Origin: a virus | Lineage: Duplodnaviria; Heunggongvirae; Uroviricota; Caudoviricetes | Reading direction: 5' to 3' (one strand) | Virus record (IMG/VR): IMGVR_UViG_2698536657_000012 | Location: 1-10,433 of that record | DNA length: 10,433 nt | In this document: in pieces, positions 1-10,433 of the stretch | Numbering within the stretch: the first letter of the stretch is position 1 | How the letters are laid out: each line of letters begins with the position of its first letter | Made by a program: the position numbers and the translations under genes | The notes under the pieces: model-generated | What the model was told of the DNA's origin: nothing | Databases searched by the model: none | The model's input: the letters and a program-made list of their open reading frames with translations, nothing else

Positions 1-6
1 GCATGC

Positions 7-252
7 TTACATCATCATGTCGCTGTCGGGTGTGGGTTCACCGCCATCTGAAGCACTCCCGTCACCCGCAATGCCTTCCGGCTCCGGAACAGCCGGTGCG
101 CCCAGCAGTTCATCCAGAATGGCATCCACTTCTGCATCAAGACGCGACTCAAGGTTCTGGCGGAGTTTCTGTTTCAGTGCGCTCAGGACTTCTTCAGAGC
201 GCAGGACTTCCTTCAATGCTTCAGCAGTGACCAGGGGTTTTACTTCTGACAT
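7..252 (-). CDS. Hypothetical small acidic protein, 82 aa from the ATG at 250-252 (MSEVKPLVTAEALKEV...); the ORF-track ORF extends to 414 but has no better start
   Basis: Complete ORF with TAA stop at 7-9; helix-like, non-repetitive composition, unlike the S/R-rich overlapping plus-strand ORFs; weak SD (GAGAAAA). Function not recognised. Confidence 0.4.
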   Translation of the reverse strand: MSEVKPLVTAEALKEVLRSEEVLSALKQKLRQNLESRLDAEVDAILDELLGAPAVPEPEGIAGDGSASDGGEPTPDSDMMM

Positions 253-277
253 AGGATTTTCTCGCTGAAAGGGGTTA

Positions 278-460
278 TTAAGGAGTAATGGGCTCTTCGG
301 GTTTGCTTCCGGCTGACTGACTGGCGCTGATTTTCTCTGCGGCCCTTTTATCAATCTGCCTGCGCCAGAAATCGCGCACTGCCCTGTACCCACCTGAAAG
401 AAGATACAGCACACAGACCGCCGTACAGAAGTACAGCATCACCTGATGAATAAATATCAT
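278..460 (-). CDS. Small predicted membrane protein, 60 aa: one N-terminal hydrophobic helix (IFIHQVMLYFCTAVCVLYLL) and a charged C-terminal tail
   Basis: ATG at 458-460, TAA stop at 278-280; strongly hydrophobic N-terminus followed by a basic/acidic tail; lies directly downstream of nanS-p in the same orientation. Confidence 0.4.
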   Translation of the reverse strand: MIFIHQVMLYFCTAVCVLYLLSGGYRAVRDFWRRQIDKRAAEKISASQSAGSKPEEPITP

Positions 461-478
461 AATTTCTTACCGTTATGG

Positions 479-508
479 TTGACAATGAGAACTGTTTTCA
501 TTTAAAAA
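479..508 (+). promoter_or_regulatory. Candidate sigma70 promoter on the plus strand: perfect -35 TTGACA (479-484), A/T-rich -10 region (TTTAAAAA, about 501-508)
   Basis: Consensus -35 hexamer with a 16-18 nt spacer to a weak -10; would start a plus-strand transcript about 80 nt upstream of the terminator at 558-594. Confidence 0.3.
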
Positions 509-557
509 ACCAATGTACGAAAGCATCTTTTCTTTATTTTCTCCATGGGTATTACCA

Positions 558-594
558 CCGCCAGCTTCCATTCCTGCCGCTGGCGGCTTTTTTT
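558..594 (+). terminator. Intrinsic-terminator-like hairpin (CCGCCAGC ... GCTGGCGG) followed by T7 on the plus strand
   Basis: 8-bp GC-rich stem with a ~13-nt loop, then TTTTTTT on the plus strand; on the minus strand it is preceded by A7 and not followed by a U-tract. It sits just 3' of the nanS-p stop codon (600-602). Confidence 0.5.
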
Positions 595-599
595 AGCAA

Positions 600-2558
600 T
601 TATGCGGCTGCTCCAGCTTTGTTTGCTTTAACTTCCACCGTATCAATAAGTACAGGGTAAGTTTCAGCAGTACCTGTAATATCCGTAATGACAAACCTGT
701 TGAGTTCATTAGCAGTATTGGCCCATTTCACCAGGTCAAACGCCTGTCCATCCACGCCATCAAACACCGGAGTAACATTAATGCTGTTACTGCCCTTAAA
801 TTTAAATGCAAGCGTATGCCAGTCATGGTCGAATGCGCCAAACGTGCCAAGTTCTTTTTGTTGATTACCTGTATGATGGTATGCAACATCAATACTGGCT
901 TTATCTGTCTGGACAAAGAAAGAACTCAGATAGCCTTCACCACCCTCACCCGGCCATTCCGCTATTCGCCAGTACAAACCAAAGGCATACTTGTTTCTGG
1001 TTGTTTCAAGATTGACGTTTTCAGGGATTTTAAACCGGACAGCAATTTCCCCGCCTTTTTCCAGTAACAGTTTTGCCTTGTCTGCAGCAATATCACAGTA
1101 CATTGACCAGGATTTCGCGCTGTTATTTTTCTCAATTCGCAGAGCTTTATTGCCGCTGTCATCAACCAGTGTGCGTCTGCCATCCATACCGTCCCAGCCA
1201 TAAGGTTTCAGCTGATTGTCCGAAGCTTTTTTGGCATCGTAGAGAATGACAGACTCCGAAGTGGCAACCGTATTTTCTTCATTATGAGCTTCAGAAGCTG
1301 GCGATGAAGAAGATGTTGGCGCCTCTTCCGGTGCTGTTACTTCTGTAATACCATTCACAAAGGCAGATGATTTACCTGCATAGGTTACAATTGCTGTTGC
1401 CAGTCGATCCGAAACGATACCTCGACGAGCCCATGAGCTAAAATGGCTATCTCTGTACTGTGACGTCCATGTTGTTGAACTATCACGCCATCTGGAGCCA
1501 TAATATCCAATAGCTTCAATATCCGGGTCTTCCTCGGGCTTATTGGTTGTAACATTTGCATTATTTTCATCCGTCATAAACGGAACAAAATAAATAGCCT
1601 TATCCGTTTTCCCTTTGTAACCACCGTACACAACTTCATATTGAGACGCGTATTTGGTTTTCCAGTAATACGTGGTATCGCCGCAAATCCAGGGGACTTT
1701 CGCAGCACTACCATATACGCATTGAGCATCATATTTCTCTAACTCAGTGCGGAAACCTTCAACCATTTTCAGGAAAAGTGCATTGTGTTCTGCATGTTTT
1801 CCGGCAGCCATATCTGCCTCACCCTGCATCCAGACAACGCCAAGAAATACGTTCTTTTTGTTTTTGTCTAATGCAGCTTTGGTTCTGGCAACCAGATCTT
1901 TATATAGAGGTGTCCCAAGCCCCCATTTTGATGATGCGTCGATTGCGCCAGAGGCTTCATAATACTGTCCTTCTGTTCCGGTACTAAAGCCTGATCCGCC
2001 ACGTCCACAAGGGACCAGCAGAATACCTGCATTAGCAGGGATAAATGGCAGTAGTTTCTTACCAATATGCAAACCCTGGCCAACACAACCGTATTCTGCA
2101 TCTTTAGCTTTGGGGTGTTTTAGCCTGGTCATATCTTCAACATCATGAAGACAATGGTCTGCCGGAATGATGTCGTTATATTTACAGGGAGTACCTCCCG
2201 GTGTCACCGTACTGCGACGCGCCAGCTGCTTAATACGCGGGTCCGGACGGTCATATGTCTCCGGCAGCGGAAGGCCTTCACCATATGCCATGCTGTTTGA
2301 CTGGCCAGCCAGCGTAATCACGTAGTAATACTCCGGGTCGCTGGTGGCGCTGATAACTGTGCCTTCTCCATCCGACGGCTTCACCACCACAGGTGTGGTG
2401 ACATCACCTTCCGCCGCAATGGCCTGCATCAGGGTATAAGGCGTGATGGCCACCGGGCTGCCAAATGGCTGCCACCCCTCCTTCAGTTTTTGAGTCAGTC
2501 GCTCCGCAAGGTCTGACGGCGACGCCGCCCTGACCACGTCATAGTGTTTAAATGCCAT
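600..2558 (-). CDS. nanS-p: Prophage-encoded sialate (9-O-acetyl-Neu5Ac) O-acetylesterase NanS-p: N-terminal DUF1737-like region, SGNH/SASA esterase core with GQSN motif, C-terminal carbohydrate-binding-like region
   Basis: 652-aa ORF with ATG at 2556-2558 and strong SD (GGGAGG); ITLAGQSNSMAYGEG esterase motif; N-terminus MAFKHYDVV typical of the family; position downstream of the tRNA/toxin locus as in Stx prophages. Confidence 0.88.
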   Translation of the reverse strand: MAFKHYDVVRAASPSDLAERLTQKLKEGWQPFGSPVAITPYTLMQAIAAEGDVTTPVVVKPSDGEGTVISATSDPEYYYVITLAGQSNSMAYGEGLPLPETYDRPDPRIKQLARRSTVTPGGTPCKYNDIIPADHCLHDVEDMTRLKHPKAKDAEYGCVGQGLHIGKKLLPFIPANAGILLVPCGRGGSGFSTGTEGQYYEASGAIDASSKWGLGTPLYKDLVARTKAALDKNKKNVFLGVVWMQGEADMAAGKHAEHNALFLKMVEGFRTELEKYDAQCVYGSAAKVPWICGDTTYYWKTKYASQYEVVYGGYKGKTDKAIYFVPFMTDENNANVTTNKPEEDPDIEAIGYYGSRWRDSSTTWTSQYRDSHFSSWARRGIVSDRLATAIVTYAGKSSAFVNGITEVTAPEEAPTSSSSPASEAHNEENTVATSESVILYDAKKASDNQLKPYGWDGMDGRRTLVDDSGNKALRIEKNNSAKSWSMYCDIAADKAKLLLEKGGEIAVRFKIPENVNLETTRNKYAFGLYWRIAEWPGEGGEGYLSSFFVQTDKASIDVAYHHTGNQQKELGTFGAFDHDWHTLAFKFKGSNSINVTPVFDGVDGQAFDLVKWANTANELNRFVITDITGTAETYPVLIDTVEVKANKAGAAA

Positions 2559-2755
2559 GAATCCTCCCGGTCGGGATAATGTTGTGAGTCAGATAAGGGG
2601 CGGGCTGAAGTCCGGAAGTTACAGGACAATGACAGAAGGAAGACTACAGCCCGCAATACGAAAAAGGCCGCGCAGTTGCGCAGAGTGATTACTGTCGGGT
2701 ATTATTCGCCAGCTGAAAAATTGATTACTTCACGTTTTGTTGTTTATTCCTTGCT

Positions 2756-2784
2756 GCCCGCATCTCACCATGCGGGCTTTTTTT
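2756..2784 (+). terminator. Plus-strand intrinsic terminator: GCCCGCAT-ctcacc-ATGCGGGC followed by TTTTTTT
   Basis: Perfect 8-bp stem, 6-nt loop, T7 run immediately 3' on the plus strand. Confidence 0.5.
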
Positions 2785-2788
2785 ATCC

Positions 2789-2815
2789 ATAAGAAAGCCC
2801 CTCCGGAGAGGGGCT
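2789..2815 (-). terminator. Minus-strand intrinsic terminator T1: AGCCCCTC-(4-nt loop)-GAGGGGCT followed by UUCUUAU; marks the end of repeat copy 1
   Basis: Perfect 8-bp GC-rich stem; U-rich tract only on the minus strand. Confidence 0.5.
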
Positions 2816-3045
2816 GGAGTAGCGCTATGTACCGTTCATTGCATGATGCCGGGTGCCTCCCGGTGAGTTCAGCCCGGTGCCACCGAACCCGCGTCATTCT
2901 CGCTAACGATCATCAGAGACCATACCGTACACCAGCCGCCCCTCCGCACAGGGGGATTCATCATGCAGAAATTTTTTAACAAATTCTCAGTCGGGAAGAC
3001 AACCTTCAACTGACTGAATTGTGAGCAACATAGCATTTAACGGGG
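2796..3045. repeat. Copy 1 of a tandemly duplicated ~250-nt structured non-coding element (period ~487 bp)
   Basis: Shares with copy 2: AAAGCCCCTCCGGAGAGGGGCTG (23/23); TGCCGGGTGCCTCCCGGTGAGTTCAG (26/26); GAACCCGC; GCCCCTCCGC(A/T)CAGGGGGATTCA(T/C)CATGC; TTTTAACAAA; CTGAATTGTGAG ... CGGGG. The same order and spacing are preserved. Confidence 0.7.
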
Positions 3046-3059
3046 AACCTGTTTTCTGC

Positions 3060-3090
3060 AGTAAAAAGGCCCACCGGAGCGGACGGGCCT
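3060..3090 (-). terminator. Minus-strand terminator-like hairpin (AGGCCC ... GGGCCT) followed by UUUUUAC
   Basis: 6-bp outer stem plus inner CCG/CGG pairs; T5 on the minus strand; lies in the spacer between the two repeat copies. Confidence 0.35.
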
Positions 3091-3275
3091 GGAAGGATAG
3101 CGGTCATGTGATGCCGGTTTCCCGGTAACTCAGCACCGGTATCTGAGTCAACGTTTTCTCTACTGGGTCATTTCCGATACGCCCTGCCTGCTGACAGGCT
3201 TTCATCACATCTGAAAATATAGCACCCTGACTGATACTGTAGTACCCAAGGTTCCAGAAACTGTGATGTATCCGG

Positions 3276-3303
3276 CACAGAAAAGCCCCTCCGGAGAGGG
3301 GCT
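3276..3303 (-). terminator. Minus-strand intrinsic terminator T2: same AGCCCCTC/GAGGGGCT hairpin as T1, followed by UUUUCUGUG; marks the end of repeat copy 2
   Basis: Identical 8-bp stem to copy 1; U-rich tract on the minus strand only. Confidence 0.5.
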
Positions 3304-3530
3304 GACGCTGCGTATCTGTATCATCATGCGCATGGTGCCGGGTGCCTCCCGGTGAGTTCAGTATCAGCACCTGAACCCGCACAGAAAGGATAAGGGATGT
3401 AACCAAACACCTGTCGCTGATATGCCCCTCCGCTCAGGGGGATTCACCATGCCAGTTTCTTTTAACAAACTCCCCGCAAATCAGACAACTGTCAACCGTC
3501 TGAATTGTGAGACATTTAAAATTTTCGGGG
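3284..3530. repeat. Copy 2 of the tandemly duplicated ~250-nt structured non-coding element
   Basis: See copy 1; conserved blocks are identical in order and offset by 486-489 nt; intervening sequence has diverged. Confidence 0.7.
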
Positions 3531-3581
3531 CAACAGGAAGACAATCATCACGACACCGGCAACCAGCGACCGGCACCAGAT

Positions 3582-4517
3582 TTAACGTATGTGCACACAA
3601 CCTGAACCGGCATCAAAAAACAAACCGTGCACTGACAGAAAACGGGAAACCTCCGTCCGCTGATCATCACTCATTAAGGACCACACAAAGGCGTTATGCT
3701 CATCTTCAAGTTTCCGTCTTCTTGTTTGCCTTACAAGCAACTCAGCCGTCACCTGTACAATGTCAATGACCTCCTTCTCTTCAGCAATGTACGGCCTGTT
3801 CCAGTTGTCTGTGTTAATCTTCTCCGTCACCGGCGCTGACTTTTTGCAAGTTTCCCCATTAAACCCGACGCCATAAACAACAACATCATCGCTTTGCTTT
3901 TCGTTATCAATAATGACGAATAATACAGAAACCGATGTATCAGCGAACCCGCCTGAAATCTGAACCAACTCAACAACGCGGTTGCCAAAATACTGACGCA
4001 TTGCCAGCTCACCACGCCTGTAACCAACCCCGGGAAAGCACAAAAAAAATGAAAATCTTGCCTTCATGCTCGCCAGAACATAAAACGCGTCATCCAGAAC
4101 ACCGGAGGTCTTTTTATAAGGCATCATCGCTGAAATCTTCTCCCTGATATCCGCGCTCTGTGCTTTGTACTGTAGCGAAAAAGGCGGATTCATGATGACA
4201 CAATCGAACGTGTCCGTGTCACTGACATCATCGATGGCGTTGAAGAAATTTTCATTGACCGTCTTCACTGTGGCATCCGGGAAATTATCCGGGATATGCA
4301 CCAACGGAGAGGCCTGTATATCCACAGCATACAGACTTCCCACCGTGAGAAACTGCTCCAGTTGCCCGGAGCCACACGCACCATCAAAAATACTCAGGGG
4401 CAGATCACCACAATATTCCCGCACTTTTTCAGCGACAAACCGACGCAAAGGAACGGACGTGATGTACTCTGCGTATTTTCTGGCGACATCGCGATTATTG
4501 GACTCCTGAAAAACCAT
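3582..4517 (-). CDS. Putative orphan gamma-class N6-adenine (amino) DNA methyltransferase-like protein (311 aa from ATG at 4517; 331 aa if the GTG at 4577 is used)
   Basis: Motif I FDGACGSGQL followed about 65 aa later by motif IV NPPF (order I then IV = gamma class); no adjacent restriction gene; neither candidate start has a clear SD. Target (DNA versus RNA) cannot be told from sequence alone. Confidence 0.6.
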   Translation of the reverse strand: MVFQESNNRDVARKYAEYITSVPLRRFVAEKVREYCGDLPLSIFDGACGSGQLEQFLTVGSLYAVDIQASPLVHIPDNFPDATVKTVNENFFNAIDDVSDTDTFDCVIMNPPFSLQYKAQSADIREKISAMMPYKKTSGVLDDAFYVLASMKARFSFFLCFPGVGYRRGELAMRQYFGNRVVELVQISGGFADTSVSVLFVIIDNEKQSDDVVVYGVGFNGETCKKSAPVTEKINTDNWNRPYIAEEKEVIDIVQVTAELLVRQTRRRKLEDEHNAFVWSLMSDDQRTEVSRFLSVHGLFFDAGSGCVHIR

Positions 4518-4602
4518 TTGTGAAAGGCTCTGTGGTTGATATGCGCCGGGCGTGGCGCGGAGGCAAAAAAGGCCCACAAAAGCGAGCCAGGAAAAATAAG
4601 TG

Positions 4603-4679
4603 TGGTGCGTTGTACTGGATTCGAACCCGTGACCGATTGCTTAGAAGGCAATTGCTCTGTCCGGCTGAGCTAACAACGC
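4603..4679 (-). tRNA. argO: tRNA-Arg (anticodon UCU)
   Basis: 77 nt; acceptor stem GCGTTGT/ACAACGC, discriminator A and encoded CCA; D-arm GCTC...GAGC; anticodon loop CTTCTAA; T-loop TTCGAAT. Gene symbol assigned from the ileZ-argN-argO order known in Stx prophages. Confidence 0.85.
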
Positions 4680-4692
4680 AGTGTACAGATAA

Positions 4693-4769
4693 TGGACCGC
4701 CATCGAGGACTCGAACCCCGCGCAACCAGCTTCGAAGGCTGGCGCTCTATCCCGATGAGCTAATGGCGG
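4693..4769 (-). tRNA. argN: tRNA-Arg (anticodon UCG)
   Basis: 77 nt; acceptor CCGCCAT/ATGGCGG with encoded CCA; anticodon stem CCAGC/GCTGG with loop CTTCGAA; T-arm CGGGG-TTCGAGT-CCTCG. Confidence 0.8.
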
Positions 4770-4776
4770 TATGTGA

Positions 4777-4852
4777 TGGTGGCCCTTGCTGGATTTGAAC
4801 CAGCGACCTGGCGATTATGAGTCGCTCGCTCTCACCACTGAGCTAAAGGGCC
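4777..4852 (-). tRNA. ileZ: tRNA with CAU anticodon, ileX-like (tRNA-Ile2, lysidine type) rather than Met
   Basis: 76 nt; GGCCCTT acceptor stem, anticodon loop CTCATAA, T-loop TTCAAAT, encoded CCA; overall close to E. coli ileX as recalled from memory. Confidence 0.8.
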
Positions 4853-4861
4853 GGGCGCAGG

Positions 4862-4890
4862 ATAATAACGGTACGTAACTAATCCTGCAA
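4862..4890 (-). promoter_or_regulatory. Candidate sigma70 promoter for the tRNA cluster: -35 TTGCAG, 17-nt spacer, -10 TATTAT, about 8 nt upstream of the tRNA-Ile 5' end
   Basis: Read on the minus strand: TTGCAGgattagttacgtaccgtTATTATcctgcgcc followed by the tRNA; -10 matches 5/6. Confidence 0.45.
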
Positions 4891-4892
4891 TA

Positions 4893-5951
4893 TCATCCGT
4901 TCTGACTGGCTAAATCCTGAACTTCCCTGACCGTCTGCTCAAAACGTTCAGTCTCCAGCTCAACGCCAGTTGCACGACGCCCCAGCGCCATCGCTGCTTT
5001 GACTGTCGAACCCGACCCCATGAAAAAATCTGCAACCAGGTCACCCGGACGACTGCTCGCGCTGATTATCTGCTGCAGCATTTCTGCCGGTTTTTCGCAC
5101 GGATGTTTCCCGGGATAGTACTGCACCGGTTTATGCGTCCACACATCGGTGTACGGCACCTGCGCCGTCACACCGAAATACCGCCGCAGATGCTTATATT
5201 CACTCTGCAGTTCCGTATAGTGTCGGTTCAGTTCACTGTATGTGCTGACCAGTTGGTGATGTGGCTTTTCCAGTTCTCCGCGCTGATGCTTCTCTTCTGC
5301 CACCCGGGCAAACAGCGCCTGTAATTTCAGATAATCGCTTTCGTCCGGTAGCTGCCACTGACTGGCACTGAACCAGTGCGACACCATGTTTTTCTTTCCT
5401 GTGGCATCAGCAATCTGTTTTGCCGTTATCCCCAGGGCAGCACGTGCATCACGAAAGTAAGCAATCAGCGGGGCCATCACATGCTGTTTCAGTGCCCTGC
5501 CCTTCGCCTCATACCCGGCATCTTTCGGACGATACGGCCCCTGATAATGTTCCGCGAACAGAATGCGCTCTGTGGCGGGGAAATACGCCCTCAGGCTTTC
5601 CTTGTTGCACCCGTTCCAGCGTCCGGACGGCTTCGCCCAGATAATATGGTTCAGCACACTGAAGCGTTCACGCATCATGATTTCAATGTCAGATGCCAGG
5701 CGATGGCCACAGAACAGGTAAAGACTTCCGGCAGGTTTCAGCACCCGCCAGAACTGCGCCAGACACTGGTCCAGCCACTTCAGGTAATCATCGTCGCCCT
5801 TCCACTGGTTATCCCAGCCCTCAGGCTTCACTTTAAAGTACGGCGGGTCCGTGACTATCAGGTCAACAGAATTTTCGGGTAACGACCGGATAAATTCCAG
5901 GCAGTCGGCGTTGATTAACTCACAACTGGATATTTTTACAGTATTAAGCAT
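4893..5951 (-). CDS. DNA methyltransferase, beta-class N6-adenine/N4-cytosine family (PF01555-like), 352 aa
   Basis: N-terminal motif IV (SVDLIVTDPPYF) and C-terminal motif I (DFFMGSGSTVKAA): the order IV then I is the beta-class hallmark. No adjacent endonuclease ORF. Confidence 0.88.
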   Translation of the reverse strand: MLNTVKISSCELINADCLEFIRSLPENSVDLIVTDPPYFKVKPEGWDNQWKGDDDYLKWLDQCLAQFWRVLKPAGSLYLFCGHRLASDIEIMMRERFSVLNHIIWAKPSGRWNGCNKESLRAYFPATERILFAEHYQGPYRPKDAGYEAKGRALKQHVMAPLIAYFRDARAALGITAKQIADATGKKNMVSHWFSASQWQLPDESDYLKLQALFARVAEEKHQRGELEKPHHQLVSTYSELNRHYTELQSEYKHLRRYFGVTAQVPYTDVWTHKPVQYYPGKHPCEKPAEMLQQIISASSRPGDLVADFFMGSGSTVKAAMALGRRATGVELETERFEQTVREVQDLASQNG

Positions 5952-6084
5952 GGATCATTAAGCCTGTCTCTGATAGGCTCATTCTGCTTTTGCGCAAAGC
6001 AGTGGGCCTGAGGTTTGCTTGTGATCCGGACGCATGAGCAGATGGCTGGTGAGTGCCCCTAACACCCACCAGCCGCCCATTTAC

Positions 6085-6115
6085 CACAAATAAAAAAGCC
6101 TTCAGGACTGAAGGC
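6085..6115 (-). terminator. Minus-strand intrinsic terminator: GCCTTCA-GGAC-TGAAGGC followed by UUUUUUAUUUG; overlaps the stop codon of the wHTH ORF
   Basis: 7-8 bp stem and a long U-tract on the minus strand. Confidence 0.55.
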
Positions 6116-6299
6116 GTCTGTAACAACCGAACTGATAGTCTGCCAGACCCGCCATAACAAGCTGGGTCAGTATTAACTGGCAGCGTTCACGTGAAAGATA
6201 AGTATTCTGCGCAATCTCCCCGACTGTCGCCGGTTCGGTGGCACTTAATTCATTAAACACCACTCTGGCGGTTTCTGTCATATCCTGCTGTTTCAGCAT
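6102..6299 (-). CDS. Small (about 65 aa) winged-helix/HTH-like protein, putative DNA-binding regulator (MLKQQDMTETARVVFNELSATEPATVGEIAQNTYLSRERCQLILTQLVMAGL...)
   Basis: ORF-track ORF 6102-6335 has a TTG at its 5' end; the first ATG has an SD (AAGGGAAAAAG). The TVGEIAQ...LSRERCQLILTQL segment looks like an HTH recognition unit. Family not identified. Confidence 0.5.
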   Translation of the reverse strand: MLKQQDMTETARVVFNELSATEPATVGEIAQNTYLSRERCQLILTQLVMAGLADYQFGCYRRLQS

Positions 6300-6420
6300 G
6301 TCTTTTTCCCTTTTCCGGTTAACGTGACACACCAATAACTCTTGTCAAAAAAGCCAGCAAGCTGAAAGACCGGTATTCACCACCACCAGCGCGTTTACTG
6401 TACTGACGAGATTTTCGGAC

Positions 6421-6451
6421 ATAAAAAAAACCACCTGGCGGTGGTTTTTTC
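6421..6451 (-). terminator. Strong intrinsic terminator, tR'-like: CCACC-GCCA-GGTGG followed by U8 on the minus strand (flanked by A8 and T6, so the hairpin is bidirectional)
   Basis: Perfect GC-rich stem with long A/T runs on both sides; located about 60-70 nt downstream of the candidate late promoter. Confidence 0.7.
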
Positions 6452-6493
6452 TTACTTTGCCATCGCGTACAAAATCGGCAAAATATCAGATTT

Positions 6494-6528
6494 ATACGAA
6501 ACATACGCGATTTAATTGACTTTTGCAA
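6494..6528 (-). promoter_or_regulatory. Candidate late promoter (pR'-like): -35 TTGCAA, 17-nt spacer, -10 TATGTT, read on the minus strand; overlaps the last codons of the Q-like ORF
   Basis: Hexamers each 4/6 to consensus with ideal spacing; position relative to the upstream ORF and the downstream terminator fits the lambdoid Q-pR'-tR' layout. Confidence 0.4.
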
Positions 6529-7201
6529 TATCTCGTCGTGAAAAGGTCGCTTTTTGTTGCGCTCTTATTTTCACGGAGCAAATCAAGGATTCTCTATCGA
6601 GGCGCTTAAAAATATCGCACATCTCACGCCAGTAGTTCGCATAATTATGGCTCCAGTTATCAGGCTTAACTCCACACAGTCTGGCAAGCTCCTGTCTCTG
6701 GTAGACCTCACACCCGGTAACCCATCCTCTGACATCCTGTGCCGCCAGCCAGATCAACTTCTTCACACGCTCCAGCGTTTTCACTGCAATTTTTCTGGAG
6801 CCGGACTGAGTTTTAAATTCACTCCACACCCACTGTGTTATGGTGACCTGATCTTCCCAGCAAACATTTCCACTGTAGCACCACAGTAACCACGCCTTCT
6901 GATGTTCTTCCAGTTCCAGAACGGCACGCCGCCACGATGATGTTGCAAACTCAACCGGACTGACCAGAGCAATTGACGTCCCTTTCGCCAGTGATTGTTT
7001 GCCCGGGATCGGTGGATTATCCCGCGTGATCATTTTTCCGGTTACCTCATCGCGGTAACGAATTTTTTTACGTCTGTAACGCCCTGTATCGAACAGGGCA
7101 TTTTCCTGCCAGGCTTCCAGCTGGCCTTTTGTCGACCCACTGAGATCCGCAGTGGCAATCATGAGTTGCTCACGAACAAACTGTAAATACTGGCTATTCA
7201 T
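6512..7201 (-). CDS. Q-like late antiterminator candidate, 229 aa from ATG at 7199-7201 (functional call is positional only)
   Basis: The ORF itself is solid; its start overlaps the rusA stop (ATGAATAG). It lies between rusA and the pR'/tR'-like module, where lambdoid phages encode Q, but no lambda-type Cys4 zinc motif was recognised; a Roi-like or other nin-region protein is possible. Confidence 0.55.
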   Translation of the reverse strand: MNSQYLQFVREQLMIATADLSGSTKGQLEAWQENALFDTGRYRRKKIRYRDEVTGKMITRDNPPIPGKQSLAKGTSIALVSPVEFATSSWRRAVLELEEHQKAWLLWCYSGNVCWEDQVTITQWVWSEFKTQSGSRKIAVKTLERVKKLIWLAAQDVRGWVTGCEVYQRQELARLCGVKPDNWSHNYANYWREMCDIFKRLDRESLICSVKIRAQQKATFSRRDIAKVN

Positions 7202-7556
7202 GCACACCCACCTCTGTAATTCTTATCTCCAGCCGTCCACCAGATACTGGCTGGCCACGTACAATATTGATTTCATCAAACTGCTCATCGTCCATTAACA
7301 TTCCCGCATGCGTCAGCGCATCCAGCGGCGCTTTCAGAATATTGTCCAGGTCACGACGACGCTTATCCGGTGGCTCTGCAATAATTTTTATTGCCAGCCG
7401 TCCGGACAGTCTTAATTTCAGCCGCTGCTGGCGAACAATAAGCGCCACTGCACGGCGATAACGCTCCCCGGCTTTTGATACAAAATATGTGCTGCCACGG
7501 CGTCGCCAGTAAGTGTTCACCGTCGGCGGGTAAGGTAAAACCAAATCTATGAGCAT
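7194..7556 (-). CDS. rusA: Holliday-junction resolvase RusA (crossover junction endodeoxyribonuclease), 120 aa
   Basis: ATG with strong SD (AGAGGTGA); conserved RusA blocks (PPDKRRRDLDNILKAPLDALTHAGMLMDDEQ... GGRLEIRITE) match E. coli RusA as recalled from memory. Confidence 0.88.
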   Translation of the reverse strand: MLIDLVLPYPPTVNTYWRRRGSTYFVSKAGERYRRAVALIVRQQRLKLRLSGRLAIKIIAEPPDKRRRDLDNILKAPLDALTHAGMLMDDEQFDEINIVRGQPVSGGRLEIRITEVGVHE

Positions 7557-7568
7557 CAGTCACCTCTT

Positions 7569-8618
7569 TTACCCGAGCACGCCAGTCGCAAAGGCGTGAT
7601 CAAGAAAACGAAAAATTAACTCAATCTGAGAGCCGTACTTTTTCTCAAACTCCAGCGGGTCTGCATGAAGTTCGTTGTGGTGCTCCCGGCACAACGGTAG
7701 CGTGAAAATATCGTGGGCCTTTGTTCCCATTCCCCCCTGACCATGGCCAATCAGGTGATGCGGATCGTCGGCTGGCTTACCACAACACGCGCACGGCTGT
7801 GTCTTAACCCAGCGCGTGTATTTCTCATTAACCCAACGGCGACGTTTAGGCCGCCTCATGAACGATTCAGGAGACTCCGGATCAACGGCGATACTGACAA
7901 CCGTTTTTTTCTGTGGTGGATTTTGTTGCTGGTGGACGTGAAGTGGCAGCGCAATATTTTTTGTGCGCTGCTTCAGTATGCTGATGGCTGTCTGTTCTCC
8001 CGGTACGATGTCACTCTCACGGTATACGGAGCGGATTTTTCCCACCGGTAATCCCAGTGAACGACGCAATACAGACTCCGGAAGCGCATCAGCCACCTGA
8101 TTGCAGACCGCCCACCAGCATAACTCTGCCAGCGACAGTTCCCGCTCCTGTGTGCCATTCATTGCGTGACGTATGACATCAATCATCCAGGCTGCCAGAT
8201 TCTGCTGAGCAAGTTGATCGAGTGATTCTGATGTCTGGTCGCGCTGCTGGTTGTCACAGTGCCAGCACAACACCATCGCGCCGGTACCGTAACGGTGAAT
8301 GACGGTTTCGCTGTGATGATAATCGCCATGTGGCCACTGGCAGGATTTCACGTGACGTAATAACCAGTCAGACAGTGCACCTGCACCCCCCGCAGCACGA
8401 ATCACCCGTTCGTTGCTGAAAAATGGCAGTAATGTTTTATCCTCTGCCAGCGACTGTCGAACGGCGGGAACGACTCCGGACGGCAGACCGCGCATGTTTT
8501 TCGGTTCCGGCTCCACCAGTATTCTGCCGTTATGGAATGCTGACATTGATTCACGGCCCGGCTTTAGGAGCACCATCCCGAGTTCTGGCACCAGAACAGG
8601 TCGAAGTAATACCCGCAC
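7569..8618 (-). CDS. DUF968-family prophage protein (YdfU-like), 349 aa, with a C-terminal Cys/His-rich HNH/NinG-like motif
   Basis: GTG start preceded by a perfect SD (GGAGGtaacGTG) that overlaps the upstream ORF's TAA stop; C-terminus PCACCGKPADDPHHLIGHGQGG...LCREHHNELHAD. Confidence 0.75.
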   Translation of the reverse strand: MRVLLRPVLVPELGMVLLKPGRESMSAFHNGRILVEPEPKNMRGLPSGVVPAVRQSLAEDKTLLPFFSNERVIRAAGGAGALSDWLLRHVKSCQWPHGDYHHSETVIHRYGTGAMVLCWHCDNQQRDQTSESLDQLAQQNLAAWMIDVIRHAMNGTQERELSLAELCWWAVCNQVADALPESVLRRSLGLPVGKIRSVYRESDIVPGEQTAISILKQRTKNIALPLHVHQQQNPPQKKTVVSIAVDPESPESFMRRPKRRRWVNEKYTRWVKTQPCACCGKPADDPHHLIGHGQGGMGTKAHDIFTLPLCREHHNELHADPLEFEKKYGSQIELIFRFLDHAFATGVLG

Positions 8619-8619
8619 G

Positions 8620-8898
8620 TTACCTCCAGATGCGCTGCTGGAATGTGCGGGACGGACGCGGTGGGCGTTCGGAATAAGGGAGCCTGACGGAGATTATCCA
8701 GTGGCGACGGTCAAGACTGAGAGCTTTCTCAAACTCATACCCGCGTCTGCGGTAGTTCTGAATCAACCATTCGGCCTGTTCTTCAGTGCATGGGGCATGC
8801 TGGAACCAGTCAGATTTGAATGCATGAGAACGCCGCCCGTGCCTGCTGGCAGGGGCGGCGAAGTTATCCGAATTGTGTAATTTTGTATCGTGCGCCAT
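8620..8898 (-). CDS. Hypothetical nin-region protein, 92 aa from ATG at 8896-8898 (ORF-track version starts at a TTG at 8979)
   Basis: Its stop is translationally coupled to the DUF968 gene start. No motif recognised; positionally comparable to the small genes next to ydfU in Qin-like prophages. Confidence 0.45.
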   Translation of the reverse strand: MAHDTKLHNSDNFAAPASRHGRRSHAFKSDWFQHAPCTEEQAEWLIQNYRRRGYEFEKALSLDRRHWIISVRLPYSERPPRPSRTFQQRIWR

Positions 8899-8978
8899 CG
8901 GTTGTCTCTGCTGGCGCAGCAGGTGCCAGTTGTTCAGGCTGGCGTGCGGATTGTAAACCAGAATACGGGGGTAACACA

Positions 8979-8998
8979 AAGCCCGCCTCTGTGGGCTT
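8979..8998. other. GC-rich hairpin (AAGCCC-8 nt-GGGCTT) between the hicAB operon and the nin-region genes; possible weak terminator
   Basis: 6-bp stem; flanks are only moderately T-rich on either strand; coincides with the compositional boundary of the AT-rich moron. Confidence 0.3.
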
Positions 8999-9003
8999 GA
9001 TTA

Positions 9004-9438
9004 TTAAGCCGAGCCCGGCACATACCAAGGGAAATAAATATCACTTAACGACGTGTGTTTGAGAACAGAGTCCACCGCCAATTTCAACGTCAACGACATG
9101 AAATTCTCAAAATACCATGAATTTTCTACAAAGAACTTTTCATCGATCGCCCCTCCATTAATGATATCAAAGTCCGTAATCAGCTCCATCTTTAACTCAA
9201 AAGATGGTTCTTCATCACCGACAGGCTCTCCCTCTCTATCAGGATACCCTTTTATCGATGGCGAAAACCCAATCCGAAACCAACTGGTACCATCATCATC
9301 ACGCCCCGAAGCAAATTTAAGTTCCTCAATCGAGACCTTAAAAAAACCTCCATCATCACTAGTGTTATCCCTGAAACTACTGGAAACTATATCGAAACCA
9401 GCATACTTAATATTTTTTAACATCAGTGACGTATCCAT
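9004..9438 (-). CDS. Hypothetical acidic protein, 144 aa, third gene of the hicA-hicB operon
   Basis: ATG at 9436-9438 lies 16 nt upstream of the hicB stop (overlapping genes); SD-like GAGG about 10 nt upstream; D/E-rich; AT-rich codon usage like hicAB. No recognisable domain. Confidence 0.6.
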   Translation of the reverse strand: MDTSLMLKNIKYAGFDIVSSSFRDNTSDDGGFFKVSIEELKFASGRDDDGTSWFRIGFSPSIKGYPDREGEPVGDEEPSFELKMELITDFDIINGGAIDEKFFVENSWYFENFMSLTLKLAVDSVLKHTSLSDIYFPWYVPGSA

Positions 9439-9899
9439 CGCTCACTAACCTCTTTCCTTTTTGTTCTTACTGAAGATGGAACAACATAATTAAGAAGAAA
9501 TACGCCATCCCAAACAAGTGTATCTGCCGTTTCTTTATTTTCGGGATGAGAATGAACTTCTTTTTTACCTGCAATCTTTTCTTCAATGGCTTTACGCACA
9601 TAATCATTAAGCGTCGTCTTATCCATCATTGCAGCCAAAAACGCTTTCTTATGAAGATCGCGACCTATTCTGATGTTAAAAGTACCACTCATTGGTTTAT
9701 CAGGAGATTTACCCAACTGCTTGCATGTATCGAGGTAATCTGTAACAGCCTCTTCAAAAGCTGCCCTTAACCCATCCAGTGTTTCCGCTTCGTAGGTTAC
9801 AACATCGTTTACACACTGAATTTTCCCATGAAGTATGTTATCTTCAAGAGAAATCTCAATGCTACCAAAATAACCTTTATAACTCAGCACATTACTCAT
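9423..9899 (-). CDS. hicB: HicB-family antitoxin (COG4226-like N-terminal domain fused to a C-terminal ribbon-helix-helix-like DNA-binding segment), 158 aa from ATG at 9897-9899
   Basis: YKGYFGSIE...EDNILHGKI...YEAETLDGLRAAFEEAVTDYLDTCKQLGK..P.KP.SGTFNIRIGRDLHKKA matches the conserved HicB pattern as recalled from memory; its ATG overlaps the hicA stop (ATGAGTAA). Confidence 0.78.
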   Translation of the reverse strand: MSNVLSYKGYFGSIEISLEDNILHGKIQCVNDVVTYEAETLDGLRAAFEEAVTDYLDTCKQLGKSPDKPMSGTFNIRIGRDLHKKAFLAAMMDKTTLNDYVRKAIEEKIAGKKEVHSHPENKETADTLVWDGVFLLNYVVPSSVRTKRKEVSERWIRH

Positions 9900-10140
9900 A
9901 ACTATCAATCTCATCCAAAAGATTTTTCACTTCTTTAAGCACATATCCTTTAACAATATTGCCAGGATGTGGGCAATGAAAAGCCACAAGCCTTCCATTA
10001 CCATTGGCAAACTTCCTTCTTGAGCCTGAGCCGGTAAGCATTTCGAAACCATAATGCCCAAGCAACGTCACGAGTTCATCCCATGTAAAATCCTTTGGAA
10101 GCTGATTCAGACGCCCCCTCAACTTCTCTTTTTTGCTCAT
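9892..10140 (-). CDS. hicA: HicA-family mRNA-interferase toxin (YcfA-like), 82 aa
   Basis: Small basic protein, WDELVTLLGHYGFEM...GSGSRRKF...FHCPHPGNIVKGYVLKEV, consistent with the HicA fold motif; located immediately upstream of and overlapping hicB in the canonical toxin-first order. Confidence 0.75.
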   Translation of the reverse strand: MSKKEKLRGRLNQLPKDFTWDELVTLLGHYGFEMLTGSGSRRKFANGNGRLVAFHCPHPGNIVKGYVLKEVKNLLDEIDSYE

Positions 10141-10168
10141 TTAAAGTATATCCCTTCCCCCACCAATA

Positions 10169-10187
10169 GCAACTAATAATCAGTTGC
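10169..10187. promoter_or_regulatory. Inverted repeat GCAACT-n7-AGTTGC upstream of hicA; candidate operator for the RHH-type HicB
   Basis: Perfect 6-bp arms separated by 7 nt, about 30 nt upstream of the hicA start, within an A/T-rich putative promoter region. Confidence 0.4.
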
Positions 10188-10433
10188 AAACTCAGCGCGA
10201 TAAAGAAGCATAAGAATCCTGCACCTAATACATAACTTAAGAAAACACGTGTGAGCATGAAAATGCTACAATAATGTTTAAATCACTTACCAGTAAGGTT
10301 AAGTGCGGGTGCGTTGAGGATGCCTGACACATCAGAGGTAGCGGGAGATTACTCTCCCGCCTGGTCACTCTTACTCATCAGGTTCGTAGACTGTGAAAAC
10401 AGCGACCTCCGTCTGGCCGGTTCGGATTCGTAC

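Follow-up and report, generated by a model that had tools for sequence, protein, structure and literature searches.

The plus strand at positions 479 to 594 of the window, the whole stretch of 10,433 nucleotides that was analyzed here (tailed-phage record IMGVR_UViG_2698536657_000012), probably carries a complete gene, with its own promoter and terminator, for a regulatory RNA of about 80 nt. Judged from its sequence, this gene would be a paralogue of esr41, convergent with the esterase gene nanS-p, and the small membrane-protein gene beside it, DUF1378, would be a linked neighbor. [quoted passage not shown] Homology and position uphold the RNA unit of that description, whereas its toxin-antitoxin meaning is not supported.

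The left end of the window is a lambdoid prophage late region, which is transcribed on the minus strand. The features that matter for the analysis are as follows.

7 to 252, minus strand: DUF826 gene (Pfam PF05696, E 3.8e-41), next in the late operon and ahead of the holin gene
278 to 460, minus strand: DUF1378 gene, 60 aa, encoding a single-pass membrane protein (Pfam PF07125, E 3e-36; RefSeq "DUF1378 family protein")
479 to 484, plus strand: −35 hexamer TTGACA of the predicted sRNA promoter, read directly and found in 77/80 homologous loci
502 to 507, plus strand: weak −10-like hexamer TTAAAA at 17-nt spacing, found in 73/80 loci
514 to 594, plus strand: predicted Esr41-like small RNA of about 81 nt, based on the Rfam Esr41 match, our own covariance model and pairwise identity
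536 to 549, plus strand: core AUUUUCUCCAUGGG, a putative seed that contains the anti-Shine-Dalgarno motif CUCC; its 14 nt are identical to Esr41
558 to 594, plus strand: intrinsic terminator with an 8-bp G+C-rich stem, a 13-nt loop, a C and U7, based on reading, folding and a terminator scan
600 to 2558, minus strand: nanS-p type sialate O-acetylesterase gene, 652 aa (Pfam SASA, DUF1737 and DUF6645; RefSeq "SASA family carbohydrate esterase")
2785 to 2995 and 3275 to 3481: two full copies of STnc100
4606 to 4852: three tRNA genes

In strain ATCC 25922 the gene order is DUF1378, DUF826, holin and lysozyme, and the holin and lysozyme genes also continue the operon in related records. The DUF1378 ORF is a late-operon neighbor and not part of the sRNA gene.

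The preliminary description had proposed that a TTGACA promoter and a hairpin followed by seven T bound a plus-strand RNA of about 80 nt. Both elements are present as it claimed (479 to 484 and 558 to 594), and the RNA between them is, as a predicted gene, strongly supported by homology and position. In the terminator, CCGCCAGC (558 to 565) pairs with GCUGGCGG (579 to 586), followed by T7 at 588 to 594. The 8-bp stem was formed in the minimum-energy and the centroid structures alike, and the terminator scan reported a shorter form of the same 558 to 586 hairpin. In the centroid fold, the core AUUUUCUCCAUGGG (536 to 549) stayed single-stranded. The 5' end of the RNA was placed near 514 from the promoter layout, with an uncertainty of about 4 nt. 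At the other end, the U-run stops at 594, 5 nt ahead of the nanS-p stop codon (600 to 602, minus strand), and nanS-p and the predicted sRNA are convergent. The unit thus combines a predicted sigma-70 promoter, with TTAAAA as its −10, and a U-tailed intrinsic terminator, as Esr41 does.

We considered whether there is an RNA gene here at all, as the TTGACA could be a chance occurrence and the hairpin nothing more than a nanS-p 3' stem-loop or terminator. TTGACA is found 4 times in the window against 8.3 expected, which is no excess over chance, and a consensus promoter scan called no plus-strand promoter at 479 to 507, the reason being the poor TTAAAA at 17-nt spacing. Taken alone, these motifs are within chance, and the observation becomes convincing only through comparison across loci. 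The hairpin would also form in a minus-strand transcript. However, the T-run comes after the stem on just one strand, the plus strand, the minus strand having GGUGGUAAUACCC after it, so the terminator serves a plus-strand RNA and not nanS-p. In addition, loci whose nanS-p 3' ends differ have all kept the −35 hexamer, its spacing, the core and the terminator as conserved features, and Esr41, which has been detected experimentally, is a discrete module of this kind away from any nanS-p gene. We consider it extremely improbable that the plus strand carries no RNA gene; the fallback of the preliminary description, in which the hairpin was merely the nanS-p 3' stem-loop, conflicts with the strand of the T-run.

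The nearest characterized relative of the predicted RNA is Esr41 (RF02676; also EcOnc14), an Hfq-binding sRNA of EHEC O157:H7 that is encoded on SpLE1. Esr41 represses chuA, cirA and bfr via direct pairing (PMC5286369), in the case of chuA at the ribosome-binding site. It affects iron uptake (chuA, cirA, bfr), colicin sensitivity, motility and LEE expression, and has been described as EHEC-specific.

At gathering thresholds, the Rfam scan gave no match within 278 to 594, while a permissive scan matched the Esr41 model over its full length at 519 to 594 on the plus strand (26 bits, E 0.016). The gathering score of the family is 102 bits, compared with 26 bits here, so the RNA does not reach formal family membership; this threshold is very strict, as the family consists of sequences that are nearly identical. 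We then compared the window RNA with an Esr41 reference sequence taken from an O157:H7 genome and found that 54 of 69 aligned bases are identical (78%; z 7.6 against shuffles), with homology over the central single-stranded region and the terminator. Our own covariance model was trained on 14 distinct window-type variants together with Esr41, and its E-values are rough, with several high scorers in the training set. It matched positions 513 to 594 at 107 bits and Esr41 at 52 bits, the window and Esr41 both being among the training sequences.

The two RNAs are alike in size, about 74 to 81 nt, and in layout. Esr41 has TTGACA, 17 nt and TTATAT, with 6 nt between this hexamer and the 5' end of the Rfam model; that 5' end, 7 nt past the hexamer, was used for the promoter comparison. 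In the window the elements are TTGACA, 17 nt and TTAAAA. They share the identical 14-nt core AUUUUCUCCAUGGG and a terminator stem of the type CCGCC(A/G)GC / GCUGGCG followed by a U-run. Their 5' thirds, in contrast, are unrelated, consisting of a GAUGCUCUAGGCAUC hairpin in Esr41 and of GUACGAAAGCAUCUUUUC in the window RNA. The terminator loops differ as well. A few bases just past the U-run, TTTTTTTA-CAATT, are common to both. The genomic contexts are also distinct, since Esr41 lies on SpLE1 beside iha and the window RNA in a lambdoid prophage late region.

To analyze the conservation of the unit, we used 80 IMG/VR loci that encode close relatives of DUF1378 (88% identity or more). A convergent promoter-terminator unit is found opposite DUF1378 in 80/80 loci, with the −35 hexamer exactly 18 nt from the start codon. 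The sequence TTCTCCAT (539 to 546) is kept in 78 loci and the terminator is intact in 77. Our covariance model found an Esr41-like body in 79/80 loci, and in the sole exception, locus L165, a promoter and a terminator of this kind enclose an unrelated, longer body. Among the 14 variants, the 5' body and the terminator loop are variable, whereas the −35 hexamer, the core and the stem are fixed. The terminator stem showed no covariation among these variants because it never varies. Homology to the flanks stops right after the U-run, which is followed by at least three different esterase 3' ends, and the A-run after the −10 hexamer changes in length, so plus-strand reading frames are broken. This pattern of variation fits an RNA gene.

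Coding sequence was considered on both strands and rejected. On the minus strand, the ATGGAG mini-ORF (ATGGAGAA) could have accounted for the conserved core, yet its length varies from 4 to more than 23 codons (4, 4, 14, 14, 23 or more, and 24 or more codons across variants). The plus-strand ORFs (475 to 660, and one with its ATG at 513) were dismissed as well, the homologues having frame-breaking changes in A-run length or no ATG.

The place that the unit occupies is also informative. PasA and PasC of EPEC E2348/69 and EcOnc51 and EcOnc52 of EHEC Sakai are prophage sRNAs that lie between sialic acid esterase and holin genes; the order of sialic acid esterase, pasA or pasC, and holin has been described by Zhu, Shabalina and Storz (bioRxiv 10.64898/2026.05.13.724894), who also noted cmscan hits of Esr41 near PasD. 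According to Pearl Mizrahi et al. (PMC8550237, Table S6), PasA runs from 743499 to 743415 and PasC from 1290909 to 1290832 on the minus strand of NC_011601. We found both of them downstream of and convergent to SASA esterase genes in that genome. The 3' end of PasC is 2 nt away from the stop codon of its esterase gene. EcOnc52 of Sakai prophage Sp4, listed by Tree et al. (Table S2), has the same esterase-adjacent position and overlaps the stop codon, while PasA is one unit farther from the esterase gene, 150 to 234 nt beyond its stop codon.

The window unit has the same slot and orientation as PasC, PasA and EcOnc52: it lies between the esterase and lysis genes, is convergent with the esterase gene and ends at its stop codon. 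The promoter layout is alike too, as it combines TTGACA with a spacer that contains a CTGT motif. PasA and PasC have TTGACA, 17 nt and TCAGAA, and the 5' ends reported for them, as tabulated by their authors, are exactly 7 nt further on; the TTGACA hexamer is invariant in Esr41, PasA, PasC and EcOnc52. The length of this group (79 to 85 nt) is similar to that of the window RNA, and a GCCAGC/GCTGGC terminator stem followed by a U-run is common to both. Esr41, PasA and PasC have all been detected on Northern blots, and they are bound by Hfq or less stable without it (PMC5286369, PMC8550237, PMC9002310).

Similarity to this group does not extend to the RNA body. Our covariance model gave E 0.78 for PasC and no hit for PasA, and neither the second unit of prophage PP2 (E 0.36) nor EcOnc52 (E 0.41) scored significantly. 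Pairwise z values of the window RNA against this group were 2.7 to 3.4 and came mostly from the terminator. The cores differ, and the PasA seed is reported to overlap the PasA terminator stem. The loci of PasA, PasC and EcOnc52 have no DUF1378 gene, unlike the window. Kinship with PasA, PasC and EcOnc52 is thus suggested by position, promoter and terminator and not by the body. The esterase-lysis slot is a known home of convergent prophage sRNAs, and the window has an Esr41-like body in that slot. Very probably, then, the predicted RNA exists and belongs, as an Esr41-like member, to the esterase-convergent group of prophage sRNAs.

AgvB and AsxR, the "anti-sRNAs" of Tree et al. (2014), offer a further comparison. 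They are Hfq-bound prophage sRNAs convergent to the late operon, as the window unit is. Their positions in lambdoid prophages are conserved, and, like the window family, they join a variable 5' part to a conserved 3' part. Their slot, however, is the moron site downstream of PR' and upstream of the esterase gene, whereas the window unit is downstream of that gene. AgvB and AsxR are also shorter (51 to 60 nt) and sponge the core sRNAs GcvB and FnrS. Neither the gathering-threshold nor the permissive Rfam scan matched AgvB or AsxR in the window.

[quoted passage not shown] Pairing in the leader, for example at a standby site like that of IstR-1 on tisB, would block translation or trigger cleavage. 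The 60-aa ORF with one hydrophobic helix and a charged tail, on which this proposal was built, is indeed present at 278 to 460 on the minus strand. Its only hydrophobic stretch covers residues 2 to 20 (mean Kyte-Doolittle value 1.96), and the tail is basic, with 8 K+R and 5 D+E, a description that many phage membrane proteins fit equally well. As the preliminary description stated, the RNA is antisense to the region through which the late transcript reaches the small ORF, being fully complementary to that transcript from 54 to 134 nt upstream of the DUF1378 start codon. Linkage is tight as well, with the unit in 80/80 DUF1378 loci at the fixed 18-nt gap and the Esr41-like body in 79/80. Known type I systems such as hokW/sokW of Sp5, tisB/istR-1 and zor/orz likewise have a small hydrophobic ORF and a nearby sRNA on the opposite strand that is complementary to the upstream leader of the ORF transcript. 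By the example of tisB/istR-1, the distance from the start codon alone is compatible with a standby-site mechanism.

In such systems, however, antisense pairing at the toxin start or an overlap with the ORF is expected, and here complementarity is limited to the upstream spacer. The predicted RNA (514 to 594) stops about 45 nt short of the DUF1378 ribosome-binding site, with the start codon at 460, and overlaps neither that site nor the ORF. Pairing in trans between the unpaired 5' part of the RNA and the DUF1378 start region was no better than that of shuffles, of which a fraction of 0.74 paired as well or better; for the start regions of DUF826 and nanS-p the fractions were 0.40 and 0.82, again not above chance. 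DUF1378 corresponds to phrog_494, of unknown function, and a literature search on it found no functional data. Among the toxin families of Pfam, PHROGs and NCBIfam it has no match, nor does it match NCBIfam as a whole.

A toxin gene would also be expected to have its own promoter, and no conserved promoter was found for DUF1378, which sits within a Q-dependent late operon just ahead of the holin gene. One minus-strand promoter-like site (485 to 456) was examined and rejected, as its −10 lies over the start codon and is not conserved. This site is the mirror of the sRNA −35 hexamer combined with a TATGAT that contains the start codon, and in 71/80 homologues the second codon makes it TATGAC.

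The linkage holds in one direction only. From the ORF to the RNA it is 80/80 for the unit and 79/80 for the Esr41-like body among close relatives, whereas Esr41 (SpLE1), PasA and PasC (E2348/69 PP2 and PP5) and EcOnc52 (Sakai Sp4), that is, close and positional relatives of the RNA, exist without a DUF1378 gene. Having been sampled among close relatives, the linkage may be simple co-inheritance. Moreover, Esr41, the sole characterized homologue, acts in trans on host mRNAs. With neither overlap of the ribosome-binding site nor above-chance pairing, with relatives that have no such ORF, and with no toxin family and no conserved promoter, we consider a type I function very doubtful, and the toxin-antitoxin reading of DUF1378 and the RNA is unlikely.

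Another possibility is that the RNA acts in cis on the late operon, possibly beside a role in trans. Late transcription could be hampered by transcription that starts at the sRNA promoter and runs against it. Alternatively, RNase III could cut the 81-bp duplex and so separate nanS-p from the DUF1378, DUF826 and holin genes, by which expression of the lysis genes would be tuned, or nanS-p would be uncoupled from them. The perfect complementarity, which is a geometric result of the layout, and the fixed distance from the DUF1378 start in 80/80 loci are in line with such an effect. So is the orientation of all sRNAs of the esterase slot, which are convergent to the late operon, and the RIL-seq partners of PasA include 3' ends of esterase mRNAs (PMC8550237). 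This evidence, however, is indirect, and Esr41 works from SpLE1, where no late operon lies opposite. The sRNA body also varies between phages, and is unrelated in L165, while the late genes are unchanged, so a swappable, trans-acting cargo fits better than a tuned cis element. We give a cis-antisense function a low likelihood and treat it as a minor rival that is compatible with the main explanation.

A related view, to which we assign a lower likelihood again, is that of a dual function, in which the RNA would act in trans on host mRNAs and also form base pairs with the stretch of late transcript directly ahead of DUF1378. Gating of DUF1378, DUF826 and holin expression at a standby site or by RNase III may then serve as a brake on leaky lysis expression in the lysogen. 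Such a dual function would account for the constant distance of exactly 18 nt between the unit and the DUF1378 start codon, seen in every DUF1378 locus examined.

Returning to the favored explanation, a trans-acting, Esr41-like RNA gene, we asked how widely it occurs. By blastn, 953 of 5426 complete E. coli genomes have the window-type RNA, at 2005 places in all, and no annotated feature lay under the match in the 40 records listed. DUF1378 was found at 2670 places in 1017 complete E. coli genomes, and Esr41 proper in 695. Carriers of the window-type RNA include Stx phages such as VT2-Sakai (Sp5), where the copy lies at about 24619 to 24702 of NC_000902 on the complementary strand, as well as non-EHEC strains such as ATCC 25922. 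The Sp5 copy is absent from the listed Hfq-bound peaks of Sakai, a list of reproducible peaks that are antisense to coding regions or more than 100 bp from them. A gapped-pattern scan of genome contigs recovered Esr41 itself in Shigella flexneri among the matches listed, which were mostly chance. In viral contigs, a scan with the 14-mer ATTTTCTCCATGGG was discarded, as its 120 loci were chance matches that all lacked the longer motif; a scan with a longer pattern found one contig.

From the sequence elements, their conservation, the similarity to Esr41, the common position and the relatives without DUF1378, we infer the transcription, Hfq dependence, seed and targets of the window RNA as follows. 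Its own sigma-70-type promoter (TTGACA, 17 nt, TTAAAA) would start the RNA near position 514, and the RNA would be made in the lysogen, independent of the Q-dependent late transcript that runs in the opposite direction. The U7 tail of the intrinsic terminator would provide the 3' stem-loop and poly-U end, which is the Hfq-binding module of such RNAs according to the Esr41 and Pas papers. The unpaired core AUUUUCUCCAUGGG, with its anti-Shine-Dalgarno CUCC, may pair in trans with host mRNAs at their ribosome-binding regions and so repress them, for which Esr41 at chuA, together with its direct repression of cirA and bfr, is the precedent. Binding of Hfq and repression of chuA, cirA and bfr by the window RNA itself are putative, being proposed on the grounds of the common core. 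DUF1378 would be an uncharacterized small membrane protein of the lysis-proximal late operon, a linked neighbor rather than a toxin partner.

For annotation, the intergenic hairpin belongs to the sRNA gene and not to nanS-p. An expressed RNA of this kind would represent a third body type for the esterase-lysis sRNA slot of lambdoid prophages. Should it also have the targets of Esr41, Esr41-type regulation would be wider, and more often multicopy, than the annotated family suggests.

Features of the window considered here are listed below by coordinates and strand.
7-414, minus: alternative-frame ORF of 135 aa (ORF call)
456-485, minus: promoter-like site, TTGTCA, 18 nt, TATGAT (10/12 matches)
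2695-2785, plus: candidate convergent sRNA unit (intrinsic terminator and layout)
2756-2784, plus: second plus-strand intrinsic terminator, GCCCGCATCTCACCATGCGGGC followed by T7 (terminator scan)
2785-2995 and 3275-3481, minus: two full STnc100 copies (Rfam, 168 and 135 bits)
3061-3234, minus: degenerate third STnc100 copy (Rfam, 28.5 bits against a gathering score of 47)
3490-3495, minus: TTGACA just upstream of the distal STnc100 copy (hexamer search of the window)

The promoter-like site at the start of the DUF1378 gene is the mirror image of the −35 of the predicted Esr41-like sRNA, and the DUF1378 start codon lies inside its −10. Owing to the second codon, this −10 reads TATGAC in 71 of the 80 homologues, the IMG/VR loci encoding close DUF1378 relatives. 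Therefore, the site is probably a by-product of other elements.

We also noticed that, of the 139 positions of PHROG phrog_8301, 59-139 match DUF826 and 2-40 give a weak match to DUF1378. In VT2-Sakai (L206 2507-2926), a single 139-aa "orf43" is annotated over the stretch equivalent to 7-460 (minus strand) of the window. Together with the 135-aa ORF in the window, this means that some records appear to fuse the two small genes into a single annotated ORF.

Upstream of the esterase gene nanS-p, the three STnc100 copies stand in tandem, and the second plus-strand terminator is back-to-back with the terminator of a minus-strand STnc100 copy. Tree et al. (2014) described a "convergent sRNA pair" layout upstream of the esterase gene, and the candidate plus-strand unit and the minus-strand STnc100 copy have the same layout in the window. 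No match to the Rfam AgvB or AsxR families was found at 2695-2785 (plus strand), and the body of this candidate unit includes a GU-rich stretch, GTTTTGTTGTTTATTCC.

Downstream of the esterase gene, the E2348/69 PP2 locus (L001 2465-2735, minus strand) carries a tandem pair of sRNA units. Besides PasA, there is a unit that lies directly against the esterase stop codon and has almost the same sequence as the EcOnc52 unit of Sakai Sp4. The "minor" PasA form of 236 nt extends as far as the terminator of this EcOnc52-like unit.

In L165, a homologue locus on IMG/VR contig 2671181012_000015, the slot upstream of the DUF1378 gene, the promoter type and the CCGCCAGC/GCTGGCGG terminator are as in the window, but the RNA body is unrelated, longer (about 95 nt) and lacks the TTCTCCAT core. 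This comparison suggests that RNA bodies are swapped inside a fixed promoter-terminator frame.

When the Esr41 locus (L003 2466-2575) was compared with 479-600 of the window, the similarity began at the −35 and ended a few bases past the U-run (TTTTTTTA-CAATT). Judged by these sequence limits, this unit, about 115 bp long, behaves like a self-contained module, which would have moved between the SpLE1 island and the late region of a prophage.

Follow-up and report, generated by a model that had tools for sequence, protein, structure and literature searches.

A predicted orphan adenine methylase gene at the stx position, and an array of STnc100 units beside it, in a Stx2-phage-like Escherichia coli prophage

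In Stx2 prophages such as ASU11, 1720a-02 and the Stx2a prophage of OkiPb01697, the late operon has a characteristic order: the gene for the antiterminator Q is followed by a terminator, a small ORF, a gene for a 352-aa methylase, the tRNA-Ile/Arg/Arg genes, a hairpin, the cargo, an STnc100 element, nanS-p, DUF1378, DUF826 and the holin gene. The position of STnc100, between stx2B and the sialate esterase gene that follows, has been published (PMC12370729; PMC12711010; bioRxiv 10.64898/2026.05.13.724894), and the element overlaps EcOnc27/sRNA103, an Hfq-binding small RNA whose gene comes right after stx2B (PMC12711010). Northern blots and RIL-seq have shown that PasD, structurally related to STnc100, depends on Hfq (PMC8550237; bioRxiv 10.64898/2026.05.13.724894). 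The methylase of phage 1720a-02 has been named as very similar to the non-specific M.EcoGII; prophage enzymes of the M.EcoGII type stay silent in the lysogenic state and are believed to be turned on by induction (PMC5778455). Mu-like prophages likewise carry a small methylase in a variable anti-restriction or cargo position, where the non-specific enzymes Hia5, Hin1523 and Nma1821 replace mom. These are Dam-like, with DPPY at about residue 194 (PMC3299994).

The window analysed here, meaning the whole stretch of 10,433 nucleotides of an E. coli prophage, shares the late-operon order of these Stx2 prophages, and its DUF968, RusA and Q types are also those of the OkiPb01697 Stx2a prophage. On the minus strand it reads DUF968, RusA, Q, terminator, M.EcoGII-like methylase, tRNA-Ile/Arg/Arg, cargo, small RNA array and nanS-p. 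The first-pass annotation had placed the region in the stx position of a Stx-phage-like late operon, and this is borne out: the order equals that of the Stx2 prophages L002, L010 and L023, where stx2AB sits between tRNA-Arg and nanS-p. In the slot where Stx2 phages have stx2AB, the window has a second methylase gene. There is no stx ORF anywhere in the window, and the prophage does not belong with the Stx-converting phages, which carry stxAB in the late operon. The layout itself is well known, and the locus is a rare variant of it, not something new. Our best explanation as a whole, which we regard as probable, is that the prophage, lambdoid and Stx2-phage-like but stx-negative, has two independent modules in this region of its Q-dependent late operon, a late anti-restriction methylase and a small RNA array. 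The backbone features are as follows.

7569-8618, minus strand: DUF968 gene
7194-7556, minus strand: RusA gene
6512-7201, minus strand: late antiterminator Q, 229 aa from ATG 7201 (PF06323 Phage_antiter_Q, E 7.8e-84)
6422-6442, minus strand: tR'-like intrinsic terminator just downstream of Q (hairpin 6430-6442 plus T-run; terminator scan)
4893-5951, minus strand: backbone beta-class DNA adenine methylase, M.EcoGI/GII-like, 352 aa (PF01555, E 7e-44)
4603-4852, minus strand: tRNA cluster with a CAT anticodon, Arg(tcg) and Arg(tct) (ARAGORN, Rfam tRNA matches, RefSeq annotation of L001)
600-2558, minus strand: nanS-p, sialate O-acetylesterase (SASA, DUF1737 and DUF6645; strong Shine-Dalgarno sequence, -10.3 kcal/mol)

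The mechanically called Q ORF reaches GTG 7207, and RefSeq gives the 229-aa form in L001. From its position, we infer that the terminator at 6422-6442 is tR'. The backbone methylase, with DPPY in its N-terminal and FxGxG in its C-terminal part, shares 97% identity with its counterpart in phage 1720a-02 and has a weak Shine-Dalgarno sequence (-3.3 kcal/mol). The tRNA with the CAT anticodon is annotated as tRNA-Ile in RefSeq, and nanS-p is the first protein gene beyond the cargo slot and the STnc100 array.

When the window is aligned with L022, whose slot is empty, and with the TerB prophage L003, the variable cargo narrows to 3522-4564, a segment of 1,043 bp that holds a single gene.

4565-4588, minus strand: terminator-like hairpin plus T6 after tRNA-Arg, the upstream edge of the slot (terminator scan)
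4518-4564, minus strand: 47-nt cargo leader without a usable Shine-Dalgarno sequence (alignment, L019 sequence, duplex energies)
3582-4517, minus strand: cargo gene, predicted orphan gamma-class N6-adenine DNA methylase, 311 aa
3522-3581, minus strand: 60-nt cargo trailer (comparison with L022 and L003)

The hairpin at the upstream edge is kept in the Stx2, TerB, empty-slot and methylase variants; the downstream edge is the T-run 3518-3521, and the flank of the slot away from the tRNA-Arg hairpin is the STnc100 leader (TCACAATTCAG...). When the homologous slot was compared among closely related backbones, it was found to hold stx2AB, TerB plus DUF3927, the methylase, or nothing. The 47-nt leader is common to TerB-type cargo and to a 79%-identical allele of the methylase. 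Upstream of that allele are a Q of another type and the same three tRNAs; nanS-p follows it directly, without an STnc100 unit.

RefSeq annotates the cargo protein as 331 aa long, from GTG 4577. Judged from the sequence, the start is ATG 4517: the 20 extra codons of the longer form lie in backbone DNA common to Stx2, TerB and empty-slot phages, the GTG falls inside the hairpin stem 4571-4588, and all aligned homologues begin at, or at most two residues from, the Met at 4517. The first-pass annotation had described an orphan, gamma-class methyltransferase-like ORF, and this description stands. Motif I, FDGACGSG (residues 44-51 of the 311-aa protein), and motif IV, NPPF (residues 110-113), occupy invariant or near-invariant columns in alignments of 26 and 66 sequences; motif X is also invariant in the family alignment, and the order of motif I before motif IV is that of a gamma-class N6-adenine methyltransferase. 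The search against methyltransferase families gave a marginal match to Pfam N6_Mtase (PF02384, 21.5 bits against a gathering cut-off of 20.4), for which most homologues have a precomputed match, and the fold is that of a gamma-class catalytic domain, HsdM-like. The match to phrog_6380, a phage DNA methyltransferase family of about 600 proteins, has an E-value of 1.9e-79 and pairs residues 20-314 of the 331-aa ORF with positions 7-350 of the 382-position profile; the cargo methylase is full length for this family. PADLOC returned only weak matches to defence systems (mad2, E 2.6e-7). Neither a restriction nor a specificity gene lies beside the cargo gene, and no hsdS-like neighbour was found here or at the homologue loci examined. 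The ORF is a real, full-length gene, not a truncated fragment, and its predicted product is a partner-less gamma-class adenine methylase.

The enzyme differs in several respects from its nearest described relatives. It is about 200 residues shorter than HsdM (PF02384), lacks the N-terminal domain and has no hsdS or hsdR nearby. It aligns to HsdM residues ~196-514 only, scores 25.3 bits with TIGR00497 against a cut-off of 242.75, and by family criteria does not count as a Type I M subunit. One RefSeq record names the protein 'type I R-M subunit M'. No target-recognition domain is recognisable in it: beyond the last core strand (about residue 204) there are only a three-strand element, a loop and two helices. 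M.EcoGII and M.EcoGI, orphan prophage adenine methylases that are silent in the lysogen and presumed to be on at induction, would be functional analogues of the cargo enzyme. Their motifs, however, are in the beta order, with DPPY before FxGxG, whereas the cargo enzyme is of the gamma class, and homology is not detectable beyond the shared fold. Membership of the Hia5/Hin1523 family was considered and rejected, since NPPF at residues 110-113 comes after motif I, in contrast to the DPPY of these Dam-like (alpha) enzymes. Temperate phages of Providencia, Streptococcus, Fusobacterium and Mannheimia have homologues, which share no recurrent neighbour and are not adjoined by a restriction or specificity gene; some are stand-alone genes on the strand opposite to the structural genes. 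A search of the literature on HsdM-like orphan phage methylases found nothing on the phrog_6380-type family.

The first-pass annotation had seen no clear ribosome-binding site for this gene. Indeed, the anti-Shine-Dalgarno pairing upstream of ATG 4517 amounts to -2.1 kcal/mol, whereas nanS-p, Q, RusA and DUF968 reach -7 to -10.6. As the Shine-Dalgarno sequence is so weak, the methylase is presumably translated poorly. No sigma-70-like site was found on the minus strand within 2400-6600, and two terminators, tR' and the hairpin at 4565-4588, separate pR' from the gene. The lack of a promoter-like site, together with the position behind both terminators, argues that the gene is transcribed essentially only late.

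Beyond the slot lies the kilobase that the first-pass annotation had described as lacking credible coding capacity and rich in hairpins. On both counts the description was right. The gap 2559-3581 contains short ORFs only, none with a Pfam identity, and terminator-like hairpins number 14 in 2400-6600, against 4.2 +/- 2.3 in shuffled sequences, with five on the minus strand inside the gap. Four of the short ORFs match tiny PHROG families of unknown function. A protein-coding gap was nevertheless rejected, as these ORFs overlie the RNA units and the sole divergent copy keeps structure rather than codons; the short ORFs are treated as probable annotation artefacts. The units are these.

3275-3481, minus strand: STnc100 unit, distal copy (RF02076, 134.9 bits, model 1-206), ending in terminator 3284-3303
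3061-3234, minus strand: diverged STnc100-like unit (RF02076, 28.5 bits, E 4.6e-4 in a 1-kb search), ending in terminator 3067-3090
2785-2995, minus strand: STnc100 unit, proximal copy (RF02076, 168 bits, model 1-206), ending in terminator 2796-2815
2730-2785, plus strand: candidate convergent small RNA in the AsxR/AgvB position (hairpin 2756-2777 plus T7; terminator scan)

The curated Rfam gathering threshold for RF02076 is 47 bits. The proximal and distal units exceed it over the full model and are thus STnc100 members, while the middle unit falls below it and is termed diverged STnc100-like, not a member; it is possibly PasD-like. The middle unit retains the long-range helix, and in strain EC29 its hairpin has UCUGCC/GGCGGA in place of CCUGUC/GGCAGG, which is a compensatory exchange. 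Among 14 STnc100 copies from E. coli, Kosakonia, Pantoea and Enterobacter, compensatory changes affect 6 of 28 pairs, and two pairs of the long-range helix are AU in seven copies and GC in the other seven, so that this helix covaries. Membership is based on the covariance model and on this covariation, because the z-scores of single-sequence folding (-1.4 to -2.7) are unimpressive. The units have their position, terminator-ended architecture and covarying long-range helix in common with STnc100/EcOnc27/sRNA103, from which they differ in forming an array with a third, diverged, below-threshold unit. The Stx2 phages examined keep a single STnc100 downstream of stx2B, the one corresponding to 2785-2995, against two full units and a diverged one in the window. 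By analogy with their relatives, these STnc100 copies may act in trans in association with Hfq. As to the convergent candidate at 2730-2785, it has no match to Rfam AsxR, even in a 1-kb search, although this model matches the equivalent place in L003 and L018; the Stx2 phages ASU11 and 1720a-02 have the same sequence variant, likewise unmatched by the model. We therefore do not call it AsxR or AgvB, with which it has only architecture and position in common.

Some earlier views of this kilobase have to be revised. The tandem repeat that had been reported is real as two copies of a unit of ~486 bp (2938-3048 against 3424-3534, 72% identity, with shorter repeat families at the same spacing), but Tandem Repeats Finder reports no short-period array. 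The proposal of an RNA-based or cis-regulatory cargo was correct in that the DNA encodes RNA; it is, however, not cargo, for the array is collinear, at 88-99% identity, with prophages whose slot carries TerB plus DUF3927 or is empty. Nor is such a kilobase unusual: of 5,426 complete E. coli genomes, 353 contain at least 80% of the array region and 2,711 contain part of it, and its position was already in the literature. By these alignments, 2559-3521 is conserved backbone, neither cargo nor scar. The idea that it is a scar of cargo exchange, a degraded remnant of stx or of other cargo, has next to no probability left and is already refuted: blastn and tblastx searches of 2559-4602 with stx2AB and with terB/DUF3927 gave chance matches only (E >= 0.016), and the region matches a curated RNA family. 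Whether the STnc100 units are chiefly cis-acting, as a stack of terminators or insulators or as RNA-stability elements, is a separate matter, compatible with the main explanation. We think it rather unlikely, even though a strong hairpin with a T-run closes each unit, no consensus minus-strand promoter was found, and the copy number varies from 0 to 3 without any link to the type of cargo. The covarying multi-helix core upstream of each terminator is not needed for termination, and the members of the STnc100 family are discrete, Hfq-bound RNAs (PMC12711010; PMC8550237).

The cargo methylase is most likely made late, under Q antitermination, and would protect progeny DNA from restriction. Its transcription would depend almost wholly on induction and on the read-through of Q-modified RNA polymerase that follows, and its translation from the very weak Shine-Dalgarno sequence would be poor. 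The enzyme would modify adenines of the replicating phage DNA before packaging, so that adenine-methylated progeny survive restriction in the next host, and it would complement the M.EcoGII-like methylase encoded just upstream. The terminators of the array would probably also hold unmodified polymerase off nanS-p and the lysis genes. Some considerations run against the proposed late anti-restriction role, the lack of a recognisable target-recognition domain among them. With a near-absent Shine-Dalgarno sequence, the methylase could be barely made; should the M.EcoGII-like enzyme encoded upstream really be non-specific, the phage would seem to have little need of another adenine methylase; and the rare, near-clonal cassette, absent from the sequenced phages of the collection, could be a recent neutral passenger.

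This last view, in which recombination brought a silent or nearly silent gene into a hot cargo slot, where it is hardly translated and does not benefit the phage at present, is in our judgement unlikely. The poor pairing of -2.1 kcal/mol speaks for it, whereas a 61%-identical allele (L020) has a good AGGAGG, as does the distribution of the cassette, which is found in 12 of 5,426 complete E. coli genomes, at least 99.3% identical in all of them, and in none of the sequenced phages of the collection. Strain FHI_NMBU_11 (NZ_CP045712.1) is one of its carriers. Yet the ORF is intact and full length, with all invariant residues of the family, and the 79% allele, in the same slot and behind the same leader on a different phage backbone, implies persistence. 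Besides, the Shine-Dalgarno sequence of the backbone M.EcoGII-like methylase is weak too, and low translation may be the norm for such enzymes. It is improbable that the protein borrows the host HsdS through its C-terminal helices and either copies the host methylation pattern or titrates HsdS from the restriction complex. Type I M subunits are its closest relatives by sequence and fold, it has no target-recognition domain, and the long pair of helices at its C-terminus (253-296) matches, in collinear order, the C-terminal helix of EcoR124II M (profile 233-273 to chain 474-514). This C-terminal match is non-significant when taken alone (i-E 62), though; no hsdS is linked to any homologue examined, and the N-terminal HsdM domain is missing.

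Two further readings give the enzyme a different time or target of action. That the methylase regulates host or prophage genes epigenetically in the lysogen, instead of serving late anti-restriction, strikes us as very improbable. An orphan phage methylase reportedly alters host gene expression, to go by the title of one preprint, and the homologues that stand alone on the opposite strand would suit such a role; here, however, there is no upstream promoter-like site, two terminators separate the gene from pR', and its Shine-Dalgarno sequence is weak. That the enzyme acts on RNA (tRNA or rRNA) and not on DNA is scarcely to be expected, for all that it has weak matches to MTS (PF05175), PrmC, METTL5 and TrmM-type enzymes, adjoins the phage tRNA genes and lacks a DNA-recognition domain.

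The locus has some practical meaning. The borders of the stx slot, namely the tRNA-Arg hairpin with its T-run and the start of the STnc100 array, are now fixed to the base, which is useful for tracing the movement of Shiga toxin genes. Annotation of the "non-coding kilobase" downstream should give small RNA genes in place of hypothetical proteins. The family to which the cargo enzyme belongs is uncharacterised and consists of very small phage methylases that resemble HsdM and have no recognisable DNA-reading domain. That the cargo enzyme and its ~600-protein family are minimal methylases which either dock onto host Type I HsdS through the C-terminal helices or form a third, gamma-class non-specific lineage is a speculation that we hold to be distinctly unlikely. 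If docking were true, the phage would copy the Type I pattern of whichever host it is currently in; if the enzymes were non-specific, a gamma-class lineage would stand alongside M.EcoGII (beta class) and Hia5 (alpha class).

The late region of the window is laid out on the minus strand as follows.

7569-8618, minus: DUF968 protein
7194-7556, minus: RusA
6512-7201, minus: antiterminator Q (PF06323, E 7.8e-84)
6430-6442, minus: terminator hairpin just downstream of Q
Between this terminator and the 352-aa methylase, minus: small ORF (phrog_331)
4893-5951, minus: N6_N4 methylase, 352 aa
4603-4852, minus: three tRNAs
3582-4577, minus: cargo ORF, as annotated
Between the cargo ORF and nanS-p in minus-strand order: gap of about 1 kb
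600-2558, minus: nanS-p esterase (SASA, DUF1737, DUF6645)

The first-pass annotation had likened this layout to that of Stx2 prophages, and correctly so: in all three compared, namely ASU11 (L002), 1720a-02 (L010) and the OkiPb01697 Stx2a prophage (L023), stx2AB lies between the last tRNA-Arg and nanS-p and the order is otherwise identical. The DUF968, RusA and Q types of the OkiPb01697 prophage are also those of the window. The tRNA at 4777-4852 (minus) is called tRNA-Met (CAT anticodon) by ARAGORN and tRNA-Ile in RefSeq; the two calls together would suit a tRNA of the ileZ type with a lysidine modification, as Stx phages are known to carry.

Layout, slot and sRNA family were already known. 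The present analysis adds the exact position of the slot borders, a revised start for the cargo gene and the placing of that gene, as a rare allele, in a small, HsdM-like family of phage methylases that lack a recognition domain. The borders come from an empty slot in a prophage of strain 729_xx_1_3_yolk (L022), where tRNA-Arg is followed by the hairpin GGCTCGCTTTTGCGGGC with a T-run and then directly by AAATGTCTCACAATTCAG, the start of the non-coding array. Relative to this reference, the window carries an insertion from 4564 down to 3522 (1,043 bp), with a T-run at each junction. This cassette comprises a 47-nt leader, the methylase ORF and a 60-nt trailer; the same leader precedes the TerB cargo of ABU 83972 (L003) and the 79% methylase allele of L019. 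Between 3521 and nanS-p the window is collinear with the ABU 83972 and empty-slot prophages; thus the span 2559-4602 singled out at first joins a real cargo cassette (3522-4564) to conserved backbone. Over the middle 251 bases identity is 99%; in other strains it is 88-90% for the array as a whole. A 61% allele of the methylase, with a GTG start and a good AGGAGG, is found at 1-830 of L020 (GCA_018047205.1 contig), preceded by a short ORF whose N-terminus is KilA-N-like by eye. The motif 'hairpin, T-run, ACC(T/C)GCGC...' stands ahead of both L020 genes. This suggests that each cargo gene of the slot forms a modular cassette with terminator-plus-leader repeats at its borders.

On comparative evidence, the cargo ORF (3582-4517) is real and starts at ATG 4517 (311 aa), not at GTG 4577. 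All 25 aligned homologues start at the Met at 4517 or at most two residues away, the 20 extra codons of the 331-aa RefSeq version are backbone DNA common to phages with other cargo or none, and GTG 4577 lies inside a hairpin stem (4571-4588). The RefSeq start was rejected on these grounds and is probably 20 codons too early. RefSeq names the gene SAM-dependent DNA methyltransferase; 'type I restriction-modification system subunit M', its name in NZ_CP027586.1, is a mislabel that the membership test does not support. Its match to phrog_6380 ('DNA methyltransferase') has E 1.9e-79, and it passes Pfam N6_Mtase by a narrow margin (21.5 bits vs a cut-off of 20.4); it is MTase-like, as first proposed. 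A search of 5.8 billion proteins returned 596 relatives; since those listed, 120 in number, range from 212 to 332 aa, the cargo protein is no fragment but has the full length of a compact family. The homologues show little or no variation in motifs X (AEYIT), I (FDGAxGSGQLE) and IV (NPPF). Among 5,426 complete E. coli genomes, 12 carry the cassette, always in the same slot and at least 99.3% identical; no sequenced phage in the collection searched carries it. These 12 genomes cover at best 87% of the whole window and none matches its early-side end, where a HicA/HicB toxin-antitoxin pair lies (9423-10140, minus), so that the window represents a further mosaic variant.

The AlphaFold2 model is confident (pLDDT 93.9) and places the end of the catalytic core at about residue 204. 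The rest of the chain comprises no more than a three-strand element, a loop carrying an invariant Trp, and two helices (253-281 and 284-296); the model has no target-recognition domain of normal size after the core. The family profile matches the EcoR124II M protein (E 1.1e-16), and the C-terminal helix aligns to the same protein in a further stretch that is not significant on its own. The gene had been described as lacking a restriction partner, and indeed no restriction or specificity gene was found at the window locus or beside homologues in a Providencia lambdoid prophage and an uncultured siphovirus-like phage. The protein also has tblastn matches in Streptococcus, Fusobacterium and Mannheimia phages.

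The kilobase downstream had been proposed to be RNA-based or cis-regulatory cargo, or the scar of a cargo exchange; it is instead collinear backbone, in which Rfam identifies the sRNA family STnc100 (RF02076, gathering score 47). Full-length matches lie at 2785-2995 (minus, 168 bits) and 3275-3481 (minus, 134.9 bits), with a weak third between them at 3061-3234 (28.5 bits; E 4.6e-4 in a search restricted to this kilobase). Each of the three units is closed by a GC-rich hairpin and a T-run, which explains the multiple hairpins reported earlier; the tandem repeat also exists, as a duplicated unit of about 486 bp. In an alignment of 14 copies from E. coli phages, Kosakonia, Pantoea and Enterobacter, two pairs of the long-range helix closing the multi-helix core alternate between A-U and G-C (seven sequences each), and in strain EC29 the middle-unit hairpin CCUGUC/GGCAGG becomes UCUGCC/GGCGGA. 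These changes are comparative support for the predicted structure. Short ORFs at 3104-3406 (minus), 2730-2897 (minus), 2737-2979 (plus) and 3422-3769 (plus) match PHROG 23557, 35554, 24488 and 27294, tiny families annotated 'unknown function' that appear to be built from hypothetical ORFs over STnc100 DNA. Because the substitution pattern favours RNA, we regard them as annotation artefacts, probably not proteins. STnc100 copy number is independent of slot cargo.

Slot content and STnc100 units in the loci compared
Methylase (the window): 2 full + 1 diverged
TerB + DUF3927 (ABU 83972, L003): 2 full + 1 diverged
Empty (L022): 2 full + 1 diverged
DUF3927 only (degraded prophage, L021): 2 full + 1 diverged
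stx2AB (L002, L010, L023): 1
Methylase, 79% allele (L019): 0

At L019 the methylase-to-nanS-p distance is 226 nt. The array is at least 80% present in 353 of the 5,426 complete E. coli genomes and present in part in 2,711. STnc100 has been placed 75 nt downstream of the stx2 operon (PMC12370729), the Hfq-binding sRNA EcOnc27/sRNA103 overlaps it (PMC12711010), and a structural relative, the Hfq-dependent sRNA PasD, lies immediately ahead of the sialate esterase gene (PMC8550237; bioRxiv 10.64898/2026.05.13.724894). In five loci outside E. coli (L013-L017; Kosakonia, Enterobacter and a soil proteobacterial MAG), an STnc560 match lies ~1 kb downstream of STnc100 on the same strand, a conserved pairing. 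A hairpin with T7 at 2730-2785 (plus) faces the proximal STnc100 unit, converging on its 3' end. Rfam finds AsxR at the equivalent position in L003 and L018; the window's variant, shared with Stx2 phages ASU11 and 1720a-02, matches no Rfam family; it is possibly a gene of the anti-sRNA type that has not been described before. In the nanS-p/DUF1378 intergenic region, where the Pas-sRNA preprint places PasA/PasC, Esr41 matches weakly (519-594, plus; 26 bits vs a threshold of 102). In L021 (2136-2471, plus) and L023 (3290-3613, plus), an iraM (anti-adapter) gene or pseudogene, encoded on the opposite strand, separates nanS-p from the slot/STnc100 region; the window has none.

No sigma-70-like site was found upstream of the cargo methylase on its strand; the Q-proximal terminator and then a second conserved hairpin with T6 lie there. 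Late transcription of lambdoid and Stx phages is Q-dependent. The absence of a clear RBS was noted from the outset, and anti-SD pairing is just -2.1 kcal/mol, vs -7 to -10.6 for neighbouring genes. The SD of the backbone methylase (4893-5951, minus), which is encoded between Q and the tRNAs, is likewise weak (-3.3 kcal/mol). This methylase shares 97% identity with the phage 1720a-02 enzyme, which is very similar to the non-specific M.EcoGII (PMC5778455). The operon therefore holds, with the cargo enzyme, two adenine methylases of different classes, and the cargo enzyme looks redundant with the M.EcoGII-like one. In a prophage of the same type (NZ_CP045712.1), an N6_N4_Mtase gene among the lysis genes (L001 2046-2981, E 3.9e-33), outside the window, brings the late region to three methylases.

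Several other readings were weighed. That the kilobase is the scar of an earlier cargo is refuted, no stx2AB or terB remnant being detectable across 2559-4602. That the cargo methylase is a silent passenger seems to us unlikely. An HsdS-borrowing 'mini-HsdM' would be consistent with the fold and the C-terminal helices, and we give it little credence. Genomic context and the ranking of relatives speak against a role in the lysogen, which is less probable still, and against an RNA substrate, which we consider hardly probable at all. A mainly cis-acting role of the STnc100 units, compatible with our main explanation, is a minority possibility.

In the explanation that we favour, the STnc100 units would yield Hfq-binding sRNAs, and their terminators would probably also keep polymerase without the Q modification from reaching nanS-p and the lysis genes. 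Given Q-dependent transcription and the case that PMC5778455 makes for silent prophage methylases, both methylases would be produced only after induction, in small amounts. They would modify replicating phage DNA ahead of packaging and so shield the progeny against restriction in the next host.

Follow-up and report, generated by a model that had tools for sequence, protein, structure and literature searches.

A tandem array of three predicted STnc100-family small RNA genes upstream of nanS-p in a prophage late operon

Organization of the locus

The window analysed here is a stretch of 10,433 nt from a virus of the Caudoviricetes (IMG/VR record IMGVR_UViG_2698536657_000012, positions 1 to 10,433). 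In this window, a 1,023-nt gap between a methyltransferase gene and nanS-p contains three units arranged head-to-tail on the minus strand (Table 1). This is the insertion site between the antiterminator Q gene/tRNAs and nanS-p, within the Q-dependent late operon. RefSeq has no gene inside the gap, and in the best records the only overlap with the matches is the flanking methyltransferase gene. Judged from its sequence, the element is a tandem array of three putative prophage small RNA (sRNA) genes of the STnc100 family, which is already catalogued (EcOnc27/sRNA103, with PasD related to it). The three-unit array is also found in other prophages.

An earlier note on this DNA had described a pair of structured copies of about 250 nt with a period of about 487 bp. 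All the blocks that it listed are present on the minus (late-operon) strand with a spacing of 486–489 nt, and the two outer copies stand. The count does not: a third, diverged unit at about 3210-3062 (-) was overlooked, and therefore the true period is about 245 nt, not 487. Likewise, the core of each copy is structured as claimed, while its outer ~60 nt (TTTTAACAAA and CTGAATTGTGAG) are promoter-like or upstream sequence outside the conserved structured core.

Table 1. Features of the array and its convergent neighbor (positions in the window)
Feature	Position	Strand	Basis or detail
Distal unit, putative STnc100-family sRNA gene (second copy of the earlier note)	3275..3481	-	coordinates of Rfam match
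Distal promoter-like site	3459..3488	-	-35 TTGTCT 3483-3488, spacer 17-18 nt, -10 TAAAAG 3459-3464
Distal structured 5′ domain	3330..3452	-	MFE fold and covariation
Distal P1	3445-3452 with 3330-3337		
Distal P2	3425-3440		
Distal pseudoknot arms	3415-3422 and 3362-3369		
Distal P4	3371-3378 with 3354-3361		
Distal P5	3338-3352		
Distal linker, candidate seed	3304-3329	-	unpaired in fold
Distal terminator stem, then UUUUCU	3284-3303	-	terminator scan
Middle unit, diverged third paralogue	3062..3224	-	
Middle extended -10 TGcTATATT	3216-3224	-	
Middle 5′ domain	3106-3210	-	
Middle P1	3203-3210 with 3106-3113		
Middle P2	3186-3199		
Middle pseudoknot arms	3174-3179 and 3134-3139		
Middle P4	3143-3149 with 3127-3133		
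Middle P5	3114-3125		
Middle linker GACCGCUAUCCUUCC, candidate seed	3091-3105	-	unpaired in fold
Middle terminator, then U5	3067-3090	-	
Proximal unit, putative STnc100-family sRNA gene (first copy of the earlier note)	2785..2995	-	coordinates of Rfam match
Proximal promoter-like site	2973..3002	-	-35 TTGTCT 2997-3002, 18-nt spacer, extended -10 TGtTAAAAA (hexamer 2973-2978)
Proximal 5′ domain	2841..2966	-	
Proximal P1	2959-2966 with 2841-2848		
Proximal P2	2939-2954		
Proximal pseudoknot arms	2929-2935 and 2874-2880		
Proximal P4	2883-2890 with 2865-2872		
Proximal P5	2849-2863		
Proximal linker, candidate seed	2816-2840	-	
Proximal terminator stem, then UUUCUU	2796-2815	-	linker-to-tail span 2790..2840
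Conserved upstream block CTCACAATTCAG	3014..3025	-	distal counterpart 3500-3511
Terminator hairpin AGCCCCTC/GAGGGGCT, two copies	2796-2815 and 3284-3303		
26-nt identical block with CCGGG-tgcct-CCCGG	2847-2872 and 3336-3361		
Hairpin CCCCT..AGGGG, two copies	2939-2954 and 3425-3440		
Block TTTTAACAAA, two copies	2974-2983 and 3460-3469		
Block CTGAATTGTGAG, two copies	3014-3025 and 3500-3511		
Convergent sRNA candidate facing the proximal unit	2660..2785	+	terminator 2756-2777 plus T7

Family membership of the units

Both outer units match Rfam STnc100 (RF02076) over the complete model (1-206), with scores of 168 bits (E = 9.1e-39) for the proximal and 134.9 bits (E = 2.7e-30) for the distal unit in cmscan, and both exceed the curated gathering score of 47 bits. 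The proposal that the copies are phage small RNAs is thus supported by strong membership, and the family, which the earlier note did not name, is a curated one. The similarity of the outer copies is far beyond chance, with repeat pairs of 32 nt at 97% identity and of 111 nt at 72% in a repeat search.

The middle unit scores 28.5 bits on the STnc100 model (E = 0.0046), below the gathering threshold, and this paralogue is therefore missed at standard Rfam thresholds. A covariance model built without the middle unit (R1) gives it 39.3 bits (E ~9e-8), and gives the 5′ domains of the distal and proximal units 125.7 and 108.2 bits. Because of this R1 score and of the architecture that it shares with the outer units, homology of the middle unit is supported, and it is best called a putative diverged STnc100 relative, as is PasD, for which the STnc100 model gives only 41.4 bits. 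Of 5426 complete E. coli genomes, 673 carry the middle unit, and none of the 12 records listed among these carriers has an annotated feature at it. As the re-discovery of a curated RNA family, the finding adds little in itself; its novelty is low except for the pseudoknot described below and the unannotated middle paralogue.

The 16-mer GCATGRTGAATCCYCC supplied a useful set of loci when viral contigs were scanned. In genome contigs, the matches listed for the same 16-mer included chance ones in unrelated phyla only, and these loci were left unused. The motif CGCATGGTGA and a terminator resembling that of PasD had raised the suspicion of a fourth unit in 2560-2785, which was rejected as no 5′ domain was detected there by HMM or covariance model. 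This segment holds instead the convergent plus-strand RNA candidate and one extra terminator-like hairpin.

The 5′ domain and its pseudoknot

The minimum-free-energy fold of the distal unit recovers P1, P2, P4, P5 and the terminator, and that of the middle unit yields the same architecture. Each unit has a 5′ domain of about 105–125 nt supported by compensatory changes, including those in the pseudoknot. Sliding the partners lowers the share of cells that pair from 96% to at most 45.6% in 53 homologous domains, and from 98% to at most 49% in 57 distinct rows. In the latter set, double changes are found at five pairs of P1, four pairs of P2 and all eight pairs of P4. Within the array, P1 differs between the proximal and distal units by a compensatory G-C to A-U change (GCAUGAUG/CAUCAUGC vs. 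GCAUGGUG/CACCAUGC). The consensus helices of RF02076 are kept, namely the closing helix, CCCCU/AGGGG, GGGUUCAG/CUGAACUC, CCGGG/CCCGG and the terminator, with compensatory changes in P1, P2 and P4. These changes across homologues support the hairpins and the selective retention of structured blocks that the earlier note had suggested.

The pseudoknot pairs the loop of P4 with the strand following P2. In the 53 domains, its columns are occupied by AU:34/CG:17, CG:27/GC:17/UA:8 and AU:25/GC:22. Six to nine contiguous pairs are possible in 34 of the 35 distinct strand/loop combinations, which represent about 10 different sequence solutions, and shuffled loops give a mean of 4.2 pairs. As loop cores are common to several classes, a cross-class control was poorly defined, and the shuffled-loop control and the column counts are relied on here. 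The Rfam consensus line in the cmscan output lacks the pseudoknot, and the 2026 preprint on this family (10.64898/2026.05.13.724894) makes no mention of a pseudoknotted scaffold. The pseudoknot provides a concrete structural hypothesis for the STnc100 family.

Promoter-like sites, terminators and predicted RNA ends

A set of 72 distinct upstream sequences shows conserved -35 and -10 hexamers at a conserved spacing, with a variable spacer sequence. The distal promoter-like site stops 6–7 nt ahead of GCAUGGUG. RpoD binding patterns have been reported for the promoter regions of Salmonella STnc100 (PMC10794520). Most upstream sequences of the STnc100 type retain the block CTCACAATTCAG. It would be an upstream promoter/regulatory element or, alternatively, mark where a longer RNA form (about 240 nt) begins.

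The position of the 5′ end is ambiguous. PasD2, whose promoter geometry is that of the array units, is a 172-nt RNA with its 5′ end at CGCAUGG as defined by RNA-seq/Northern analysis. The promoter geometry and PasD predict an RNA of about 175 nt here. On the other hand, EcOnc27 gives Northern bands of about 235/247 nt (PMC4104026), a size that would place the 5′ end near the CTCACAATTCAG block in the Stx2a phage locus (L243). The probe published for “EcOnc13” has no match to the Sakai EcOnc13/PasD locus and matches the promoter-like region of another STnc100-type unit, which adds to the uncertainty about this end.

Three intrinsic terminators lie on the minus strand, and the region has eight terminator-like sites vs. 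1.1 expected. The terminator scan agrees with the earlier claim that each outer copy ends in a hairpin plus U-tract. The C that interrupts two of the U-tails (UUUCUU and UUUUCU) makes them sub-optimal for binding by Hfq, and the unpaired linkers are present in the fold.

Comparison with known sRNAs

The outer units share with STnc100/EcOnc27/sRNA103 the helices, a terminator of the AGCCCCUCUCCGGAGGGGCU type and their place immediately upstream of nanS-p, at the late-operon insertion site of a lambdoid prophage. The array differs in having three tandem units, whereas the Stx2a phage compared has one, EcOnc27, after stx2B at the equivalent position. Moreover, the upstream gene here is a methyltransferase gene instead of stx2AB, and the linkers are unlike the EcOnc27 probe region. 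With PasD1/PasD2 of EPEC E2348/69 (EcOnc13 in Sakai Sp3), the array shares the 5′ start GCAUGGUGAAUCC, the P1/P2/pseudoknot/P4 layout and the promoter geometry (TTGACT-18-TAAAAA in PasD); PasD2 also lies directly upstream of a sialate esterase gene. However, the PasD linker with the seed UGUGAG and the PasD terminator GGCUGCGCAUUGCGCAGCC are absent from the window, P5 is reduced in PasD, and the PasD probe sequence was not found in the window at up to five mismatches.

OmrA/OmrB, PrrF1/PrrF2 and Qrr1-5 are neighboring duplicated sRNA genes of core genomes with largely shared seeds. Like them, the array combines a shared scaffold with divergence elsewhere; unlike them, it shares the structured 5′ scaffold and its candidate seeds differ. 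The preprint cites these three groups, states that Pas copies are non-tandem, and already links PasD to STnc100 (10.64898/2026.05.13.724894).

Proposed mode of action and alternatives

We consider it likely that the array encodes three small RNAs, each transcribed independently, associated with Hfq and acting in trans through a seed of its own. Our own analysis provides the family membership, the architecture, the covariation and the genomic context; Hfq binding, discrete transcripts and trans targets are taken from the literature on homologues; and we infer the identity of the seed, the role of the scaffold and the read-through. Each gene would be a transcription unit with its own sigma-70-type promoter. 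The first nucleotides of each RNA would be locked into P1, the closing helix of a compact 5′ domain that would enclose the invariant hairpins P2 and P5, the covarying hairpin P4 and the pseudoknot. This domain, most likely a stabilizing scaffold, would be followed by a single-stranded linker of 15–26 nt, different in each of the three units, and by an intrinsic terminator with a U-tail. In a lysogen, each of the three RNAs would start from a promoter of its own, stop at its own terminator and associate with Hfq via the terminator/U-tail module. Their linkers may then base-pair with mRNAs of the host and the prophage, so that one common scaffold would carry three specificities. Upon induction, polymerase modified by Q would run from the late promoter through each of the three terminators and on into nanS-p and the lysis genes.

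The variable linker is the probable seed in this model. A signature of this kind is seen in two natural variants of the middle unit, of which the second has stems altered with compensation and an identical linker and -10. As for the homologues, EcOnc27/sRNA103 is crosslinked to Hfq, Northern-positive and destabilized without hfq (PMC4104026, PMC7873438), PasD1/PasD2 are high in interaction number among RIL-seq sRNA candidates (PMC8550237), and EDL933 expresses eleven STnc100 copies (PMC5331693). No STnc100 member has a validated direct target, the effects on fimZ/espA coming from overexpression only (PMC7873438). RNA-seq shows no reduction of PasD1/PasD2 abundance in an hfq mutant (log2 fold changes of +0.55 and -0.18), and Hfq dependence may therefore differ between members.

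It is improbable that the array acts in cis as a barrier or leader, in which the lysogen has nanS-p and the lysis genes silenced by the terminator stack until antitermination by Q, the RNAs being by-products or a nanS-p leader. Four minus-strand terminator-like hairpins, from 3303 to 2668, do lie immediately upstream of nanS-p within the Q-dependent late operon. A barrier needs terminators only, however, and the covarying pseudoknotted 5′ domains, the promoter geometry and the conserved linkers are left unexplained, so the structured leader once offered as an alternative to small RNAs is not favored. Besides, relatives are abundant discrete RNAs, and the family also occurs without nanS-p downstream, as indicated by the Fels-1 neighbors of Salmonella STnc100. 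The Sakai Sp3 locus (L244) has no esterase gene: next after its PasD-type unit comes a hypothetical ORF on the minus strand, and after that ORF the holin gene essQ.

Quite improbable, too, is a protein-binding or decoy RNA, whose functional part would be the pseudoknotted 5′ domain binding or sequestering a protein or other factor, the linker being secondary. The sequences of P2 and P5 do not vary among STnc100-type units, which may point to a partner that recognizes a specific sequence and not to a passive scaffold, while P1, P4 and the pseudoknot covary. Also in favor of this reading are the hfq-independent abundance of PasD, the motif GGGAGG displayed by P5 and ribosome footprints on several EDL933 STnc100 copies, with ribosomal coverage values up to 3.2 (PMC5331693). 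Against this, the middle unit and PasD alter or lose the P2/P5 sequences with the fold kept, PasD pairs with many mRNAs via its linker seed UGUGAG in RIL-seq, and the protein-binding and riboswitch families of Rfam have no match in the region.

Very improbable is a small-protein or dual-function gene starting at the conserved AUG of the RNA 5′ end (GC-AUG-GUG-AAU-CCC-CCU...): despite that AUG, the footprints on some EDL933 copies (PMC5331693) and the 55-aa and 100-aa ORFs over the region, the ORF varies from 7 to 73 aa in 97 distinct units with only its first nine residues in common (MVNPPxRRG, exactly the nucleotide-conserved P1/P2 region), the ORFs in the window are unlike in length and sequence, Pfam matches none of them, and the variation is that of compensatory base pairing, not of synonymous change. 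Protein coding was thus rejected, in line with the non-coding nature claimed earlier. A riboswitch or type III antitoxin array was also rejected: Rfam gives no match, each unit has a terminator of its own and measures about 245 nt instead of ~36 nt, and an esterase gene follows downstream.

Returning to trans-acting sRNAs, a broader and tentative possibility is that STnc100, PasD and the middle-type unit form a modular superfamily, in which an H-type pseudoknotted 5′ scaffold with a dedicated function would be joined to interchangeable seed-plus-terminator modules and tandem arrays would be a phage means of delivering several seeds together. If so, the scaffold may serve, e.g., as a nuclease-resistant cap or as a specific protein platform.

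Candidate convergent partner and variants of EcOnc27

The proximal unit faces the plus-strand terminator-bearing candidate 3′ end to 3′ end. This layout matches the “dyad” arrangement known from lambdoid prophages (PMC4104026), and the AsxR/AgvB dyads (Tree et al., 2014) occupy the same prophage position. The plus-strand partner here is, however, not of the AsxR/AgvB type. RF02703/RF02702 have no match in the whole window at E <=1 or in 2560-2830 at E <=10, and neither the AsxR sequence nor its conserved 3′ 42 nt (..CTCATGC..TTGCCCGAACCCACTCGGGC) was found in the window. PasA, sought downstream of nanS-p, was not found either. What the plus-strand partner does match is the Northern probe published for EcOnc08/21/42, on the minus strand at 2672-2706 and with three mismatches. 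Region 2731-2785 resembles by eye the EPEC RIL-seq candidate E2348C_1409.E2348C_1408.IGR, which a scan at up to eight mismatches did not recover.

The STnc100 family is of clinical relevance via EcOnc27, variants of which have been reported as predictors of haemolytic uraemic syndrome (PMC12711010). In our coordinate mapping, these variants lie in or beside the -10 and start region of the unit, which suggests altered expression rather than altered target pairing.

STnc100 membership and a third unit

The Rfam 15 scan that the earlier note had proposed as a check matched STnc100 (RF02076, "Gammaproteobacterial sRNA STnc100"; gathering score 47 bits) full-length twice on the minus strand, and places the element, for which that note had named no RNA family, in a curated one. 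Rfam has listed STnc100 for a long time, and work on it covers EHEC, EPEC, and Salmonella. The small-RNA gene reading was correct, and the feature is real but already known; what remains of value is an unannotated middle paralogue, a recurrent three-unit array, and a covariation-supported pseudoknot. STnc100 is a multi-copy prophage small RNA, with eleven copies expressed in EDL933 and one confirmed by Northern blot (PMC5331693). The copy directly 3′ of stx2B is, or partly overlaps, the Hfq-crosslinked EcOnc27 (sRNA103 in EDL933), which gives Northern bands of ~235/247 nt and is destabilized without hfq (PMC4104026; PMC7873438; PMC12711010). On structural grounds, a 2026 preprint ties the family to PasD1/PasD2, EPEC small RNAs known from RIL-seq (10.64898/2026.05.13.724894) and encoded directly upstream of a sialate esterase gene (10.64898/2026.05.13.724894; PMC8550237). 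In Salmonella LT2, RpoD and RpoN ChIP-exo binding patterns are found at STnc100 promoter regions (PMC10794520).

Direct reading located every repeated block that had been described, with 486–489 nt between the paired blocks of the two outer copies, and the minus-strand ends of both copies are indeed terminator-like hairpins with a U-tract (eight terminator-like sites in the region, against 1.1 expected from shuffles). The array is not a duplicated pair, however. Between the outer copies lies a weak Rfam STnc100 match, and R1, a covariance model of the 5′ domain built from 35 homologues with the middle-unit sequence left out and searched over the window with filters off, matched exactly three places, the next best score being 11.8 bits. 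Folded on its own, the middle unit adopts the same architecture as the outer units; since it also has its own strong terminator and extended −10, three units make up the repeat, whose period is ~245 nt, and the ~487 nt given earlier measures only how far apart the two similar outer ones lie. The middle unit occurs in two natural variants, which differ from each other by compensated changes (in P2, pseudoknot, and terminator) and have identical linker and −10.

Features of the array and its surroundings (window coordinates)
Feature	Position	Strand	Remark
Proximal unit, STnc100 match	2995-2785	-	168 bits, E = 9e-39
Middle unit, STnc100 match	3234-3061	-	28.5 bits, E = 0.0046
Distal unit, STnc100 match	3481-3275	-	134.9 bits, E = 3e-30
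Proximal 5′ domain, R1 match	2966-2841	-	108.2 bits
Middle 5′ domain, R1 match	3210-3106	-	39.3 bits, E about 9e-8
Distal 5′ domain, R1 match	3452-3330	-	125.7 bits
8-bp G+C hairpin (terminator)	2796-2815; 3284-3303		outer copies
Identical 26-nt block with CCGGG/CCCGG hairpin	2847-2872; 3336-3361		outer copies
CCCCT/AGGGG hairpin (P2)	2939-2954; 3425-3440		outer copies
Block TTTTAACAAA	2974-2983; 3460-3469		outer copies
Block CTGAATTGTGAG	3014-3025; 3500-3511		outer copies
Pseudoknot arms, proximal	2929-2935 with 2874-2880	-	
Pseudoknot arms, middle	3174-3179 with 3134-3139	-	
Pseudoknot arms, distal	3415-3422 with 3362-3369	-	
Middle-unit terminator	3090-3067	-	then U5; terminator scan
Middle-unit extended −10	3216-3224	-	TGcTATATT
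Methyltransferase ORF	3582-4577	-	331 aa
Three tRNA genes	4603-4852	-	
Plus-strand candidate	2660-2785	+	
Its terminator	2756-2777	+	then T7
Fourth terminator-like hairpin	2668-2683	-	CTGCGCAACTGCGCGG, then CCTTTTT
Esr41-like match	519-594	+	26 bits

Structure of the 5′ domain

The 5′ domain of ~105–125 nt is closed by helix P1 (GCAUGRUG with CAYCAUGC), inside which are hairpin P2 (CCCCU/AGGGG), a variable insert, P4 (GGGUUCAG/CUGAACUC), and P5 (CCGGG/CCCGG); an unpaired linker and then the terminator follow on the 3′ side. Homologues were collected from IMG/VR by the motif GCATGRTGAATCCYCC (120 loci, 98 distinct 275-nt units), and the helices covary, as the earlier note had wished to see examined. 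In a MAFFT alignment of 53 domains, which is independent of the model, standard pairing is seen in 96.0% of cells and in no more than 45.6% once the 3′ partners are slid by 1–3 columns. The covariation score of 0.222, which none of 500 shuffles reaches, likewise falls to 0.045 or less on sliding. A model-based alignment of 57 distinct rows, which takes in PasD-type and middle-type units and leans towards the structure to which it is fitted, gives 98.0% against at most 49.3%, with two-sided changes at five P1 pairs, four P2 pairs, and all eight P4 pairs; P5 never covaries. Within the window, the P1 helices of the outer copies differ by a G-C to A-U exchange, and that of the middle unit is AUGUGAUG/CAUCACAU.

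Furthermore, RNAalifold on the MAFFT alignment proposes pairing between the strand directly after P2 and the P4 loop, which is absent from the consensus line of Rfam STnc100; a covariance model cannot encode a pseudoknot. Its four core columns in the 53 domains read AU:34/CG:17; UA:21/UG:20/AU:8; CG:27/GC:17/UA:8; and AU:25/GC:22/CG:2. Scored sequence by sequence, 34 of 35 distinct strand/loop combinations form 6–9 contiguous pairs, whereas shuffled loops average 4.2 and reach six or more in about 11% of trials. About ten different solutions occur, such as AUCAGC/GCUGAU, CUGGUG/CACCGG, UAAUGAC/GUCAUUG, UAUCAGUAC/GUACUGAUA, ACUGAUUAG/UUAAUCAGU, CUGGCU/AGCCAG, UCUGGC/GCCAGG, and CUGGCAAG/UUUGCCAG, with AAUGAUCG/UGAUCAUU in PasD and UAUCGG with CCGGUG or CCGAUG in the middle type, and the pairing is kept in all three window units. 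Because P4 covaries too, both helices form, making an H-type pseudoknot; by our geometric reasoning, such a fold with a two-nucleotide bridge across the deep groove is sterically plausible. The family preprint does not mention it (10.64898/2026.05.13.724894).

P2 and the terminator of the outer units use the same arms, CCCCU/AGGGG, and in the minimum-free-energy structure calculated for the proximal unit they pair with each other, so that neither hairpin forms. This could be an alternative conformer or an artefact of the folding program.

Promoter-like sites and RNA length

In 72 distinct sequences upstream of GCAUGRUG, a −35-like TTGNCT, a spacing of 17–18 nt, and a −10-like TAAAAA, usually after TG and ending 6–7 nt before the G of GCAUGRUG, are kept, while the spacer sequence is wholly different between classes. 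Conserved hexamers at fixed spacing around a free spacer are a hallmark of promoters, and the site looks like one; block TTTTAACAAA is its −10 region. The site of PasD2 is laid out alike (TTGACT-18-TAAAAA); RNA-seq coverage and Northern blot put the start of its 172-nt RNA at CGCAUGG (PMC8550237). Geometry and PasD together would indicate RNAs of ~175 nt for the outer units and ~150 nt for the middle one. The ~240 nt predicted earlier agrees instead with the EcOnc27 bands, which a start near the conserved CTCACAATTCAG block would fit, and both forms may be present.

After stx2B, two variants are reported to predict haemolytic uraemic syndrome, one a T/C SNP (+90) and the other the deletion of a T (+103) (Paganini et al., PMC12711010). 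By coordinate count, in which the numbering could be 1–2 nt off, they map to about 2908–2922 of L243, an Stx2a phage locus (window 2967–2981 and 3453–3467), in the TG-extended −10 and the short segment that separates it from GCAUGG; this would suggest that they affect how strong the promoter is or where transcription starts, not pairing.

Linkers and proposed mode of action

Among the IMG/VR homologues, the 5′ domain is shared but is followed by any of at least four distinct linker-plus-terminator modules, including the STnc100 (AGCCCCUCUCCGGAGGGGCU), PasD (GGCUGCGCAUGGCGCGGCC), and EcOnc27 (GGCCUCUCAUAGCAGGGGCC) types and further ones. The three window linkers are mutually unrelated (AAUGAACGGUACAUAGCGCUACUCC; GACCGCUAUCCUUCC; GCAUGAUGAUACAGAUACGCAGCGUC). 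Pairing seeds typically show up as single-stranded sequence that is conserved while the stems around it drift, and we infer such seeds here; CCUUCC in the middle-unit linker may be anti-Shine-Dalgarno-like. The PasD seed derived from RIL-seq, UGUGAG, is found in the corresponding linker (PMC8550237).

The layout is gene-like, and the window probably encodes three independently transcribed small RNAs that, together with Hfq, would base-pair in trans through three different linkers; discrete transcripts and Hfq binding are expected by analogy with the homologues. The pseudoknotted domain would be the 5′ scaffold of each RNA, plausibly stabilizing it, since its 5′ end is buried in P1. An hfq mutation does not reduce the abundance of PasD (PMC8550237). 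After induction, Q-modified polymerase would read through the array.

It is conceivable that the 5′ domain acts as a protein decoy, in line with the sequence invariance of P2 and P5 and with reported ribosome footprints, but both hairpins are altered in the middle unit and PasD. If the array were purely a cis-acting terminator barrier or a nanS-p leader, the conserved domains, promoter-like sites, and linkers would be left unexplained; the family is also found away from nanS-p. Protein coding is rejected: ORFs from the conserved AUG span 7–73 aa and share only nine residues, which coincide with P1/P2, and no Pfam family matches ORFs of the region.

Genomic context of the array

E. coli chromosomes, for example FHI_NMBU_11, contain the window at 100% identity; there, antiterminator Q, a methylase, tRNA-Ile/Arg/Arg, and a SAM-dependent methyltransferase are followed on this strand by a 1,023-nt gap without annotation and then by a SASA-family esterase (nanS-p), DUF1378, DUF826, and holin. 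The Stx2a phage has the same frame, with stx2AB where the window has the methyltransferase; stx2B is followed by one STnc100 unit only (159 bits). The array locus is an insertion ("moron") site 3′ of the late promoter. Flanked by the tRNA trio on one side and the STnc100 unit(s) on the other, the ORF of the SAM-dependent DNA methyltransferase takes the exact place of stx2AB in Stx2 phages (L243 3011–4251), which as read from sequence shows cargo exchange at the site. ARAGORN calls the tRNAs Met-CAT, Arg-TCG, and Arg-TCT, the CAT one being tRNA-Ile in RefSeq; this trio is typical of Stx-like phage late regions.

A 1,041-nt query was matched in part or whole in 2,732 of 5,426 complete E. coli genomes, at up to nine places per genome; at least 80% of the whole gap is present in 353 and the middle unit in 673. 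The outer/middle/outer trio occurs in about ten IMG/VR loci with spacings of 209–265 nt, and four units in one, so the array is recurrent and not peculiar to the window. Because Pas copies are described as distal rather than tandem (10.64898/2026.05.13.724894), the tandem arrangement of this branch may so far be undescribed. In the four-unit locus, a prophage contig (L006 2326–3350, minus strand), one unit is fully compensated in P1, P4, and pseudoknot (AUAUGGCG/CGCCAUAU; ACUGAUUAG/UUAAUCAGU), and another has a nested 8-bp hairpin in place of the pseudoknot.

Neighboring RNA candidates

A plus-strand small-RNA candidate converges on the proximal unit and ends at a terminator facing it; convergent small-RNA "dyads" have been described at the late-promoter insertion site (Tree et al., PMC4104026). 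Tree et al. published a Northern probe for EcOnc08/21/42 that matches 2672–2706 with three mismatches. An AsxR/AgvB type is rejected, the Rfam models of both being without a match. By eye, 2731–2785 resembles the EPEC RIL-seq candidate E2348C_1409.E2348C_1408.IGR, which a mismatch scan did not find; the plus-strand element also follows STnc100 in the Stx2a phage (L243 2655–2722). On the minus strand, ~110 nt before nanS-p starts, a fourth terminator-like hairpin resembles PasD-type terminators; the Stx2a phage has it too (L243, about 2606–2628). No 5′ domain precedes it. It may be what is left of a 3′ module, may add to the barrier, or may form the 5′ hairpin of the plus-strand RNA. The Esr41-like match, weak against a gathering score of 102 and to which PasA does not align, is downstream of nanS-p and antisense to the late operon, a position occupied by PasA/PasC-type small RNAs in other prophages.

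Follow-up and report, generated by a model that had tools for sequence, protein, structure and literature searches.

The window analysed here, 10,433 nucleotides of a Caudoviricetes record (IMG/VR IMGVR_UViG_2698536657_000012), carries on its minus strand, in this order, the Q antiterminator gene, a tR'-like terminator, an open reading frame (ORF) of 65 aa, a hairpin followed by a T-run, a 150-nt spacer, a methyltransferase (MTase) gene, a tRNA promoter, three tRNAs, and a second MTase gene. The features were located as follows:

6512-7207, minus strand: Q antiterminator gene (Pfam Phage_antiter_Q PF06323, E=7.8e-84)
6425-6450, minus strand: tR'-like intrinsic terminator; its hairpin is bidirectional and has A/T runs on either side (terminator scan, both strands)
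6326-6361, minus strand: motif CTTGCTG-N12-(C)AGAGTTAyyTGTrTGT, 25-60 nt 5' of the small ORF start, candidate promoter or operator
6102-6299, minus strand: gene of a 65-aa protein modelled as a winged helix (phrog_331), ATG at 6299 as annotated in RefSeq and in phage records
6089-6115, minus strand: predicted intercistronic intrinsic terminator, hairpin GCCUUCA-GUCC-UGAAGGC plus UUUUUUAUUU
5952-6081, minus strand: structured 5' leader of the MTase mRNA, about 130 nt (conservation, covariation)
4893-5951, minus strand: beta-class N6-adenine DNA/RNA MTase, M.EcoGII-orthologous, 352 aa (Pfam N6_N4_Mtase PF01555, E=7e-44)
4862-4890, minus strand: pT, tRNA-cluster promoter, TTGCAG (4890-4885), 17 nt, TATTAT (4867-4862)
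4603-4852, minus strand: tRNA(CAU), tRNA-Arg(UCG), and tRNA-Arg(UCU), of the ileZ-argN-argO type (ARAGORN, Rfam tRNA, RefSeq annotation)
3582-4577, minus strand: second, unrelated gamma-type N6-adenine MTase (Pfam N6_Mtase, 21.5 bits; phrog_6380, 1.9e-79)

Q is also the annotated gene name in an E. coli prophage that is 99.9% identical to the window, and everything downstream of it belongs to the Q-dependent late transcript. The tR'-like terminator lies between Q and the small ORF, some 60 nt past the stop codon of Q, and an equivalent terminator was found upstream of the cassette in every related locus. The region is best read as part of an stx-negative lambdoid prophage, in whose Q-dependent late operon it forms a cassette. 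Because the block of small ORF, spacer, and MTase recurs in Stx2 phages (96-97% identity) and, in diverged form, at about 180 further loci across Enterobacterales, it is not a chance pattern. It follows three different Q families and precedes lysis genes (E. coli, Salmonella, Klebsiella, Buttiauxella). The segment from Q to the second MTase (window 3400-7300) was covered to at least 80% at one place in 11 of 5426 complete E. coli genomes.

In Stx2 phages (phiP27 L23-L24; 1720a-02; Stx2a/Stx2d), the order is Q, tR', small ORF, MTase, ileZ/argN/argO, and stx2, and the small ORF, spacer, MTase, and tRNAs are those of the window, with nucleotide identities of 87-97%. Unlike these phages, the window has another Q type, and its second MTase occupies the slot in which related phages carry stxAB (there stx2). 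In this enzyme, motif I (aa 65) precedes NPPF (aa 130).

Much of the initial annotation was borne out by this layout: an orphan beta-class MTase that forms a cassette flanked by tR' and the tRNAs, a small helix-turn-helix-like ORF upstream of it that ends in a terminator, tRNAs with a promoter of their own, and a second, unrelated MTase on the other side of the tRNAs. The absence of an endonuclease was likewise upheld, as none was detected in the window by ORF list, Pfam, or PADLOC, and no nuclease ORF lies beside the small ORF/MTase pair in related loci either. PADLOC reported only the MTase at this locus.

The tRNA promoter pT ends 9 nt before tRNA(CAU). A simple promoter scanner rejected it, because its -35 box matches at just three of six positions; the same site is annotated in AF548457 as "pT, putative tRNA promoter" and is kept in phages without the MTase (H87/H88). 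In the Stx2a phage Sp5, a primary transcription start was mapped between tR' and stx2, apparently driving the tRNAs (Sy et al., 2020, PMC7547250).

The MTase at 4893-5951 shows the motif order of the beta class (DPPY at aa 35, FMGSGS at aa 310) and matched PADLOC MTase_II at 1.2e-163. It shares 333 of 348 residues (96%) with M.EcoGII, whose sequence was taken from Supplementary Table S1 of PMC11551740, machine-read from the PDF with a few reading errors. The MTase of phage 1720a-02, named by Murray et al. (PMC5778455) and of the same gene family as M.EcoGII, is 97% identical to the window enzyme. M.EcoGII and M.EcoGI of E. coli O104:H4 C227-11 (Murray et al., 2018, PMC5778455) likewise follow the order DPPY, TRD, FxGxG and are prophage-borne; M.EcoGII has 349 aa compared to 352 in the window MTase, and the C-terminal tails differ. 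M.EcoGII methylates adenine whatever the context, in DNA, single-stranded DNA, and RNA (PMC5778455). The window copy would, judged by its likeness to this enzyme, be active and methylate adenines irrespective of context. Epigenetic control of late genes had also been considered; for site-specific control of this kind, an adenine MTase without sequence preference is not a good candidate. Identity with the "rRNA methyltransferase" of Stx phages (Gong et al., 2023, PMC10810198) was rejected: that enzyme is an MT-A70 protein with a DPPW motif and is encoded by a different gene, which was disrupted by IS629 in one of the two phages compared there.

By sequence, the window MTase is thus a near-identical copy of a known prophage enzyme, and the finding by itself is ordinary for that reason. 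Since M.EcoGII has been characterised, the core of the observation was already known; as first written it amounts to a re-discovery of an enzyme that has been purified, is sold, and is widely used for chromatin footprinting. M.EcoGII is prophage-borne, not expressed in the lysogen, and deleterious when constitutive, and the anti-restriction role that the initial annotation suggested for the window MTase has been proposed for it in vivo but not demonstrated (PMC5778455; PMC7736820). How a lysogen tolerates an all-adenine methylase is answered in this literature by "not expressed", with the mechanism left unexplained. PMC5778455 describes the enzyme and not the small upstream ORF, the terminator, or the leader, and no description of the leader was found in the sources searched. 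What is new is this conserved, folded RNA directly 5' of the MTase gene, which may keep the toxic enzyme off until the lytic phase.

Purifying selection acts on the small ORF (dN/dS about 0.06-0.11, with synonymous sites saturated), which is thus a real gene. The mechanically called ORF is longer (6102-6335, TTG start, 77 aa). The 65-aa protein contains two Cys, is named "TrmB family" or "DprA-like winged helix" by NCBI, and matched phrog_331 (function unknown) at 1.8e-37. In Pfam it matched winged-helix families exclusively, each below the gathering threshold: TrmB with 18.5-19.1 bits (cut-off 25.6) and DprA_WH with 15.4 bits (cut-off 22.9). At E up to 0.1, DprA_WH was found in 18 of 30 family members (best E 3.7e-6) and TrmB in 17 of 30. 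A PDB sequence search gave no match, and a profile search gave weak winged-helix matches only. An AF2 model built on an alignment of 37 sequences (pLDDT 91.4) has the topology H-H-H-beta-beta (H9-16, H26-33, H37-49, E53-56, E59-62), and its best Foldseek matches were winged helices of the MarR/IclR/SelB type (OhrR, TM 0.82), so that the protein models as a minimal winged helix. This model superseded a single-sequence AF2 model with four helices, whose PDB matches, acyl-carrier proteins, were meaningless.

The motif upstream of the small ORF was present in 64 of 64 distinct loci with this ORF, those of Xenorhabdus and Photorhabdus included, and in none of 16 loci without it. It fits sigma-70 poorly, and the promoter scanner made no call. 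The small ORF is missing in about 10-20% of the loci that have MTase and leader, which makes the protein a frequent yet dispensable partner of the MTase. Most likely it binds DNA and regulates the promoter-like motif in front of its own gene.

A small DNA-binding-type fold encoded directly upstream and on the same strand (about 80-90% of loci), together with a conserved DNA motif that strictly co-occurs with it, recalls the controller proteins of type II restriction-modification systems, such as C.PvuII, C.AhdI, and C.Esp1396I, in which a small helix-turn-helix-type protein is also encoded beside an MTase. This was the comparison drawn in the initial annotation; the protein would then bind DNA upstream of the MTase and time or limit its transcription. 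The restriction-modification reading fails, because the small protein is a winged helix and not of the Xre type (no Pfam match to HTH_3) and because there is no endonuclease. Moreover, the small ORF had no PADLOC match, and no palindromic C-box was found upstream of it: the conserved motif CTTGCTG-N12-CAGAGTTA..TGT lacks palindromic symmetry, and the gene it precedes is the small ORF rather than the MTase. A terminator separates the two genes, the G+C-rich spacer has no promoter-like site by promoter scan for sigma-70, and MTase and leader persist behind unrelated genes where the small ORF is missing. Control of MTase transcription by this protein is therefore very unlikely.

The intercistronic terminator consists of a stem at 6098-6115 (7 pairs) followed by TTTTTTATTT, and the TGA stop codon of the small ORF sits within the 3' arm of its hairpin. 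The hairpin was present in 88 of 90 distinct loci and is preserved by compensatory changes in other genera. A strong U-run follows it in the E. coli lineage alone, and elsewhere the run is weak; the hairpin would be expected to terminate transcription.

The same terminator bears on another role for the winged-helix protein, namely that of an accessory subunit or modulator that targets the MTase to phage DNA, narrows its specificity, or damps its toxicity. There is a precedent in the Stx-phage MT-A70 (DPPW) enzyme, which a second subunit redirects to 16S rRNA (PMC10810198), the adjacency of small ORF and MTase is conserved, and the top Foldseek matches include winged-helix dimerisation domains of SAM-dependent methyltransferases. 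Likeness to generic winged helices is, however, unspecific, and an intergenic terminator argues against stoichiometric co-expression. Furthermore, M.EcoGII by itself is fully active and non-specific (PMC5778455), and the small ORF is dispensable in 10-20% of loci. We regard a subunit role as quite improbable.

No part of the locus is more conserved, or less well explained, than the 150-nt spacer between the terminator and the MTase. Across Enterobacterales, the leader within this spacer was 79-84% identical among loci whose neighbouring synonymous sites were 60-90% changed, which supports purifying selection on the leader sequence. An MTase followed the leader motif in 104 of 105 IMG/VR viral loci, with the AUG 129-131 nt after the motif start. 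The leader occurred without the small ORF at 8 of these 105 loci and was kept in 13 of 16 genomic loci lacking that ORF. It was found in Enterobacteriaceae, Erwiniaceae, Providencia, and Morganella loci, all but L035 and L048. Its MFE z-score was -4.26, and the covariance model R1 scored 104-178 bits in 100 loci. A search of Rfam 15 with the whole window, and with the spacer alone at permissive settings, returned no family (best 16.6 bits, gathering threshold 36).

In Xenorhabdus and Photorhabdus, R1 gave no significant match. Inspection by eye revealed only GUGAAAUGG and a P2-like, often terminator-like hairpin. As these relatives have only the shortened leader, the full switch is not essential to the MTase family.

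Three other readings of the spacer were tried and rejected. One was an upstream ORF beginning within the leader, (A/G)TG AGC CTA ..., that would overlap the start of the MTase gene; at least 5 of 50 sequences lack its start codon, and any longer frame is interrupted by indels. A mechanically called 60-aa ORF (5944-6126) was dropped on the same grounds. A hairpin AUCAG/CUGAU that would move the upstream GAG near the AUG, as a split ribosome-binding site, showed frequent uncompensated changes.

No Shine-Dalgarno sequence is present within 5-10 nt of the MTase AUG, and the same holds near the AUG of every family member. The leader can adopt two alternative folds, which share a central hairpin:

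6044-6074, minus strand: helix P2, a 12-bp G+C-rich hairpin present in both folds (97.3% of cells paired)
6003-6079, minus strand: fold A, a three-way junction, P1 (6075-6079/6003-6007) enclosing P2 and P3 (6033-6042/6014-6023)
5953-6026, minus strand: fold B, with P5 (6016-6026/5953-5964) and P6 (6002-6009/5975-5982)

Fold A leaves the MTase start region unpaired. In fold B, P5 engages positions -2 to -13 relative to the AUG in base pairs, P6 pairs UGAGCC, which contains the only upstream GAG, and P2 is extended by 6075-6080/6034-6039; P4 (5986-6000) is common to both folds. Scored on the same sequences from which the structures were derived, with alignment A4 fitted to fold A, both folds were about 96% paired compared to 27-46% in slid controls. 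Fold A reached 96.3% (controls 27-44%) with compensatory changes in 10 pairs (MAFFT alignment), and fold B 95.9% with 12 such pairs, the support for P5 and P6 coming from a few divergent lineages (Providencia, Morganella, L039). In P2, six pairs are changed on both sides, and one P3 pair occurs across loci as CG (35), UA (34), AU (20), and UG (5). The observed pairing was reached by none of 500 shuffles, a result that overstates significance because the sequences are related. The mean advantage of fold B over fold A was 5.3 kcal/mol, and in 84 of 100 sequences it was the more stable of the two; for the window sequence it is the MFE structure. The covariation supports the existence of two mutually exclusive, conserved folds, which, flipped by a putative trigger, may control MTase translation.

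The spacer might instead be selected as a stable, processed sRNA, as a signal for RNase or processing, or as a site acting at the DNA level, with one of the folds incidental. EHEC prophages produce sRNAs such as StxS from comparable places in their late regions (PMC7547250), STnc100 copies lie nearby (Rfam), and the 5' arm of P2 with its flank GUGGAAAUGGGCGGCUGGUGGGUGUU is nearly invariant, beyond what pairing alone needs. A purely DNA-level site is excluded, because the G-U wobble changes in the leader fit the sense strand only. The remaining variants are doubtful given the fixed distance to the MTase AUG, a linkage that is strict to the MTase and not to the phage position, the compensatory changes that extend into the bases directly before the AUG, and the lack of a promoter or terminator within the spacer that would bound a separate sRNA.

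The greater stability of the fold that buries the start site would call for an activator, and the winged-helix protein is a conceivable one: it could bind the leader RNA, stabilise the three-way junction, and open the MTase start, in the manner of com-mom of phage Mu. Mu Com is a zinc finger that opens the mom start site, and Mom is not a SAM MTase. The two systems are alike in that a small gene lies directly 5' of a late, toxic, DNA-adenine-modifying gene whose start is buried in mRNA structure; for the window MTase, which has no Shine-Dalgarno, this occlusion is predicted in silico from the conserved MFE fold B and its pairing of -2 to -13. Winged helices can bind RNA, and the mRNA-binding domain of SelB is among the Foldseek matches. 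On the other hand, sequences and folds of the two systems are unrelated, and RNA binding by the 65-aa protein, which has no zinc finger, is putative. The leader exists without the small ORF at the viral and genomic loci counted above, the small ORF persists in Xenorhabdus/Photorhabdus, where the three-way junction is lost, and the tightest partner of the small ORF is the DNA motif upstream of it. We consider such an activator role unlikely.

Taken as a whole, the region probably represents a late-operon anti-restriction cassette with an M.EcoGII orthologue as payload, gated by two terminators and possibly by a leader switch. In lytic growth, the MTase would methylate replicating phage DNA at adenines of any context, and, as published biochemistry suggests, the methylated DNA would be shielded from adenine-methylation-sensitive restriction in the next host. 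Because the MTase is toxic, its expression would be gated in series. At the first gate, transcripts from pR' would end at tR' unless Q has modified the RNA polymerase; Q/tR' gating is the standard lambdoid arrangement. At the second, the terminator overlapping the stop codon would halt Q-independent transcription from the promoter-like motif of the small gene. At the third, the stable fold B would hold the MTase in an OFF state by pairing 12 bases before its AUG and the only upstream GAG, and the three-way junction of fold A would free both in the ON state.

Silence of the MTase in the lysogen is predicted from the two terminators and the leader, and we propose these serial terminators and a leader that buries a Shine-Dalgarno-less start as a concrete answer to how that silence is achieved. 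Tentatively, and with clearly less confidence than in the cassette as such, the leader may be an undescribed bistable cis-regulatory RNA dedicated to M.EcoGII-family genes that keeps them OFF until a lytic-phase signal. Candidate signals would be the winged-helix protein, the SAM/SAH level, folding kinetics behind a Q-modified polymerase that moves fast, or methylation of the leader by the RNA-active MTase itself. The leader resembles translational riboswitches and other bistable leaders in that two exclusive folds are maintained, one pairing the region before the AUG and the other with a three-way junction. It differs from them in having no Rfam match and no conventional Shine-Dalgarno to hide, and as a putative switch it has no known ligand or trigger. 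If it is a true switch, it would be a compact, natural, OFF-by-default module for toxic genes and might help to explain the difficulty of expressing the MTase gene constitutively.

The phrog_331 winged-helix protein is widespread; neither it nor the invariant motif upstream of it has a described function, and many records of Stx2 phages place both a short way 5' of stx2.

The 150-nt spacer between a small winged-helix ORF and the beta-class MTase is more conserved than both flanking genes in a six-genus alignment. All relevant genes lie on the minus strand (ORF listing of the window), with the following features:

6512-7207, minus strand: Q antiterminator (Pfam PF06323, 7.8e-84)
6425-6450, minus strand: tR'-like hairpin with A/T runs on either side (terminator scan and sequence)
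6102-6299, minus strand: small ORF, ATG at 6299, 65 aa (annotated in RefSeq/phage records)
6098-6115, minus strand: hairpin followed by TTTTTTATTT (terminator scan)
5952-6101, minus strand: spacer, 150 nt (sequence)
4893-5951, minus strand: MTase, 352 aa (PF01555, 7e-44)
4890-4862, minus strand: TTGCAG-17-TATTAT, tRNA promoter pT (sequence)
4603-4852, minus strand: three tRNAs
3582-4577, minus strand: second MTase (Pfam and PHROG)
2785-3481, minus strand: STnc100-like repeats (Rfam)
600-2558, minus strand: NanS-p-type esterase (Pfam)

Every element described in the initial annotation (beta-class MTase, small ORF with terminator, tR', tRNAs, and second MTase) was borne out in the sequence. Called mechanically, the small ORF begins with the TTG at 6335, the end coordinate used in that annotation, and the 3' arm of the hairpin at 6098-6115 contains the stop codon of the ORF.

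The MTase carries DPPY at amino acid 35 and FMGSGS at amino acid 310. Both PADLOC and PHROG classify the product of 4893-5951 as an MTase, and neither revealed an accompanying endonuclease. The protein is 97% identical to the MTase of phage 1720a-02, named as very similar to M.EcoGII by Murray et al. (PMC5778455), and 333 of 348 residues are identical to M.EcoGII (Suppl. Table S1, PMC11551740), with a few of the mismatches looking like text-reading errors. Sequence, motif order, and prophage location all agree with the M.EcoGII family. Judged by its sequence, the cassette is a member of this family, and because of these identities its central object is an already characterised type of enzyme. 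M.EcoGII, a beta-class enzyme, methylates the adenines of dsDNA, ssDNA, and RNA whatever their context; it is prophage-located, silent in the lysogen, and deleterious under constitutive expression (PMC5778455). The published proposal for its role is a broad restriction shield for phage DNA, expressed only in phage development (PMC5778455, PMC7736820).

A few E. coli genomes contain stx-negative lambdoid prophages to which the window is 99.9% identical, and positions 3400-7300 (Q to second MTase) are covered to at least 80% at one place in only 11 of 5,426 complete E. coli genomes. Phage 1720a-02 and many Stx2a/Stx2d phages carry the small ORF/MTase block at 96-97% identity, ahead of tRNAs and stx2; for phiP27 L23-L24 the identity is 87%. 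Among related loci, three different Q families precede the cassette, and lysis genes come after it. Follow-up interest lies in the leader RNA and in the winged-helix gene together with the invariant motif ahead of it.

Apart from L035 and L048, every Enterobacteriaceae, Erwiniaceae, Providencia, and Morganella locus has the conserved core of the leader (~130 nt, 5952-6081) ahead of the MTase, including 13 loci without the small ORF. The distance from the start of the leader motif to the MTase AUG is fixed at 129-131 nt in 104 of 105 viral loci (IMG/VR), and where the synonymous sites next to it are saturated, the leader still has 79-84% identity to the window. A search of the whole window and the spacer returned no Rfam family for the leader. 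The folding z-score of the window leader is -4.26, and in none of the members does a Shine-Dalgarno sequence lie 5-10 nt ahead of the MTase AUG. In Xenorhabdus and Photorhabdus (loci L056-L091) the leader is cut to GUGAAAUGG and a hairpin resembling helix P2, ~90 nt upstream of the MTase. As this hairpin has a U-run after it in many loci and there looks terminator-like, a common origin of the enterobacterial P2 hairpin and a plain attenuator is suggested.

Two mutually exclusive folds fit the leader alignments. In fold A, P1 (UGGGC/GCCCA) is the closing helix of a three-way junction whose other arms are P2 (12 bp) and P3, the P4 hairpin follows, and the 3' part including the start region is single-stranded. 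In fold B, P2 is lengthened by AUGGGC/GCUCAU, P5 (GAUCAcAAGC with GCUUAaUGAUC) and P6 (GGCCCA with UGAGCC) form around P4, and bases -2 to -13 ahead of the AUG are paired. Among 99 distinct CM-aligned leaders, related to each other and the same from which both folds were derived, 96.3% (fold A) and 95.9% (fold B) of the cells are paired, compared to 27-44% and 28-42% in slid-partner controls, and none of 500 shuffles attained the observed score for either fold. Pairs changed on both sides number 10 in fold A and 12 in fold B, with the support for P5 and P6 coming from few lineages. An independent MAFFT alignment agreed on the folds, one of the two leader alignments being fitted to fold A. Of all single pairs the strongest is one in P3, which occurs as CG (35), UA (34), AU (20), and UG (5). 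In P1 of locus L019, a G-to-A change in the 5' strand is accompanied by a C-to-U change in the 3' strand, 77 nt apart; in Providencia, GCUCAU became GCCCGU and both alternative partners remain paired. G-U substitutions are compatible with the sense strand only. The conservation of the leader and its pairing pattern are shown by these comparisons. Fold B exceeds fold A in stability for 84 of 100 sequences (mean margin 5.3 kcal/mol), and the window leader has it as its MFE fold.

Since synonymous sites of the small ORF are saturated against orthologues from other genera (60-90% changed) and non-synonymous sites far less changed (7-23%; dN/dS ~0.06-0.11 where computable), the ORF is a real gene. 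Its family, of 341-429 clusters, does not extend beyond Enterobacterales; NCBI calls it 'TrmB family' or 'DprA-like winged helix', and in PHROGs it is phrog_331, 'unknown function'. AF2 with a 37-sequence alignment gave the canonical H-H-H-beta-beta topology (pLDDT 91.4). Top Foldseek matches were MarR/OhrR (TM 0.82) and IclR, together with winged helices of SAM-dependent O-methyltransferases and the SelB RNA-binding winged helix; Pfam matches are exclusively to winged-helix families, those of the window protein all under curated cut-offs. On these grounds the label 'wHTH' was right. The likeness to controller proteins of restriction-modification systems failed: such systems are defined by an Xre-type fold, an endonuclease, and a C-box, and the cassette has a winged helix and none of the three. 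The initial annotation accurately describes a block of genes that was already known, and its analogy is partly wrong. Mu com-mom follows a logic similar to that of the cassette, with no homology.

With the MTase as query and one genome per species, 80 loci were obtained; besides Escherichia, the range takes in Xenorhabdus, Photorhabdus, Providencia, and Morganella. Of the 78 loci whose upstream region is intact, ~62 have the small ORF immediately ahead of the MTase in the same orientation; 16 loci have no homologue of it, and their upstream ORF, where callable, is unrelated. Among the IMG/VR loci, 96 of 105 have both genes and eight the MTase without the small ORF. In a Klebsiella locus (L007, 5001-5883), the winged-helix ORF is still present, the leader is intact (174 bits with R1, the leader covariance model), and the MTase gene is lost; a TerB-like gene lies ~540 nt further on.

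The motif CTTGCTG-N12-CAGAGTTAyyTGTrTGT (window 6361-6326, minus strand) precedes the small ORF by 25-60 nt in all 64 distinct loci having the ORF and occurs in 0 of 16 loci without it. It is invariant from Escherichia through Xenorhabdus and strictly co-occurs with the ORF. The promoter scanner made no sigma-70 call on the motif, which fits poorly, and it does not look like a palindromic operator. It is treated here as a candidate promoter or operator of the small gene.

Enzyme identity and biochemistry, late-operon position, and the presence of two terminators are documented here or published. In the mechanism considered most likely, pR' transcripts would stop at tR' during lysogeny, and transcription from the small gene's motif would end at the second terminator, which overlaps the stop codon of that gene; mRNA escaping both would adopt fold B and be poorly translated. 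Upon induction, Q-modified polymerase would pass both terminators, and some signal would shift the leader to fold A. The winged-helix protein, SAM/SAH, folding kinetics behind the fast Q-modified polymerase, and leader methylation by the RNA-active enzyme are conceivable signals, each of them improbable.

The proposal that the tRNAs have their own promoter is supported and already known: AF548457 annotates the TTGCAG-17-TATTAT site as 'pT', and pT is kept in phages (H87/H88) whose homology ends exactly at the MTase stop codon. For Sp5, Sy et al. (2020, PMC7547250) mapped a primary start of transcription to the tR'-stx2 interval, from which the tRNAs appear to be transcribed, and other Stx2a phage records match the promoter stretch at 94-96%. 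Of 289 phage records with a match, 272 cover at least 80% of positions 4590-4960; among the matches listed, most Stx2a phages reach ~70 nt into the MTase 3' end (4893-4960). For the small ORF/MTase block, coverage reaches 80% or more in only 36 of 253 phage records. As tRNA-side matches enter the MTase 3' end and few cover the full block, several Stx2a phages seem to carry a truncated MTase remnant beside the tRNAs.

The second MTase (3582-4577, minus strand) is a gamma-type N6-adenine enzyme (phrog_6380, 1.9e-79; Pfam N6_Mtase, just 21.5 bits) with a weak PADLOC mad2 match. It occupies the stx slot, where related phages have stxAB. Because the complete prophage in E. coli FHI_NMBU_11 (L003) has a further gene annotated 'DNA-methyltransferase' among its lysis genes (2046-2981 of that locus, outside the window), the number of MTases in the prophage would be three or more. 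The stretch that separates the second MTase from the nanS-p-type esterase gene contains the sRNA STnc100 (Rfam) in tandem, with two full copies (2785-2995 and 3275-3481, minus strand; 168 and 135 bits, gathering score 47) and a degenerate, partial third (3061-3234). A HicA toxin (9892-10140, minus strand; PF07927, 1.1e-9) and HicB antitoxin (9423-9914, minus strand; PF05534, 1e-17) form a pair (9423-10140) in the early/nin region of the prophage.

Follow-up and report, generated by a model that had tools for sequence, protein, structure and literature searches.

The question raised by this locus is whether the short stretch of DNA behind a Q-like gene, in a prophage sequence of 10,433 nucleotides (the window), holds a late promoter and a terminator that together would give a short leader RNA, and what such an RNA could be doing. 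We consider it very probable that the locus is the late-gene control module (Q82-type pR'-pause-tR') of a lambdoid prophage with a phage-82-family Q. The mechanism is already known, being the textbook one in its phage 82 flavour, and this allele has not been individually studied.

The Q gene and the late region

The window corresponds to the nin-to-late region of a lambdoid prophage from E. coli, with its genes on the minus strand. Complete E. coli chromosomes contain DNA identical to it, and the RefSeq annotation there gives the same genes; in strain FHI_NMBU_11 (NZ_CP045712.1) the identical control region lies around 426,220-426,340. The early part carries an ORF with a HicB antitoxin domain (9423-9914, minus; PF05534, E 1e-17) upstream of the gene for a DUF968 protein (8618-7569, minus), followed by RusA (7556-7194, minus) and by the Q antiterminator gene (6512-7201, minus), which encodes 229 aa from MNSQYL; the mechanical ORF start is at 7207. 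The initial annotation had called this ORF Q-like, and it is a true phage 82 family Q antiterminator. It matches PF06323 at E 7.8e-84 with 217 of 220 profile positions covered, and it is 68% identical to phage 82 Q across 229 aa free of gaps. The RefSeq annotation of the identical E. coli locus supports the gene call as well. Three unrelated families of Q are distinguished, of which PF06323 is that of phage 82, and lambda Q belongs to the unrelated family PF03589 (PMC9388147). No lambda-family Q (PF03589) was found at the locus, where PF06323 was the sole Q family, and a PDB sequence search with Q returned no solved relative.

The genes behind the proposed control region all lie on the minus strand. 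The first ORF after the terminator tR' encodes 65 aa (MLKQQDM..., 6102-6298) and is annotated in the identical E. coli locus; it has no Pfam match, and in Morganella phage IME1369_02 (L094, about 1229 onward), whose Q is 38% identical, the terminator is followed by an ORF that begins in a similar way, with MLKQKDM. It is followed by an N6/N4 DNA methylase (5951-4893), a cluster of tRNA-Ile2 and two tRNA-Arg (4852-4603), a second methylase downstream of the tRNAs in gene order, copies of the STnc100 RNA identified with Rfam between the second methylase and the esterase gene, and a NanS-p-like esterase (2558-600). The anticodons of the tRNA cluster are CAU (tRNA-Ile in RefSeq), Arg-UCG and Arg-UCU. 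We take this cluster to be of the ileZ-argN-argO type, typical of Stx-like prophages; no toxin genes are present. The STnc100 sRNA family has strong matches at 2785-2995 and 3275-3481 and a weak third at 3061-3234, and every copy terminates with a AGCCCCTC-TCCG-GAGGGGCT terminator. An Esr41-like Rfam match on the plus strand (519-594), with a terminator-like hairpin (574-586), lies just past the 3' end of the esterase, which is encoded on the opposite strand; it is weak, at 26 bits far under the threshold of 102.

Terminator-like sites are enriched in the window overall, with 27 found against 9.4 expected. Seven of these lie on the minus strand downstream of pR', namely tR' and six further sites at 6098-6115, 4571-4588, 3284-3303, 3067-3090, 2796-2815 and 2668-2683. 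The first of the six (6115-6098, from the terminator scan) follows the 65-aa ORF. Such sites along the late-gene strand fit an operon that requires processive antitermination.

Promoter, pause element and terminator

The initial annotation had placed a sigma70 promoter over the end of the Q ORF. Its hexamers are TTGCAA (-35, 6523-6528) inside the last Q codons, whose stop is at 6514-6512, and, after a 17-bp spacer, TATGTT (-10, 6500-6505), so that it spans 6528-6500 on the minus strand. Taken by itself this candidate is not impressive. It matches the consensus at 8 of 12 positions and is absent from the list of a simple promoter scan, and that scan found 10 promoter-like sites in the window against 11.8 expected in shuffles, that is, no excess. 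Since the promoter alone is weak evidence, comparative support is needed, and whether pR' is real depends on its conservation among relatives.

For this comparison we used 80 viral contigs whose Q is 67-100% identical to that of the window, which gave 43 distinct leader regions. The promoter is kept in all 43, each with the TTGCAA -35, the 17-bp spacer, a -10 of the form TAnnTT, the AAA start and TGnTAT. The -10 itself varies among TATGTT, TACGTT, TACATT, TAAATT and TATATT, and the AAA start and TGATAT are invariant in a 36-sequence alignment. TTGCAA is also the -35 in phage 82, phage 434 and Gifsy-1. The layout is kept in phages with distant Q proteins from Klebsiella (64% and 53% identity), Enterobacter (56%), Cronobacter (47%) and Morganella (38%), and TGnTAT is kept in phage 434 and in the Klebsiella, Cronobacter and Morganella phages. 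With Q identities between 100% and 38%, the Q82-family genes are followed by promoter, pause element and terminator together as one conserved unit. An alternative -10, TATAAA (6496-6491), was rejected, its -35 matching at 2 of 6 positions and the hexamer not being kept in relatives (GTGTAAAT, ATGTAAAT, ATGCAAAT). In phage 434 (L084, 1869-1882) an annotated CII-binding site, TTGCN6TTGC, and the -35 of the antisense-strand promoter paQ overlap the pR' -35; the corresponding window sequence (6516-6529) is TTGCAATATCTCGT, in which the second repeat of the 434-type CII-binding site is lost.

These data bear on a simpler reading of the locus, that the hairpin is a mere terminator of the early (Q) operon, that the promoter-like hexamers are coincidental in coding sequence and that there is no separate short RNA. 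The -35 lies within Q codons, so its conservation could be driven by the protein, and the poor match to consensus and the absence from the simple scan agree with such a reading. However, protein coding does not reach the -10, which is kept at a fixed 17 bp together with AAA, TGnTAT and GCC down to 38% Q identity. Additionally, in Gifsy-1 the promoter block is detached from Q and directly precedes IsrJ, an RNA that has been detected, a plasmid carried IsrJ 'from its own promoter' (PMC2330248), and the same layout was used in the phage 82 pR' biochemistry. We therefore regard the mere-terminator reading as very unlikely.

For the pR' reading the transcription start can be placed at the AAA at 6491-6493 on the minus strand, 7 nt after the -10. 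We infer +1 to be A6493 from the distance to the -10, the phage 82 register and the invariant AAA. With this assignment AAA falls at +1-3, TG at +6-7, TATTTT at +9-14, GCC at +15-17, AUUUU at +19-23 and U at +25. The extended -10-like sequence TG-A-TATTTT (6480-6488, +6 to +14) is the predicted sigma70-dependent pause element, GCC (6477-6479, +15 to +17) would be the discriminator-like element, and the predicted pause site is the U at +25 with +26 (6468-6469), all on the minus strand. In phage 82 the pause element of pR' is an extended -10 nearer to consensus than the lambda -10-like element, the pause requires GCC at +15-17, and an AT-rich stretch lies ahead of the pause, with U at the +25 pause end (PMC5001585). 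All of these published phage 82 pR' features fall in register in the window when A6493 is taken as +1, and the register of the window pause element suits a pause at +25 and not at +16.

The comparison with phage 82 pR' is made through published descriptions and through phage 434, as the phage 82 record ends at the Q stop codon; the -35 is found there at the same position (ATATTGCAAAACTGGATTAA). Phage 434, whose Q is annotated as 'Q82-like', has TTGCAA, 17 bp, TATACT, the AAA start, the pause element TGGTATGTT and, some 55 nt from the start, an annotated terminator. The phage 82 Q-binding element lies within -31 to +30 (PMC4914094), and the window block from -35 to +14 is conserved in relatives. 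E. coli K-12 Qin (L082, about 6360-6460, minus) was rejected as a comparison. Downstream of ydfT it has a different, lambda-like pause motif (AACGATGGG) and a terminator (AAACCCGCTGATGAGCGGGTTTT) behind this Q-like gene.

The other end of the leader is given by tR' (6423-6444, minus), seen in the sequence, in the fold and in relatives. It consists of CCACC (6444-6440), the loop GCCA (6439-6436), GGTGG (6435-6431) and U8 (6430-6423). The near-ideal intrinsic terminator that had been claimed to end at about 6423 holds exactly, in sequence and in end point. A strict pattern (a perfectly paired stem of 5 or more bp, of which 4 or more are G-C, a loop of 3-8 and a run of 7 or more T) has two occurrences in the window, tR' and one other, as compared to 500 dinucleotide shuffles, which gave a mean of 0.006 per window. 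A6 (6450-6445) precedes the stem and the U8 run follows it, and the A-rich linker ahead of the stem (AGAAAAAA, 6445-6452, minus) doubles as a 5' extension of the terminator stem. Lying between an A-run and a T-run, the hairpin (6422-6450) reads as a plus-strand terminator too, with an 11-pair stem in the scan; no plus-strand gene that would use it lies nearby. A 25-codon ORF after the terminator (ATG at 6422, MSENLVSTV...) is probably non-coding, as close relatives L024 and L036 carry a 1-nt indel that shifts its frame.

From the promoter and the terminator we derive a predicted terminated leader RNA of about 71 nt (6423-6493, minus), and the pR'/tR' reading with a short leader that had been proposed is in this way supported. 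In the predicted fold (-26.3 kcal/mol; z = -5.5 against shuffles) there are two hairpins. Hairpin 1 (6453-6485, minus) pairs the RNA of the pause element with GGCAAAGUA in both the minimum-energy and the centroid folds. The second hairpin is the terminator, which behaves quite differently in relatives. A hairpin and T-run ending 53-80 nt from +1 are present in 40 of the 43 distinct relatives, and the other three have a point-damaged stem or a broken U-tract, so that some copies of the module appear to be decaying. The stems vary widely: CCACC/GGTGG, CUGCC/GGCGG, CCCGC/GCGGG, CCUGUC/GGCAGG, GCCCGAGG/CCUUGGGC, GCCACUGG/CCGGUGGC and GCCUCGC/GCGGGGC. Among 28 sequences with the leader type of the window, both partners have changed in 5 of the 9 terminator stem pairs and 93% of cells are paired, while hairpin 1 has 96% of cells paired in relatives and no pairs changed on both sides. 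As a control, sliding the partner by one to three columns lowers the overall pairing of both helices from 95% to 37-60%. Phage 434 and L047 have alleles that lack hairpin 1, and the slot is occupied by at least four unrelated leader bodies. What these sequences show directly is the elements and the register in which they stand, the co-conservation of the elements with Q82-family genes, and the covariation of the terminator.

The leader could also be imagined to be a leader-peptide attenuator or a member of another known RNA family, which we find exceedingly improbable. No Rfam family reaches its threshold on the module, and the sub-threshold scores that might suggest such a reading, 29.2 bits for Phe_leader, 20.4 for RNAI and 19.2 for isrK, lie far below the gathering scores of 55, 47 and 50. 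The alignments run chiefly through the terminator hairpin and U-tract, and we rejected Phe_leader, RNAI, isrK and STnc370 as terminator-driven sub-threshold matches. The transcript from +1 holds a single AUG ORF of 3 codons that lacks a Shine-Dalgarno sequence.

Taking the locus as a Q82-type pR'-pause-tR' module, its start site, pause, Q loading and read-through can be described by analogy with phage 82 biochemistry and with IsrJ. Host sigma70 RNA polymerase would initiate at the promoter overlapping the last Q codons, with +1 at about 6493. Re-binding of sigma70 to the extended -10-like element (+6 to +14) would then cause a pause near +25. When Q is absent, the polymerase would leave the pause and terminate at the hairpin and U8 (6444-6423), giving the leader of about 71 nt; a short terminated RNA has been reported for the phage 82 late promoter (PMC7547250). 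When Q is present, the protein bound to its DNA site beside the paused complex would join the polymerase, and the modified polymerase should pass tR' and the six further terminator-like sites. The late region would then be transcribed through the 65-aa ORF, the two DNA methylases, the three tRNAs, the STnc100 copies and the NanS-p-like esterase.

For annotation, this means that the predicted start of late transcription in the prophage can be placed, and that the two methylases, the three tRNAs, the STnc100 copies and the esterase can be predicted to depend on Q. Modules of the Q82 family should also be recognisable from sequence by a simple signature, which is TTGCAA, 17 bp, TAnnTT, an AAA start, TGnTAT at +6 and a terminator within about 50-80 nt.

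IsrJ and a possible role in trans

The same slot in related modules can hold a known small RNA. The isrJ family (RF01393, gathering score 37 bits) has no match in the window at E up to 1, and none on 6400-6540 at E up to 10. However, the model matches L081, L075, L079, L091 and Gifsy-1 at 42-102 bits. These matches occupy the pR' leader slot (2206-2280 in L081 and 4008-4124 in L086, which is Gifsy-1), and in three viral contigs and Enterobacter phage ENT1 isrJ appears above threshold 16-19 nt after the stop of a Q82-family gene. In Gifsy-1, where AntQ is 62% identical to the window Q, the match scores 100 bits and has TTGCAA, 17 bp and TATATT ahead of it, as well as a relic of the Q 3' end; its first bases are UGUAAAUCUGAUAU. 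Because isrJ matches lie directly after Q stops and behind the pR' promoter, IsrJ would seem to be the pR' leader RNA that belongs to one allele of the Q82-type module. In Gifsy-1 IsrJ stands behind the pR' promoter and behind the Q 3' relic, which is fused to anrP, and this suggests that antQ was separated from its late promoter by insertion of an isrK/C4-like/anrP block.

In Salmonella, IsrJ has been found in vivo as an RNA of 74 nt, and invasion is lowered when it is deleted (PMC2330248). The 5' end mapped for IsrJ falls about 3 nt upstream of the +1 assigned here. This offset could be explained by slippage at the AAA start; the reference list of PMC5001585 includes Guo and Roberts (1990) on slippage at initiation at the phage 82 late promoter. 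A role of IsrJ as a Q-controlled leader is not described in the literature that we examined on IsrJ, IsrK and StxS.

Such a precedent invites the suggestion that the leader of about 71 nt, besides its role in cis, could act in lysogens as a trans-acting sRNA in the manner of StxS or IsrJ, pairing with host or phage mRNAs and perhaps involving Hfq. We offer this tentatively, as a possibility that is on balance unlikely. StxS derives from a pR' leader, and IsrJ sits in the same slot of Q82-type modules and affects Salmonella invasion. Among 20 relatives of the same type, +1 to +45 is 89-100% identical, as compared to 65-98% for the halves of Q and 50-92% for the terminators, and L077 has a leader with 98% identity beside a Q whose 3' half has 65%. 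This high conservation may nevertheless be explained by block recombination rather than selection. The predicted RNA has a stable 5' hairpin, the A-rich linker and the U8 tail; that the linker serves in Hfq binding is only a guess. The absence of covariation in hairpin 1 counts against a role in trans, and the body of the leader is dispensable for the module, given the 434 and L047 alleles and the unrelated bodies in the slot. The lack of any Rfam family at threshold, with isrJ absent even under the relaxed E-value, counts against the suggestion as well. In addition, when the leader was paired against ten translation-start regions of the window, it did no better than shuffled leaders.

In favour of a role in trans, the leader region is common, with a match in 1828 of 5426 complete E. 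coli genomes, roughly one in three, and a query coverage of at least 80% in 1304 of them. Copies of the leader occur in O157, for example at 2,025,209-2,025,318 of NZ_CP038363.1. Full-text literature searches with the leader sequence gave nothing relevant. The published Hfq screen of O157 Sakai (the EcOnc list) excluded peaks within 100 bp of coding regions, and this leader would consequently have been filtered out. From that list we picked EcOnc10-12 and EcOnc33 by copy number or size and checked the coordinates of EcOnc11 and EcOnc33; these two Hfq-bound sRNAs map elsewhere, one behind the endopeptidase gene and the other antisense to the esterase gene at its 3' end, and were rejected as candidates.

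A wider proposal, speculative and in our view rather doubtful, is that the Q82-type pR' leader slot is a swappable sRNA cassette. Loading of Q would fix the promoter and the first ~14 nt, leaving the rest to at least four unrelated bodies, IsrJ being one of them, and the version in the window would be an uncatalogued, constitutive, Hfq-associated trans-acting regulator in lysogens. Among the alleles of the Q82-type leader, our results suggest, is the Salmonella sRNA IsrJ. If the E. coli allele acts in trans as well, then a common prophage-encoded regulator would have been overlooked by standard sRNA screens.

Comparison with known late promoters and their leaders

The closest described system is pR' of phage 82, studied by the Roberts and Hochschild laboratories (PMC5001585, PMC4914094). 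Its Q belongs to the same Pfam family, with the identity given above, and the two promoters share the TTGCAA -35, in the same position within the last Q codons, the AAA start, the extended -10-like pause element, GCC at +15-17, the AT-rich stretch and U at +25, as well as a short terminated leader. The differences are that the phage 82 Q is 32% diverged from the window Q, and that the phage 82/434 type has a different spacer and -10 (TATGTT in the window, TATACT in 434), a different pause hexamer (TATTTT in the window, TATGTT in 434) and different leader body and terminator stem sequences.

Lambda pR'/tR' follows the same logic, with a constitutive late promoter, a sigma70-dependent promoter-proximal pause, loading of Q and a terminator that yields a short RNA (6S). 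However, lambda Q is of the PF03589 family (PMC9388147), unrelated to the window Q, the lambda pause is at +16/17 (PMC5001585) as opposed to the +25 register of the window, and termination in lambda occurs at +193 (PMC4914094) as compared to about 71 nt here.

The initial annotation had also pointed to the regulatory sRNA of Stx phages, and this comparison stands as an analogy and fails as homology. StxS of Stx1/Stx2a phages is likewise an RNA of E. coli prophages that arises from a Q-controlled late promoter by termination at tR', and a similar layout is seen downstream, with tRNAs and a nanS-p-like gene. In these phages Q has 144 aa and the pR'-tR' distance is 258 nt, with RNase E processing to a 74-nt form (PMC7547250). 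The window has a 229-aa Q and a leader of about 71 nt, and on Q type and leader length we reject homology to StxS, which we compared by its published description.

IsrJ is nearer in its place in the module. Like the window leader, it occupies the pR' leader slot of a Q82-type module with the same promoter layout, the first ~14 transcribed bases are in common (AAAUCUGAUAU), and both RNAs have a two-hairpin plan, at 74 nt for IsrJ and a predicted ~71 nt for the window. From about +12 the two are unrelated, and since the sequence differs past the first bases, the window fails the isrJ model. The Gifsy-1 module is separated from antQ by the isrK/anrP block, while that of the window adjoins Q. IsrJ has been detected in vivo and has an invasion phenotype, whereas the window RNA is predicted from its sequence, which places it in the same slot, behind the same promoter and with the same opening bases as this Salmonella sRNA.

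Follow-up and report, generated by a model that had tools for sequence, protein, structure and literature searches.

The DUF968 gene and its surroundings

The window (the whole stretch of viral DNA that was analysed, 10 433 nt) is, judged by its sequence, a lambdoid prophage and is colinear with Stx2-converting phages (93% identity, 62–66% coverage in three pieces). Its genes form a series on the minus strand in the order HicA/HicB, a 144-aa ORF, a small Rem-like ORF, DUF968, RusA, Q, a DNA methylase, three tRNAs, a second methyltransferase and a NanS-p-like esterase. The gene studied here occupies positions 7569..8618 (minus strand, a direction that the initial annotation had left unstated) and appears in the ORF list with 349 codons, a GTG start (8618–8616) and a TAA stop (7571–7569). 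Its product had been described as a DUF968/YdfU-like protein, and the profile searches agree. The Pfam model DUF968 (PF06147) matched residues 160–346 over profile positions 1–171 of 171 (E 3.3e-78, 262 bits against a cut-off of 27.8), PHROG 96 ('HNH endonuclease') matched over the full length (E 4.5e-175), and the DNA was 97% identical to a RefSeq 'DUF968 domain-containing protein'. NCBIfam gave no match for the protein. The GTG start is backed by the N-terminus 'M[RK]xLLxP', which is conserved in homologues of 26–79% identity. Given the Pfam score, the full-length PHROG 96 match and this conserved N-terminus, comparison at the sequence level indicates that the frame is not a chance ORF.

The gene is tightly packed between its neighbours, in keeping with the translational coupling proposed in the initial annotation. 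A Shine–Dalgarno sequence, GGAGG (8623..8627, minus strand; read directly from the sequence), lies 4 nt ahead of the GTG, within the last two sense codons of the upstream ORF (...TGG AGG TAA), and abuts the TAA of that ORF (8622–8620); a single base separates this TAA from the GTG. At the other end, the TAA of the DUF968 gene is followed by AAGAGGTG and then by the ATG of rusA (7556), a gap of 12 nt. The rusA gene (7194..7556, minus strand; Pfam RusA PF05866, E 2.5e-17) encodes a Holliday-junction resolvase and has a Shine–Dalgarno sequence of its own. Its end is overlapped by the gene for the late-gene antiterminator Q (6512..7207, minus strand; Pfam Phage_antiter_Q PF06323, E 7.8e-84). The upstream ORF (8620..8898, minus strand) is Rem-like (phrog_1212, E 6e-37) and comprises 92 aa from its ATG; RefSeq has a 279-nt hypothetical CDS at this position. 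Further upstream lies the 144-aa ORF (9004–9438, minus strand; phrog_19522). Neither of these two ORFs had a Pfam match, and no function was assigned to either. By its position ahead of rusA and Q, the DUF968 gene belongs to the delayed-early right operon.

The remainder of the window yielded several further observations. An ORF for a 331-aa SAM-dependent DNA methyltransferase (3582–4577, minus strand; flanks 2560–6500) is found where Stx2 phages carry stx2AB. At least 80% of the segment 3400–4620 is held by only 12 of 5426 complete Escherichia coli genomes, and here the stx locus seems to have undergone a rare exchange of cargo. Three tRNA genes [Arg(tct), Arg(tcg) and a tRNA with a CAT anticodon; 4603–4852, minus strand] lie between the methylase and the ORF at the stx position and match the tRNA cluster of Stx phages. 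The early region contains a HicA toxin/HicB antitoxin pair (9423–10140, minus strand); the closest E. coli relative has ParDE and RelBE pairs there. A 652-aa protein (600–2558, minus strand) with DUF1737, a SASA esterase domain and DUF6645 is an esterase of the NanS-p type typical of Stx phages.

Relatives of the DUF968 protein were present in 4097 of 5426 complete E. coli genomes, at a median of two and up to nine places per genome. DUF968/YdfU is among the commonest uncharacterised prophage genes of E. coli and is part of the early operon of Stx-like phages. Five records, labelled Veillonella, Geobacteraceae, Caulobacter and Actinomycetes (MAGs) and Vagococcus (L008, L012, L018, L057 and L063) contain DUF968 loci of the enterobacterial type at 50–84% identity; these off-taxon labels probably reflect binning or assembly contamination. 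In the database proteins P0125, P0144, P0172, P0190, P0192 and P0245, the N-terminal 150–300 residues of DUF968 appear fused to tail-tip J, tail-fibre, portal or capsid domains. We rejected these as genuine fusions; most likely they are prophage deletion scars or assembly chimeras.

Domain architecture and sequence relatives

The motif C-x-CCG...PHH...C-x-EHH-x-ELH, singled out in the initial annotation as resembling an HNH or NinG-type nuclease, occurs exactly in residues 276–318 (C276-A-C278-C279-G-K-P-A-D-D-P286-H287-H288 ... C310-R-E-H313-H314-N-E-L-H318). It forms the centre of a predicted HNH/His-Me core (aa 276–320; 7659..7793, minus strand) with a predicted zinc site made up of C276, C279, C310 and H313 and the catalytic-type residues H288 (end of the first beta-strand), D303, H314 and H318 (helix). 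In the AF2 model of the protein (pLDDT 86.5), whose pTM of 0.54 leaves the arrangement of the domains relative to each other uncertain, a confidently predicted beta-hairpin followed by an alpha-helix forms the metal finger, with the catalytic histidine at the end of the first strand and a metal-binding residue in the helix. The beta-beta-alpha-metal fold, the absence of which had been named as the outcome that would overturn the HNH assignment, is thus present in the model. Two helices (321–328 and 331–344, pLDDT ~97; within aa 321–349, 7572..7658, minus strand) pack onto the core and align with the C-terminus of YbcO; E325, G329 and Q331 are conserved in them. The core is preceded by a basic stretch (aa 250–275, 'ESFMRRPKRRRWVNEKYTRWVKTQP'; 7794..7871, minus strand) recognized by its composition (9 K/R in 26 residues), its conservation (P257 and K258 are nearly invariant) and a BLASTP alignment with part of the basic N-terminal segment of P1 Ref.

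Searches of the PDB by sequence returned nothing significant, whether the query was the protein itself, its full-length profile or the profile of the N-domain, and the link to solved structures was obtained by fold comparison and hhalign only. The solved structures nearest to the model of the C-terminal cluster were HNH nucleases, the nearest being Ref. Among the aligned relatives, position 288 is His in 86 of 93, position 314 in 76 of 100 and position 318 in 74 of 100; position 303 hardly varies at all (Asp in 89 of 91). We scored 83 representatives at the eight zinc and catalytic-type positions. The commonest patterns were CCCH with HDHH (34) and CCCC with HDHH (17), and 51 of the 83 keep a complete zinc site together with HDHH. 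Two types of decay were seen among the other variants: about a dozen representatives keep HDHH and have lost zinc ligands (e.g. CTSA, CTRE), and about eight keep the CCCC or CCCH ligands and have lost catalytic histidines. The modelling demonstrates, at the computational level, a Zn-stabilised His-Me (HNH) nuclease domain in the C-terminal ~100 residues, with a complete set of catalytic-type residues.

This assignment re-derives a classification that was already known and published in 2016–2017. A connection of YbcO with Ref and HNHc_6 was drawn by Kaur and Subramanian (2016; PMC4999995), and Jablonska et al. (2017; PMC5714182) placed DUF968 and DUF1364 in His-Me finger 'group 7', naming YdfU and YbcO (PDB 3G27), noting RusA, Q and antirepressor neighbours and hypothesizing that they act in recombination, as NinG and Ref do. 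Gram-positive 'DUF968' proteins had earlier been reported to combine an Orf-like with an HNH domain (Curtis et al. 2014; PMC4118853). A literature search found no published function or experiment on any YdfU-type protein. What remains of value is the biochemistry, the link to Ref and Gp16 and an unannotated N-terminal zinc module.

This module occupies the N-terminal half and has a conserved Cys/His cluster of its own, which the initial annotation had missed. The protein begins with a small beta/alpha subdomain (aa 1–77; 8388..8618, minus strand; AF2 pLDDT 78–96) that carries the conserved 'LLxPxxQxxLGxVxLKPG' and G48 in the alignment and has no family assignment. It is followed by a predicted zinc treble clef resembling a His-Me finger (aa 78–127; 8238..8387, minus strand; predicted ligands C93, H101, C118 and C121), a helical subdomain (aa 128–190; 8049..8237, minus strand; helices 131–152, 163–172 and 181–188), within which the Pfam DUF968 model starts at aa 160, and a linker of low confidence (aa 191–249; 7872..8048, minus strand; pLDDT 45–64, below 50 at 226–237) that is variable in length and gappy in the alignment. 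Residues 1–159 are covered by no Pfam model and are as conserved as the C-terminus.

In an alignment of 32 sequences, C93 and C118 were invariant and Q94, W119 and D122 nearly so; N123 is conserved. Positions 93, 101, 118 and 121 were all Cys or His in 72 of 80 sequences, and positions 101 and 121 covaried (H/C 36, C/H 26, H/H 10, C/C 0), as is expected from one metal site with a movable histidine. Modelled alone, residues 1–192 reached a pLDDT of 92.1, with the ligands on a knuckle, a beta-hairpin (105–118) and a helix (119–125), the latter two at pLDDT >90. No conserved catalytic histidine was found in this treble clef, the candidate positions being variable. An hhalign comparison of the N-terminal with the C-terminal half for internal duplication was not significant (E 0.11 and 0.08, probability <1%); its register matched the order of knuckle, hairpin and helix, which we retain as a hint only. 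The N-domain profile likewise gave no significant hhalign match to YbcO, Ref or Gp16, Foldseek found no match to the N-domain in BFVD at E <0.5, and no NinB match was detected in the module. These predictions show, by computation, a separate module of ~190 residues consisting of a second four-ligand zinc treble clef, whose fold is probably His-Me-like, and a helical bundle. It seems that the front half of the protein contains another copy of the HNH fold, probably an inactive one.

Among characterised proteins, the best profile match was Gp16 of Staphylococcus phage PhiNM1 (hhalign probability 95%, E 3.8e-8), with which the DUF968 protein has the motif CGKP..D..H..G.G..D..LCREHHNE.HA in common; H288, H314 and H318 align with H157, H185 and H189 of Gp16. 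YbcO (probability 85%, E 6e-6) and P1 Ref (probability 78%, E 1.9e-5) followed, and BLASTP aligned Ref over 106 aa including the basic segment (34% identity, E 1e-5). With lambda NinG, hhalign gave a probability of 6% over 18 columns. Of the resemblance to an HNH or NinG-type nuclease claimed at the outset, the HNH part is borne out by the model, the conserved residues and the nearest structures, and the NinG part is not upheld. The Pfam models RecA_dep_nuc (PF16786; Ref itself scores 172.7 bits), YbcO/DUF1364 (PF07102) and NinG (PF05766) gave no match at E ≤0.01. The model HNHc_6 (PF16784; PhiNM1 Gp16, phiETA Orf20) scored 21.9 bits over residues 271–320, below its cut-off of 26.6, and the NinB/Orf-like N-terminal domain of that family was not found. 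On these comparisons the DUF968 protein is a sister family of HNHc_6 and not a member, its C-terminal domain is computationally shown to be homologous to PhiNM1 Gp16, YbcO and P1 Ref, which are its close relatives, and NinG (Rap) is not a close one.

Locus context and possible functions

We examined 80 DUF968 loci (47–89% identity), labelled mostly as different Enterobacterales species, that had been retrieved with a 12-sequence alignment. The constant landmark is a Q homologue, which in at least 59 of them comes next after DUF968 on the downstream side. A RusA gene lies within 4 kb in 50 loci and is missing from 30, and its place varies: directly downstream of DUF968 in three loci (as in the window), directly upstream in six and ~700–950 bp upstream in most of the remainder, the intervening gene being a Rha/KilAC antirepressor in the one such locus inspected. 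A Rem-like ORF lies upstream of DUF968 in 20 of the 80. Neither a NinG homologue nor a separate YbcO turned up in any of the loci. In DLP12, the single-domain YbcO sits in the same slot (order YbcO–RusA–YlcG–QuuD). DUF968, YbcO and NinG thus seem to be interchangeable genes at the end of the nin region. The linkage to RusA is frequent and not obligatory; since RusA is absent from 30 loci and changes position, a fixed partnership is not required.

The most likely function, which we favour by a modest measure, is that YdfU-type DUF968 proteins are Ref/Gp16-like nickases acting in recombination or replication. The C-terminal domain would nick or cleave DNA using one divalent metal ion, and the basic stretch together with the degenerate N-terminal finger would supply binding to DNA or to a partner. 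Like Ref and Gp16, the protein would act early in lytic growth on recombination or replication intermediates such as D-loops or RecA-coated DNA. In this way it would feed into recombination-dependent replication, and the junctions that arise would be left to RusA to resolve. It is the gene neighbourhood and the homologues that suggest the role in recombination, and dependence on RecA cannot be inferred from the fold. The sub-threshold or missing Pfam matches to all four characterised families (HNHc_6, RecA_dep_nuc, YbcO and NinG) count against this explanation.

Rather unlikely, in our estimate, is a RecA-independent, structure-specific branch endonuclease like lambda Rap (NinG), the reading towards which the initial annotation leaned; it would itself recognise D-loops, forks or junctions and act upstream of RusA or redundantly with it. 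DUF968 occupies the slot near Q in the nin region that NinG has in lambda, and with no NinG homologue within 4 kb in any of the 80 loci, the two resemble alternative cassettes. Both DUF968 and NinG are His-Me fingers (PMC5714182), and Gp16 cleaves plasmid DNA without RecA (PMC12817073). However, the sequence relationship to NinG is negligible, and the nearest structure is Ref rather than a branch-specific enzyme. Moreover, a dedicated junction resolvase co-occurs, which makes a second resolvase-like activity less obviously needed.

We regard it as improbable that the protein is a non-catalytic zinc-finger factor, binding DNA or regulating the early operon, in which the HNH fold is kept as a mere scaffold. 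The 51 representatives with intact sites, the near-invariance of D303 and the full HDHH set and CCCH site of the window protein itself speak against this reading. Six of the 45 full-length representatives (e.g. P0196, P0214 and P0247), however, have lost H288, H314 or H318 and retain the zinc ligands and the N-domain with its metal site, and the N-terminal finger is by appearance already catalytically dead. In Gp16, the substitutions H157A, H185A and H189A relieve toxicity only partly (PMC12817073). One relative is annotated as 'phage transcriptional regulator', but this annotation has no experimental basis.

Equally improbable is a selfish or conflict role, as a free-standing homing endonuclease or as a nuclease aimed at rival phages or at the defences of the host. 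Mobility is common among HNH genes, a published warning against deducing roles from position exists for lambdoid phages (PMC12315714), and toxin–antitoxin pairs and methyltransferase cargo genes lie nearby. Nevertheless, from one genus of Enterobacterales to the next, at 47–89% identity, the gene keeps its syntenic place immediately upstream of Q, unlike homing genes, which insert sporadically, and the operon junctions are tight. The several copies per genome, which could also suggest mobility, are explained by the presence of several lambdoid prophages, and PADLOC returned no match, leaving a defence-system role without support. A terminase-associated HNH function was rejected, the gene lying in the early operon beside Q and not near packaging genes, with Ref, Gp16 and YbcO as its relatives.

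Comparison with known systems

The protein from the window belongs to the same family as YdfU of the E. coli Qin prophage (Pfam DUF968; His-Me finger 'group 7') and has the same full-length architecture (349–352 aa), with ~80–84% identity to Qin-type copies. Qin-type loci and the window have the Rem-like ORF, RusA and Q as neighbours in common. In the window copy rusA lies directly downstream, whereas Qin-type loci run straight to Q; otherwise nothing essential differs. YbcO of DLP12 and phage 82 (PDB 3G27) is a single domain of 96 aa, to which the window protein adds ~250 N-terminal residues, and the two are assigned to different Pfam families. Lambda NinG (Rap), a branch-specific endonuclease, resembles DUF968 in belonging to the His-Me finger superfamily and in its place in the nin region near Q, but without a meaningful relationship in sequence.

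The HNH nuclease Ref of P1 depends on RecA: it cleaves D-loops, attacks only RecA-bound DNA and requires its basic N-terminal segment for binding DNA (PMC4330346). Its structure (PDB 3PLW) contains an extra segment with H153 that has no counterpart in the window protein, and its N-terminus is disordered, whereas the window protein has a folded module of 190 aa.

Gp16 is a nickase that binds RecA, and its zinc-ligand mutants C148A, C181A and H184A are inactive (PMC12817073; NAR 2026). Its motif architecture (Pfam HNHc_6; CxxC-x8-H ... CREHH-x3-H) is identical to that of the window protein, C145, C148, H157, C181, H184, H185 and H189 corresponding to C276, C279, H288, C310, H313, H314 and H318. 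Both are early-operon phage genes with RusA encoded in the same region. In PhiNM1, the Gp16 gene (3052–3723) lies ~3 kb upstream of the RusA gene (6706–7113) in the same operon, which echoes the linkage of DUF968 or YbcO to RusA in enterobacterial phages. The two proteins differ in their N-domains (NinB/Orf-like in Gp16, a zinc treble clef with a helical module in the window protein) and in their hosts (Firmicutes versus Enterobacterales).

These comparisons suggest a more specific version of the nickase reading, which is tentative and in our view doubtful: YdfU-type DUF968 may be the lambdoid counterpart of P1 Ref and PhiNM1 Gp16, a RecA-directed nickase of tandem His-Me-finger build whose N-terminal pseudo-HNH zinc module targets or regulates the active C-terminal HNH domain. 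If so, it could shape recombination-dependent phage replication, SOS signalling and quinolone–phage synergy, since copies occur in about three-quarters of E. coli genomes, including Stx-type prophages. A nuclease that exploits RecA in the manner of Ref and Gp16 would be a widespread modulator of recombination, of phage replication and possibly of antibiotic-induced killing.

Follow-up and report, generated by a model that had tools for sequence, protein, structure and literature searches.

Tripartite toxin-antitoxin-chaperone (TAC) systems have been known since 2011, and a role as a stress-responsive growth switch was reportedly first proposed for the TAC of Mycobacterium tuberculosis. HicAB-type TACs, whose HicB antitoxins carry an RHH domain, were catalogued in 2012 (Sala et al., PMC3581621), and one of them, from Methylomonas, was validated experimentally in 2016, when the chaperone was found to be needed to silence the toxin and the chaperone-addiction (ChAD) region of the antitoxin to be transferable (Bordes et al. 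2016, PMC5105189). Defence by TACs of E. coli was shown between 2022 and 2024. CmdTAC, MqsRAC and HigBAC, that is every E. coli TAC so far tested, gave phage defence; TAC chaperones sense phage structural proteins, and the HigBAC chaperone recognises gpV of phage lambda (10.1101/2024.02.24.581848; PMC9519451, PMC11618068). A term search of two of these defence papers found HicA and HicB unmentioned.

Here we analysed 10,433 nucleotides of Caudoviricetes DNA (positions 1 to 10,433 of IMG/VR record IMGVR_UViG_2698536657_000012; the whole stretch is called the window), which carry a cassette that is very probably a HicAB-type TAC with a highly diverged SecB-fold chaperone and for which phage-triggered abortive infection is proposed by analogy. 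The cassette occupies the nin region of a lambdoid prophage of E. coli as a moron, and our literature search returned no paper describing it. Its three genes are co-oriented on the minus strand in the order toxin, antitoxin, chaperone, an order that was the same in every related locus: hicA (10140..9892) encodes an 82-aa HicA-family toxin, a predicted RNase / mRNA interferase; hicB (9899..9423) encodes 158 aa from the ATG in ATGAGTAA and ends with the stop codon at 9425-9423; and the third gene (9004..9438) encodes an acidic protein with a predicted SecB fold, the putative TAC chaperone, whose length is 144 aa if counted from the annotated ATG and 139 aa if translation starts at the conserved Met6. 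The first two genes overlap by 8 nt (9892-9899), and the annotated ATG of the third lies 16 nt inside hicB (9423-9438). The true start of the third gene may be the Met6 ATG at 9423 rather than 9438, since relatives of the protein start at the residue aligned with Met6 (ML..I) and this ATG (9423-9421) shares one base with the hicB TGA (CTGATG), a classic arrangement for translational coupling that is also present in loci L008 and L010; the second overlap would then be 1 nt.

An earlier note on this DNA had described three overlapping genes in 9004-10140, with both the 8-nt and the 16-nt overlap, and all of this was confirmed from the sequence. The AT-richness that it had judged by eye was borne out by computation, with a GC content of 39.9% for 9004-10140 vs 54.2% for 7569-8979, 50.3% for 1-9003 and 52-54% for the neighbouring nin genes (DUF968/RusA/Q, left of the block), and the block lies below all segments of the same size to its left (minimum 43.5%). 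Together with the mobility described below, this composition backs the proposal that the block is a horizontally acquired moron. The hairpin at which the block had been said to end exists (AAGCCCAC-AGAG-GCGGGCTT, then TGTGTT; 8979..8998, minus strand, directly after the third gene), but as evidence of termination it is weak: its stability is unexceptional (-9.8 kcal/mol, z = -0.77 vs shuffled sequence) and it is absent from the calls of the terminator scan. It may be a weak terminator, situated outside the mobile cassette. Neither terminator nor promoter scans gave site counts above those of shuffled sequence, and Rfam gave no match within or adjoining the cassette.

The cassette has the same gene order as the Mmet-TAC of Methylomonas methanica MC09 (HicA Metme_2813, HicB Metme_2812 and SecB^TA Metme_2811; PMC5105189), and the ChAD of the Mmet HicB (aa 119-159, ~40 aa) occupies almost the same position as the tail of the window HicB (from ~113-119 to 158). 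The tail sequences are unrelated, the former ending in ...ALEKQYA (translated from the cloning primers) and the latter in ...RWIRH. Metme_2811 is a catalogued SecB homologue of 161 aa that starts with MNANLQKA and shares 17% identity with Mtb-SecB^TA and 53% with a Vibrio TAC chaperone (PMC5105189), whereas the window chaperone has 139-144 aa and no Pfam SecB signal, and the two lineages are apparently unrelated. Moreover, the Mmet-TAC resides on the chromosome of a methanotroph, whereas the window cassette belongs to an enterobacterial prophage and is known from sequence only. The M. tuberculosis TAC (HigB1-HigA1-SecB^TA, Rv1955-Rv1957; 5MTW; Guillet et al. 2019, PMC6377645) is built on HigBA, a ribosome-dependent RNase with an HTH antitoxin, unlike HicAB; its chaperone Rv1957 has 8% identity to the window third protein in structural alignment, and its context is chromosomal and stress-responsive rather than prophage-borne. 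HigBAC (NT1F31), CmdTAC and MqsRAC of E. coli likewise rely on TA pairs other than HicAB (HigBA, the CmdTA ADP-ribosyltransferase and MqsRA), and their chaperones have been described as resembling SecB in sequence, whereas the resemblance of the window chaperone is at the fold level only (10.1101/2024.02.24.581848; PMC9519451, PMC11618068). Export SecB (PF02556; 1QYN, 1FX3, 5JTL) is encoded at the housekeeping secB locus and has no significant sequence similarity to the window protein, which is encoded in a TA operon and gives no sign of SecA interaction. Finally, canonical two-gene HicAB (E. coli K-12; tail-less P0060) shares the HicA and HicB families and the 8-nt-type overlap with the window cassette but has no HicB extension, no third gene and a terminator directly after hicB; in P0060 (120 aa; loci L006/L007) this is a terminator-like hairpin with a T-run. 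That the third gene defines a new kind of hicAB system, as the earlier note implied, is not supported, since tripartite TACs, including HicAB-based ones, are established (PMC3581621, PMC5105189); its guess of an accessory factor or phage-sensing component agrees with the published TAC work. New here are the sequence-orphan chaperone lineage and the placement in a lambdoid prophage of E. coli. Both architecture and mechanism were known beforehand, so that what is gained conceptually is modest.

The product of hicA belongs to the HicA toxin family (Pfam PF07927, HicA_toxin, E 1.1e-9, 38.7 bits vs a cutoff of 27; PHROG 8887, 'toxin', 6.8e-26) and is annotated in RefSeq as HicA family toxin. Throughout its subfamily, with or without a chaperone, the proteins carry GS-R-[RV]-K-F and a conserved H-x-P-H-P, in which the Arg presumably replaces the 'GSH' histidine of reference HicAs; the catalytic details of this HicA are uncertain because of the Arg at that position. 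The GS-R substitution was considered as a trait specific to TAC-associated HicAs and was rejected, being subfamily-wide.

The product of hicB matches Pfam PF05534 (E 9.7e-18, 64.3 bits vs a cutoff of 21, aa 55-105) and shows, as read from the sequence, the beta-strand/helix/helix pattern of an RHH-type domain (FNIRI...DLHKKAFLAAM...LNDYVRKAIEEKI). The match to PHROG 9151 (HicB-like) spans only aa 1-118 of the 158 residues, and about 40-46 residues run past the RHH domain and the PHROG/Pfam HicB core. The HicB family and the RHH-type C-terminus had been recognised correctly in the earlier note, but this C-terminal extension, the key diagnostic, had been overlooked. Most HicB relatives have 147-179 aa and a minority 110-120 aa; in alignment the short ones stop right after the RHH domain, at the end of the segment that corresponds to 9564..9899 (minus strand), and the long ones run on into a variable tail. 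In the window the tail (aa 113-158, KEVHSHPENKETADTLVWDGVFLLNYVVPSSVRTKRKEVSERWIRH; 9426..9563, minus strand) extends an otherwise canonical HicB and has no counterpart in the chaperone-less homologues of 110-120 aa, as is characteristic of a ChAD-type extension. Long tails keep a KE-x-H-x-H start, aromatic residues (here W130, F134, Y137 and W155), a basic patch and a C-terminal His. At the level of sequence they resemble ChADs in that they vary between loci and nevertheless keep the aromatics and the basic patch; segments with many aromatic and basic residues are those that SecB-type chaperones favour, and the ChADs of TACs depend on aromatics (PMC5105189).

Tail and chaperone have diverged further than the TA core. 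Locus L003 has 96-97% identity to the window in HicA and the HicB core vs 67% in the tail and 80% in the chaperone, and the Kluyvera locus has 77% in HicA and 76% in the HicB core vs 28% in the tail and 36% in the chaperone; hence tail and chaperone evolve together, and fast, a pattern that fits a specific, co-evolving pair of putative ChAD and chaperone. In addition, the beginning of the tail is a recurrent neighbourhood of frameshifts. An A6 run covers the codons of Lys112-Lys113 (9561..9566, minus strand); a 1-nt deletion just upstream of it puts the tail of L002/P0010 out of frame, and the frame changes of P0049 and of L005/P0015 fall in the same neighbourhood.

The third protein is acidic (pI 4.3, 26 D+E vs 13 K+R) and gave no match in Pfam, NCBIfam, PADLOC or, with phmmer, the PDB sequences; in PHROGs it matches only a family of unannotated function, and RefSeq lists it as a hypothetical protein. 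A word-indexed homologue search gave only 4 close relatives, and only an exhaustive search with HMMER, over 1.84 billion representatives, yielded the 56 clusters of the family (at 50% identity), almost all of 130-150 aa. Profile searches of this family against the PDB sequences were empty, Pfam SecB (PF02556) matched neither the window protein nor 53 aligned family members at E <= 1, and hhalign of the third protein against E. coli SecB gave no significant match. Against a thin SecB-like profile hhalign gave P = 0.004 at a probability of 9%, pairing the predicted beta3-beta4 with the corresponding SecB segment, and the downstream ORF of the Methylophaga locus L014, recovered with the family profile, has a sub-threshold Pfam SecB match (E 0.09). 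The weak hhalign match and the lack of a Pfam SecB match place the relationship to SecB at the fold level only. The predicted monomer consists of an antiparallel sheet of four strands and, after it, a long helix, the SecB fold expected of a TAC third gene, and its best structural match is a TAC chaperone with a bound ChAD peptide. By structure prediction, then, the protein has a SecB-like fold, and a SecB-like chaperone is its most likely identity; with no significant similarity to SecB in sequence, this assignment is based on predicted fold and context. The earlier note had listed the ORF as of unknown function and had suggested HMM searches and structure prediction; the former were null for SecB, and it was the latter that yielded the fold.

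Upstream of hicA the palindrome GCAACT-N7-AGTTGC (10169..10187, minus strand, ~50 nt from the hicA start) was present at the same distance in 14/14 loci examined, comprising E. coli variants, Kluyvera, Vibrio, viral contigs and the tail-less two-gene L006, and the sequence flanking it was not conserved. The palindrome is shared by tail-less members of the same HicB subfamily and is a putative operator for the HicB RHH domain. It overlaps a -35-like hexamer, part of the sigma-70-like pair TTGCTA-16-TATACT just upstream of the hicA ATG (10145..10172, minus strand; 9/12 matches); taken alone such hexamers are weak, the number of these sites in the region not being above shuffles. An element GGATATACT/GGATGTA is also conserved upstream of hicA across the loci compared, and this GGAT(A/G)TA could alternatively be a ribosome-binding site rather than part of a promoter. 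Since the palindrome is kept upstream of hicA, the cassette carries its own control region; it also lies within the early rightward operon of the prophage.

The block was found in 13 of 5,426 complete E. coli genomes, few enough carriers to limit comparison within the species, and all 13 copies have three genes. Most of them, like the window copy, have hokD on one side and the small-ORF/DUF968/RusA/Q genes on the other. Another slot is downstream of a cI-like repressor gene, and homology to the copy in this cI-proximal position (H13) spans 9023-10216 only. In distant versions the 3' end is convergent with a Q antiterminator gene, and the triplets of Kluyvera and Vibrio lie beside integrases. 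Among IMG/VR contigs encoding a relative of the chaperone, 10/10 had the full triplet of HicA, HicB and chaperone, the HicB tail measuring 39-46 aa, and the phage GenBank collection held no near match to the block. The three-gene arrangement, whose conservation the earlier note had proposed to check, is thus kept across prophage slots and genera. Elsewhere, in a position flanked by a tail-fibre gene and an integrase, a distant relative of the chaperone from the same family comes after another gene pair, which encodes a 133-aa protein of no assigned family and a 150-aa HTH_3 antitoxin; this fits the modular behaviour described for TAC chaperones, known to be recruited by different TA families (PMC3581621).

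The mechanism that we infer for the cassette follows that of the described TACs. HicA would be a toxic RNase, neutralised by the N-terminal domain of HicB, and the operon would probably be repressed by the RHH domain of HicB at GCAACT-N7-AGTTGC. The HicB tail of ~46 residues would act as a ChAD that renders the lone antitoxin unstable or aggregation-prone, so that silencing of the toxin would depend on the chaperone: the SecB-fold protein, translationally coupled to hicB, would bind the tail co-translationally, leaving HicB functional and the toxin silent. Diversion of the chaperone would lead to degradation of HicB, release of HicA and shutdown of the cell. On the analogy with HigBAC, CmdTAC and MqsRAC, the likely trigger would be a structural protein that an infecting phage makes in abundance, and the outcome an abortive infection protecting the lysogen population. 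A more far-reaching reading of the cassette as an anti-phage TAC, which we put forward tentatively, is that the orphan SecB-fold family acts as a phage sensor, the co-diverging tails and chaperones are specificity variants for different phage structural proteins, and at least two unrelated TA pairs have taken up the sensor, HicAB and the 133-aa putative toxin with its HTH_3 antitoxin.

The cassette could instead be a TAC serving prophage addiction and stabilisation or a growth switch under stress, triggered by titration of the chaperone by misfolded host proteins or by stress proteolysis. The original TAC literature reports stress induction, not defence (PMC3581621), and the prophage has other TA loci (hokD, relBE-like and MazF-like in L001) of a kind often seen as addiction modules. 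Besides, a published phage-defence phenotype was found for no HicAB-TAC in the literature searched, and PADLOC-DB v2 gave no credible match for HicA, HicB or the third protein, only a weak one of HicB to AbiEii (E 0.007). We nevertheless regard this role as the less likely one: CmdTAC, MqsRAC and HigBAC all gave phage defence, the cassette occupies classic defence and moron slots of prophages, including the rexAB position downstream of cI that is also the site of HigBAC, and the fast divergence of tail and chaperone against a more slowly changing TA core is closer to what an arms race would leave than to housekeeping stabilisation.

A quite different reading keeps the SecB-like fold and denies the third protein its antitoxin client: it would be a second inhibitor or adaptor in direct contact with HicA, or a holdase for phage or host clients, and the HicB tail would serve conditional cooperativity in operator binding or be a degron. 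It draws on the SecB link being one of fold only and on two Streptococcus proteins (2o2a, 2hng) that share the fold and have no assigned function. The association of tail and third gene speaks for the TAC reading. We took 80 HicB loci from a one-genome-per-species collection, used the 76 with at least 500 nt downstream, and scored each for the tail (>=30 aa vs shorter) and for an overlapping or abutting downstream ORF of 120-180 aa. Such a coupled ORF followed 13/16 long-tailed vs 3/60 short-tailed HicBs (Fisher p = 1.8e-9), and a member of the third-protein family followed 9/16 vs 0/60 (p = 8e-8), p-values that somewhat overstate the evidence because the loci are not phylogenetically independent. 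All 3 short-tailed loci scored as having the ORF look like spurious ORFs in GC-rich DNA. The association between tail and third gene across HicB loci is thus strong. The ORFs downstream of the long-tailed L035 and L071 share 27-31% identity with E. coli SecB in alignment, so that this HicB subfamily pairs with at least two SecB-like lineages. Four of the 16 long-tailed loci are exceptions, L012 (30-aa tail) with no downstream gene, L045 and L070 with an unrelated ORF of 92-103 aa and L043 with an ORF that is PIN-like by eye only; hence not every long tail goes with a SecB-like partner, a point in favour of a separate function. P0015, a 119-aa HicB (L005), was taken up as a two-gene counter-example and rejected, because its locus is a three-gene cassette carrying a frameshift, and a chaperone gene begins downstream. 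Set against a separate function are the best structural match of the third protein, which is a TAC chaperone holding a ChAD peptide, the complete absence of the family beside the 60 tail-less HicBs, the family member that follows an extended 150-aa HTH_3 antitoxin and so points to the antitoxin, not HicA, as the partner, and a gene order, coupling and tail position that copy the validated HicAB-TAC (PMC5105189). On this evidence we hold a non-chaperone role to be very improbable.

That the 144-aa ORF is an unrelated moron abutting a two-gene hicAB, as its hypothetical annotation with no annotated domain and the mere 13 carriers among 5,426 E. coli genomes might suggest, is effectively refuted by its presence in 13/13 E. 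coli copies and in every context and genus examined for the tailed HicB lineage, by the overlap of its start codon with the hicB stop, by the frameshifted three-gene nature of P0015/L005 and by the strong association with tail length. Shared mobility and specific co-occurrence with tailed HicB thus uphold the earlier view of one coupled operon with the third gene as obligate partner.

Taken as a HicAB-type TAC, the cassette provides a probable function for a family of hypothetical proteins, with 56 clusters at 50% identity and no match in Pfam, which annotation and defence finders have missed, and some 'hicAB' annotations in E. coli prophages would really be three-component TACs. It is a ready candidate for a phage test of a HicAB-type TAC, and its natural tail and chaperone variants, together with the tail-frameshift alleles, form a built-in series for studying ChAD/chaperone specificity. 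Should the orphan family prove to be a phage sensor, TAC immunity would gain a 'warhead' in the HicA RNase as well as a new lineage of sensors.

The palindrome GCAACT-N7-AGTTGC (window 10169-10187) is located about 50 nt 5' of hicA and is conserved in front of the gene in E. coli, Kluyvera, Vibrio and viral contigs, as well as in one two-gene relative, a hicAB locus whose HicB has no C-terminal tail and which carries no third gene. It is likely to be the operator of the HicB subfamily found in the window, and we regard it as a putative operator. A hydrophobic ORF of 60 aa on the minus strand (10076-10258) overlaps the hicA promoter region and, in another frame, the first hicA codons; RefSeq does not list this ORF, which is probably spurious. 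Within HicA itself (gene at 9892-10140; residues 39-44 and 55-58), the motif GS-R-[RV]-K-F and a conserved H-x-P-H-P are found throughout the subfamily. Since the former replaces the histidine of the "GSH" motif of the reference HicAs, while H-x-P-H-P is kept, the predicted catalytic residues of the subfamily may differ from those of the HicAs studied so far.

The window cassette is matched at 100% in the RefSeq genome JNEC-KY171 (locus L001). Left of about position 6500 the spacing of the two sequences differs, the methyltransferase gene coordinates being off by about 700 nt, and in the corresponding region of JNEC-KY171 a MazF-like gene is annotated; hence the window may derive from a prophage that is related, not identical, to that of JNEC-KY171. 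The left part of the window encodes a SASA-family esterase of 652 aa (600-2558) and two DNA methyltransferases (4893-5951 and 3582-4577) on either side of three tandem minus-strand tRNA genes (4606-4852, Rfam tRNA; Ile, Arg and Arg according to the annotation of the matching RefSeq prophage). Two minus-strand copies of the STnc100 sRNA (2785-2995 and 3275-3481; Rfam RF02076, 168 and 135 bits) are located downstream of the second methyltransferase gene. In its layout of tRNA, methyltransferase and esterase genes the region appears to be similar to Stx-like lambdoid phages, although stx genes are absent. The type I toxin gene hokD (10371-10433, cut by the right end of the window; 10422-10577 in L001) is also found. 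Together with its relBE-like and MazF-like genes, this brings the number of toxin-antitoxin-type loci in the L001 prophage to at least four.

HicB tails of 45-50 aa were also observed in a Methylococcaceae MAG (L045) and a Desulfocapsaceae MAG (L070), where the long-tailed hicB is followed, in place of the SecB-like gene, by a small ORF of 92-103 aa with the motif HEGxYDxSxEF (2943-3221 and 2961-3272, respectively). Its product may be another kind of HicB-tail partner. Furthermore, the gene of a distant chaperone-family member, P0131, is preceded by those of an unknown protein (133 aa) and an HTH_3 antitoxin (150 aa), and the locus (L096, 1634-2920, and L097) has a phage tail-fibre gene on one side and an integrase on the other. 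This triplet is a candidate toxin-antitoxin-chaperone system with an unclassified toxin.
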